DNA of 64,000 nt from Bigelowiella natans CCMP2755 (GCA_000320545.1 ADNK01000862.1:62001-126000), one strand, 5' to 3'. Positions 1-64,000 are shown, numbered from the stretch's first letter. Notes: generated by a model from the sequence alone, not told the origin. Numbers and translations are program-made.

Positions 1-33
1 CTCTCCACTATTGTCTTCCATCCTGCTATATAG

Positions 34-932
34 GAGGGAGGTTCGCCAGGGCAGAAAATTCTGCACACGAAGGTACCGACAGCAATAAAAGTTAACAGGA
101 AGACACCAAACAGTGAGAGCATGAGGGACAGGGACCCGACTGGGGAAGGGGGGGGATAGGCAAATCACCTCACAAAAGTAGAATTTGAATCTGATCGAGC
201 ATCGCCCGCTTCTCACACACTGATTCCACGGAAATAGATATGTAAATCCTGCCAATGCCCGTTTTACTTAGGTATCTGCAGTGGAGCAAAAGCTACAGGA
301 CTTATCAGATGAGGTGAGGGCCAACGGAATAGTGCTTATTATGAGATTCATCGCTTTCTTCCAATTTGATTGTTCAACTTGCCAGCCGATTTCATTACTC
401 CTGGCGTTGCAATCGCCTTGCACTGTGTTGATTTTCGTCGTTATTGCTTGGTAGTTCTAACCGGGTAGCGTGGTGTCTTCCATCATCGTACTTAGGTGTC
501 TAGCGTAACATCGTTGCTTAGCATGAATATGGAAAGTGCAAAACGGAAGAGCGCTTTGGAGGACCAAGTAAATATCTCCAATAACTCGATCAAATTTGTC
601 ATCGAACGAAGAAAATATATATTATTATTATTATTATTATTATTATTTTATTTGTAGCATCCAGAAGATTCCTTCGTCGTTCATCATCACCATCATCATG
701 TATAATTCCCATCGTTTCCTCTCAAATCCCGTCTGCAGGTAGCGACTGCGCGCGAGGAGATAATGGCTTTGCAACACCGGCTCGACAACGTCACGGCCTA
801 TGCTGCGAAAGTCGTCCAAGAACAGAGCCAGATCGCTAGCGATTCGCTCCAAACACAATATAAATTCTTTGAAGATAGGTATGAGTGGTTGGATTTTGTG
901 CTGATAGTATATGTAAATGTCTTCAAACTCTG

Positions 933-970
<38 letters not shown>

Positions 971-1178
971 GTGTGTGGGGGGGGGGGGGGGGGGGGGGGG
1001 TATTGCATAATTTACTGACAACATTAATACACGTTCTCACTGCTTCTTCTTAATACGCAGCTATCGTGAGGCAGTGGGGGGCATTCGGCGCATGGAGGTC
1101 GCAATTGCGTCGTGAAAGACTATCGAACACGATATAGTTACAAATACATATGTCTACGGTGTATATGTTGCTTTTGTG

Positions 1179-1211
<33 letters not shown>

Positions 1212-1613
1212 ACACAGAGAAAGAGAGATTGGACGAGATTAACATGATATGTTCTTGTTTCCAGGCTAAGCTTGCGGGTTTCGTGGAGGATAGTTTCTCT
1301 CGACAGGTGCTCTGTCCATTCCAATCAACCTTGCGTAATCAAATGTACGTGGCGGCTGCTGCTGCTGCTGCTGCTAATACTCTGCTTGTGGTGTATTCTT
1401 TCTCTATTTCCTCTTGATAACTGACCATAACGCCGCAACAATGATAGGGTTCAGTGCACCGATGGATCGTAGGCGAGGAGGAGAGGGAGGGGAGACTGCT
1501 CGGGAGGAGTGCTGCTGCTGCTTCTTCGCAGTCCAACAATATACTTGATCTCGATAAAATCCCCTTCAACTCAGAAATGACGGTAGATTATTAGTCGTAG
1601 CTGTTGGTGTAGC

Positions 1614-1651
<38 letters not shown>

Positions 1652-2962
1652 TAGCAGTGGTGGGGGGGTGGTGAAATATGATATCCTGAGTGCAGATGAA
1701 TCATCGTCGGTGGATGTTGCCTAGAGGAGGAGGAAGCTTTCATAGCATTGCGAACGAATGCATGTGTGCGGCAGATATCGTGGCGCACGGAGTGCGGGTG
1801 TACTGGCATCGGTTTGGAGGTACGTTGGCCTTAAAAATAGAGGGGGGGGGGGGAGGGGGGAGAGAACGATGGATGAGCATATCGTAGAGGTTGGAGAGAA
1901 GCATTGATATTTGACCTCCTGCGGTACCTTCCTGTCGATTTTAGAACTTCAACATGATGATTATCGTGGCCATTATTCCCTATTACTATTCGTTCTACTC
2001 CTACGCACGTACTCTTCTTGTCATCCCATGTAATGAGATACTACGTGATGAAAGGCAATGAACTTGGTCTACCCCCTCTGGAAAGCTGGAGTCAAGATAT
2101 GGCTGAATAAGTGCGACAATGGATGCGACTTTGGCATGTCCCCAGAGCTTCAGAGAATGGTGGATGCAATGGACAAAACGGTAAAAACTACTATCGCTGC
2201 TGCTGCTGCTGTTGCCGCTCTGCTGCTTTCATAATTCCATCGCCATTTTCCTCTTCTCTCTCTTCAGCGTCCACAAGCAAAGGAAGCTCGATCCTCCTAC
2301 TATTACAGTTCTTCAAAGTCGTCAACGTGAGTGCAGAGTGTCGATCCTTTACCCCTGCGTCTACAGCGCACAGCCGCTATCTGTTAAACGAGATTGAGAC
2401 GAGAAATGCATTTTCACCATGTATGCATTGCAGCTCGCAGGGATATGTCTAATCAACTCGCAGCAGTATCGACCCATACCTCCACCTGCACGTGCGACTT
2501 AGTAGCCACGGCATTAGTGGAATTGTTGGGGGGGGGTGAGGGAACCCCACACACGCCGAATGAATGTCTTCAGATCCATGAGTATGGTTTTGTGCTGCAG
2601 GCCGCATGTCTACGATATCGTCGTGCTCCACATCGCATATGCAGGTAGTCAGTCTGGTGATGATGGCGGTGACGGTCATGATCGTAACAGAAGCCCAGGC
2701 ATCATCGATAATGCCATTTGGCATCGATTATGCCATTTAACACACACCAATAATGTCTAAGAGCACGTGCGTGCATATGCAGGATGTATGTGTGAGCGGT
2801 CATATAAAATGGGTGTGTATGTCGTGTGTGTGTTAACATGCGTCTTGCGACATGTTCCTGAGTAGTATCGCTATGTACGTCATCTATCAGGAATTTGCAG
2901 CACCAAAGACGACAGAGGCGATGGGTATTTATTGTGTTTATTCTACATTATTTCCATCTCTC

Positions 2963-2998
<36 letters not shown>

Positions 2999-3915
2999 TG
3001 TGTATATATATATATATCTATATGCATCTTTCTGTGTATGTCTGTGTGTGTGTCCATCGTAGGCATTATATCATCAGTCGATCGATGTATGAGGCTGATA
3101 CGATAAAGGTGAGAGTTGCTGTAGTGTGGACCCCCCCACTCTTATCTGTTAAAGAGCTGACGTTCATCACTCTTGCACAAATTTATTGATTCATAAACGA
3201 TCCTACTCGATTCTAATATCTATCTATCCGTCGTCTCCCTCCTCCTCCTCATATTATCAGCGAAGTGAGGTGGAGCGCTGCAATAGCGATAAGATAAATG
3301 AAGTGTGGGTTCCCACGGAATTCAATGTAATATTTTTGCTACTACTTACAACTGCTGGGATTGATGCTACTACTATCACACCGACGTGCACATGCCTCGT
3401 AAATGTGTGCGTTGTTGCCGATGATAGAAGAGGATGATTGGGAAAAGGATGAGTAGGAGGGATAATGAACCAAGAGCACACACACACACACACACACACA
3501 TACACATACACATAAACACGCACGAAAACACCAGCCTACGGAGAAGATATCCACCACTTAGAATACGCTTGTGTGCGTGTGGGGGGGGGGGGGGGGGGGA
3601 TCGTCCTCACTCCTCATTCTAATTATATATTCGAGCAATTGTTTTTGCTGGTTGGGTGCATGTAGCTTGACGTATTATCGGTCTTTTTGGTTGTTGCTGC
3701 TGTTATTGCTATATGTCGCTACTCCTGCGTGTTAATATGTGAAGGTTGACACGTTCACTAGCGCCGGTGTGCAACCGAGCAAACTCTTCCAGGTGAGTGA
3801 GAGTAGCGTATGATTCGTTCACGGAGCACGCAATGTCGTGCCGCACTCATACACGCACACGCCCTACGCATCGAATTGCTTCCTCCATATGGTACATTTC
3901 GAGCTGCATCCCTGG

Positions 3916-3955
<40 letters not shown>

Positions 3956-3969
3956 ACACACACACACAC

Positions 3970-4013
<44 letters not shown>

Positions 4014-4342
4014 AAACTTAGAATATTTTATGTACATGTTCTCATGTACGTTGTGTGTGTGTCTGTGTGCTTGTGGGTGTGTGTGCGTGTACGTGGCATG
4101 ATGTAAGGTGGGAGAAGGAATCGACATGTACGGCACTTGGAGTCCAGAAGCAGCAAAGGTGAGCGCGGATATGTGTGACGTGATGATAACGGCGGGGGGG
4201 GGGGGGGGGGAGAAGAGGAGGAGATGGTTATCATCGACTATAATCATCATGATTCTCGTAATAACCCCTCGGATTCGTATGCTATTTTGCTGCTGCTGCT
4301 GCTGCACACCTTCTTCTTCAACTCACTTGCGATTGTTGTTTC

Positions 4343-4374
<32 letters not shown>

Positions 4375-5123
4375 AGTAGTTGTAGTAGTAGTGTACACTT
4401 GACAACAAAAACCAATCCCCGCATGTTGGTTGATGTATGCATGTGCGTGTGACGTCAGAGCATCGAGGCAGACGTCATGGCCAAACTCGGAATCAATGGC
4501 ACGGTATGAACATATTACCAAAGATACGCATCATGATATAGCATATTGTTACGACCCAATGTTGCCTCTCTTTCTCACTTTCCCTACTCCTTTTCCTCAC
4601 TTTGAATTATAATATGCAATGTGCTATATTTACTTATTCCACACCCTCCTTCGCCTTCCCCCCCCACCCCCCCTCAGAAAGCGGGATGGAACCTGATGTC
4701 GCTATTCAAATTTGAGCGGAGGAAAAACTGGAAGGTGGGGAGATATTGACGTCAGAACTATGGAGCTGTAATAATGTGAAGCATGGGATAACGAGGAGGA
4801 GGAGGACAAGAGCGCGAGAATTTACCATAGCATGCTTCAAAGACAACGCACATGTTTGGGATTTTGCATATTCCGTCGTCGCATCATCATCATCATCATC
4901 ATCATCATCGTCGTCGTCATCATCGTCATGGACTAAGTGTGCGTATATATGCTGCTTCAGGGCCTTCTGCGCGCGTACCTAACCGAGTTCAACAAGAAGG
5001 TAGAGGAGACAACAACAGCAGCTCTTCACACGTCGTTAAGAGTGCCCTGCATTCATTATTACGATGTATATGATATGTGCGAGGGCGACTCCAATATTAC
5101 ACGTATACGACACGATCGCAATA

Positions 5124-5156
<33 letters not shown>

Positions 5157-5646
5157 ACATTAGGATGACATTTGCTTTTACCTGAAAACCCATGAAGGCT
5201 GGGAGGTGATATCCAACAACTAACTCCTCTTCCAAAATATAATGATAATAATAATAACTACTGCACGGATAGTTGATGATATTCGCTCACTATAACCGTG
5301 CCTCCTTCTGCTCCTCCTCTTCCTCCTCTCTCCTGCTGCCATCCGGCTCATTCTTACCCCCTCCTCTCTCTCTCTCTCATTATTCTCTTCTTCCTCTTCC
5401 TCCGCCCCTCTTTCATCACTCATCCATAGGGCAACCCGGAAAAATGGATAAAGCAATACCTGCGCGAGCTCATAAGTGAAAAAGTCATCAATGCGAAGCA
5501 GCTACCATGCATCTTCCTCGTGGACTCCATGATCGATGCCGAGGTATGTACGATCTCCATTCCTCATCAAATAGTGGTTAGTGAGTGAAGAAGGCACCAG
5601 CCCCCTGCAAATAGGGTGTGGTAGAGCGCTGGGTGCTCCTCCCACC

Positions 5647-5694
<48 letters not shown>

Positions 5695-5814
5695 GAATAG
5701 TGAGTCACTATTTCCTTACCACACAAAACGACTTTTACCACGCAGCTTCTGCCTAAGTTCTTTGGCGAGATGGACGCGTTCGTGCTCCCAAGCCATGCCG
5801 AAGGGTAGTAGATA

Positions 5815-5848
<34 letters not shown>

Positions 5849-6504
5849 GCTCTAACTATGCGAGAAGAAAACACGCACACACGCACGCACATGCTCGAGG
5901 GGAGGCACCCCGCCATCGTATCCCACAACGACGAATGGCAAAAAGAATGCGTAGCAGTTGAAGATTTCCAATGATCGCGATATCAGTTTGCTTTTTCCCA
6001 TCCTATTTTCTCTCCTGCCTATAGATGGGGTCTACCGGTACTTGAGGCAATGGCTATGGAGCTCCCCGTAGCGGTATGGTTGATGAGTTAAGGGTAGAGG
6101 GAAATATATGAGGAGGAGGAGGAGGAGGAGGGGGGGGGGGGAAGCGATCCTTCGAAGCTTTAAGCATATCATAAGCATATCAAAAGCATAAAACCCGACA
6201 ACTCAAACGTTAAACAAAAACGACAATCACAACCAGGTGACGGATTGGGGCGGCGTCACGCAGTTCTCGAGCGGTAGTTATCTTGATGTGTATACGCTAG
6301 AAGTCTGCTTCCATCAGAATAACTCGCTGCTACCTTTTCTCGCATCTCTCTTCCTCCCCCTTAGGTTACTCCGCTCATGATAGGAGTCATCGTGACGAAT
6401 GGGGACGATTTACCGGGGGCTATGCGATTAGAGTTGAGCGCCTTGAGCCGGTGCTTATTATTATTGCGGGTGGCGCGCGTGAGAGTAAGCGAGGCAGGAA
6501 AGAT

Positions 6505-6545
<41 letters not shown>

Positions 6546-7170
6546 ACCCCGAAAGCGTATGGCGGTGCTAACGCCATCAAACTTGCTTTGTATGTGAATG
6601 ATGTCAATCAATAGAGACATCTCCATCTTTTGATTCTAGTTATTTACGTAACTACCTTCTCTTTCTCTCTCTCTCTCCCTCTCTCTCTCATACGCACACA
6701 TACATCTGAACGTACGCATACATACGTATATACATAACTATCTTTCCGATGATGTGGATGAATATGAAAAAAGGCATTTGATGGAAATGGGGCGGGAAAC
6801 TGGGCCGTTCCGAGCGTCTCTCACCTAAAATCCATATTGCGGCACATGTATGAGCACCAAATGGAGGCACGCGAGTCAGGAAAGCTGGGAAGACAGCGTG
6901 CGTTGAGGTTTGTGTGAGATCATGTACATGACGAAAGACGATAGACGATTTGCTTGCCATATATTTGGTGAATTCTCCACCATCATCCCAAGTCATCACC
7001 GCTACTTGCTGCACAATAACGAAATCCTGATGGTTCTACGTCGTGTCCTTGTGGGACTGTGTGGCAGATTTGATAGGAATGCAGTCTCGGCTCGTGTGCT
7101 GAGGAACTTTAATGAGATCTATGAGGGACATATAGCTCCGAAGAAGGCACTCCAGCTGAAAAAGAAATAG
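34..7170 (+). CDS. Glycosyltransferase family 4 (GT-B fold) protein with N-terminal coiled-coil stalk; multi-exon, 5' end outside window
   Basis: Spliced exons read YIISRSMYEADT (~3065), ERCNSDKINEVWVPTEFN (~3270), SLFKFERRKNWK|GLLRAYLTEF (4700-4990), DAFVLPSHAEG|WGLPVLEAMAMELPVA|VTDWGG (5770-6255; GT4 E-x7-E motif), WAVPSVSHLKSILRHMY (~6800), ending ...ALQLKKK-TAG at 7168-7170. Confidence 0.88.
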
Positions 7171-7369
7171 CGTTGGGTGGAGGGCCTGGCAGCTAGTCGC
7201 ATTCACTTTAGACACCGCCACTACCCCGCTAACAACCTTTGAAGAAGACAACTATTAACCTGTTTTGATCACGGAATAAGTGAAGACTGGAATAATTAAT
7301 GTCAGCGCCTCACGAAGAAAAAAGGTGCGCTGGCACTTGTGTGGCGACTGTGCGACCTTCTTTAGCGCC

Positions 7370-8110
7370 TAATTTTAGATGTGCGCGATTCATGCCTAGC
7401 TGTCGCCTAGATCGTCTTGATCATACGATCTGTCCAGCAAAATGTCATGTACGCGTAGCTAGATGTGCATCGATCATGCACGCTCACGCTACGCAACATT
7501 GCAAAAAAATGTAGCAACATCTAGAACATCTGAAACGTTATTACACGCGTACGCATGAAATGTAGTCTCAATGTCCATCTGGATACTGTGTAGCTGGTAG
7601 CTGCTAGGCTGGGCAACATCACTTCTATGTTTAGAGCTATCTAGCTATTCGGGGGTTCATTTATCACATGGCATATGTCATGATCTTGATGATGTGCACT
7701 ACGTAGGTGCTAAACTTGCTTGCGTGATAGATGCATGTACAGGCCCAAAGGCATCTCTAGATCTCTAGCAAGTGTCTCAGATGTGCCTAGCAGCAGACAT
7801 CTAAGTGTGTGCACATCTAGATATATCTAGTATACATACTCTAGCTAGCTAGCTAGCTAGTCTAGTAGTGCTCGCGTGTGCTGGCAACAGCTAAATCTAG
7901 GAATGTGTATAGCGCAAAATAATGACATGGCAGTTATACTAGTCTAGGTTAAAGATTCCCAGATCTAGTCATCGTACAGCCCCTTTATAATAGGCTGCAC
8001 GTCTCGAATCTGTACAGCACAATACTTATTTTATACGTAGCACATGCATGCTAGCATGGCGTTATGCAATGCCAAGAACTATGAGCATGTAAGCTAATGA
8101 CTATTAACAT
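7370..8110. repeat. CTAG/CATG/AGCT-rich low-complexity intergenic tract between convergent 3' ends
   Basis: Dense short palindromes, e.g. ctagctagctagctagctag at 7841-7860; no credible coding exon. Confidence 0.6.
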
Positions 8111-8381
8111 AAACTCTCATACGGTCTTGTTGATCATAAATTGTAACTACGGCTTATCGCGTGTATTGTAGCAATGAATACGCACTTATGCATTGTTGAG
8201 CTTGTGGTTACTCATGACCTGGAATCAAACTACTTGCGAACTAGCTGACGACGAAGCCGTGATGTGACTCTTCATCACACAGAAGACTAATTTAGATACT
8301 GATAAATGACATATATATATTAAATGATCCTATAGTAGTAGCAGTTGTATAACTGTGGCTGGTAAAAATTGAGAAGTGCCG

Positions 8382-9330
8382 TTATTGTTTTGCTGGTACC
8401 AGGAACATATCCAGCAAGCTTTCATTTTCTTTTTTCGACTCCGTCACTTTAGCTGGGGCAGATTTTTCGCCTGATCCCCAAACAGAGGCTGTATATACAC
8501 ATAATTTCATTAAACTGGAAAAAGCGCTCGATTAACATAACTTCTTAACCCTTACCTAGTTCGGCCGCTGATTGCTTCTCCAAGGTTGTCTGTTGCGTCG
8601 GAGTCGAGGAATCCTTGGTTTCTACCATTTCAGCAAGGTTCAAGACATCTTCTGTGTTAACTTTTGGCGACTGCTTCTTCGGGGTATCCGTAATCGTGGA
8701 TTTTTGGGGCTCTTGCTGGGTGCTCATTTTATTCTGGAAGGAAGGAAGCACAAAACGCTGAGATCGGAACATACGACGAACGTACGAAAACATAACACAT
8801 ATACCCTTCTAACCTACAGATTCACCACTAGCGACCGAGCTAATCTAATTTCTGTCGCTTCTCCACAGACCTTTGGCTTCTTTTGGAGTAAGTGTGCGTG
8901 CGGTAGGGTTAGGCGTGTCTTCGTTTGTGCGTTTGGGTTCTGTGAATTCCCGGCGAGAAAAGAAAAACATAGAATGCCGGGGATATTTCTCGCTATTTCC
9001 GTAATGATGTCTGTCGCAAGGAGGAATATTAGTCGTACAAATGTTCCTGGGAGAATTTGTCACCCCCCCCCTCCCTTTCAGCCGTCCGTCGTAGAAACAG
9101 AGGTAGTTTTACCTTGTCTTGTCAAATACATTAAAGTCGCGAGGCACTAACCTAGTGCGAGTGACATCAAGTGACTCACAAAAACGTCCTTTTCAGTTGT
9201 TGACACAACCAAGTTACCGGTAGTTACGAGTACCTCCCATTGAGTCATTGATTCAGAAAGGATCGATAAAGGCCTTATATTTCCATGCTGCGACAACAAC
9301 ATTGTAAGGCACCCGGTTAACACCGGTAAG
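8382..9330 (-). CDS. Hypothetical hydrophilic protein, multi-exon; 5' end unresolved
   Basis: Exon ...STQQEPQKSTITDTPKKQ...AAEL|G (donor gtaagg ~8554) splices in frame to ASVWGSGEKSAPAKVTESKKENESLLDMFLVPAKQ-TAA (8382-8384). Further exon-like segments at ~8820-8940 and ~9180-9320. Confidence 0.45.
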
Positions 9331-9378
9331 AGTTGATGATGATGCTCTAATGACGCCCAGCTAGCCAGACGAAGAAGA

Positions 9379-9490
9379 ATGGACGCAGGAGCTAGCAAGA
9401 AAGTCTGGGAATCTGTGAAAAACACTGACCTCATTGCACTGAAGCGTTTGATTGAGGAAAAGGCAGACATTGAACAGAGGGATGACAAGG
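9379..9490 (+). pseudogene. Ankyrin-repeat-like gene 5' fragment
   Basis: ATG 9379: MDAGASKKVWESVKNTDLIALKRLIEEKADIEQRDDKG resembles the second helix and 'ADVNxxDxxG' linker of an ankyrin repeat. No continuation is found downstream. Confidence 0.5.
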
Positions 9491-10761
9491 GCGAGTTTAG
9501 TGGGAAAGGAAAGGGTTAGCGACACTTGATGCGACGACGGATTTTGGAAAGGGTTGAAGTCTGGGTGAACGGGCCAGGGAATGCCATGAAGAAAGGAAAT
9601 TTAATGATGAGGGCGAAGATGATGGTTTGATGAAGAATCATGAGGATGACAATGGAGCGAGATTGATGAAATTCTGAAAATGAAAACGGGACTTTCCCAT
9701 CATTTCTACATGTGCATTGAATTTTGTGGTGTTCGATCTGATGCAAGTTTTGTTGCATCGTTAATATCCTAGTTTACCGCAGGAGTGTTCGAGTCTAAAC
9801 GATGCTAACGTCATTGGAAAGAAACCGCATTACTTGGTCGGCTTGTCAAATGAATGGATGACTACACGGTGTTTCGTCGAAGATGTCAAAAATTGAACAT
9901 TAAGAACGCAATGAAGTTGACTGAAATGTCTAGACGTGCAGCACGTGCTAGCGTGTTGTCGTTCATTGATCGAAGATGGCTCGCTAATCGATGTCGATCA
10001 AAACAAATGAGTCATGTCGGGAGCAATGCTAGAGTGTGAACCGCGCACGTTCACAACCCATGGCTGGTGATGCTGGAATGGAGCCAGCAGACAGGCCAGA
10101 TGGTGACACATGCGAACACGCGTGCGATGCATGCACCTGCCACGCTAGCACGGCAGGTGCGTTTAGATGTTTAGATGTGCATCATTGTAGATCAATGGAT
10201 CGAATGGCGGATGGCATTTTTACCTTTGCATCAATGATCTCGCCTGCACCCATCTAGTCATACACAATGCTAGAATGCATTAATGCTAGAATGGCTGCGG
10301 CTCTAGAGCAAGCTAGCTGATGCTCACCACTAGCACACATCTTGTTTGATCTAGCTAGTGTGTCATAATCAACACATCGCTAGCTGGCAGCTAGAAGAGA
10401 TCGATGCGTGGCACACATCATGCACACCAAGTACAAGTGCATGTGTCATGTGCGATGCTGAGCAGTGTTGCGACGTGCACATGCGTGATTGAGCTGCTGA
10501 AGCAGCATGTTAATCCCAGCATCGTCTCATTGACAATTGCACAGCTATGATCATGGACAACTCTAGTCTGTTCATAGTGAAACGTGCAGTCTAGTCATGT
10601 TAGTGTGTGTGCCGTCTAGCCGTGCACGTGCGAAAAAAATCGAGGGTAGATCCCTTCATCGCGAAATACTAAATCAAGGCTTGTCATCGTCATGCTAGAG
10701 TTGCAACAAAAATCAATCAGAATCAAGATTTCGCTTAGATTACTCGTGAAACTTGGTGTCA

Positions 10762-11524
10762 CTACTCCACTCCTTTCTGCTTCAAAAATGCATCCTCGTT
10801 CGGTTCTCTACCCAAAAAGTCCTTCAGCAGGATATTTGCGTCCTGGGTGCCTCCTTTACCTGTAACATGCAAATCGTAAGAGGAAATGGAATTGAAACAC
10901 AACACTAGATTGACGATTGTACTTGCCCTTTTTTTTTTAATGCTTATGCGTATTTATCATCATATATATTACCAATAATCTTGCTGCGGTATTCCATGCC
11001 AACCTTAGGATTCATAATGCCTTCTTTCTCGAATCTGCAACATAAACACAAATCACACACAAATCAGATGTCTCCCGAGATATTGTTATGCCACAACTCC
11101 GTACTACTGACCTCGAGGTAAACATATCAGCGCTGAAGACTTCGGCCCACATGTAGCCGTAATAACGTGCATCGTATCCTATTGATGATGACGATGGCGA
11201 TGATTAATCTTGATGAATGTGTGTGCAAGGTGTTGAAGGGAAAATCTAAGCCCATCATGCTGCAATAATTCATGTCTTGGATGGTGGATCATCATAATCC
11301 CCATCCTCCTATGTCTCCGCATTTCATTAATTATTGCTGTTGTCGTCGTCGTCGTTATCGTCGTTTTAATTGTGGCCTACTAACCTCCCATTAGATGGGC
11401 GAAGCTAGCAGCGGGGTTGGCTCCTGCAGCAAGAAGAAACCGCACCGAACGATTATAACACAGGATGTGAGAATGAGAATGATGATGATGATGAGGATAG
11501 TGGCGATAGAGAGATAGATAGATT

Positions 11525-11555
<31 letters not shown>

Positions 11556-11666
11556 GTGTGATCCCTGATTGTTTTTACCTGGGATTAGATCAATACCCAT
11601 AAGATCCTTCCAGAATTTTCGAAATTCCTATCGCGTGCATTATCAACCAGAAAGCCAAAAAGCACC

Positions 11667-11742
<76 letters not shown>

Positions 11743-12847
11743 ATACATATGTACATTTATATTATACTACAGAGGAGTAGGAAGGAAGAAATCTAGTAGG
11801 AACGCTGCTGCTGTCTATGATTACATACCTCTTCGGTATTGGCCTCGGGTTTGGAGTGAATTGACAAGTCGAACAGTCCAAAAGTCAACTTAAGGAGAAA
11901 TATGAATCAACGCGAGGAGTAGATAGATAGATGTCAATGCATGCACGGATCGAGTTTGAAAAAGGAAAATCGTGACGAAATAATAACCTTTGTGCGTGCG
12001 CGTGTAAGGTATGTGCTATACCTGTCTTTGGTTGAAGAGGCCGACGTTTGCGAGGCGCGACTTGATCAGCTTTTCGAGGAGGTCATCGGGGATCGGTTTA
12101 CCATCGATCTGTGTGCCGGGTAGGTGGAGGCAAGAATAAGGAACGACCGCGGGAAAGAGATTAATCATGCACACAAACATACACACACAAGTGGAGAGAG
12201 AGAGAGAGAGCGACTGAGGAAAGAGTTTGGGAGTGAGTGAGAAAATAGTAAGACGATTTTTATTTTAGAAATATGGCCTCATTATCATCATCATCATTCT
12301 CAGCCCTATATGAAACTCCCATCCTACCTTTGCCGACATCTTTAGAATTGCCTCTTTCTTCCAGCACCTATTATTGTTGGAAGCAGAACAAGCATCATCG
12401 AGGAAGTGATTGCAACGAGATAAACGGGTACGGTGGTAATGAGGATGATATTCGGATCAATCGAAACATGGCGTTGGAACTGATATAGTTTCGCTGAAGT
12501 GTTGTTGTTGTTCTTGTCTTCTGCATTTTTGGTCAACCAGTTCTCGAGCATCTGACTTGGAGCTTCGACGAAGTCCCTACATGATGACGAGTACAACCAG
12601 AGAATAGCGTTCTCACATGCATGCACAAAGAAAGAGGGGGATAGAGAAATGGGGGGGGGGAGCACGGAGGCACGCGTCTGCGTAGCGCGATAGAAGATGA
12701 TGCACATGTGTAAAATTTATTCAGCTTTGTTTACCGTTCCACACGGGTGCCAGCAAAGTCCACCTGCGTGTATGTCAGTCATGTGGGTAAGTGAAAGGGA
12801 GAAAGAAAGAGAGAGAAAGAGAGAGGGGGGGGGGGGGGGGGTAGATA

Positions 12848-12891
<44 letters not shown>

Positions 12892-13087
12892 TTTACCAGT
12901 TTCGTGTTGGAGCAGATCTGATGCATAACGTGCCCGAACTCGTGAAAGAATGTCACAACCTAATATTATTGTAAATAATAATAATAATAATAATAACAAT
13001 TATGGTTTGGTTTATGACATGAGATATTAGCTGTAAAGATGATGACAGTGGATGCGAACAATATTAGCCCTTAACGAAGATTCATCT

Positions 13088-13134
<47 letters not shown>

Positions 13135-13176
13135 TTCTCTGTCTCACAATTCTTTCTTTGTTTTCATCATCGTCAT

Positions 13177-13212
<36 letters not shown>

Positions 13213-13836
13213 GGATGCCTATTCGTAAGGTGGTAATGATGCTACCTCATCATGAGTCAGACAAGACTTCTCTGTCTCAGTCGGTTTGGTGAAATTCGCG
13301 ATCTATGTGTTTATTGAAGACCACCCCGAACAGGACAGCGGTAAATAATAATGATGATGATGATGATGATGATGACAAATACAGCAGCGCAACATCTTGT
13401 TTTGCATTTATGATTCGCATTTGCGTTACGATTTGTTCGTTTTTTTTTTGCGTGATCTATCTATCGGCACCATTGCTGCTGAAGGGTGCTGCACAGGATA
13501 TCTGATTAAGAGGGAGACGGGAAATCAGTAAAGAGTTGGCGAGTAACCAAGTGCGTGCGTGTGTGTGTGTGATGCATAAGCATTTCGTTCGATACTGTAT
13601 CATATGTTCCATGAATCATCGTTAAGTCGCAGGAGCTGCGAACACGTACTTATGGTCATTGTTAAAGGAAAGTCCGCTAGCAGCCTGAAGTCCCATGCAG
13701 CATGCATGCCCATATTTGCCTGATATAGGTCAGCAGCACCACCAGGATATCAACAATAACGGATAATCTCACATGCACGCAGTTGTAGATGAACTTGAGC
13801 ATTTCCTCATGAGGGAGGGAAGCAGCCCAAAGAGAG

Positions 13837-13881
<45 letters not shown>

Positions 13882-14007
13882 ATTAAAAACCTGGACGTGG
13901 GTGGAGATCAAGGTAGAAGCTTCCTACAAAATCGCCAGATTTCGCATCCGAGACCTCGAACAACCTGTGCATGTGTGCATATGTGTGCATGTGTGCATGT
14001 GTGTGTG

Positions 14008-14052
<45 letters not shown>

Positions 14053-14143
14053 ACGATATAGAAGCGAACCTCACATCCTGATGCCAGGCCTGAGCGTCTT
14101 CCTGTGCAATTAGTAGAAAGGTGCATTTAGTGAGACAGCATAA

Positions 14144-14216
<73 letters not shown>

Positions 14217-14592
14217 CCATGAATAATTATCACGCTTCCTATCAATTGCCTTCTCAGTAAACATCAATCCCAGGAGAACTTGGTAGATCTCGAGCATTCC
14301 TGCATGTGAGCATGATGGTGATGATTATGATGATAATAAAGGTCACAATGGCAATCACAGAATAGTCTCTAGGCTAAACACCCCATTCTTATTTTCTTGT
14401 TCAAATCCATGCTGCTGCTAGCATTTCACATCTACTCTCCCCACGCCGTCCACCCACCCTTTTCAACAACATCGAGCGGGAAATATGGCTTCAGAGCGTT
14501 CTTGTCGATTTTGAATTCGCGCTCCTCTCTGCGTATTCATGCAAACAAGTTATTGTCGTGTCCATAGATAGATAGCAGTAGCAGTAGCAGTA

Positions 14593-14661
<69 letters not shown>

Positions 14662-14937
14662 GGAGAGGGAGAGAAGAGATCCACCAAAAGTACCTAAGAC
14701 GTGTGTAGAATCGATAGTCCCAATCCTCAATACTTCCCGCTTCTTTGCCTTCATAATACAGAGTGTTGTTTATGTGTGTACTTACGCGCAGGCTCTTTCG
14801 GCCACAACGTTGGTAGTGTTTTTGGGGGATTACCTTCCAACTCCTTCTTTAATACGAGCATTTCCTACAGAGTAGTATTTGTTACAAATGCAAGAAAATG
14901 TACTCATCACACCCTAGATTCATAAGAAGATAACATA

Positions 14938-15011
<74 letters not shown>

Positions 15012-15580
15012 TGTGTGTGTGTGTTTTTGCTTCCAATTAATTCCCCCACCTTGAGCTCCTTCTCTGCTAGCGGGTTCATCCTTCTCCCAATTTTCTTGAG
15101 AAAATCCAAGGCAATTTCCGGTGATTTTGCCATGTTTACCTTGTAGCACCGTATCAATAGTAAGTGTGTGTGTGTGTGTGTGCGTACGTGTGTGCGCGTG
15201 AGAGAGAGCGGGGCGGGGGGTGGGGGAGAGAGACAGGAGGGGCATTCCAAGCTGCGTGGGTATGCATATACTAGTGTGTTTGTCATTGTGATGACACATC
15301 GCCATAATACCTGAAGCATGTAGTCGGCGTGGGTAGGATAACCTAACAACAAGAAGGAAGAGAGGAAGAAGAAGAAAACACCAGAAGCAGAGGAAAAGAG
15401 GAATGTGGTGACAGCAGCGACGGATAGAAGCTGAAGTAGTAGTAGTCGTAGTACTAGTGCAGTCATCACATTTTTTACATCTATCATAGCAGTAGTAGTA
15501 GTAGCAGTGCCATGGATTAAGTGTCGTGCAAACAAGGAAGGCCAAATGCAAGCTACCGACGTTGCGATTAGCATATAAAT

Positions 15581-15613
<33 letters not shown>

Positions 15614-15672
15614 CCAAAATTGTTGCTTTTTCGTGGCGGAGTTTCACCATCCTGTCGTAGTGATAATGTGTA

Positions 15673-15713
<41 letters not shown>

Positions 15714-15746
15714 GTGTGAGGGCTCTCATATCTGCACGCTTCCCTC

Positions 15747-15794
<48 letters not shown>

Positions 15795-16430
15795 CCCTTC
15801 CCTCCTCTTTCTTTGCTAATTTCCATTTCCCCCTTGAAGATCTTGCGGCAGCACATCATGGTGGTAGTGAGGAGGCATTATTACTCTTCGATGAGGGGAG
15901 TGTTTTGTTCCTTGCAGCGCGACTTGAAAGCGGTGCAGACCCTCTTACGGGTGGACGAGTTCTGAGCGTTGTGATAAACAACATATGCAGAGTAAGGAAA
16001 CGAGCATTACGCAGGGCAAAATCCACCCAAATACGTGACTACACGATGAGACTGAATTGTTCTCAATCTTTCGTTGTTTTCTTTCGGCTCTCCTTTCTCC
16101 CCCCCCCCCCCCTCTCTCTCTTACCGTGACGAATTCCATAACAGGGAAATAGTCGGGGTATGCTAGCGTGACAATGAACTTCCCGCCTACACCGTTTTGA
16201 GTAGGAAGTAAGCAGCTTTTTGAGAATATGCGTAATACATATTTAGACGTGTTGTGCATACATCAAAAACAATAGCACGAACATACAGAGGGAGTAGGAG
16301 GGAGGGGGAGGGAGAGAGAGAACGTACTGGAGTCCTTCTTTAAGCGGGTCAAATTGGCCTTGGGCAGCCTTTTGCCAAGATGAGTAGAAGGAGAGTAGAG
16401 AGAGACGGAGGAGGAAAAGAGTAAGAGAGT

Positions 16431-16463
<33 letters not shown>

Positions 16464-16770
16464 GACGAGGGTGTGTCAGTGGGGAATGTATCACTATTCT
16501 GCATTATGATGATGATGATGATGATGATAGGGAGGAGGAGGAGGAGGAGGAGGAGGAGGAGGAGGAGACATTCGTTAGAATGATTCATCTATGCGTGATG
16601 ATTATTTATGCTTCGACTTACCCAGAGAGCTCCTCTTCAGAGAACAGCAGCTTTGTAGACTCCTCATTAAGGTTTTGCATGTATTGTGTGGAAAGTTCTG
16701 TTGCTCTAAAGGAAAGAAAGGAGGGAGGGGAATGAGGAGACATTGTGCTAGTACACACATACACACACAT

Positions 16771-16827
<57 letters not shown>

Positions 16828-16962
16828 GAGAAGCACCTCAATTGGATCTCCTTCACACGGTCCTCCTTCACCTATACACATGATTAGTGCACAAAGCAAA
16901 ATGCGGTGTTTGCATCACCATAATCACCATCATCATCTTTAGCCCACCACCACCACTACCAC

Positions 16963-16996
<34 letters not shown>

Positions 16997-17076
16997 TTTA
17001 GTCCATCATCTTCGTGGTCTTGCCTTGTTGTCGAGATGTAATCCGAGCCTACAAGGAGGGGAGGAAGAGCGAGATG

Positions 17077-17114
<38 letters not shown>

Positions 17115-18021
17115 CATTTTCGAAAAATGAACATTACAACGTCATATGTGTGTCGTGTGTCTTTGTATATGTGCGCGTGCGTGCGTGGTATATATGATGT
17201 AGTCCTGATTGAAGGACATAAAGAAGAGTAAGTTGATATCAACGTAGTAGCACCGTTTCTGGTCACGTATCGTGTGCTCAAGAAGTCGTCGTTCCTCAGC
17301 TAACAAGAAGCAAAGATACACACTGATGAAGAGAAGGCCAAGGAAAACATGAATATTGAACTACATCTCGAGAGCAGCAAAAACAATATTCTAACCCCCC
17401 CCTCTTTATTATTCTTTCTCTTCAGGATCTCTTCTTCTTATTGGTATTATCATCAAGGTTCGTCTTCGTGCGCCACTAATGAGGGTAGTATGACCACATC
17501 TGAGAGCCACTTGCTTGTTTTCAACTTTTTCTTGCAGTGCCATAGATACCTAAAGGAACATCTTTGTCGTTAGTAGCAGCAGCAGTAAGTAGCAGGGTAG
17601 TTTCAGTACATTACTTCCTAGTCCTACTAGGCATGCTTACTACAGTATGTGACAAATGCGAGTTGAGTGCAGCCCAATATCCACTTTTCTTCTTCTTCTT
17701 CTTCTTCTTCTTCTTCTTCTTCTTCTTCTCAAACCAACATCAAATCGACATCGTCATCATCGTCATCGCCATCAGTGCGCTGCTGCCGCTGCTGCATGGC
17801 TCTTCTTGCATTCGTACTACAATTTCTTGCTACCGTGTAGAACTCCTTCCTCATTGACTGGCGTATGTGGAACTTGCTCATTCGCTAAGTGAGGAGGAGG
17901 AGGAAGAGAATGACGAGGAAACACGGCTCATATTTTGAAATATCATTTCGTGAGGACATATCGTTTGAGTCCCCGTCAGATTGAGAATGAATGTGCATGA
18001 ACACCTACTATTTGAAAATAA

Positions 18022-18060
<39 letters not shown>

Positions 18061-18569
18061 AAACACCTCTGCCGCAGTTGCAGAGATATCACGAAGGGCC
18101 TTGTCTGGTGACACCTCCTTTAGCACCGTCACCGACGTATCCAAGGGATCTATCATTGTGTGGAGGAGGAGGAGAAGGAGGAGGAGGAGGAGGAGGTGTG
18201 TTACCGATGTCTGACCCTCCACTAATGCTACTATTACGCAGTACTACTTCGATCGCAGCATGCTGATAATACGAGGCAGTACCCAATCTCGCCTCGATGG
18301 CACTAAGTCTCAAAAGGGAGTTCTCAACCGTCACTTTTTCTGGCGTCTCTGCCAACATTGCAACTTCATCGTACACCTGTCAGTTGTTGTTGCTGTTGTT
18401 GTTGCTGTTGTTTGATCTAATGCTACAGTTCCTCCCACTGCAGGAAGCAATGGTAGTAGTTACGTTTTAAAAAAGAAGAGGGGGAAAGGAAGGGGGGGGG
18501 GAACACTGTTCTGCAGACTAATATGGTGCAATATGTTTTGAGCACATCTAGACATACAGTAGCATATTT

Positions 18570-18603
<34 letters not shown>

Positions 18604-18879
18604 GCCCTCCTTTCTGTGCGTAAGTGTGTGTGTGTGTGTGTGTGGAACCTGCTGCCTTCGGGCAATGAGCTCGTCGGCCAGGCTTGCGACTGAGGTGATT
18701 GGTGAGAACGATGATGACAGCGGTGATAATGGTGACTATCAAAATGCTAATACGAAACTTTTGAGAGATTATGTTAACTGGTTTGGAAGGAGTATTAGCT
18801 CAAGGAGATGAGAGAGGGAGGATGGGAAAAAGAATTGCGCAACCACCTGCTTCAGGAGAGAGGCCGAGACGAAGGCCAT
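10762..18879 (-). CDS. Thimet oligopeptidase / neurolysin-like metallopeptidase (family M3A), many exons
   Basis: FFHEFGHVMHQICS (HExxH, ~12920-12950), DFVEAPSQMLENW (~12540-12575), FYLDLHPRPG (~13890-13920), KYGHACCMGLQ, YDARYYGYMWAEVFSADMF (~11125-11180), C-terminus DFLGREPNEDAFLKQKGVE-TAG at 10762. Probable start MAFVSASLLKQ at 18879. Confidence 0.93.
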
Positions 18880-18924
18880 TTGGGTAGGATGTCGGCTCAA
18901 TCTCGCTGATGGTATTGAAATGTG

Positions 18925-18984
<60 letters not shown>

Positions 18985-19215
18985 CTCCCCCCCTCCCCCA
19001 TCTCTGCTAAACAAGCAGTTACGTCTATCTGTTATGTCATCGTCATCACCAAATCCAGGTTTGGAAATCTTCAAGGTTCATTCTAGCAGCTTTTGCAGCC
19101 AGCTCTTGGAAAGTGCCCTGTACAGATCAATCATTTATAATCCAATCAACACTCAATCTACTAAGATCCGACTAAGGTGTACGAATTTATGGGTACGCTA
19201 ATTTTTTGCGACAAC

Positions 19216-20074
19216 CTATTCCCACTTCGCATCACTAGCGTCGCAATTTGAATAAAAACTAGGTAGTTCTGGTAGTCCACAACCTTCACGTTCTTCTTTG
19301 AGCCGAGGATTGCCTTATAGCTACGGCACAACACCTATGCACATGCAGAGGGATCGGTGGAGGTGAATAGTAAAGGAAAGTGAAGGATCAAAAGTGAGTC
19401 GTAACAATCAACGGAAGCTGTGAATCACGCAACACCGAAACACATGCTCCGCAACAAACGTATCTTCTGTTGCACCTCCTTTCTGAATGTAGAGAGCTTC
19501 CTCTTCGCGTCAGACAGGTATCGGTATGCGCATAGGCATGTTACCCCCACGGAGGCCAAGCTAACCTGCGAATGTGTGCCAATGTGAGAAATTCCTTGGG
19601 TAAAACTTTGGTGAGACGGGTGCCAATGCGGATTTTCTTCCGAATGGTGAAGTGTGAGAACTGACAGGTTGCTTGGAGGATAGGTATGTGTGTTCGTGTT
19701 ATGACAAAGGATATACCATTGATCTAGCGGTGTCTTTGTTCATTGTTGCTAGTAGGAGCGCGTGTTTCGGGATCGTTGAGGGGTGTGGGCAGTGCGTGTC
19801 CGTTGGTATGGTGGTTCTCGATGCCTCAAGTGCCCAACCTGAAGCTGAGATGCGCAAGCTATTTTAGATGTTTCCGGTGTGAATAATTGTCTAGAATACA
19901 TATCATATCCTCTCGCAGCCATCAGATTGTTGACGTAGGGATTAAATGGCCTGGGTTTCGGATCAAAAGTGTCCCTTTGCGCCTACGGGCCAGGTCCGAA
20001 CAGGTTAGGTTGCAGCGCTTTGGATTTGGTGGGGGTAGGTAAGGGGAAGGGATCTAGGAATTGATTTGCAATCA
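19216..20074 (-). CDS. Possible small hypothetical protein
   Basis: Exon-like segments with GT-AG ends: VSLASVGVTCLCAYRYLSDAKRKLSTFRKE (~19476-19565) splicing in phase to AILGSKEEREGCGLPELPSFYSNCDASDAKWE-TAG (19216). 5' exons not resolved. Confidence 0.3.
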
Positions 20075-20176
20075 TGAAAGAATAAATTATATATATTCGA
20101 TGCTTTGTTTGCAGTGAAAGCATCTTGTGTGTGTAACAGCATTCATTCGTAGCGGTGGACGTTTGCAAAGGTTGCG

Positions 20177-20613
20177 ATGAGCCTCAGGAACCTCAAACAC
20201 CATGAGAAGAAGCTTCTCAAGAAGGTGCGTCCAAAGTTTGGAATTCCTAGTCAATAAAATTGAAACAATCTTCACCCTTTCTCTGCATTTTCTCCAACAA
20301 CTTAATGACAGGTGGACTTTCTTCAATGGAAAACCGATGACAGCCTTCGAATTACCAAGATACTGCGAAGGTAAGATACGCAAAGATGAAGGAGAACATG
20401 TTAATGAGAATAGGAATTATAGAGGAGGAGTTCAGATCGTATAAGAGAGGCGGGGAGGGGAGGGGGGAGGGGATAATAAACATAATGATCTCCTCTATAC
20501 CTAGGTATCATATACAGAAAAGGGAAGATTACGTCAAATATAACAAGTAAGATGCAAGCTTCAACCCCCTATTTCCCCTCCCCCCCTCTTCCTTCCTCTT
20601 CCTTTATGCATGC

Positions 20614-20653
<40 letters not shown>

Positions 20654-21798
20654 TGTACATTGTCTTGAAGTGACTTCCATTTGTACATAGAATTTGTGGC
20701 CTGATCAAGAAAGTTGCGCTGAAGATTAAGTACGTGAATGGATTATTATTAGCCTGATGTGGTGGTTTATTTTGAAAAAGACAGCTTTTCACAAAATATT
20801 CATATAAATGAGTGAGGTGATCTGATTTAATTTAACGCGTTTAGGAAATTGAACCCCAAGGACCCCTACCGCGTCAAGTCAACGGAGCAGCTTGTCAACA
20901 AGCTGTAATATCTCTGATACACATATATTCATACATTATTGATTAATATTAAACATATATGTGTGTTTATGAATGTGTGCGATTGTGTGTTTGGGCTATT
21001 TATCGCTTCTCTCAAGGTATAACATGGGTTTGGTAACAACGAAGAAAAGCCTTCAGGTTTGTCCGTTTCATCTTTTCCTCAACCTTCTTTCCGAAAAAAT
21101 TAAATCGAAGTTGTAGAAGGGAGAGAGATAGAGGAAATCGTGATATAGCAAGGAATCCGTGCCTGATACCAAACAATACCCAGGTGTGCGACAAGATCAC
21201 TGCCTCAGCCTTCTGCCGGTATCTTCTACAACAAAAGATTAAAAAAAAAAAATAGTGTAAAGCGCGACAGTTGATTGATATTATGATGAGTAGGCGGCGA
21301 TTACCTGTGGTGATGGTGCGGTTAAAAATGGCGGAGACCCTCAGAGAGGCTGTCACCTTCATTGAACAGGTGGAAATTGTCGTCTTCTTTCATCAATTTG
21401 TACAAAACCATCAATATTCACCTATCCCGCCTAATATAACCAGGGGCATGTACGTGTGGGTCCAGAAACAGTGACGGACCCAGCATTCTTAGTCACAAGG
21501 TAAACAAGTTGTTCCTCAAAGTCGTCTAGTACAGTAAGAAGATAAATTCCTTCTAGAGAGAGGTGTGCATACGCAATACTGTATTAATTAGGAGTTTCGA
21601 GGACCACGTAACCTGGGTGGACAACTCTAAGATTCGAAGAACGATTATGAAGTACGTGTTCGTGGATTCAAGCACGCTTTGCAATGTCTCTCACTTAGTC
21701 TTCTTGTGCGTGTATGCGCGTATATGTGTTTTGTGTGTGTGTGTGTGTGTTGTAGGTACAATGATAAGCTGGACGATTATGTTCTTCTTGGAAATTAA
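20177..21798 (+). CDS. IMP3: U3 snoRNP protein Imp3 (S4-domain 18S rRNA processing factor)
   Basis: MSLRNLKHHEKKLLKK|VDFLQWK...REDYVKYNK...ITASAFCR|RRLPVVMVRLKMAETLREAVTFIEQ|GHVRVGPETVTDPAFLVTR|SFEDHVTWVDNSKIRRTIMK|YNDKLDDYVLLGN-TAA. Confidence 0.96.
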
Positions 21799-21899
21799 TA
21801 ATGATTTCTTATTCGTCTTGCATGTACATAAATGGGCAAAAATTTCCAGTTCATGTGATGAAGATTGCACCAAACTAGAAAGCATATAAATGTAAAAAC

Positions 21900-22730
21900 A
21901 CATGCTACATGGCTCTGCTGATACGGCTACGTAGCCCATTAGCTCTGCGAGAGAGAAGTGCCAGGCGCTATCGATGCGTGTGCGTGCGCATGATTATGCT
22001 CTAGATCTAGAGATGCCCGAGCATGCGATGCTAGCATGTGACTCTATAGATGCTATGTGTCATGCAGCAGTGCACTACATCGCAAATGAATATGATGAAG
22101 CTATAACCGTAGCACCATTACGATGCTGCCGTCGACTGCTGCATGCTGTTATCTAGCAGGTAATGATGATAGACGACATGTATATACATGCGTGCTGGCA
22201 CAATATGATGCCTATGCTGTATACTAGCGCTGGCTAGCTGGCGGTTGTATAGAGCCAGCTAGCTAGTTGTAGCCAGATCTGTAGAGATTCTATAGGATGC
22301 ATCATAGGTCTAGCGGTTACAATCTAGCTAGCTAGCCACCAGGCTTGCACGGCATTGAGTTTCGCTACGACTTGTTAGCCACGCACGCGTTTGATTACTT
22401 ACACTCATGATGCAGAGTAAGTTAGTAGCGATATGTAATTGAAACTAGATACACCTAGATTTCTTTTTAATGTGCATCAGGAGGCACTTGCTAGCTTGCT
22501 TATTTGTGTCATATGTATGTATCAGCTTATTATGCGTGTGCGCATGTATATATCTAGAGATTTTTGTAAGACCGCTTGCTATGAAAAAAGTTGCGTGCAT
22601 GTAGACACACTCATTATGATGCAGTATCGTAAGTTGTTACTATGTAGAGCTCTACTTGATCTGGTCACGCATGGAGTTGCGACTAAGCACTGCATGATCG
22701 ACACAAACATCAATCTAGATGCTCTGGTCC
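21900..22730. repeat. CTAG/CATG/AGCT-rich intergenic tract between convergent IMP3 and UBC13
   Basis: Many ctag, gctagc, tctaga and gcatgc words; TpA also retained in other contexts. Confidence 0.6.
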
Positions 22731-22731
22731 A

Positions 22732-22834
22732 TTACAACAGAAAAGGATGAACCTCCACCTTCGCATACTTTTTGACCCTGAGATTTTATCACAATTTATG
22801 GTTTTCATCACTTTTAAGGAATAATAGACACAGC

Positions 22835-22892
<58 letters not shown>

Positions 22893-23648
22893 GCATGTCT
22901 ATCATAGGATAAACGACAGTTTAATAAATTAAACGGACGGCTAAAGCCCAGAAAATACCATGCTTTTGCGGTATCGTTCGCTGCCTTCTCGTTCTTTTTC
23001 CAGTGGTCGGCGATTTTGTTATCAAGCGGGTCGTCAGGATTAGGAGCAGAGAGCAGCAATTGCAGACTAAGGCAGACCTGGAGAAAATAATTCAGAGCAT
23101 AGAATTCGTGATTCCTTTCATCGCGGGAAGTTGGAAACGAATAATACTACTCTACTTCAAAAGATGTCGCTACCAACAGAAACAGATCTGCCATTTTCGT
23201 CAGGGAAAAAATCAACAAAAGTAATATCCCCTTCATCCCATTGAAGAAAGCAATCCCGCGGAAAATCACGGCAGCGTTTTCAGAGGTAATGAAGCACCAC
23301 CGCAGCAAATAGGTGTGCGATATGGTGTAATCCATTTCCTACCTTGTCAATCTGCAATGCAGGGCTCCATTTATCCTTCAATATGTCGAGACAGATACGA
23401 CCGAGAGCGTCCACGTTTGGATGATAAATGTTAGTGAGAAAGCGAACCTGAGGTGGGACCATGGGATACTCCCCCGGCAGAAAAAGTTCAAGGTGGAACT
23501 TTCCGCCCTCATACGCCGAGTCTGACGGCCCATCAATCGTGATGCGAAAGTGTCGTGGGTTGTTCGACATTGGAACCGCTATGATTCCACTGATGCTGTT
23601 CTTTTCCAGCCTTGCCGTCTCGCGCATAATCCGCTTAGAGAGCGCCAT
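22732..23648 (-). CDS. UBC13: Ubiquitin-conjugating enzyme E2, Ubc13/UBE2N type
   Basis: [14 protein letters not shown]...[55 protein letters not shown]|...[11 protein letters not shown]...AKAW|VKKYA; HPN motif and active-site Cys intact. Confidence 0.93.
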
Positions 23649-23805
23649 AGTTATTTCGGAATTTAACAATTAAACCTGGTGGTTGGAAATGATTGAAATT
23701 AATGAGTATAAGGGTCTAATGATTTGAAGGATTCAGATGTTGCAAGTAGCAGTGTACAGTAGTACCACACACACGCTCACGCACATGAACACCTTCCCAT
23801 TGTCT

Positions 23806-23844
<39 letters not shown>

Positions 23845-23974
23845 AACATACACCACCACACCACACGCTGCCAAAAACAATTTTCTTAGCTGCACCATCA
23901 CAAATTCATGAAGGAAAAGATACATCAAAACCAAGAATTAATGAATTAGCGCATGCGCGCTTTTGTTTAAAATA

Positions 23975-23990
23975 TAATATATATACATAT

Positions 23991-24069
<79 letters not shown>

Positions 24070-24070
24070 C
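23975..24070. repeat. (TA)n microsatellite, one of many intronic/intergenic SSRs of (CT)n, (CA)n, (TA)n, (CAT)n, (TAG)n, (GAG)n and poly-G type
   Basis: Direct reading of the run of ta repeats. Confidence 0.95.
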
Positions 24071-24841
24071 ATCTAAATTAGTATTTCTTGCCTCTACATT
24101 CATTCAAATGAGTGAAACTAATCTCTCAATTCGATTGGAAGATAGACAAGGCAGAAATGAATTGAATTCATGATCACGGAAAGACCAGCAGAGGAAGGTC
24201 CCACGCTGGGAATCCGTGATGGAAGGCGTTTATTACAATTTGATCGACAAAAGATAAAAATAATAAGAAGAAGGGGATACGAACCGTAAAGTTCTGGAGT
24301 TCGAAGTATGAAGGGGTGGTACAAAGGAGCGGAGGGAAATGGGATCCTCCTGAGCCTGCACGAAGTTTCTCGAAGCAAGCCTCTTAGATATAAGTTGCAA
24401 AGATGCGAGATGCGAAGTTGATTCTAATGCTGTTATCATCCTATAACGACATGGAAGGACCGGCTCAAAATGCTTTTTGGAAGGCACTTGCCGCACCATA
24501 AAATTTCGGCATGAGTCAGAATTAGGTTGAGAAGAATTTCCGAATCAAATATCGAACTCACCGCAGATCCATTTTCCAAAGAAATTGTGAATATTTTGAT
24601 GATGCGACTTCGGATTACGTTTACCTGATCCCCGTCTCGCAACTCTTTCGACAAAGGACGATTCTGAGCAAAGCCAAATTCAGAAAATAATCTATCGGGT
24701 TGACATCTGAATTCTGAAATTAGTTGCCAAATTTCGTACTTTCGAGCCTAATCTCCGATATTATGATGACGTAGGATTAAAATGCAGGCGAATTCTTTCT
24801 CTGATCAAAATTGATCAACTTGAAGTCCCCTTCGGTGTACA

Positions 24842-26201
24842 ATGTTCCGGCCTCGTCATGGCATTTCCACTCTGATGTTCCTCTTAGTAATCCTTCATGA
24901 CTCGACCATCGTGAAGACCACAGGGAAGAAAAGGACAAGACAGCATGATACTTCAAATTATGTTGTTGATCTGCAGCCTATGCGATTGAATTATATCGAT
25001 GAATCCTGCAATGACGGTAGTTGCAGTATAACCCCTCTTCAACCACCTTTCAACGCGAAAGATTTTTTTTAAAAACAATTTTACTGATTTCTTGGTAGGA
25101 TCGAAGGCCGGATTTTACTTTCGCCCGAGCGCGAATTCAAAGGCGGGTCTTTGGGTGGTCTTCCTTGAGGGAGGAGGGTGGTGCTATGATAAGGTTTGAC
25201 AGGACATATAGATAACATTCTTCACCTTCTACATTTTATGGTATTCTGTAAACTACCTTATCTTCTTACTAGGTATATCGTACGAGATACATCGCTCATC
25301 TGCACACATATTGCATACTATGTGAATGTGTTTTTTTTGTATTTGAAAAAGGAATCTTGTGCCACCAGATTCGCCAGTGCTAGTGGACTCATGTCCTCGA
25401 AGAATTGGGAATCAACAAAGCAGGAAAGCAAAGGCAATCCACAGCGAAATCGAAATCGAGTCCACTTGCTGTCGCTTGCTTACTGAATAGTTCCTGCATC
25501 TCTCTCGTTTGCATGTTGCCACATTCTTCACATGTTTCAGGAATTCTCTCTCAAGACTGTGCCGTCAATCCAGGATTCTGCGAAGCTAATCACGTGTACG
25601 TGCGCTACTGTAGCAGCGACGGGTGGAGCGGGGACCGAATGGAGAAGAGCGATATTGGTTTCTCGTTCAGAGGAGCGCGAATTGTCGACGAGTTGATAAC
25701 AACACTTACCACTAATGCAAGCTTCGGGCCAATGGACCCCTTAGAAGCAAAGGTTGGTAGCATATCACAAAACCACGAACTCCTATCACACCCGTTGCGC
25801 CTGAGACGATGCATGCCTCCTCATTTTTTCCCCCTCGAAAAGGTACTTTTCACCGGGTGCTCAGCCGGAGGGAGGGGTGCGATGTTCAACATGGATAGAG
25901 TGAAGTCCAGACTTCCGAACGCGTAGGATTTATCCCTTCCTAGTTTAATATATAGCTTTCCCAACAGACGATCGCAAAGGGTCTGTAAAACCTCACCTCT
26001 CTATGATACTAACATCTCAGATACGGCCTCTTTGACTCCGGTGCTGCACGAATACTCAAAAATGCACACGCGCATATCTTGTACACATATGCGCGGATAA
26101 GAACATGAGAGGGAGTATACATGCACGGGCACCACGCCTACTCAATATTCATTTATTAAGTGCACTGATACGTTCATACATGTCTCAAAATCTATGTATT
26201 T

Positions 26202-26265
<64 letters not shown>

Positions 26266-26982
26266 ATAAATCGCATCTGAGCAGGTTGGTGGCTAACTAT
26301 CGATCCGATGGCGAGAAATAGCTCACACATAAGCCTCGTACAGCAAGCACAGCTCGGGTGAGCACTAACATTCGACGGGGAATCTTAATCATGACCATAT
26401 GATGCTTGGTTTGCTCCGTATTAACAGTAGCAAAGCTACTCTGCTCATGATGATCTATCTCTCAGCTACGACTTGTACAACGCTTCATTGGACGAATCAT
26501 GCTTGGCTTCACAGATTCCCACGGTTAACAACAACTGTCAAACAACAAAGCCACAATAAGTAGTTGGTAGAAGGCTGTTCATGATTGGTCGACTTGCATA
26601 TATCTCTGCTATACTCATGTGGGATACGTGCTGGTTTTGATTCTGTAGGAGAGGTGGAAATGCTTTTTCGCACTCATCACGCTGCCATTTGTTCAGACCC
26701 CAAGCTTGTCACAAGTCTTCCAGTAATTTACTCTCCTTTTCCCTCGTCCATTCGAACACCGAAATGTATCAGTCACAAATAGTATTCATGCTGCGTACCG
26801 CTCCTTCCGTTGATATGTTGGACCTCTTGATATGCCCGATCTCCCTCGTACGCAGGTATGACAAGTTCCAGCTCTCTGAGGATACGGGAGGGTAAGCGAT
26901 TCTGTGCGGCGAGGGAATAAAAAAAAGTAGAGGAGGGGGAGGAAGATGCTGCTGAATCGCAACTCGGATTGGTTAGTAAGTA

Positions 26983-27018
<36 letters not shown>

Positions 27019-27116
27019 GGGCAATTAGGTTAAAACCCCCATATGATAAAGAGGCAGCGGCCTATGCAGAGCAATTCAGGTTAGCAACACGATTGTACAT
27101 TGTACATAGATAGAAA

Positions 27117-27186
<70 letters not shown>

Positions 27187-27766
27187 ACTAAATCCAAACT
27201 TCTTTGAATGTATATCGCGACGACTTATGCCACCCCCTCTTGTTCCTCCCTCCCTCCCTCCCATTTATTATCCTAAAAAAAGGAGCGCCATGATGCAGTC
27301 CTTCGCTACTGTTGCCGATCGTCGTTCCCACAACGATAATAATGACGACGACACTGGTAATAACCTGCTGCACCTAAATAAAGCTCTCATTACCGTTCTA
27401 TTATCGTAATCTTCCTCCTCCTCCTCATCCCTAATAATGTAACTAAACAGGTCGAATCAGCATCTATAGCCCTGCCTGTTACGATCATTGCTCTATCGAA
27501 TCGTCGCGCTTCGCTCTAACTCGGCCTATAGCACCAGGAGGAGGGGGAAACGGCTCCTCTCCCACTCTTAGCGAGCTTGTTACAGAATGGTTCTTCAATG
27601 TAAGTAAATATCTGCTCCCCTTTCCCTGGTGCGGACCTTTAATAAAAAAATCTCCAATCATAAGGTATCATCATCCCGGCGAAGCAGCGAACATGTAGAA
27701 GCAATGGACTCTCAGATACGGATCATCGATGCGTGCAATAGCTTCAACTGTTCTCATTCATGCTGA
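24842..27766 (+). CDS. Secreted pectinacetylesterase / Notum-family carboxylesterase
   Basis: Hydrophobic N-terminus; CNDG|SKAGFYFR, WVVFLEGGGWCYD, GILSQDCAVNPGFCEANHVYVRYCSSDGWSG, VLFTGCSAGGRGA (GxSxG nucleophile), YSPACYDHC, C-terminus IIDACNSFNCSHSC-TGA (27764-27766). Confidence 0.92.
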
Positions 27767-27819
27767 GAGTGCAGAACGTAGGCCTCTTATTTATTTCATT
27801 CGAATAGAGATCTGAGTGA

Positions 27820-28400
27820 GAATATGTAGCAATCTAGCAATCTTTATGTGCCTGTACGTGTTTGGTTCTGCTATTACGTGTGTGTGTGTGTGTGGTAATA
27901 TTGAGCGGCAGCTGCTATCTTAGCGCAGAATAGTGTGTCCGCATCTAGCAGACATGCCAATCGCTAGCGCAAGTCAATCCATGGTTGCATCGGCTGCATA
28001 GCTAGATAGGTGCATTTTCTCAAATATGTACAGCTAGCCAGGCGGGTTGCTATACCCGCCAACATATGTATCTTATATGTTACGAGCTAGCGAGCCTATA
28101 ATGTGAGCCTAGCTGGTGTATAATGTCATTGCGTTATTGCGCGACTATAGACACATTATATATTATATTGTTGCGGTGGTGCCATGCGCACGATATAATA
28201 ACACATAAGTTGTAATGGTGCATGCATAGCTAGATCCAGCTAGAGATGGTTTTGCGACTGCTATACATGCTATAACGTCATATTGTTAGCAGGCGCACAT
28301 CCATAAGTTTTTCATCAGTGATATCATGGTGACAAGTTGGAAATCGATATCAATCGTTACACACGAGACGCTTCAGCCATGTTGCATGATCGAGCCATAA
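27820..28400. repeat. CTAG/AGCT/TATA-rich intergenic tract between convergent esterase and EHD genes
   Basis: Same palindromic word composition as 7370-8110 and 21900-22730. Confidence 0.55.
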
Positions 28401-28504
28401 ATCCATCCACACAACACCTAGCTGTTGCGCCACACACGACAGTCACATGGTATATTAGTATTGATGCAATGCACTGGCAGCGCATCATCTTCCAGCAACG
28501 TCAT

Positions 28505-28655
28505 CTATACATCATCTTTCGTCGCTTCATTTCCCAGCCTCTCGAACAAGCAAGGCATCTCATCAATCAGCAACTTATCCATGGCTTCTACGTAGCTGTG
28601 GGATTTAAAATCGAATGGAAAATGAGTTAAGATGATCGATGACAACACGCACGCA

Positions 28656-28709
<54 letters not shown>

Positions 28710-29549
28710 GACATGCCGAGCTATTTGTCTTCTACAATCACTACCCCGTCTGCAGGCGAGAAAATTCCCAGAGCTTCACTTCCAATTGCTCTATCGAACG
28801 GGCGAAGCTTTGTGTCGCATAACAAGCAATACGCAAGAAGTAAGACATCCCAACGTAACAACCACAACAAGCCTTGCAGAAGGTCACCGAAGAAATGGAA
28901 AATAGGCGCTCCGGACTACCTTTCCGGATCTGGGAAGTCTCCAATGTGAATAGCATGTTGCTTTGCCAACTTACTAAACGTCTGCCGGAGGGCCTCCGGT
29001 CTTAACAACGCTTCCTAGGTGAATAATTGAATAGAGGTGGGGTGCCGTCGAGAATGAGTAGGAGGAAAGTCCCTGAGTCTCCTCACTCGACCGAGAAGGT
29101 TGAAATGAGAGACGTAGAGAGAGGGTGGGGAGATCTTAAGTAGGGGTAGGTGCGACCTGCTGTTGCTCCCGCGACTGCATGGAAAGAATGGTGAATTTGT
29201 TACAGAGCGAATCGCACACAATGGAATGCACCTAACGATTATGACGACGACGATGAGAATGATTATGATGATGATGATGATGATGACGAGATCGATGAGG
29301 CGGAAAATTGGAATGCTTCTGCACATATTGTTCTATCAGTTGTTGTCGGTCGACTTTAACATGGCGAAGCCTCTTGGCGAATTCGTTGATTTTCCGGATG
29401 GTGGAGTTTTGAGGCAGTGATTTGATGTCACCCATGAGGCTCTTTTTCTCCGCATCAAAGAGATCTGCGAGCTCCGTTCTGCGAACACAAACAACGAAGA
29501 AGTACGCATCCTCACACTCTGTGTGCTGTAGGTTGCAGTGTGGCAAGAG

Positions 29550-29582
<33 letters not shown>

Positions 29583-32305
29583 CCCCCTAGCTTGCTTCCT
29601 CCCTCCTCCTAGAGATATCATCGTCATCCAACCAATGGTAGATTTGTGTAGTTGCTGCCACTGGTCGATCGTATAGTGCTGCTACCTCTGATACGGTTTG
29701 TCCCAGAATGAACCGATGAAGATGCGCATAACTTCCGGCGTGAACACAACCTGGTTGATGTTTGTAGCCAGGGTGCATGGATGAGGGGGGAAAGAATAGG
29801 CATAACAACGCAGGCATGGTAGGAGGGAGGAGGCAGCGACAGCACATAGACGCAACCAGTCTCTTTTCATTGCAACTAACCTTTCCAAGAGACCAAAGCA
29901 ATGCGCCATAAACCTGACCAAAGACGGCAAAGAGCAGCATGTCATTGTCGAGAAACTGGGCCTCAGAGTGTGCATTTTCAACGAAGTGCGAAGAAGGAAA
30001 ATTGGAATTGCGTCCTCTTCCTTCCCGTTCTTCGTGTGGGGAATAAAGGTTATAGTAAGAGATCCAGTTCAATGCATTTGCTTTGTCATCATCTATGTAT
30101 CTCAGTCATATTGCTTCTGCCGTCCTTGTCGTCACCCACCCTCATAAGTTCCTGAGTGCCAACCCTATCAGCCTTATTAAGAACGCATCGAATTTTGTCT
30201 TCATTGCCTACGAAAGAGTAGAACAACATGCACCTCAAACTAAGAAGCTATTTCTCGTTAACTTGGCAGCATTATTGTTCTCCACCAACTCTTCGTCTGA
30301 TCAATCCTACGGTAATACCCTCCTCTTTCAGCGGAAGAGCATGCACATGTCCATGGCAAGCTAGCTGTGGTGCAACCTTTGAGCGAGAGTATTGCCTCCT
30401 TCAGTTCATCTGAGATATCAAGCTTGTGTGCGTCAAATATCAGCAGAATTCTCTCCGACCTCTCTGCCCAGTGCCGTACAAGTCCGGAGAAATCGTATCC
30501 ACGCTCAATCTGGGGGTGGGGGGTGACAAAAGGATGGGGCACTTTGTGAAACGTCGTCCCCATAGCTAGCATGCATTAAATTCAGCAGCACTACCAGTAA
30601 GGCAACACTAATATGAATGCGACTCTGGCCATTCTCTTTCATTCCCTTTCATTCTCTTGCACTTGTTGTGCTGTTAATGTTCCACATATCTGATTGCTTA
30701 CTACCCTCTGTTTCTCCCCAGACAATACACCCGGGGAGTCGATCAAGATGAGGTCTTCCAGCAGTTTGGAGTCGGGAACCTTAGTAGTTCGAGTAAGAGA
30801 AGGAGGAGGAGGGAGAAGAATCGTGTAAAGCAGTTCGAGTAAGAGAAGGAGGAGGAGGGAGAAGAATCGTGTAAAGCGCGCGAGATTTATTCCCGTTTCT
30901 AGAAATTGAAGATGAACAAGTGTTACAATCTTATTTGGCTTCTTAGTACCTCCACGCACTCAAACCGGTTGAGCAGCTGCGAGCCGTATGTCTTCAGAGT
31001 CTGGAATGGTTTCCCTACAACGTAAATACGAACATAGCGGCAAAGGGAGGAGAGGATTAGGATGAGGAAAAAAAAGTATCAGAACGAGAGAGCAAGGTTT
31101 GCACAGGTGGCGTTTGCTACTCAGCCACTCTCTGAAGATATTCGCAAAATTACAGTAATGCATTTGCATTTGCTTCCGCCGTGCCCATCCGGCTCTCCCC
31201 TTTTCATCACCATCGTCATCGTCATTTCAATTGATTGTTCTGCTACCTTCTTGCATCACCGCTGCGTTGCCCGGAATCACCCGTTCTTTTGCTCCTTTTC
31301 ATTTGGCGGCCATTCGTCAAACAGGGGTGGTGTTAACAGACAGATGTATAGTGCAGTGCATTTCTTCTAATGGTAGCGGTGTTCGACAACCGTCGCAAAT
31401 CGCCACAAAGCGGTCCGTCGTGGGTTCCGGTGAGATATGCGACCCGGGATACGTCTGGTAGTGGTTTATGATGTGAAGGAAGAAATATAGAATGATATAT
31501 CATGTGTGCAGATAAAATCGTGGGTACTGCTTTACATCTTTTCACGACAGTAATTCACCGGATATTTTTAGACCACGATCATCCTCACTACCTCATCCCC
31601 ACCCCCCCTCTTACAACAAAGTATCAGCAAACTACTTCCTCTGTCTTACCTTGCCTAAGAGATGCGAGATGAAGGTCGTCTTACCGACCGAATACTGGCC
31701 GAGTACCAACACGATAGGCTAAAATAACGACAATTAAAACACCAATAGAAAATCATTGGACGATTAGCTCAACGTTGCATAAATGTACAAATATACAACA
31801 ACGGGACGAGGCATAAGGGCAACCTTGGAATTGAAATCACCCTCTGTCCACGAAGGTGTGTGGAACTTATCGTACATGTACGCTTGTTCGAGGGGTAGAA
31901 CCTAATGTTTGCAGTAGCATTACCGGCGTTGGTGTCGGCGTTGTCAGAACTTCTCTCTGATATGCTAACTGACTGAACGATTGACCGACCTTTTGAAAGT
32001 AGATCTTACTGAGGTGGAGGCCCACAAACCTGATGATTGATTAATGAGTGGTATCCTGAAAACTCTCTTCTTCCTATTCAAATGAATACTCACTCTCTGG
32101 GTTCCAGGTTTTCTTCATCTTCAACACGACTATCCTCTGTACTCGAAAACCAGCTGAAGGACCTGCTGCTACTGCTTCCCAGCCCCCTCGCGTCGAATCT
32201 CTCAATGCCTCCCCTTTTAAGTGCCGCCGCAACCGCCAACACATGGTTGCTCCTCCTCCATCTCCATGGAGACGCTGATCGCCACCCTCGCCTAAGGGTC
32301 ATCAT
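28505..32305 (-). CDS. EHD/RME-1 family dynamin-like ATPase lacking an EH domain, with Arg/Ser-rich N-terminal leader
   Basis: VLPLEQAYMYDKFH, VLVLGQYSVGKTTFISHLLG (P-loop), YPGSHISPEPTTDRF, KPFQTL..YGSQLLNRF, LIDSPGVLSGEKQR, RGYDF..ILLIFDAHKLDISDE, KIRCVLNKAD, VYGALLWSLGKV..TPEVMRIFIGSFW; ends DKLLIDEMPCLFERLGNEATKDDV-TAG at 28505. Confidence 0.9.
30786..30877. repeat. Perfect 2 x 46-bp tandem duplication inside an EHD intron
   Basis: agttcgagtaagagaaggaggaggagggagaagaatcgtgtaaagc at 30786-30831 and 30832-30877. Confidence 0.9.
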
Positions 32306-32581
32306 TTGTGCGATGATCTCTGGAAAGCAGGAGTGTTGCAGTACAAAAAATGTTGGAGAGTTTATGTTGCTGCGTCAACAGGGTTTCCTTGTCGCAATCA
32401 CAATCACAAAGAGATTTATGTCCCTATTCTCTTGGAATACTCCCTAGAATTACGACCTGCGTCATGGATGCAAATCATGACGCAGGATAGAAAATCCCCC
32501 TGGGGCTATCCCAGTTCTCTCCCACGCTGATCAGCACGAAGGTGGTGGCGGAGGTGGTGCGAGGGCCGGGGAAGGCTTCGT

Positions 32582-33957
32582 ATGAAGACCTCCTCTTCCT
32601 CCTCCTCTTCTGGCCACCCCCAGTCGAGTGCTTCTAAGGTGACTGAACAATTAGCCGCCAATCTTCGGGTGGTCGGGCGAATTCTTCCTCCGAGCCAATC
32701 GCAGCTTAAGCTTGATGCTCTGGCAACGAGAGCTTCTTCCGAAGAGAGTTCATCAATACGGCGAACGCAAAACAGGGGCAGAAGAGCTAGACAATCAACC
32801 CTTCGAAGGCAACGGGTCGAATCCAGCCACGTGTGCATAATCTCTTTTTATCGGAAGGCGCGGAGGCTTCACGTCTTCAACGCAAGGCATCTCACGGTAG
32901 GCCAGTACTGATTGATCCATTCTTATATAGTCTTTTGCGAAAAGGGAGACAGCCCCGGCTAGCAATGAGAAATTGTCATTATTTTCCACCTAGGATGTGA
33001 TCAAATTCGACGATTCGATCGAAAGCGCGTGTATTGTCGATGTGGAATCTGTAAGCGGCGTAGCAGCTATTTGCTGCTTGACTACGGGGGGGAAGCTGTG
33101 GTATGTCCGGGTTGATTGCAGCAACGGCAGTGGAATATCTTCTGCGATAAAGAATCATCTGATGAGGAGGTACTATTCGCTGGTGGGTGGTTTGTGGATA
33201 GTGCTTGCTGTCTCGACAGCATGTAAGAGCAACATGTTTAAGTTACCGCTTGTTGTCTTTAGTATTGTCAAGATTGAAAGATAATTAAATGAGCATTCGA
33301 TATCTGTATACATATTCCTGAAACTTAGACGGAAGTCACGGCGTGCTGCAAGGCTGGTAGTCCCTGTTTGCTCCGGCGATGCGGTGAATCTATTCGAGAT
33401 TGGAAACAACAAACAGCAATTGGCCCCTCCTCGTAGTAGCAACGGCAAGGACGACAAAATGGAAGTGAGCTCACACGACGATAACGTAGAAGATGAAAGC
33501 TTAGATGCCAGACAACCCAAAGCAAAGAAAAGCAAAGTGGCCTCATCCCCCTCATCATCTGAACTGCAAGGGGAACACTCGCTGCCATATCGTGGTGGTG
33601 GTGGTGGAATGCGTTTGAGGGGTGATGACGGAACTCCTTACTCCCAGTATCATAGCAGCTCAGATATGAAGGAGGCGAAGGCAAACAGCGGGAACATCAA
33701 GGGAAATGTGGATAAGACGGGAGGGGGCAGCAGAATGGAACCGAGGTTATTGGCAGACAGTATTCCTTACCCCTCTCTTTCTCAGCTCACTCGGGGCTGG
33801 GAGACAGGTTTGGTTGTCGTGAGCTCACCAGGACGCTCTGCCATCCTTCACAGCATTCCTGATGATGTAAAGCGTGAAGCCCTACATGGCACCACTCCCA
33901 GCCCACCAGCATCATTTCAACAGTCAAAGGAAGGCGAAGAGGGGAGAACCGGGAGAC

Positions 33958-33988
<31 letters not shown>

Positions 33989-36900
33989 ATCATTACCGGC
34001 AGCAGCAGCCCTCTGCACATCAGCTGCCTGCTTCACCCTCGAAAGACCAGGCGGTGGCAGAGGTCATCGGATACTTCAACATGGCGGTTCAGGAAGAGGA
34101 AGGGAGAGGGGAGGGGTTCTCATGAGCACCTCTCTCTCCCGCAGCATATTTGGCCACAGAATGACATCATCAGGATCCCAGATCGTCCTAGAGGCCTCGG
34201 TTAATGGAAAGATATATTGCAAGCGGCGCTCTCGGGCGATAACGACGGGAGCAGTAGCGGCAGCGACCCCGCAACAACTGCTCGCACCCGTCGCTTTCGA
34301 CCTCGGTGACAGCATAGTAGAAATGCTGCACGTCAAGAGTCCCCCACCGAGGTTCTCTATGAGCCAAGGCGAAGCGAAGAGAAGGGAGGCAGTTGTGGTG
34401 CGTGTAGTATTATGTATCATCGTTGCCTATGGTCGATCGCATGTTTGCTGCTCTTGTTGTGGCCCACGTACAACGCAAGTTCAATGCATATGATATTTGA
34501 TTAACTAAACACACTCCACTCACGCACTCGTAAGGGACTCTTCAGGCCTGTGTGAGGATATGTACGTGCGTTTATACGATTGCACAGATACTAACGGAGG
34601 GTGGGTACGTAATGGCCATCGCGAGTGAGGAGGGTGCACCGACTAAAGGGGAGAGGGGAAGCAGAAGGCAATACAGCAATACGGATCATTCGCAGCAGCA
34701 ACTTTACCTAAGAACGAAAGTGGACTCCGCTTGCTACTGCTACACCTACGACGATTCTACAGACGATAGTGAGGATCCACCTGGTGGAGGGGAAGGAGGG
34801 GGAGGAGGAGAAGGGAGGGGAGCTGGTGGTAAAGTTGTCATCTGCTCCGGTAACAACAACAACAACAACAACAACAACAGCAACAGTACGTCATCGATTG
34901 CTCCCTCCCTCCGCATCATTCTCCCTCACCGACCGCTTTATGATCGCATACCTTATACCTAAGTGCCACCTGTTTGTTTGAGGATAGTGTTTCAATTCTT
35001 CCTCTTCCTCCCTCCTTTCCTTCTGCTTCTCTTCACTGCACAGGTGGGTCATTGTACATCCTTAGCATATTCGCTGACGAGAATGGCAACGATACCGGAG
35101 CAGCAACATCTCGTGGTAGAGAAAGCCTTCGCCGTAGTCGTGAAAGAGAGGAACGTGACAACAAAGGTGAAAACAGCAGCAGTTATTGGGCGCAGGGACT
35201 CATCAGCAGCCCTTTTCAGTTAGTCAGGCAGGATATAGACGTTGCGGTAACTGCCGTGTGCACTCTTGCCTTCATCGATCATATAGAGGGGGGCAGTGGC
35301 GGCAGCAGCAGCAGCAGCAGCATCTTAGTAATTGTGGATTCAATGAACCGCGTGTCATTGCTAGATACTTGCAGCAGCAGCAGCAGCAGCATCAACGGCA
35401 GCAGCTGCTCGGTGCTCAATCAGGATCCAAGGCCGGCACTCTCTACGTGAGTACATATTTATTTGCTGCTGTTTATTGTTTTCCCTATCACTATCATCAT
35501 CATCATTCTGCTTCTTCTTCAAGGTACCTCCGTCTGACCACATCGCCACAAGGACTCATCGCGGATGATCTGCAGCAGCAGAAGAGAGGCGGCAGAGTGA
35601 AAAACCGCAGTGTGGGTGATTGGCACAAAAGAGGAGGAGAAAAGGAGGAGGGGGAGGAGGAGGAGGAGGAGATAGGGAAGAAGGAAGTTGAAAAGGTAAC
35701 TAGGGAGGAGATGCAACTTTCACGGGACAGGGCCATAGAGTCGCTGCTCGGTGAACTCGAAAGGCTGTCCATTCGCACGCAGTCTTTGCGAGATTATAAC
35801 TCTAAATGGAACGAGCATCTGGAAGCCCTTTCGGGAGCGATTCAGCTAGCGCAAACGAGTAAGAAGGCGAGACTTAAGGCTCGTCGTCGTTCGTCATCCT
35901 CACAGAGTAGTAGTCTGGTACAGTTGGTCCCCCGAGTGACCTGGAAGGACAACGGCGCTAATAGTAGTAGTGTCCGGAACAGTTTTTCTTTCAGCGGGTT
36001 CTCATCCAATAACTTCCCTCGGCCAAAAACATTGCATCTCTGTGTCTACATCGCACCTGAGGTGCTCTCCAAGCTCTCATTATCATCGTCACAGGCCGGA
36101 GTGCTGCACAACATTCGCCTTAGTATTGAGATCACGCGCAAAGTAGGAGGAGGAGGGGGAGGAGAGGCATCTTCGGGGAAAACCGAAGCAAATATTGGTA
36201 ATCGTGGTAGTAGCAGTAGCAGACGCTCCGCTAACAGGTCACCGTGCGTGCGAATGCTGTCAGAGCCGTTAAACCCTCCCCCAGGGATGAGATATTGGGG
36301 AGAAGACATCAGCGGAAGGCCCTCATCATCCATAGCACCGACAACTCAAACAGCTGGAGCAGGGGGAGGAGGGGGAGGAGGGCTCCAGCATCATCATAAG
36401 CACACCGCTCAGGTTTCCTTTGAGCACGAGCTGCGTGGGTCCTTGATACCTCTCCAGGTGCGTGTGGCCGTCTGCTTCGATTTTCGCCGGAATGATGATG
36501 GCAGTAGTTATTGTAGTGGTGAAGGAGAGGCGTGTGAGGGAGAGGAGCGCAACGACAATGATAGCTCAGCGGAGCTCTGTGAGATAGAGCTGGGAAGCTT
36601 TGACATCGATATCTTCGATATGCTCGTTGTGACTCCTCCACAAAAGCTAGCGGTTCCGCCTCCTCATGCCCCTCATCATGCTCACTTACATGCGAGGAGG
36701 GGCTACTACTACCACCACCACCGCCAGCAACACTGGCCAAAAAACCAAGGACATCGTCAGCAGCACAGGGCAGCTGCTCCTTCTTACTTCAGCGACATCT
36801 TTCCGGCACGGGATTCGCTACAGGATAGAGCATCAGAGATGTTGCCCATGGGGGCCTCCTGCGACAGAAAGGCGAATCAGGAAAGCTTACGTGGTAAGAA

Positions 36901-38604
36901 TCTTGAATATATGAATTATTTTTTCTCATCAAACTCTTTCCTAAAACCATCACAGTATTATCTCGTTTCATTTTTTTTTGCTGCTACTTCGTTCTGCTTT
37001 GATTTTGTTCTCGTTTACCCCCGCTCCCATTTCCACTCTGTGCGGCGGAGGTGAGAGCTGCCTTGAGCCCCGTCTCTCTCAGTTGCGTGAGCGCACAGCT
37101 GCATCACACTGATGGTTTTTCAGCAGAGCGGAAGGTCGGTGGTAGAAGCGGCGAAGGATTCACAATCCCCTTCTACATGCCGCTGCTGTGTCCAAGGCAC
37201 AAGATGTATACGATGACAACTGGTGCGGCTTTAGCAGCCACATCTGCTGGGAGGAATGGAACTGCCTCCCTCCGCGAGCATATATGCGTTAAAGTCCTCG
37301 AGATGCTGGTCGATTCTATCCCATAATTATTAAAAGAATATTTATTGTTCCGCGGAGTGGGATGATGGAGTTTTGCGGGGAAACAAACTCACGGGCTGTG
37401 GTGGTGGTGTGATGGTCGCTATAGCAGAAAATGCTGCAGTATCAGAATCACTTTTCACGCGCGAAATTTCTACTGTTATCGTGTCGCACTGCGCATTATC
37501 ATCAGCATCGTCATCATCATTATAATCTCCCATCTGTTTATCTTCCAGCTTACCGGGGTCGGCGACGGTGATGGTAGTGGAGAAAAGCGAACTACCAGAA
37601 CTACCAGTAGTGGTGGTGCTTACGACGACGCGATCCCTACTCCGGAGGATGCCAGTATAGTGCAGCAGCAGCCTAGACGAAGGTCACGTTGCCGAGTAAG
37701 TGTTAGCGCGGATGGACATTTAGAAGCGTCTTGCCATTTATGCATCCCCCCGCCCCTTCCAAGATATCTCACCGCTACTCCTTCTGTGCGCATCCCACGG
37801 CCAATGCTTAGTCTCAGCGTTACGCACGTTCCAGAGCAGCCCAAAGTAGTGCTTCAAGCATTGTCGTCATTACTAGTTTTATACTGATTTATCATCATCA
37901 TCATCATCATCGGTATCATCGTTATGTTGCTGCAGCATTGGGTGGTGTCAGTAAACTGCACGCAATAAATACATCAAGATATAGTATGGAACACACACAC
38001 ACACACACACAAATGTATACAAATACATATATTAAATAATATACAACAAATCTATAAATAATATATAAATAAAAATATATATTTATATTTTCAATTTATG
38101 CTGACTCTCTCCCTCTCGCAACACATTTCTCGGTCTTATGAAGCTCTTCTGCTACGTGACGTATAGGTTGACATCTCTTTGAAGCTTCTAAGTCCTGCTG
38201 GGAGCCCTTCACTGTTGGCAGGGCTGTACTCCGCTCTGCTCAAACGCCTGAGAAAGCACTTGCAATCGAGGCGAAATTGCCCTGATGATTATATATGGGG
38301 CAATGATAGGCGACAAAAAGGCGAGGACAATGAAGAGTGCCGACGTGAGACAGGGTGGGCGTCAGCCTGGTACAATACAGTCATTAGAAAACACCTCAAA
38401 TCAGCACCTCAGGTCTTGGCTGACCAGCTTGCGGAAGCTCGGGATCTGTTGCGTAAGTTAAATCGAATTCAAAGCGAGCTATTCGACGATGACAGGGAGG
38501 CGGACAAATTTAAAGCCCACAAGAAACTAGAAGAATTACACCTCGCAGCGTTTGATGCGTTCATGCCCAATGCCGACAGAACAAATCAAGCACTTCCCAT
38601 TTGA
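32582..38604 (+). CDS. Large protein resembling Fanconi anaemia core-complex subunit FAAP100 (beta-propeller-like N-terminus, central coiled coil, C-terminal helical region), with many low-complexity insertions
   Basis: Recalled similarity, not a search: LSRSIFGHRMTSSGSQIVLEASVNGKIYC and AFDLGDSIVEM (~34130-34325), AIESLLGELERLSIRTQSLRDYNSKWNEHLEALSGAIQLA (~35730-35850), LLAGLYSALLKRL (~38210); stop TGA 38602-38604. Confidence 0.55.
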
Positions 38605-39338
38605 AATCGATGGCACATGGTGTTGTTAGATTGTCAGCACATGCCTTGTCAGTCATGCATGCAACTGTGACCATTGAAAAAGTTTGATCATTTCATTGCA
38701 TCCGCCATCCCACACGCGCGTGCGCCACAGGTCCTGCGCAATGTGCAGCTGTCATGCTAGCACGCTGCATCGCACAGGTGTCTTGACGCGCATGGCTAGA
38801 TGGCTCGATCGACTGCAAGCGTTCATGCAATGATTGCACGTGTTGTTTGCACAGCTACATGAGCTTGCATTGGTGTGTGGCATTGCAGGAAACAGAGCGC
38901 ACAGGCTTGAAAGCACACGTGTTCTCTGAGACACGTGTGGTTTCACAGATCAGATGTTTGCAAAGGACATCTGTGTGAAACTGCACTGCACCGTGCGTGC
39001 GTGCGCTGCATGGCCTTGCATCGCAGGGCTGTCGATTGGATGACCATTGAACAAATTCAATTTGATTGATTGCATCCGTCTTGCATGTTTGAGGATGACC
39101 ATTGAACAAATTTGATTTGCTTTGTTGCACAGACATGTTTGCCTCGACCCATGACGCGCACGTCAAGGGACATGAGCATGGGCCTCATTGGATTGAGTCG
39201 TCCATGGCTGGCGTGTTCGGTGCTGCACTGCATGTTGGACACATCGCACGATGCTGCTTTGTCATTTTCTTTGTGACTTTGACAGGCGCATTCTCGTGTT
39301 CGTTCAGGACAGTGTGTTGAACTTGAGGCACAATTCGG
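38540..39338. other. TpA-depleted tract
   Basis: Only 4 TA dinucleotides in about 800 bp (ttag, ctag, ctag, ctac); none from 38858 to 39338. Confidence 0.85.
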
Positions 39339-40001
39339 TAAAATAATATTCTTTTCCCTTTGTTACAGCCTCCTGTTGAATTGGACCACACATACATCTG
39401 ATCAGAACACACGCATCGTTTCATGGATGACATCCTTAGAATCATTCTTACCCCAAGATTTTCCAGAAACCTCTCCTCATCGATTCCCTCATCTTTTTAC
39501 ATGGTTGATACAGATCTTATTCAGAGCGAAAGCGCATTGTAAATGTGATTTAAGAAGAGTATCTACCATCACGATCAAAGCCGAGGTGAGCCTTGAAACT
39601 ACCTTTGAATCCTTCCTTTATGTTCGAATCCTGCATCAGTCGTAGAAGTGAGATCATGATGATGATGATTAGATGAAAAGTTGCTACCTCAGAAGAAGAA
39701 GTTTCCCCCGAGACCTCAGAAGAAAAATTTTTCCTCGAGAACTTACACAACGACTCTTTGTTCTGAAATACACCGCAAAAGCGAATTAGTATGTAAATTC
39801 TGAGCATGAAACAGATAACGAACAAAATCGACGGCATACTACTTTTTTCTCTTTGTTCCTATGAAAACTATCGTCCTTTATCTTCTCCCCGTAGATTTCT
39901 TGGAAATTTTTAAAAGCGATGGTTTCATACGCGACGTCAATAATGTGGTGCACAAATGCCTCAGAGATCACTGAAAATATAATAAAAAAGTAAAATAATG
40001 C

Positions 40002-40039
<38 letters not shown>

Positions 40040-40829
40040 ACGTGTGTGGCCGACAATTCACCATTCTCCTCTGGTTGGATTTTTTTTTGGTATTTAATAA
40101 GATACACATTATGCTTATGTGTAAAGATAAGGACTGACTTCGATTTCCGTCCTCAACCGTTACAATCTAAGATGAAGAATATCAGTAACGGTTAACATGA
40201 AAGACGTGCTACGCTACTTTTGTCTCAAGAATAGCGATACTACATAGCACCATGAAAAATATTCAGTGAATTCTAATACCGCGCAAATTAGCAAAACGCA
40301 TACAGAAGCGTGATAGTTCAGTGTAATTATAAAACAGGACAGCAAAGTCGTTCCGTAAATCGCATATCACAACTAATCCATTTTAATGAGATGGTTTTCA
40401 TTTTCCCGCACACACCTTACTGATCATTTTTTGGGCGTCCTTTTTCAGTCCCTATAATATGCATTCGTGAGTACGGAAGTACAGCAGCCCATTTTTGATA
40501 TGATAAATCAATATTTTGAATGTTTTTTTTCGAGACGATGTTGGGGGGGGTTCACAGTTACGGGTTCACAGTTACTACCGCTTTGTAGTTATGTTCATCA
40601 ATGTTCATCACAAGCGTTCTCAGGCAGTTTTGGCTGTAGCAGTATCAATCAAACATGTTAGTCACTACTCCATATGAATGAAAGGGCAACATGTATATCG
40701 GGAAGGATTTCGTCCCCTCTGGAATGGAAATCGTGAAACTACTAATGCAAGGTGCTACAATAAAGATACTGTTCTCTCTGACATTTCTTCGCTCAATCTC
40801 GGCCGAGGAGCGCATTGACATTGTCCCAT
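39300..40829 (-). CDS. Hypothetical protein(s) with short AT-rich introns; model unresolved
   Basis: Exon-like pieces ISEAFVHHIIDVAYETIAFKNFQEIYGEKIKDD (~39845-39970) and IVICDLRNDFAVLFYNYTELSRF (~40305-40372). Candidate starts MGCCTS (40492) and MGQCQCAP (40829). Confidence 0.35.
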
Positions 40830-41446
40830 GGTGAGATATTGCGAGTTCCTGCAGAAATGAGAGACGCTACTTGTTCCGTTGTACCACATTTTGCGCATTG
40901 CATTACATGTACATATTCTTCTCTCCGAGCAATATCTATCAGTTTCATCACATCACAGATCCCCAATCAAGACAGACTGCACAGCTCTACTTTACTTGGA
41001 GTTCAGTTTCACACCTACCTGCGTCTGCGTAACTGAGAAAGAGGAAAGGACGGTTGGGGAGGTTGAGTAGATCTAGATCTAGTTCTCGGCCGTTTCCTTT
41101 GAGACTTCACTGTTCTTATTGGAAGAAACTGGTCACATTTCAAACTTTGGGTCTTCACAAAAAGGCGCTTCGAAAATAAAATAAATTAAATTAGGTGATA
41201 TCGAAGGTGGTTGGTTGGTTGGTTGGTCAGTGGAACGGCTCGTCCTGTTTCAAAATCTGCATCGCCGACATCGGATGAGTTCAATATATGGAAACTACAT
41301 AGATCTAGTGCGACATATTCACTCTTCTGATATAGAATAGTTTATAAACGTAGGACAAAATCCTAGAGTCAGTAGCAAGCGGGAACAATTGGAAAATAGC
41401 ATCTGTTTTCCCCTAAATCGGGAAATCTCCAGGAATATCCTAAAAA

Positions 41447-42577
41447 ATGGCCACAATCATCTGCTGGCATCGTCGACGCGTCTCGCCCTCTCGTTCGAGC
41501 CTCGTACATTCGATGCGCCTGGCACTTATGCTCCCGCTTTTTGCAAGCCTATGCTCCACCACAAGCATTAGGGTGGGATCTACAGGCCTCCGTACTGCTG
41601 CTACTATATCGGCTCCTCTGCGCAGGATGGCCGGATTGGACTACAGGTCACGTGGTCTCTCAACTTCCGCTGCTGCATCTAGCACGCCTTGTCCCCTCGT
41701 TGAGACACCCCTGCATACGGCCACCTTTGGAATGGGATGATTTTGGCATCCCGAGGTAAAGTGTCTCTATTCATATCCCCCCTTGAACATTTGAAGTCTG
41801 CGATATGTGACGTGACAAAGAATTACATCCTGGCTGCCCTACTTGCATCACAGGTTACTTTTTCCCCGTCGCGGGTAAAAGGTGTTCTCGGGTGAGCTTG
41901 CTTTATTCTGTTCCTGTATGCTGATTATTCTGATTACTCTTTATGCTTTCTAGAGACTATCATTCTGCCAAACAGACTCATTTCTTCTCCGTAGGACTCG
42001 AGTTGGATATTCGGGAGGATTGACTTCTTTCCCAACTTACCGATCTATGGGAGACCACACTGAGTGTATCCAGGTTGGAATATATTATCCTAAAAAGAGA
42101 CCCTATTTGAGCAGAATTTCACACACAAAGGCAACCGTATGATATTATCGTAGGTGATATATAACCCGGAGGAAATCAAATACGATGACCTGCTTGAGGT
42201 AAAAACAACAACAATGACGCTTAGAAGTGGCGAGTACTTCTTCTAATTTTTTTCATCGTTAACTTCACAAAATCTTGCTCCCATAAAAAATCAACTCTTC
42301 CAAATTCGACTTGTGTGCATTCTAGATTATGTTCAAGGAACATGGAGGCTATCTGTCAAAGCCGTATTCAGTTCAGTACCGCAGCGGGGTGTGGTATCAG
42401 GACGAAGATCAGAAGAATGCCGTCGATGCTAAGATTAAAGAAATAGAACAAGCGACTGGACGGAAGGTCTTCACACACGTTGCCCCGCTCAGCGACTTCT
42501 ACATGGCGGAAGAATACCATCAAAAATACATGGAGAAGAATAGAGCGTCGTCACCTTTCGGTGGGTTCTTCTCGTAA
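41447..42577 (+). CDS. msrA: Selenoprotein peptide-methionine-S-sulfoxide reductase MsrA (Sec at in-frame TGA 41738-41740), with signal/transit-peptide-like leader
   Basis: TATFGMG-TGA-FWHPE places TGA at the catalytic position of GCFW. Further exons TRVGYSGG..PTYRSMGDHTECIQ|VIYNPEEIKYDDLLE|..QYRSGVWY..FYMAEEYHQKY; stop TAA 42575-42577; SECIS downstream. Confidence 0.93.
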
Positions 42578-42631
42578 AAATTCTACACGTCACAACGAAA
42601 CAAACGGTCTCAAAAATAACTATTGCACGAG

Positions 42632-42710
42632 AGGGAGACCTAAAATGAAACCAGTTCACGAAAGTCTGGTCTTTCCAGAGTTGAATTGGCGGATCATGAA
42701 TCAGTTCCAA
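42632..42710 (+). promoter_or_regulatory. SECIS element (type II) in the msrA 3' UTR
   Basis: ATGAA core at 42645-42649; ccagttca (42651-42658) pairs with tgaattgg (42682-42689); unpaired AAA at 42661-42663, 11 nt after the core; apical mini-helix tctgg/ccaga; 3' GGAT at 42691-42694 completes the GA/GA quartet. Confidence 0.82.
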
Positions 42711-42833
42711 ACCATGAGCTGAGGTGCATTCCCTCCATGCTGCAATGCAGACCGATTTGTTTTTTTGTCAAGCACTTACTCATCATTTCAATTAGTTTCG
42801 TTTCTCTGATTACTTTTCATTGTGATCAACGTA

Positions 42834-43285
42834 ACCAGTGCAATGACGAACCCCAATTCAAAGGGCAATGATGCATGCGCGAACGCACAGCAAATTTGAA
42901 CCCGTCTTGCTAGCTTGCATGTCATGTGGTTTGCAAATTGGAAAAAATGAAACTTGCAAACGGACAGTGCAACCCAGCATGGCATTGCTTTTTTCCGATC
43001 ATGCAGATCGCCACAGATCTGTCTAGCCATGACAATCTAGCAATGCATGATTGCACTGGTTGGCCTCTGCATGCATGTGGCCTCGATCTCTGTCTGAGTC
43101 GATGGCAGTTTCACACTTTGCATGCGCAGCGTTCATGCGTTGCCACAATGAATTTTTGATGTTTTCCGCATGTTTTGTGACACAATGGCTCGCAGGACAA
43201 TGAACAATGAACAATGAACAATGAACAAAAGCGTTGATCAAATCTACATGCGCAAGAACCACATGGATTCACCCGAACTGTTCGC
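42834..43285. other. TpA-depleted tract including a (TGAACAA)n array at ~43197-43229
   Basis: Four TA in about 450 bp: three ctag and one ctac. Confidence 0.8.
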
Positions 43286-43852
43286 TAATTTTGTGATTTT
43301 TAAACTCGTAAAGATCGAGATTCACAGTCTTAGGTTTGGTATCATTTGGACTGAATATTCGGAACGAATTCCCAACATTTTATTTAGGAGCGTCTAACCC
43401 GAATAAATGTCGTACGCCTCTTTTGCCTCAATTCAATAAACATAATGAGATTTCTGTACTGCGACAACGATTATCTGTGTCATCACATTGCAAAGGTCAA
43501 AGTCGAAAATCTTCGGATTTCCTAGGATTTCCTAGGATTTCCTAATTTCTTTCCATTTCTTTTTTTTAATGAATTGCTGACACCGGACAATTCCTAAATT
43601 GTTGTGCTAGGTTTCGATCCTCCTACCAAAAGTCGCATGAAAGAAATGCCATTGAATGTATTTCATTTTCAGTCAGAGAATTCTGTTGCAATTGCAAAAA
43701 ATGTTGCAAGTCCGAGATGCGTGAAGAAAAACAAGCACGCATTTTTCACAATTAAAGATTTTATTTCTGACGCACGCTACGAAGGCAGGCTGTTTTTGTT
43801 AGCCTCCCTTGGCGATCCTTACCAAATATCATCCTCACAAACCTCAAGGACG

Positions 43853-46800
43853 ATGAGATCGGAAGATGAGATTTTTGCAGATAGTGTGTTAGCAGATCCA
43901 AACCAAGAAAATAGGATGGAAGTAGATGATAGTGGTGAAATCAGTGTAGATCGTGCACCTCAGAATACCCTTGCAATCATCAAATCTGAGAACTATGAAG
44001 GAGAGGTTAAATTGCGTAACAAAATGTTGGTTACGTTTGCAGCTGTCCATCCATTCGAGATAAAGCGTGATGATGTATTTAAGGCGTACTTTAAAGATGC
44101 TTCACCATTATACGAAAGATTAATAAAACCGGATGAGGAAATGAAAATCCAACTCATGTATGAATCTCGTCGACCCGTTAGGGATCTTACGAAAGATAGC
44201 TGGACCGAAAACGCCAAAGCTCGTGCAGAGAAATTGGATAACGAGATGGGGGAGAAAAACGCTTACTTTCGTTTAACTGATGCAAAGGTACCAGAATGCT
44301 AACGAAAGATGATATGATGACTCCCTAAAATTTCTCTGAATTTATTGGTCTTTCGGTTTTCAACTTCTCGCTGAAGTAGTTGACATTCCTTAGGGAAAAT
44401 TTTTAACAATAGAGAGGATGAGTGATGGGAAAACATGCTACACAGCCCCCAATGCGCTTTATGGTTCAACCAAAATGAAAGAACAGGGATCTAATAAGGA
44501 ATCACAACGTCCCCGGGAGGACCAAAAAGGCGGTGAGGATGCTCAGAGTGGCTGGGGGAAAATTGCTCAATTCTTTGAAAAGCTCCCCGAAGTCCTCAGC
44601 AAATTTCGTCAAATTATCATACCATTCGTTTCACCCAATACACTTACTCAAACCTGTACATCCAGTATGACTTCCCAGGGAAAGGAAATGATATAATAAA
44701 TGCAAAAGAAGTTCGCGGTCCAGCTTTCCACTTAATCCCTAAAGGAAATATTTACGGAAGAAAGGTCTTATCTGTATTTAAGTGCAGTGAAAATTTTGAT
44801 TTACTAAGCGAATTCTTCATTAGTATTTTGTTGTATCGGATATGCGGGAAAAGAAGAACATTAAGCTACTGACTGAATATGGTAGAACCGTTATCGCAAC
44901 ATCATAAACCGAGTTGATCTGTCATAATAACAGAAGATGATGATGTTTCGTTCAATGTCTATTCTTACGAGTTGGATGGAAAACCTGCGATAGGATTTTC
45001 AGCTCAACAGGCAACTTATCCCTTCTAGCTTTATATTAGTTTAGTCAGGCTTCCAACGTTGCAGGTTCAAAGTTTATTTCCCGAACTAGTGGAGGATCAT
45101 GACGGAAAAATAATGGTTGACATAGTGGGATTGATGGCTGCCACCTTCTTGAAGATGCAAAAATACCAATTTAAGATTCGGAATAATCAAAATGAGATAA
45201 AGGAAGAAATAGACAATCTTAAGTCTAAACTGTTCGTTGTGAGTACTAAGGTCAAGGTGAGTACAAATTTTTTAAACAAGCTAACATGAAAACTTACTCT
45301 TTATTTGTATCTTGCAGCGCTGTTTGGAGAGCAAATCAAGTCTGATCATACCAAATTCAACTGCTGATCTCTTGATGGACCATCTCAGTGATGACGGCAA
45401 AAACGCTATTGAGTGTCAGAGAAAGCCACTGAAACTTTATAATTATCAGCAAAAAGCCGTTGAAAAATTCAGAGGAGACAATATAATCGTTGTCTTGGGA
45501 ACAGGGATGGGGAAAACTTTAATAGCAGTGAAGGCGATTGAGCATGTGATGAGAACGAAACAAAGTGCAAAGATTATGTTTGTAGTGCCGAACAATTCTC
45601 TTTTAGAGCAGCAAGCAAACTACGTAAGAAAGCATTTGACATTAAAAGACGGCGAGCAAGTAACAATTTCTACCTTGGCAGCTGAGGTTGCTGATTAGAA
45701 CGATATCTCCTAACATCACCGGCATTAAATAAGTTACATGTGTTTGTGTGCTTGTGTGTTGTTTATTGCTTAAGTTAACATACCGGTTTGATAATAACCA
45801 ATGGGAAGAAGTTGTGTCCGTCAGCGACGTAATGATGGGAACACCTCAAATTTTCTATGACGCTGTTTCTTACGGGTAAGCCCAACAACACATTTTCGTA
45901 CATATTCAAAGTCATGTTCTATGAAAAGATATCTGAATCTGGAGAAAGTTGATCTCCTTATCCTTGACGAAGTGCACAACGCAAAGAAGAAAAGTGCTAT
46001 GGCGAAGCTGTGTGAGGTACACAACGTGGCCAGATGCTTCAATAATTCTTACTCAGAGCAGCTTCAAAATGTCTTTGAAGGAATTTCGAAAACTGGAATC
46101 GTCTCCAAGGATTCTTGGTCTCACAGCTTCCCCGATAAATACAAAGGATTCAATCCCTGCAGAAGATATGAAAACTCTGCAAAAGGTTGTGCAGGCACAG
46201 ATTTGGGTACACGACGGAATTGAGAAAAAAAGGGAAAGAAAAATCGATTTCGAGGAAATATTCTACGTACAACAAGACCAGCCTCTCCCTTCAAAATATT
46301 CACTGACAGATCTCCTGGCTGGAATAAATTTGAAGAAAAAGGACATCCTCATAAAATCCCAGAGGACAGTCTACAAAGAATTGGGAGAGAGTGCCTTTTT
46401 ACACCATGTGAAGATCGCTTGGCCAAAAATGTTTGGGCAAAAAATTGAAGTGAGTGCCACCTTTCTTTATTCCATGACACCACAACGAATCTTTTTTCTC
46501 ATGTTATTCTTTTAGCTTTTCAAAATGCTTCGCTATCAATGCAAGGATTCGAGTCGATCGGAGAAAATTTCGGCCAAATTAGAAGCATATGAGGAGGCAT
46601 ACAAAAACTATCGAAAGAAACTTGCAACCCTGTCATGGAGTGACCAAAAAAATGCATATTCTGATAAATTGCAGAAATTGCTTTCAAAATTAGAACAAGA
46701 AAAGTCATCGAAAACAATTATATTTGTCAAAGAACGTGTGCTGGTGTATCCTCTGGTGCACACTATAAATGAATTTTTCCGGTAAATGCAAAGCAGAGTC

Positions 46801-48924
46801 GCACTTAGTGAAACTAAAATGTGGTGAGAAGTCGGTTTTTCACGTCGACCGCGGCCCTTTTGCGAGAGCAATAATATTTTTGTGCCATTATTTTTATTTA
46901 GGTGCCACATCGTTTGTGATTCTGCTGTTCTTTACTGATTTTGTGCACTGAAACTCTTTGTCTTAAACATCGTTCTGAAGATATCAAAATCCCTATTTGA
47001 TACTAGAAGAGAAATCTGTGGTGGCATCATGAGTACAAGCCATCAGTCATTCGAAGAGCACAAAAAAGTGAAAGGAAACTTTCGGGGATCGCGTTTGAGA
47101 ATCTTAGTGTCTTCCCCAGTTGGGGACGAGGTTTGTTTATTTATTAAAACCAGCTCCAGCTCTTATTTCTTGACTGTATTTAGGGACTAGATTTTCCAAT
47201 GTGCAGTTGCATATTTCTGTTTAGCAAAGCAGAGAACCGTCTTCAGTGGATTCAAAAGTTGGGAAGAGCTCGAGCAGAGAATTCGAAAGTATATCGAAAA
47301 AATCCCAAACAAAAAGACAGATGGTCAAAAGTTGAAGTTGATGAACTAACATTATAGGCCTTCATCTTCGAAAACAATGTAAATGAGGAAGAAGCTGCAA
47401 GGAGGGAAATGAAACGTGTTTCTCGAGATCCCTCCATACAGGCTGTTGAAGAGGAGCTGATTAATGTGCAACATTTACGACTCCTTATTTCCGCTAATCC
47501 GTCAGCAATTTTGTGGTTCTAAGGAACGTAAAAGAACACAAGCTGATTCACTGGATCATTTCTTTGCGGAGGGCAAGGGGAAAGTGAACCTTTCTAATTC
47601 TCAGATCATGTACGAAGGGTACTGTGCCAAGGTTTGTCCCTTTGTGGTTGACAGAAGTTTTCTATGTAGCCCCCTGTATATACAAATGGAAGTGAAAAGG
47701 CGCGTTTAAATTTTTAATTAAATCTAGGCTATGAGTAGGATGAATAGGTCTCAGGATGGAATGTGGGAATATAATATCAAAGGACAAAAGGTATTAGTGC
47801 TTAGATCTAACTACAATGCCTTGATTGTTGGGTATTGTAATTTGCAGCGCATAGTCGTGAGTTTGTCGTTTCCAACTCCAAGTGGAATCAAGAACATAAG
47901 TATTGCTGCAATGCAAGGATGCAAGCCTAAGGTCGTAGAAATGTTTTCACTTTTGTAAATGTTGAATTATAAATTTTGGACCAGCTACGAAATAATGGCC
48001 TGCCTTTCAACAAACTTGCAAAATCGTATCTCTGCTATCTTGCAATGATCAGACTACACAGAGAAGGTCAGCATTACTTTTGATGGTGTGATGTACATCA
48101 AATAATAGTACAATTAGGGCTGCTGGACAATTACGGAAAACCGCTTCTGAATCTTTCTCAATGCGAAGAAATCAGCAATTCTTGCAAACAACTTGTTCAC
48201 GAACGTGTCGATGGTGCGCTAAAATTGACACTTCCGCAGTCGGTTGCCACAGGAAGGAATGTGACCACACAAAAGGAAAACAACATCATTGATTCTTTTT
48301 TGGCTCACAAAAATGTTGGAAAATCGAATGGTGATGACGTGCTTTCAGAAGATGCAAAATCAAGCATCTGCACATTGCATTCCACTGGTGAGACACATGT
48401 GGTGATGGCAGCTTCATCTTCCCAGCCACAAAAAGCTAAAAGAATGGCACAACAGTCAGAAGCGAAAAATCGTAGAAGTATGTCCTCAGAAATAGACAGT
48501 CACGACAGAAGTAGTAGCTGCATGGAAATGCCGGAAAGGAAGTCCTCGTTGCCTGTTTCCTTTTGGAACATTTTTATCTTTTTCCTTGTCTTCATCTTTC
48601 CTTTGTGCTTCTCCTTGACGTTTGTTTGAAGCTCTGTTCTGTGCCCGAATTTGTTGCCACCGAGTGAACGCTTCTTCTACACATTTACGCAACCATCTAG
48701 CGACCATGCATGGTGACAATTGCTACAAGATTGAAAATTTGGTCAGGAGAAGGAGAAATATATATATATATATATATATACATACATATATATATTTCGG
48801 CATCTTGGTTTTCATCAATGAGTGCTTCATCCGTCATCTGAAATTGTACTCGACAGCAAAGACGTATTGTCAAAGCACCTTCGTTTTGGTGAACCCCCAA
48901 ATCTCAGCCACATCATGCATTTAG
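43853..48924 (+). CDS. Fusion protein: unknown N-terminal domain + peptidase S74 (intramolecular chaperone) + coiled coil + Dicer-type DExD/H helicase + DUF283; no PAZ/RNase III seen; 3' end uncertain (48629 or 48924)
   Basis: GNIYGRK|YFVVSDMREKKNI (44745-44862), IGFSAQQ|VQSLFPELV, coil NNQNEIKEEIDNLKSKL. Helicase: LYNYQ, LGTGMGKT, GTPQIF, LILDEVH, ILGLTASP, IIFVKER, VGDE|GLDFP, WIQKLGRARAENS. DUF283-like: VNLSNSQIMYEGYCAK ... KLAKSYLCYLAMIRLHRE|GLLDNY. Confidence 0.85.
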
Positions 48925-49548
48925 CGTGGCTCACAATTCTTAGCTTCTCAATGTATTCGCGCAACAGTAGCCATAGAACATCTATTACTATTGCAGTGTG
49001 TACAAAATATGAAATAAATCTACTGTGAGAGATGGATGTAAAAAATCGCGAGACACTTGCATGTCAGGTCTGCGATATCGATGTGCAGGGTACATGCACA
49101 CAAACACTTTTTAAATGCATGAAGCACATGACAGCTCAGAGAAATAGACATCACACAGATGAGCGCTGCAGCCGTTGCTTTGCATAGCGGTACATAGCTA
49201 GATACGATGGCTAACAAAAAGATTTGATGAAGTTGCAAGCAGAAGTATGCTCAATGTCTACATGACCATGCTCTGGATGAATCTGTCGCAAACCCCAATC
49301 GACATGTTTGTGGTCATAGTTTTATTAAAGCCATCATTGTGCGCATGCCTACAAATCTAAACATGGTTTCAATGCAGCCGCGTTACTACTGCGACACATT
49401 GTCTTACATGTTGTCGACGAGAGGAGCATGAAAATAATTAAATCATGCACAAAGTTTAAGTATGCATGATGTGTGTTCAAATGAACAAAAGTGCCAGCAT
49501 TTCATCAAGTTGTCATTGTTCAGATGTTGTCTGCATTTCATGCCGTGT

Positions 49549-50829
49549 TTACTGTTGCATTAATTTTTTGGACTCTCGTACAAAATTTCCTGCCGCCCTA
49601 ACGAATTTTCCCAGCTTGTCAGAGGCGCCAGTTAAGATAATTTGTACCTGAATGTAGACATTCATTCAAAACAAAGTATTGATCGGAAAGCATTATCAAC
49701 TGCGTTTATGAAGAGTCAGACTAGAGGAAATAAATACGCATGGTCTTTTGAATGTGAGTGAAACTTAGTAATGCAACTTGAGCAATAATATCTCCCTATG
49801 TGCACCGCCATCATCATTGTGAAAAGAAGAACAAATAGATCATGAGTTGAGAAGTGTCTTTTCGACCCTGAATTTCAGGGAAATTAAAAACACAGCTTGA
49901 ATCTAATGGCTAAGCAAGAACGGTGAATAGTGCACATGTGTAACCATCATGCAAGTCCATAAATTCAAAAATGCCGGACATCTCACCCTCTTCTTGCTGG
50001 TGGTATTCTTCCTCTGAAACACCTTGATTTTGCTGATGTCCCCTGTTATGTAGTCCAAGATATCCATGTCTTCCCCGTCACAAACAACCTATGCATTTAA
50101 CATGCTTAAGTCATGAGCAACTGTCTGAAACACAACTGCCTGGTGCAAGCAGGGACGTTACAAAATATGTGAGAGAGAGCGCGATTCGCGCCAATAAGAA
50201 TTTTAGCAATCGTATCTCCACCGAGAACAGCAATATATGGGTGAAAAGTGCGCATGAGATGAAACATAAGCATGCATCTACAAGGATGTCAGACCCGAAT
50301 CGTAGTTGACGAAACGTCGGCCGAGTAAGGCTGAGTAAAATTGAGAGGGGGGAAGGTACAATTAATTGTGTGTGAGGCACTATAAGCATGTAAACATTTG
50401 CGATGACGCTAAAGATACTGTGGCTATGGTGTTTCGTTTATTGTTGTGCTTTTATTGTTTTATTGTGTCTAGCGTGATGGTTTTCTTACACTCGCATTCG
50501 CTTTCTGCTTTACTGTTAGCTTGTGGTTGTCGAAATTTAGATGAACTTTCTGTTCCTTCTCCCTTTTTGATTTAACTTTCTTCTCCGAAGCATCGACATC
50601 ATCAGGCGGGCCCGATTTCAATACCAATTTTCCTATTTCATAGTCCTGATCACAGAGAACCCCGGGATAAGATTTAGTGTCTTACAATTTCAGAGGAGAT
50701 CGTGGAATTTGCGACAGCGCGACGGGCCCTGTTCCCAGCGACATTCCTGTGATCAATGGCCCATGTGATGAGAGTGAGAATCTGAGAATAACTGTGTAAC
50801 TCTAGATTCTGATGGGAGAACGTAGCCAT
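49549..50829 (-). CDS. Hypothetical protein, multi-exon
   Basis: In-phase exons ...ANSTISSEI|DYEIGKLVLKSGPPDD...KQKANAS|, VVCDGEDMDILDYITGDISKIK, and terminal VQIILTGASDKLGKFVRAAGNFVRESKKLMQQ-TAA (49549). Confidence 0.5.
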
Positions 50830-51101
50830 TGATGTGCACAGTGCAGAGTTGTCAACATGACAGAAAGTGTTGGGCCTTCCAAAACATGCACATGCATCCA
50901 TCAGCCTTGTTTTCCCACTCTGGTACTCGCAAACGCATGATGTGCACATGTGCACATGCACATGTGTCAAATCAATTTGTGCGTTTACACAATTTTGAAG
51001 GCAGGCTTGAATGTCAAGAAGGATGACATGCACTCACGTTTCTGCACAAACCAAATCGAACAAAATGTCATGCAGACACGTCCAAACCTTGGCAGTTCCT
51101 A

Positions 51102-52877
51102 GAAAGAGCAACAACCATGCTGCGAGCCGCACAAAAATTTTCGATTCCTTCCCCATCATTCTGTTGACCTCGCACAGTCATGCAGGAGGGGGCGTTGAGA
51201 GCTCACGAGTTTCTCCGAGTCCAGCACCGCGCGAGTCGGGGTCCGCGGTTCTCGTCCGGATGAGCTTTGATTTCCCCAAACACACACAGACACACAGACA
51301 CACAATCACAAATTCGAAAATTTGAATTTGTTCAAATTGTCCGCAGCGGCTGTGGGCCGATTTTGCGAAGAAACCCCAGTGAAAGCGGCCGTCTCTTTCC
51401 CAACAACAACCCAAAAATCAAAAATCAAAAATTGAAAATTGGACCCAAAAAAACAAAAGAAAGCAGAAAATGACGGAGAAAACTTGGGAAAAAGGCCTTG
51501 GAAGAATCCAGGAATCACGCCAACCCAAGAACCCCCCCCCTCTCTTCATGGCGCTCTCATCGCCCCTGTGCTGCGCAACCACATCCCCCGCTCGATGGTG
51601 AAAAAGGGGCATCTCAGTGGAAGGAAAGACAGAGACTGGGGAATGCAGAAAAAGAGAAGAGAGGCAGGAGGGGGGTCAGGGTTGGGGTTGGTGCTCGACA
51701 ACGTGGAAGAGACCACAAAGGTGAAATCTGAACGCAAGAAGTCATCAATGAAAAAGAACAAAGTGTCAAAACGTCTGGAAAACCTGGAGAAAAGCATCAA
51801 AAACTTGATGTTGCTTGTCAAGGACGGATCCACACGCTTGACTGTGAACACGAAACAACGTGTGAACCACTTCCGTGTGTTTTCTTGTGAGGCAACTCAG
51901 TGATTGTGTGATCGTGATTCTGCGTGCATGAACGTGCATCCATCAGTGCACGATCTGCACACAACACACAGCGTTGCGTGCACTCGTGATGCACAGAACG
52001 TGCCTCGTCTCAAAACGGAGTGTCTCTCACGTGCATCAAGGATGTCAAGAATCGTTTCAAACACGACTCAGATTGTGCTTCATTGAAGTTGCACAACGCA
52101 CACGCAGGATCACGCACGACCTGATCGAGTGCACACGTTCAGCGGGCAGTGGAGTGACGTGATGGGACGAACGAACACGTGGTGCACGGCCAGTGCACGT
52201 GCAAAAAGCTTGTTGATCACGTGCACACGCACAACAAAGAACCCACGTTCGTGCACATCGTTGATGCGAATCGAAACGAACGGATTGATTCACACTTGTG
52301 TGCAACACTTGACCTGCACCTCACGAAGAGGATGAAAAAGAATTGATGCTCACCACGGACACGTCACATCGTGCACACGTCGTGTGCACTGAGACAAGTG
52401 ACATCGCACCTGGACAGGCATGCGTGTGTGTGCGCACCTGCAGGTGTGACAAACAAGACAAGCCTCTGCACAATCGTGTGAAAGATTTGGAAAACTTTTG
52501 TGAACCAAGTGTGCACCGAACGCTGTCACGCAATGACTGGGTGCATGACTGCGCTTCACGAGCGACGTGGGTGGGTGGCCAACGCGCATCGTGTCTGGAA
52601 GTGCGTTTGCAGAATTCATTTCTGACATCGAGCGGGAAGATCGATGCCATCTCTGAATCCAACGACAACTTGCATCAAAATGTCATTCACCAAGATCACA
52701 TTTTGTCATTTGAGCTGTTTTTTGTCGCTTGTGCGCTCACTGCCACCACTGACGAGACAATCATTGCTTTCCAAACTCATTGAGCACCCTTGATTGATGA
52801 TTCTTGCTTTCTTGCTGGAATCTGGTGACTGCAACATTCCAGATTCCCGATCTTCACTGCTCACTGTCACTGGTTGG
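51102..52877. other. Completely TpA-free tract (~1.78 kb); probably a mutated repeat/TE relic plus the 3' end of the DUF389 gene
   Basis: Line-by-line reading finds no TA between cctag (51100-51101) and ggtat (52878-52879); CA, TG and CG are abundant. Confidence 0.92.
51180..51900 (+). mobile_element. Possible 5' fragment of a degenerate retroelement (GC-rich leader, A-rich linker, Lys-rich coiled-coil ORF1-like frame)
   Basis: Intronless basic frame 51439-51903 with VSKRLENLEKSIKNLMLLV coil; no RT, endonuclease, TIR or LTR seen. Confidence 0.3.
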
Positions 52878-54874
52878 TATGATGGATTTCTGGCGCTTGC
52901 ACCCTGTGTCCCAGAACCAAAACGGAATGGGCTTTGAAGAGGATCGTTTCCAAAGTTCCCCTGTAAGAACGGGCTTCCCAAATCTCTATTGTTATACTTT
53001 TCACGTCCTGCTATGCTACCGTTACGAATACTAGCACTGGCACTTCTTTCTACAAAAACACGTCCATCCCAAACGGCCTAATAGCATTTTTTCATGATTT
53101 TGAACATCAATGATGAAATACAAAGTTATACCTTGTGTGCACCCATTTCATATCGGGTAATTCCTTTGAGGAGAAATGTGGCAACGGAAAATATGAAGAT
53201 GATAATCCAATTCATCAAGAAGAGGACCATGCTTATGCCGGCTGCGCTATAAAGGTAATCCTTGGCCTTGAAGATAGGAATCTCACTATAAGTGTGACTA
53301 GTTGATATGAATAAATGATTCTGAAAATAAATCAAATTTACCTCCAAATTTATGTCATCCTTGTGAAATGCAAACACGAGGAGCACGCTAATCATTTTAT
53401 TTATTGTATTTGTTTCAATTTTAAGAGTTGCAAATGATATGATATTCAGAGACCCTGAATTAACAACTGGAGGGAGAAGGGCCGCTGAGATGGCCACTCC
53501 GACAAGTGAATTTATGTTAGTGTTTGCAACGCTCAGAGCCACTCCTACCTATGGGCAGATATATCATTTTAAGTGGAAATCTTGTTAATTACCATGGCTT
53601 CTATACCCCCGAAGGTGCAGCAACGACGGCTCCCGCAATCAGAGCAATTGCGGATCCTCTTGAACTCATTTGCGTTGTGACTTTCTGGCTTTTGGAGCTT
53701 AGTAGAGCGAATGCTCCACAGAGAAATCCAGTCGCGAAAGTTATAAGGAGCCCAATTATTTCATTTCTAATGCATTTCCACATCATTCGCTTGTCATCTA
53801 TAAGGTACCTGAAACACATGCTTGGATTCAAGCTCTAATTCCTCGAATTTTCGAATTCATCACTAACCCAAAGGATATTCCGAGGATAGGTCCCATCAGA
53901 GGAGAAACAAGCATGCTAATTGAGAATCGAAACACATGCAACGATGGATATATGTGCTAAGCATGCATATTCTCAATAGTATATATATTAGAAATTAATG
54001 AATTTCGGTTCTTTACCTTGCAACGACAGTGACACTGCTATCAGTAAGCAATCCCACAGCGGCAATAATTCCACCAACAACACAGAATGCCAGATATTCT
54101 GATCCATTCGTTTGTGCAAAATGCATTATTAGTCATGGCAAAATAAAACAAATTAATTACCAAATATCGGCATATCTTTACACAATGAATGATATGCTCA
54201 ATTTACCGAACGTGAGATGAACACCACTATCAACTATTTCGTACATCTCGTCAATGGTCTGCCACAGGAATATTTTATCATTTTATCCGGAGGTAGGTAG
54301 GCTGCATCAGTCAATAAAATATATAAATTATACCTGCCTATCCTTAATGGTGAAAGCTCGCCGTTTTTTCTCCTAAGGTGAATGCAAATGCTAACACCTT
54401 GAACAAAGGAATGAAGAAGCAGAGTACCTCTTCGACAACCTCGCCGCTCAATGCAACTTGCCTTGATGGAAATCTAGGCTACAATAGAAACATAAACTTG
54501 TGATTAAATTCCTAGTTTAATGCAATAACCTTTGTCATCTGAAGAGCTAACACATCCACAATCCCCCATGTGACTCCGATTCCAATTTTTTCCAGTTGCA
54601 TTATGACCTTTCTCACATGTTTATCTTTGCATCTGTTTCACACAAGCAATTAATCAAAATGTAGTGTCAATAAATGTGTCATTTGTTCAGTGTTGATGGA
54701 TCCGAAGTTAACAAATGCGTTCAAACCTGAATTGAACAATGCAACATCCTTGGCCTGCAATGACAACGCATCCTGTTGGAGTTGTATCTATCGCTCTGAT
54801 GACTTCATCTTCTTTGCCTTCCGGAATCGTAATCTTTGAATACCAGACATGACATGAAACACGCGGAGCAACAT
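52706..54874 (-). CDS. DUF389 (TIGR00341-like) integral membrane protein
   Basis: YLAFCVVGGIIAAVGLLTDSSVTVVA|SMLVSPLMGPILGISFG and AGAVVAAPSG|VGVALS..SLVGVAISAALLPPVVNSG are DUF389 signature segments. N-terminus MLLRVFH|ITIPEGKEDEVIRAID; last exon ends ...DKKQLK-TGA at 52706. Confidence 0.88.
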
Positions 54875-55030
54875 GTTCGTAAAATTCTAATTTGTTCACT
54901 GGTCCGAGATGACAACCTCTATGCGCTTCACCATTGTTGCAAGATGCGTTTGGCTTTTGTTTGGTTTTTGTTCTTAGCCTTTTTTTCCATTGGATTTCAG
55001 GCCGATTTTGTTCTGCGACAAGCACCATTA

Positions 55031-55547
55031 CGATGCTTTCGGTTCCTCTGCATCCTTGATTCATTTTGTGCACTTCAGCATTCGCGAAAAATGGGCAGCC
55101 GCACACATCACGGCCAGAAACACGCCTTGCAAAAAGACACAAGAATTGATGTGAGCACAGCTCCCGTGTTGTGGTTCATCGATCACTAGCGTGTCCAGAT
55201 TCGACCATCCAGGTGCACCTGCAGCTCCACCTAGCCATGCACGCTCCAGCGCCACCTGGCTGTCCAGCTGGCACGCTCTGGCGCTGGCTAGCTGGCACGG
55301 AAGCACTCAGCTGTCACCTTTGGTTCCAGCAATTGAGCACAGCTAGACAGCTCACGTGTTGTGGTTCATTGTGCCCACAATGCCCTTGTGTGCCTGCTGC
55401 TTCATGCACGCTTGCTGGCACACTGGCACGCTAGCACGAAGGCTCTCAACTCTCGTTTTTTGTTTCGATTCAGACGACATGCCTGCACTGATGCTGCACA
55501 CCGCCAAGCCAGACACCGCACAACACTTGCACGCGCCGCCGCCACAC
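55031..55547. other. TpA-depleted tract; surviving TA only as CTAG
   Basis: Five TA, all in ctag; many ccag/ctgg words. Confidence 0.85.
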
Positions 55548-55783
55548 CTACCATTGCTTGGCGCAACGTTCAACGCATCATCACCAGCAGCAACACAAAC
55601 GATTAGAAGAAGAAGCAGCGACGCAGATCACTGCCGAGGCGGCAACATTCGTAGGCATGCTTGGTGACAATCTTGCCGATGACATTCATTTACTTCGTTG
55701 CAGACTCTAAATGCCCCCTTGATATGGTGCTAACAAAGCCACTCAACAGTCTAGGAAGGAAAGCAGAGTGTAACCTGTCTGTG

Positions 55784-56821
55784 TTACTTTTCACTTTTCC
55801 TAGCCTTCTTCGATTTTTTCTTTTTCTTCTTGCCTCCGCTGCCCCCTCTTCCTCCATCTACTGGGAGTGGATTGAGCTGCATTGATTCCTGCAGAAATTT
55901 CTTGACTTGCTCCTTACTTCCTCGCGGATTCTCTAATCTCCACATGGTTTGCCTGTGCATCATCTCGCCGATTCCACGGCCAGGAGGCACTTTCAACTAA
56001 GAATTTTATCACACCATATTATCCGAATGAATAGGTGTCGTTTGACAACTGTGACAGCGAGGCACTATGAGGAGAAGTGTTTACATCATGGGCCAGATTT
56101 TGACCTTAAAGCTTTGCCAATTTCTGTGTGAATATGCATTATAACTTTCCCTCTATGTAGCAGCAGATTCTCTTCTGACCATCATGCAACTACATCTACT
56201 TCTACTACCTCTGTCACCATTTCTTGTGCCGTGACCAGCGGTTTCCACCGCCAACACCCTGGCAGCCCCGAAGCATTTGCTAGCCACACCGCGTATTGGG
56301 AGAATGCATCAAACTTCTTATAACCACAAACCCGACTGCTACCTACAACTGCCTGCTGCACCTTCTTTCCATTTCCTTCTGCATCTTTACTCTTACTGCT
56401 ACTCGTGGTGTGTATAAAGTCTAGACCAAAATCCTTGTAGTGTTGTTGGTCGTCACTCTTCGCCGTCACAACGGGTTCTTTCGCTACAACTACGATTGCA
56501 TATGCAAGATCAAGGGCTAGCGCAAACCGATCCTTAATGGAAAGCAGCACTTTGCCTGACTCTCTCAACACTTGCTTCAGCGAGGTTCGTGGTTGGGACG
56601 AGGCTGCCGGTGTTGTTGATACTGGTGCTGAAGCTGCTGTGTACATTCTATGCAAGGCAGCGAACTTGTGTGCGGCGTCAACCAGAAGGGCTGCGGCCTC
56701 CGCAATATCGCGGTCCGCAGCCTTCAAGCTCTCCCTCTGTTTGATAACCACGATCATTGATACATCTTATGAAGAGGAAAATGAGGTAAAAGACTGTGGA
56801 CAATAGACCACTCTACTACTT

Positions 56822-56869
<48 letters not shown>

Positions 56870-59800
56870 ACTCTGTGTGTGTGTGTGTGTGTGTGTGTTT
56901 CAATCTCTATCTACCAAAATCCACCGGACAGCACTTTGCCTTCTCTTCTTCACCTGTATGTATCACCGCAAAGAGAATCAAATGGATGTGCGGCTCAGCA
57001 TCAACGTGAACGAGTGCCAATCGCAAGATGGTGGGAAAATTTGTCAGTCGTCTTCCATTTATCATCCGGATGTGTATGCTGGATTCATAGGAGAAAGGCG
57101 AACTAAGAGGGGAACCAGAATCCTTTTGGTGATTTTTACCTTGACCTCGTAGCCGTGGTATGAAGATAGGAAACCTGCATAGTAGGCCACCTGTCTCTCC
57201 AGTTTGCTATAGCTCAAAGCTTCTGCTTCTTCCGCCCTCTGTCCTATGATCCTTTCGACCAGCCTCATCCTCTGCAAGCACGGTCCTCTCATCTCTTCAC
57301 CTGGATTCTCCTTAATAGAAGATAAAGAAATAACATCACCGTTTCGGTTATATAATCTATTTCAGCCCTTCAAAGACAATCCTGCCAATGAAGACAATGC
57401 TGTCAATACCACAAGCAGCGTCCCACTGCGTCTTTACCACTACTACCACTACTGTAACAGAAACCTCTCCTTTATCACACTTAGATCACAAATGCAACAA
57501 TAGCGACTAATGCTAACCGATGAGGATCTTTTCTGATCTGGCACTGACTCAGCTTTGAGGAAGGGGGTGGAAGGCTCCGCGAACACAACGTCTATAGAAG
57601 ATGAAGGTTGAGAGGATAAGGGTAAGGAAGATGAATATAGCTTCGGCAACGTGAGCTATGAGAGAGCACGGGCGAGAGAGAGGAAAAGAAAAAGCCAGAC
57701 CTTGCAGATTGAAATCGACTAGATGTTGAAACGCATCTGTAGGAGATCCCACACCCCCTACGACCTGACGACAATAAAACCGTCATTCACTCCACGTATT
57801 ATTGGTTGCCGCTCGGAGAATAAACGAATTAGAGGAAAGAGGGGCGGGGGATGAATCTTGCCTTATTGAGTTCCTGTGCAAACCTCTCCCGGCTCACCTG
57901 GTTAGGCCAATCCAAGTAATGCAAGAAAGTAAGAGGAGGAAGGTAAAGCACTCCTTTACAGACAAGCAAAAGTACTCCTTTACTGACAAGCAGCTAGCAC
58001 TAAATATCTTTCTAGAGGAGGCCTTCACATCAGACACCTTGGTCTTCAAATCCGAACGGATGTTCTCCAATTTCGCTGCTGCCACTATCTTGTCATCGAG
58101 CCGAAATTGAAACCTAACGGAACAGACTCTCAAGGTAATTCATATGTGATGCCTCTTACTCGCCATCAATCGTGCACTCATCTCCGCTATTCGAACCCCT
58201 TATCCACCTGCAACTCCAGATGCTGCAAGTGCGAGATACACAGATATGTTCTTACTCTTTGACAACCTTGCCGAGAAGCGTATGGCCCTGAGTACGCGGA
58301 GGGGGTCATCGCGAAAAGTCTTTTCTGGGTTTAGAGGGGTGACTACCAAAAACGAAAGCCATAAGAAAAGACCGACGGCAAAGAGAGGAACAGAGTTTAA
58401 TTAGGAATGGGCATTGAGAGTAGGAGGAGGCGGAGGAGGGGGAGTAGTGAAATAGAGATAGTAACATTTCCTTTCCTTTATGTTTTCCCCAACAATATTC
58501 TTGTAAAAGTCATCATTATTCCGTACTGCTACCGAGGATCTTTTCCTTGAGGTCGGAAAGTCCTCTGCCGGTTAGGTCCTCTACCTGCACACCCAGACAG
58601 TATTAATTATTAGCCATATTGGTCAACACTCCATCAACGCTACTCAAGAATACGATCTCGATTCTTTAGAAAAGAACAAATTAGTGTCATAAGAAGCCGC
58701 AGAACTTCACACTAATAACCACTGGTTCTGTTGTTATGTTCATGCCAGAGAATGGGATAGGTGGCACAGACTTTGTCCTTGTTGATGTTGTAGAAGAGGG
58801 AGTTAACAGTGAAGTCCCTCCGAAGTGCATCCTCCTCAGCCGTGCCTACTTTCGTCTCCGGCACACGTGAATCGTCATGGTATACTTCTGTGCGGAGGTT
58901 GTTTATGTCTACGCTGTGACCCAGGATCGTCATCGTGGCAGTCTGAAGGTGCTTTGATCTTGAGTGGCCAAGCACGACAACGTATATATTTGATATCAGT
59001 ATAGATACATTTTAATGCATTATAAATTTCAACGTAAATCCTCCTCTCACCTGCCACGACTACTACTGACACTCCTCCTACTACCACCACCACCACCACC
59101 GCCATCACCGCCACCACAAAGTATGTTTATACTTGTCAGGGTTTGCCTGGATCACTCCAATGGATTTGATTGGGTATCCTAAGTAGATAGGAGGAGTAAG
59201 AGGGAAAGAAAAGTCACGGCGCCAAAATTGAAGAGGAAAAGAGCGAGTAGGTAATCGAAGAAGAGATGGGACTGTGAGAGGGAGAGTGAATCCTATTCAA
59301 GGAGTTAGTCTTAGGGACTAGAAGCTATTTCACCACCTTTTTTCTTGAGTTGGTCCACGACATTCTTCGCAAAATCCTCCCCCTTAATGCAACGTCACAC
59401 AATCAAATAAAATACTACTCAACGGTATCGTCTGCAGACAAATATCCACCAATTTGAAAAATAAATTTAAGCGGGTACAATCCAACCAAATACACCAGCA
59501 CAGGCACACATACCGTCATATCGTCGACAGATATATCAATGTCGTCGGAATCCTTCCCCAGGCACTGTATCCAGAAAATGCGTCATAAAACTTACATTAC
59601 CACAAACCTTAGCGAACAGTTATATTAGGTATTTAGAGCTGTGTCTAATCGAACCTTGTCGCGCACCCAGCCTCCAGCAACACGCATCGTAGTGTTAAGT
59701 CCTAAATTTGTGCATTAGAATTCGTAACCGAAAATAGGAGGAGAGATGGATATACATCCTAACCTTTTTCATGATGCATCTCCTTCAGAAAATCGAACAT

Positions 59801-59968
59801 TTTCTGTTCATCAACGGTGAGCTTTATCACCGGCACTATTGTCTCATACTTTCTTTTCTGAAATTCCTGGTGCTGTCCATTACTAGCACGGCCATCCCCA
59901 GTATCATCTTCACTTAATTTTCCTTCTCTTGCGCGCTTATCTCCCGGCTTCGCGATAATAGCATCCAT
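55784..59968 (-). CDS. CCA1: CCA-adding enzyme (class II tRNA nucleotidyltransferase)
   Basis: MRVAGGWVRDK|CLGKDSDDIDI (DxD), IQANPDK|SKHLQTA, DINNLRTEVYHDDSRVP, EEDALRRDFTVNSLFYN, TFRDDPLRVLRAIRF, KVS; last exon LKVPPGRGIGEMM...KKKKKKSKKARKSEK-TAA. Confidence 0.95.
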
Positions 59969-60288
59969 AGAGTTGTAGTCTTTCGAAAAACGACGTCGTC
60001 AGAGAAACATGCTCTCAAAGAATCGACACGACGACGTTCAAACTCTAACCTACAGGCCCAACTTCTACTAATAGAGTTTCTGCAACAAGGAAGCAAACAA
60101 GATCAAAGGATGATGAAATTCCCCAATTTCCACGTGAAGCGTACACAATTATTACAAAGTCAGAATGGGAAGAAATGAAATTAGGTTGACACTTATTTCA
60201 CAATCGTTATTACCTTCGACAGCTCGTTTCTTGATAATTACTCCACTTTTCGGGCAGCAAACCCCTCCCATATAGTCCAGATGGGGGC

Positions 60289-61868
60289 TTGTTGATTAGA
60301 GGGCGGCGTTTGAGTACTGCACGACGGAATTGGCAGGCCCCCTCGCTTTCCCTGGAAGACTTCAGAAATAGTGCTAAAGCAATGACAGACTTCTTGGTAA
60401 TCCCCTGTAATATCTTCAGCATTCTATTGAAATTTCATGTCGCAGAGGAAAACCGTGTGCACGAACACGTTCTTCCTCGAATCTTCGCCGAACGTCCCCG
60501 GTGAGCCAGGGGATATTTCTTAAGATCCTTAACGTCGGCAGACACAGGCATTTTGTCGGAGATATAGAATGTGCGACAATTCAGAATGGTAAGTTGATGC
60601 AGCATTCGAGCCAGCATTTACCAAATTTGTTGTCTACGAATGTCACATGTAAGCTCCAAAGAAAAGGGTTCGGCGTTATTAAGAAACCCATTGCTCCGAA
60701 CGTTCAAACAATACGCCTCCTGGCTCGCTTTCGAACACAATGGGGAAACAGAGCGCGAGTATATGCTATTCTTCCTTCTTTCTACCTAAGCATGTCATAG
60801 AGAGTTCTTCGTGTGGGGATGTTCCAAGTTGGAACCTAACGGAACTTTGTGTCAGGTGTAAATCGCAAGAAAATTAACCCGTATGCCAACCACCGTCGCA
60901 GAACTCGGCAGAAGAAAGCCGCAGGTAAAGACGCCTTCGATAGCTGAATAGCAATATCACATGAATTGTATTTCGAGCATTGGTAAATGCTATGTGAACA
61001 ATATGAACATTTTCGATCTCAGTGGGGTTCAAGGCTCCATTTGCAAAGAAAATCTCAAAAAAAAAAATGAAAATGAAACTCCACAGGTATGTCACAATGC
61101 TTTGTGTTAGAGGTTCTCAAGATGAAGACAAATTTTGTAAACTGTAAATATTTCGATGCCCCGTCTTCACACCTGCAAACCGAAATACTCACGCACACGT
61201 GCACGAACGAGGATACATGTACCTTTTGGAGATATGAGATATGGCCGTGTAGTGAAAAATATTGACACATGCGTTGATGGAAAACTGTTCAGGTTGGCAA
61301 TGGAAAAAAAAGATATCGAGAAAGCATTGAAAGCTCAGGGAATAGACATCGACAATCTGATGATAGGTGGCTATCAAATTTAGGATGAGACCGTGCTCAT
61401 TTTCACCATTATTACCTTACATCAGAGGAATCTGAGTCAAAGAAAAGCAAAAAGATACCTAATAGCAAACCCAAGAACCAAAAAGAAAAACCGGCAATTA
61501 AGAAGACACCATCAACAACTACAAAAGCAACTGAAGTGATTTCAGGAAGGAGATCGAGAAGGTCTGAAATTGCACTTCATTCTTCCCTTTGCTATAGGGT
61601 CTGAGCTGTTGTGATACAGAGAAAAGTCGATGCAGAATAGCTCGAACGAAGCTATGGATGAAGATAGACAAAACCGTGGAAGAAGAACAACTAGAAGTGC
61701 CAGCAGGAAGAAGGTTCATTCACATACACAGATGATTGTTGCCCGAGTAACTGTTTCGATCATGTTTGTTATCTTGCCACACATCAGAAGATGAAGGCTA
61801 AAGCTCGTGCGAGGGGTAAATCTAAAGCGTCTGCTGCGTCTGCTGAGGGCAAAATGGAAATTGATTAG
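60289..61868 (+). CDS. Hypothetical protein with basic/charged C-terminus; start uncertain
   Basis: Several GT-AG bounded exons, e.g. LAMEKKDIEKALKAQGIDIDNLMI|EESESKKSKK... and terminal KMKAKARARGKSKASAASAEGKMEID-TAG. Confidence 0.45.
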
Positions 61869-62122
61869 CGATGAGGAGAAGTGAATAATCCATGTGTTTA
61901 TTTCCATTTACTTCTAGCAATTATGATGTCCACTGTAGAAAGCTGCTGCATTTTGCAGAGAACATAAACTAACCTTTGCGCACTACATGTTGTTATTGCC
62001 ATGTAATGTAGCAATGGCATCTATGCATGTGCGTATTGCCTGCTACAGCTGCAGGTTATGTTTGCTCATCATGCATCGATCATGCTGCATTTGCAACAAT
62101 GGACATGTGTGGAAGACCATTA

Positions 62123-63215
62123 GACATGGAATCATCCATGTGCGTTGTGTCTCCACTTGAGCAGCATCTTCTGTTGTCGTTGTTGACGGCTGCGACAGGA
62201 TGTGCGCGCACATCGCATTGATTGTTGCATGCTAGCATGTGCACCGCGTGCTGTCGAGAGACATCGCAGGTGACAGTGTCTTGTCATGTTGCTGTTTCAT
62301 TGAAGCCACGCCATGTGTGCTAGCAAGCTAGCAAGCTAGCTAGACACGCAGCAAAACAATGCACGTTGTCGCACAACTAGGTGGCCTGTCTAGCTAGCTA
62401 GCTGTTTGCGCATGCGCGATGATCGACAACAAAATGAAAGTTTCTCAGTGTTGCCTCATCACGTGCCAACACTTGACTCGTTTGCTCAGTCCACGATCAC
62501 TTTGGTGAAACTTGCTGCCGCGGATGGGACGGAGCAATCACCCCAGCTCGCCTCGATCGTCCTTGAGCGTGTCCGCGAGTGTGCCCAGCTAGACAGGCTC
62601 GCCGTTCACAAGCTGCCAAGCTGTGCACAAGCAATTGCTGGCAAGCAAGCTAGCAAGCAAGTCGCAGCGAAACTTGGGTGTGCGACACGCAGTTCTGGTG
62701 CCGCCCACAGACCTCAACAGTCGTTTCAAAGTGGTCGCTCCCCATGGATGAATCCGTGACCGTTGCACTTTGGAGGAGGGTGAGAACTGAGACAATGACA
62801 ATGATGACAAACTGCACTTCCAAAACGTTGCAAGACATCGTCAATGAGAACAATGAGAACAATGATGAAAAAGCACATTTCCAAAGTGTGACAAGACACT
62901 TGCAGTGTGCGAAATGCAGTGCCTCGAACTGGCTTCGGTGAGGACTGAAAACACTCATTTGCAGTGCACGAAACTGAGACAGACATTGCCAGGGACGAAC
63001 GATGGTCGAACAATGAACAATGAACAATGAACAATGATGATGAACTACATTTCCAAAATGTTGCAAGACATTTGCAGTGTTCGAAATGCAGTGCCTCGAA
63101 CTGGCTTCAGTGAGGACTGTGACTAGCAAATCGAACGCTTTCTCATTGAACCGACCAACTCGTTGTCACTTGTCGCGGCACAGTCCTCCCAATGCCATTT
63201 TTGGGTTTTCCCAGC
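62123..63215. other. TpA-depleted tract with internal ~73-bp direct repeats (62875-62948, 63046-63119) and a (TGAACAA)n array
   Basis: About a dozen TA, all ctag except one ctac; repeat core gcagtgt.cgaaatgcagtgcctcgaactggcttc.gtgaggactg present twice. Confidence 0.85.
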
Positions 63216-63221
63216 GCTAAA

Positions 63222-63921
63222 ATGAGTATTTTTCGGTTTGGCTGCAAATCTCCGGATGATGGATGGATTCTACCCGGGAAGGTGGTTTTGTCTCAGATGA
63301 ACAAAGAGAGGGCATTGGCAATCAAACGACAACAAATATTAACAAATTTTACTATGTCGCACGTGAATAGCAGGACCTCCTCTCGAGAGATTTGAGCACT
63401 CCCTCGAAAAGGAAAAAAGAATAGCCAGTCTCAGGGAGCGACCTTGTCTGCTGGTGTGAGCGAGTGAGCTTTGACAACGTATTCACACAGCGGCATGGCC
63501 AAAAGCTATTTAGATTGTGAATGAATTTCAAGATAGCAGCGAAAAGAACTTCGAGGGAAACTTGGAAATGACACTAGTGAACGCTGGCGATCTTCTCGCT
63601 CAGGTACTGTAGTCCAGACGTTGCACTCTCTAACAGGAGGGAAACCAGGGAGGAAGAAGAGAAGATGGAACAGAATAAAGCATTCCAGTATTTGTTTGAT
63701 ACTAAAATCGACCACATGGTGATGCACAGGTTCTCGTGGAGTCGGGCGTTCGGGATGTATATGCGACGTCCCCTTCACTGTCAGTCGGTGCTATCGCAGA
63801 TGTGATGGAAAAAGCAGGGGCGACATTGTATTCGCACCTCACGCCTGGAACTTCTATCGCTGCGGCTCAAGCACGTGCAGAGTTAACTAATTCTCTAGTG
63901 GCCATCGTCCTCACCGCAGAT
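63222..63921 (+). CDS. 5' part of a thiamine-pyrophosphate enzyme-like protein (acetolactate synthase/ILVBL/HACL-type Pyr domain); continues beyond window
   Basis: VNAGDLLAQ|VLVESGVRDVYATSP..IADVMEKAGATLYSHLTPGTSIAAAQARAELTNSLVAIVLTAD follows the TPP_enzyme_N pattern (GGxLLAxxLxxxGVxxVF..AxxxAxxxAxxTgxxgvxxvT). First exons uncertain. Confidence 0.55.
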
Positions 63922-63962
63922 GGTACTCGACCACCATTGCCATTGCCATGGCATCGCCGCCA

Positions 63963-63998
<36 letters not shown>

Positions 63999-64000
63999 TA

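Follow-up and report, generated by a model that had tools for sequence, protein, structure and literature searches.

An S74/ICA module and a Dicer-type helicase encoded on one mRNA of the alga Bigelowiella natans

Self-cleaving ICA proteins and the B. natans fusion

ICA (S74) modules are known as chaperones of viral fibres that are discarded and, in animals and Dictyostelium, as a switch freeing the MYRF transcription factor from the ER. Their self-cleavage depends on trimerization, frees the N-terminal trimer and leaves the C-terminal part in the membrane, with a leucine zipper following the ICA domain; in the ICA proteins studied, cleavage comes after folding and trimerization, and ligand gating is not known (PMC3742443).

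The gene described here lies in a 64,000-nt stretch of the B. natans CCMP2755 genome (GCA_000320545.1 ADNK01000862.1:62001-126000), hereafter the window, from whose first letter all coordinates are counted. Its product shares with MYRF and Dictyostelium MrfA a Ser/Lys-dyad ICA module, a coiled coil or zipper after it and a putative membrane anchor toward the C terminus, and like them it is predicted to yield two trimers, one N-terminal and soluble, the other C-terminal and held in the membrane. It differs from MYRF in that ~870 residues, with a Dicer-type helicase and a DUF283-like domain, separate the ICA module from the anchor, which would be the extreme C-terminal tail with no lumenal domain, so that the retained fragment would be an enzyme. 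The module is also assigned to PF13884, whose motifs it shares with the ICA domains of phage tailspikes and tail fibres (K1F endosialidase type) and with the collagen-S74 fibres of polinton-like viruses and virophages. However, the viral modules are C-terminal and discarded after folding the fibre, whereas the B. natans module is internal and would stay on the helicase, and no collagen, lectin, or beta-helix fibre is recognizable upstream of it. An earlier note on this DNA, made from the sequence alone, had found the combination unfamiliar, and we likewise found no description of an S74/ICA plus Dicer-type helicase architecture in the literature searched.

A single expressed transcript

The nuclear gene of this marine alga is expressed as a single mRNA of 19 exons (~43831-48877) whose reading frame comprises 1145 codons and one terminal stop (Table 1). 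The encoded parts are, in order, an orphan N-terminal region, the S74/ICA module, a coiled coil, the helicase, the DUF283-like domain, a linker, and a hydrophobic C-terminal tail. Three assemblies beginning at 43831-43836 favor the ATG at 43853 as the start codon, and poly(A) is added at ~48874-48877, as seen from loose poly(A) ends, ~250 nt past the TGA stop at 48627-48629. The earlier note had ended the gene at 48150; this is incorrect, as the coding sequence continues to that TGA and closes with the hydrophobic tail, which the note overlooked.

Table 1. Features of the fusion gene (coordinates in the window)
Feature	Position	Strand	Residues	Remarks
Exons 1-4	43831-44287, 44394-44591, 44666-44764, 44824-44881	+		spliced RNA, transcript contigs, frame
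Exons 5-8	44934-45010, 45065-45256, 45318-45686, 45775-45875	+		spliced RNA, transcript contigs, frame
Exons 9-12	45929-46016, 46081-46449, 46516-46781, 47007-47130	+		spliced RNA, transcript contigs, frame
Exons 13-16	47184-47288, 47358-47465, 47524-47631, 47728-47790	+		spliced RNA, transcript contigs, frame
Exons 17-19	47848-47931, 47985-48066, 48118 to poly(A) site	+		spliced RNA, transcript contigs, frame
5' UTR	43831-43852	+		within exon 1
Coding sequence	43853-48629	+	1-1145	
N-terminal region	43853-44591	+	1-211	exons 1-2; orphan; acidic start, strand-rich middle, K/E/Q-rich linker
Pre-serine segment	44666-44835	+	212-248	exon 3 and start of exon 4; intron 44765-44823 inside
S74/ICA chaperone-protease module (assigned from sequence) and coiled coil	44836-45256	+	249-353	split across exons 4, 5, 6
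Ser249 codon TCG	44836-44838	+	249	first residue of SDMREK (249-254)
Lys254 codon AAG	44851-44853	+	254	last residue of SDMREK
GC..AG intron	45011-45064	+		54 nt; cuts S74 motif between IGFSAQQ and VQSLFPELV
Heptad-like stretch NQNEIKEEIDNLKSKL	45185-45232	+		
Dicer/RIG-I-clade SF2 helicase core (Hel1, Hel2i insertion, Hel2)	45318-47288	+	354-827	exons 7-13
Motif I GTGMGKT	45498-45518	+		
Motif II DEVH	45966-45977	+		
Motif III TAS	46123-46131	+		
Motif VI QKLGRAR	47253-47273	+		
Longest intron	46782-47006	+		225 nt; both spliced and retained
Post-helicase region	47358-48150	+	828-~990	exons 14 to start of 19; pincer-like helix, DUF283-like (dsRBD-like) domain
FPTPSG	47869-47886	+		
IRLHREGLLD	48048-48128	+		
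Ser/Lys-rich linker	48151-48557	+	~990-1122	no Pfam family above noise on exon 19
Hydrophobic tail SFWNIFIFFLVFIFPLCFSLTFV and stop	48558-48629	+	1123-1145	23 residues; candidate tail anchor

Splice joints at 15 introns were recovered in spliced RNA contigs from three runs, each belonging to a different study, all GT..AG except one GC..AG; the latter joint (45007 to 45062, with 4 ambiguous bases) is present in three runs. Spliced RNA also set the starts of exons 10 (46081) and 15 (47524). Three introns lie outside these joints: 44592-44665, which is supported by loose RNA ends and is spliced in both of the JGI transcript contigs described below, and 44882-44933 and 47131-47183, which are called from their splice sites, the frame, and the 1145-codon ORF that runs across them without interruption. 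The longest intron is represented by a spliced joint and by read-through contigs (46752-47035) at similar depth in three runs. When it is retained, exon 11 is followed at once by a TAA (read-through translation R*), and the predicted product is a 751-aa isoform lacking Hel2, the DUF283-like domain, and the tail.

The exon joins proposed in the earlier note are thus borne out by RNA, and its placing of the S74 and helicase parts on one transcribed gene stands, the alternative of separate genes being contradicted by transcript contigs that each carry both. Exons 1-11 are crossed by single RNA contigs (2205 and 2274 nt) that come from different studies, splice joints link the later exons (intron 47131-47183 being outside the 15), a natural ORF (P0001) crosses exons 6-8, and two JGI transcript contigs (L010 and L011, 4.3-4.5 kb) each span 43836-48789 unbroken at 99.5% identity. 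That two adjoining genes, or a mis-assembly, have been read as one is therefore extremely improbable; no support for it was found, its one foothold being the 225-nt, alternatively spliced intron, where the Logan contigs are interrupted. In a second organism, moreover, a single 4.2-kb transcript (L030) encodes these parts in the same order, and its protein, P0021, contains the same S74-coiled coil-helicase core. On L030, Pfam Peptidase_S74 (29.2 bits, cut-off 22) is followed by ResIII/DEAD, Helicase_C, and the same post-helicase domain. Within the collections searched, the fusion was found in these two organisms only; the ICA-helicase-DUF283 core is common to both, and the protein ends are not shared. 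The fusion of S74/ICA to a Dicer-type helicase on one mRNA is real and expressed.

The module, the helicase, and the protein ends

No single B. natans exon matched Pfam Peptidase_S74 (PF13884), the domain being cut by two introns; it falls below the Pfam threshold because it was scored exon by exon only. The exon pieces are colinear with the Pfam-verified S74 domain of P0021 at positions 56-71, 84-105, and 108-155 (permutation p 0.054, 0.004, and <0.001). Scored with a local S74 HMM, they reach 3.9, 4.1, and 11.0 bits, ranking 4, 2, and 1 of 3012 six-frame segments, and abut colinearly at HMM positions 4-19, 39-57, and 57-113. The S-D-x-R-x-K motif and the K-x-N-I after it read SDMREKKNI in B. 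natans and SDPRLKDNV in P0021, and in an alignment with viral S74 domains SDMREK and SDPRLK each fall in the invariant SDRRxK column. The dyad, K-x-N-I/V, G-F-x-A, and the PE-x-V helix start are conserved between the two proteins at ~31% overall identity. We infer that the module is an S74/ICA domain with an intact Ser249/Lys254 dyad and a coiled coil after it, upstream of a complete helicase, as had been claimed; the motifs that the earlier note quotes all lie where stated.

The AF2 model of the P0021 module has a mean pLDDT of 71.6, with a helix at 108-165 above 90, and among 350,542 PDB chains its top three Foldseek matches are the MyRF ICA domain 7DC3. This match (probability 0.87-0.91, 125 columns, 21-22% identity) is weak in absolute terms, with E ~0.1, TM 0.37-0.47, and VIA Z 4.3, the model being a monomer of an intertwined-trimer fold.

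The fibre genes of polinton-like viruses and virophages that have integrated into protist genomes often carry S74 domains (PMC12220804). Such a source could have supplied a captured fibre fragment that no longer cleaves and is at most an oligomerization or linker region of an ordinary Dicer-related helicase, a reading in keeping with the presence of two tandem collagen-S74 genes in the B. natans genome and with the low exon-by-exon scores. We consider this very unlikely: the second species' module scores above the Pfam cut-off, and the dyad and S74 motifs are kept in both species at only ~31% identity, which points to the catalytic site being under selection.

The helicase is of the Dicer type as judged by sequence, with its ATPase motifs intact. 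In Pfam, exon 7 scores 51 bits with ResIII and 38 bits with DEAD, and exons 6-8 find plant DCL4, an ancestral Dicer helicase, plant DCL3, and after these RIG-I as best PDB sequence matches, animal Dicers, MDA5, LGP2, and DRH also being among the matches and Dicers outscoring RIG-I-like receptors (RLRs). Dicer proteins used as tblastn queries match exons 7, 10, and 13, and hhalign against a profile of seven Dicers places exon 10 at 179-283 and exon 11 at 377-420 of the Dicer P0058. As in Dicer, the Hel2i insertion is present and the protein is colinear with the Hel1-Hel2i-Hel2-pincer order and into DUF283. The evidence for the last domain is the natural ORF L011:2976-3509 (exons 13-17), which aligns to the Dicer profile (96.7%, E 3.9e-10), starting at motif VI and continuing in register into the P0058 Dicer_dimer segment (567-651), and exon 18, whose best local match is P0058 622-641 (40% identity). 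Pieces from the second organism behave alike, its last-helix piece matching best at P0058 621-653. Pfam Dicer_dimer (PF03368) did not match B. natans or P0021/L030 pieces, nor was DUF283 significant by a three-seed local HMM or by exon-wise Smith-Waterman.

In contrast to Dicer (helicase-DUF283-PAZ-RNase IIIa/b), the B. natans protein ends in a linker and hydrophobic tail, with no Pfam PAZ or RNase III match on any exon and with the transcript closing at the poly(A) site at ~48875; it is not a Dicer because these domains are missing. The complete helicase with a DUF283-like domain and without nuclease domains thus agrees with the original reading of the sequence, the transcript ending shortly beyond the stop. 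RLRs and nematode DRH-1/3 are likewise nuclease-free stand-alone helicases of the same clade, some with N-terminal signaling domains. Neither the RIG-I C-terminal regulatory domain (PF11648, sought by Pfam on exon 19), which does appear in true RLRs among the helicase matches, nor CARDs (exons 1-2) were detected here, and a DUF283-like domain replaces the zinc-binding CTD of RLRs.

Residues 1-248 are the piece that cleavage is predicted to free. The N-terminal region, already described as unknown from sequence, proved an orphan: aa 1-264 match no Pfam family at E up to 10, a homologue is absent among proteins of 152-483 aa, the B. natans genome has no paralogue, and BLASTP shows no similarity to the N-terminal ORF of L030, the only other fusion found. 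Its AF2 model (mean pLDDT 37) has no confident fold, and an Atlas search gave no match. The Pfam search of aa 1-264 returned no Ndt80/PhoG-type DNA-binding domain upstream of the ICA module, and because none was detected we class the protein not as MYRF but only as working like it. In ICA proteins the segment before the cleavage serine is the site of the chaperoned triple beta-helix. Compared by eye, this segment reads AFHLIPKGNIYGRKYFVV before SD in B. natans and AFGIDEHGDGKFRKLYLR before SD in P0021; the exon-3 alignment to P0021 is not significant on its own.

At the other end, the tail is the sole strong hydrophobic peak of the protein (Kyte-Doolittle 19-residue mean up to 2.75), one other window at aa 409 being barely above 1.6, and its exon is unbroken in RNA contigs (48116-48742). 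It is probably a membrane anchor, lying C-terminal to the ICA module as does the transmembrane segment of the MYRF family, ~770 residues past the coiled coil, and it makes the layout MYRF-like, with a tethered precursor and a soluble N-terminal product. No counterpart was seen in the L030 transcript, so the tether may be a peculiarity of B. natans, or the tail a chance product of the T-rich 3' coding end.

Predicted cleavage, tethering, and RNA handling

By analogy, these parts suggest a MYRF-like cut-and-release step coupled to RNA handling. On balance we lean toward a 1145-aa precursor resembling a MYRF-type tethered self-cleaving protein whose retained half is an RNA helicase, its cleavage, trimer, tether, and RNA binding all being predicted. 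The tail would insert the protein in a membrane with all other parts cytosolic, the ICA module and coiled coil would trimerize the precursor, and Ser249 would attack the preceding bond. This would yield a soluble trimer of the N-terminal piece, while the S74-helicase-DUF283 fragment would remain in the membrane as a trimer and may bind or translocate on double-stranded RNA. Cleavage would most likely be constitutive upon folding, as in MYRF and phage tailspikes, and the helicase fragment may act in trans for an RNase III Dicer that has no helicase of its own.

That Dicer is a separate gene on contig C1128. It starts with Dicer_dimer, and no helicase was found in the 8.6 kb upstream, where the neighbor is a dynein light chain gene; genome RNase III matches sit on contigs other than that of the fusion gene, and the fusion gene itself is alone in the genome in matching the motif-I region of Dicer Hel1. 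The B. natans RNase III Dicer also has an embedded primase-polymerase domain. Among S74 genes, the two tandem collagen-S74 fibre-type genes of this genome (L001, L002) have viral relatives, their S74 domains sharing 39-40% identity with IMG/VR viral contigs.

The helicase-less RNase III Dicer opens the reading that the fusion gene supplies helicase and DUF283 in trans, with the ICA module and coiled coil as a trimeric membrane platform and the N-terminal piece a propeptide or folding template without a separate role. The unique Hel1 match fits this division of labor, as does the sharing of the core, rather than the ends, between the two species. A DUF283-type domain is nevertheless present in both genes, so this is not simple fission, helicase-less Dicers without such a partner are common in protists, and phage ICA modules are normally discarded once cleaved rather than kept as scaffolds; we regard the reading as a tentative one, and rather unlikely.

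It is also conceivable, as the earlier note proposed, that the step is gated by RNA, in the manner of an RNA-controlled MYRF: the helicase/DUF283-like part would sense double-stranded RNA of viral or other origin, precursors would gather along it, and only then would the ICA module trimerize and cut, giving an N-terminal trimer as a signaling or transcriptional effector. All required parts are on one polypeptide, ICA cleavage needs trimerization (PMC3742443), the helicase clade includes members that assemble on double-stranded RNA, and a membrane tether would hold the N-terminal part inactive until cut. However, no studied ICA domain is ligand-gated, the adjoining coiled coil should trimerize the protein unaided, the supposed effector has no recognizable DNA-binding or signaling fold and is unlike the N-terminal ORF of the second species, and the tail is not seen in that species. 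We judge gating by RNA unlikely, and slightly more so in the full form in which a membrane-tethered Dicer-type helicase assembling on double-stranded RNA would trigger self-cleavage by a phage-derived ICA module, with the N-terminal trimer as output.

The gene couples an ICA module to the RNA-recognizing portion of Dicer, a portion that the RNase III Dicer of this alga has lost. Should the precursor indeed cleave itself, a eukaryote would have put a viral self-cleaving module to a second, independent use, tied to RNA handling rather than to transcription. If cleavage were in addition triggered by double-stranded RNA, it would amount to one-protein proteolytic signaling from RNA recognition to response, unlike RNAi and RLR-MAVS. 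A cleaving protein would also provide a test case for how Dicer helicases work without a nuclease, for whether ICA cleavage can be regulated, and for domain invention from viral fibre genes integrated in protist genomes.

Transcript structure of the fusion gene

The region is eukaryotic with short introns, and its three forward frames, joined at GT..AG sites, give one ORF; the coding sequence (43853-48629) passed the frame check with 19 exons, 1145 codons, and a single terminal stop. Between 39% and 67% of the sampled words of 43500-48800 were present in 20 public runs (at least half in 19 of the 20), a coverage close to the exonic share of that stretch. RNA contigs from three runs belonging to three studies, together with raw reads of one RNA-seq run, were aligned to 43300-48900 and skip the predicted introns exactly. 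GT..AG borders were found at 14 of the 15 splice joints listed, the remaining one, listed as CA..TG with four ambiguous bases, corresponding to a GC..AG intron within the S74 motif (see table). RNA joints also place acceptors at exon starts 46081 and 47524, both of which differ from the initial sequence-based model.

The stretch from 43900 or 43831 to 46781 is covered by one contig each in run X3 (2205 nt) and run X4 (2274 nt), linking the N-terminal region via the SDMREK motif and the coiled coil to the first helicase lobe. Two JGI transcripts, L010 (4513 nt) and L011 (4343 nt), found via a natural ORF over exons 6-8 (P0001), are 99.5% identical to the window; each runs unbroken over 43836-48789 and keeps some introns. 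The gene is therefore one transcription unit, as the earlier note had proposed for the S74 and helicase parts, and the transcripts contradict two genes or a chimera. No paralogues were found in the B. natans genome.

Both the GC..AG intron and the intron preceding it are retained in L010 and L011. By contig depth, a rough measure, about 40-50% of the signal keeps the single long intron, and its retention brings a stop directly after exon 11; the predicted 751-aa isoform, without Hel2, the DUF283-like domain, or the tail, would be truncated and untethered. Poly(A) ends of raw reads fall at 48874-48877. A simple TA-rich repeat in the 3' UTR (48743-48800), reading IYIYIY in one frame, is where the RNA contigs end. 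Rfam gave no match on 43000-49500. The upstream reductase exon is part of another gene, since the helicase-gene transcripts begin at about 43831.

Features of the fusion gene, its neighborhood, and related loci elsewhere in the B. natans genome
Feature	Position	Strand	Evidence or remark
Peptide methionine sulfoxide reductase exon	42329-42577	same strand, upstream	Pfam PMSR, 57 bits
GC..AG intron, 54 nt	45011-45064	+	RNA joints; exactly between IGFSAQQ and VQSLFPELV of the S74 motif
Intron, 225 nt, the only long one	46782-47006	+	Kept by a sizeable fraction of the RNA contigs in three runs
RNase III Dicer gene (L031, L032)	C1128:56614-64414		Starts with Dicer_dimer (30.7 bits)
Two tandem intron-poor genes (L001, L002)	C3187:130462-135310		Collagen repeats and C-terminal Peptidase_S74 (40.4 bits)

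The S74 module and an orthologue in a second organism

Every database comparison was made with individual exons, natural ORFs of transcripts, or database proteins, the concatenated exons serving for the reading frame, residue counts, motif positions, and hydropathy. Searched exon by exon, Pfam returned no Peptidase_S74 match on the window gene because introns divide the motif into pieces of 19 aa (exon 4), 26 aa (exon 5), and 64 aa (exon 6). An exhaustive phmmer search with exon 7, in which only a self fragment scored above 61 bits, recovered at rank 21 an orthologue, P0021, a 293-aa ORF on transcript contig L030 (4220 nt) from another JGI sample. Residues 55-113 of P0021 match Pfam Peptidase_S74 at 29.2 bits (cut-off 22) and are followed by a coiled coil and, from residue 190, by ResIII/DEAD, later ORFs of the contig encoding the remaining helicase and Helicase_C. 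P0021 shares 39% identity with the window helicase and 31% overall with the exon 6-8 ORF.

Exons 4, 5, and 6 match P0021 residues 56-71, 84-105, and 108-155, consecutively and in order (permutation p of 0.054, 0.004, and <0.001, respectively). A local S74 HMM, seeded with P0021 and with eight S74 domains from viruses and the alga's own genome, ranks the three pieces 4, 2, and 1 among the 3012 six-frame segments of the 64 kb, at HMM positions 4-19, 39-57, and 57-113; they stand in family columns of the alignment (A4), and both species have the Ser/Lys dyad (SDMREK in the window, SDPRLK in P0021). The AF2 model of the orthologue module has a mean pLDDT of 71.6, with helix 108-165 above 90, and the top three of 350,542 chains in a Foldseek search with it were the MyRF ICA crystal structure 7DC3 (probability 0.87-0.91, 125 columns, 21-22% identity), a match that is weak in absolute terms (E ~0.1, VIA Z 4.3). 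The wide VIA search with the module was swamped by coiled coils, and phmmer against the PDB found nothing significant for the S74 pieces or the orthologue module. We read the module as a true ICA, at the family level in the orthologue and by colinear exon-wise homology in the window gene. For the earlier note's assignment of the motif to S74, Pfam on single window exons gives no match, and the local HMM ranking and the orthologue are in favor.

The two genes with collagen repeats resemble the fibre genes of a virus or virophage-like element integrated in the genome, their S74 domains being 39-40% identical to IMG/VR viral contigs; a word-indexed protein search with this fibre-type S74 matched two proteins. 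One locus elsewhere in the assembly shows 100% identity to a protein labelled jgi/Bigna1, consistent with the chlorarachniophyte alga B. natans. Polinton-like viruses integrated in protist genomes commonly carry S74 fibre genes (PMC12220804), and given these genes and the presence of L001 and L002 in the genome, viral fibre-type S74 genes are a plausible, possible source of the window module.

Dicer-type helicase without nuclease domains

Pfam assigned exon 7 to ResIII (51 bits) and DEAD (38 bits), the other exons searched singly giving just a weak Helicase_C. The best PDB matches of the exon 6-8 ORF were DCL4, an ancestral Dicer helicase, and DCL3, followed by RIG-I, DRH, and MDA5, and the Hel2 ORF of the orthologue matched the ancestral Dicer helicase and animal Dicers ahead of LGP2 and RIG-I. 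In a seven-Dicer profile, exon 10 aligns to residues 179-283 and exon 11 to residues 377-420 of the reference Dicer, P0058, and motifs I, II, III, and VI are intact. By sequence, the helicase belongs to the Dicer/RLR clade with an insertion domain and is closer to Dicer, in agreement with the complete, Dicer-type SF2 helicase described initially. Identity as an RLR was rejected, there being no match to a CTD or CARD. Two other marine-protist helicases of this clade (P0019 and P0035) carry N-terminal extensions of 300-430 aa sharing the motif ADLxEW...PGDVV...VVSxxPA...GxVPVxVxG...FLVPS..DGxA, which has no Pfam or PDB sequence match and may represent a further partner repeatedly fused to Dicer-type helicases.

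Pfam Dicer_dimer is silent on every piece of the window gene and the orthologue, and neither a weak three-seed local Dicer_dimer HMM nor pairwise tests against known DUF283 reached significance. Profile-profile comparison aligned the natural ORF over exons 13-17 (L011:2976-3509) to the Dicer profile with 96.7% probability, running from motif VI through the pincer to P0058 562-613, Pfam Dicer_dimer of P0058 being 567-651. The orthologue piece over the same span, from motif VI into the Dicer_dimer segment, gave 99.5%, and the last-helix pieces found their best local matches at P0058 621-653 and 622-641 among 1863 profile columns. The post-helicase domain is conserved between B. natans and the L030 organism. 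The DUF283 assignment made initially is thus unsupported by HMMs and favored by profile-profile alignment, and a DUF283-like identity is supported, not proven.

No exon of the gene matched PAZ, RNase III, RIG-I CTD, or CARD. Polyadenylation follows 250 nt after the stop, leaving no nuclease exons to be added by splicing; this contradicts a Dicer whose RNase III exons lie further downstream, and the absence of nuclease domains suggested by the earlier note stands. In the 91.4-Mb assembly, the RNase III Dicer gene on C1128 has a weak AEP primase-polymerase match and two RNase III domains, and no helicase was detectable in the 8.6 kb upstream, where the neighbor encodes a dynein light chain. When a complete Dicer was compared with the entire genome in six frames, the Hel1 motif-I region matched in the window gene only. 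With one gene lacking a detectable helicase and the other carrying the sole Dicer-type Hel1, the canonical Dicer halves lie on separate genes.

Protein termini and predicted cleavage

Exon 19 continues beyond 48150, where the gene had been taken to end, through a Ser/Lys-rich linker to SFWNIFIFFLVFIFPLCFSLTFV and the stop at 48627-48629. Hydropathy shows a single strong peak in the protein, the SFWNIFIFFLVFIFPLCFSLTFV tail, which resembles a tail anchor; elsewhere just one 19-residue stretch, at aa 409, exceeds the 1.6 threshold, and barely so. Because the transcript end of the second organism (L030:3597-4190) is non-hydrophobic (...MLKDIVRLNRLI) and has no such tail, the predicted tethering can be ascribed to the B. 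natans sequence alone. By eye, this L030 end resembles a double-stranded-RNA-binding motif, with no Pfam match.

Residues 1-211 have no Pfam match, no paralogue in the genome, and no Atlas neighbor, and BLASTP detects no resemblance to the N-terminal ORF of L030. With the natural 276-aa N-terminal ORF as query, a word-indexed protein search gave no homologue within the searched length range, and AF2 gave no confident model of the N-terminal 263 aa (pLDDT 37). The 35 residues just before the cleavage serine look conserved by eye (AF..G....RK.Y..SD), which would fit the chaperoned beta-helix of ICA proteins. MYRF membership was rejected, no DNA-binding domain being detected.

The literature searched contained no description of an S74-helicase or ICA-Dicer fusion, in keeping with the unfamiliarity of the architecture remarked on at the outset. 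Only two organisms carry the fusion in the collections searched, pattern scans of metagenome and viral contigs revealing no further fusions and a word-indexed protein search with P0021 nothing new. The parts of the fusion are known; the combination is new.

In MYRF, the ICA, which is followed by a zipper, trimerizes the precursor and then cuts it, whereupon the N-terminal trimer leaves the ER membrane while the C-terminal oligomer remains (PMC3742443). The window protein follows this logic, except that a helicase lies between the ICA and the candidate anchor. We propose constitutive, trimerization-dependent self-cleavage before Ser249, which would free the N-terminal part as a trimer and leave the Dicer-type helicase, also trimeric, held at the membrane. 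A cleavage switch gated by RNA, as originally envisaged, would be a less probable alternative that draws on the architecture. Under constitutive cleavage, the membrane-held helicase would possibly act together with the helicase-less C1128 Dicer. The poor conservation of the N-terminal part speaks for the ICA-helicase-DUF283 core as the seat of the conserved function.
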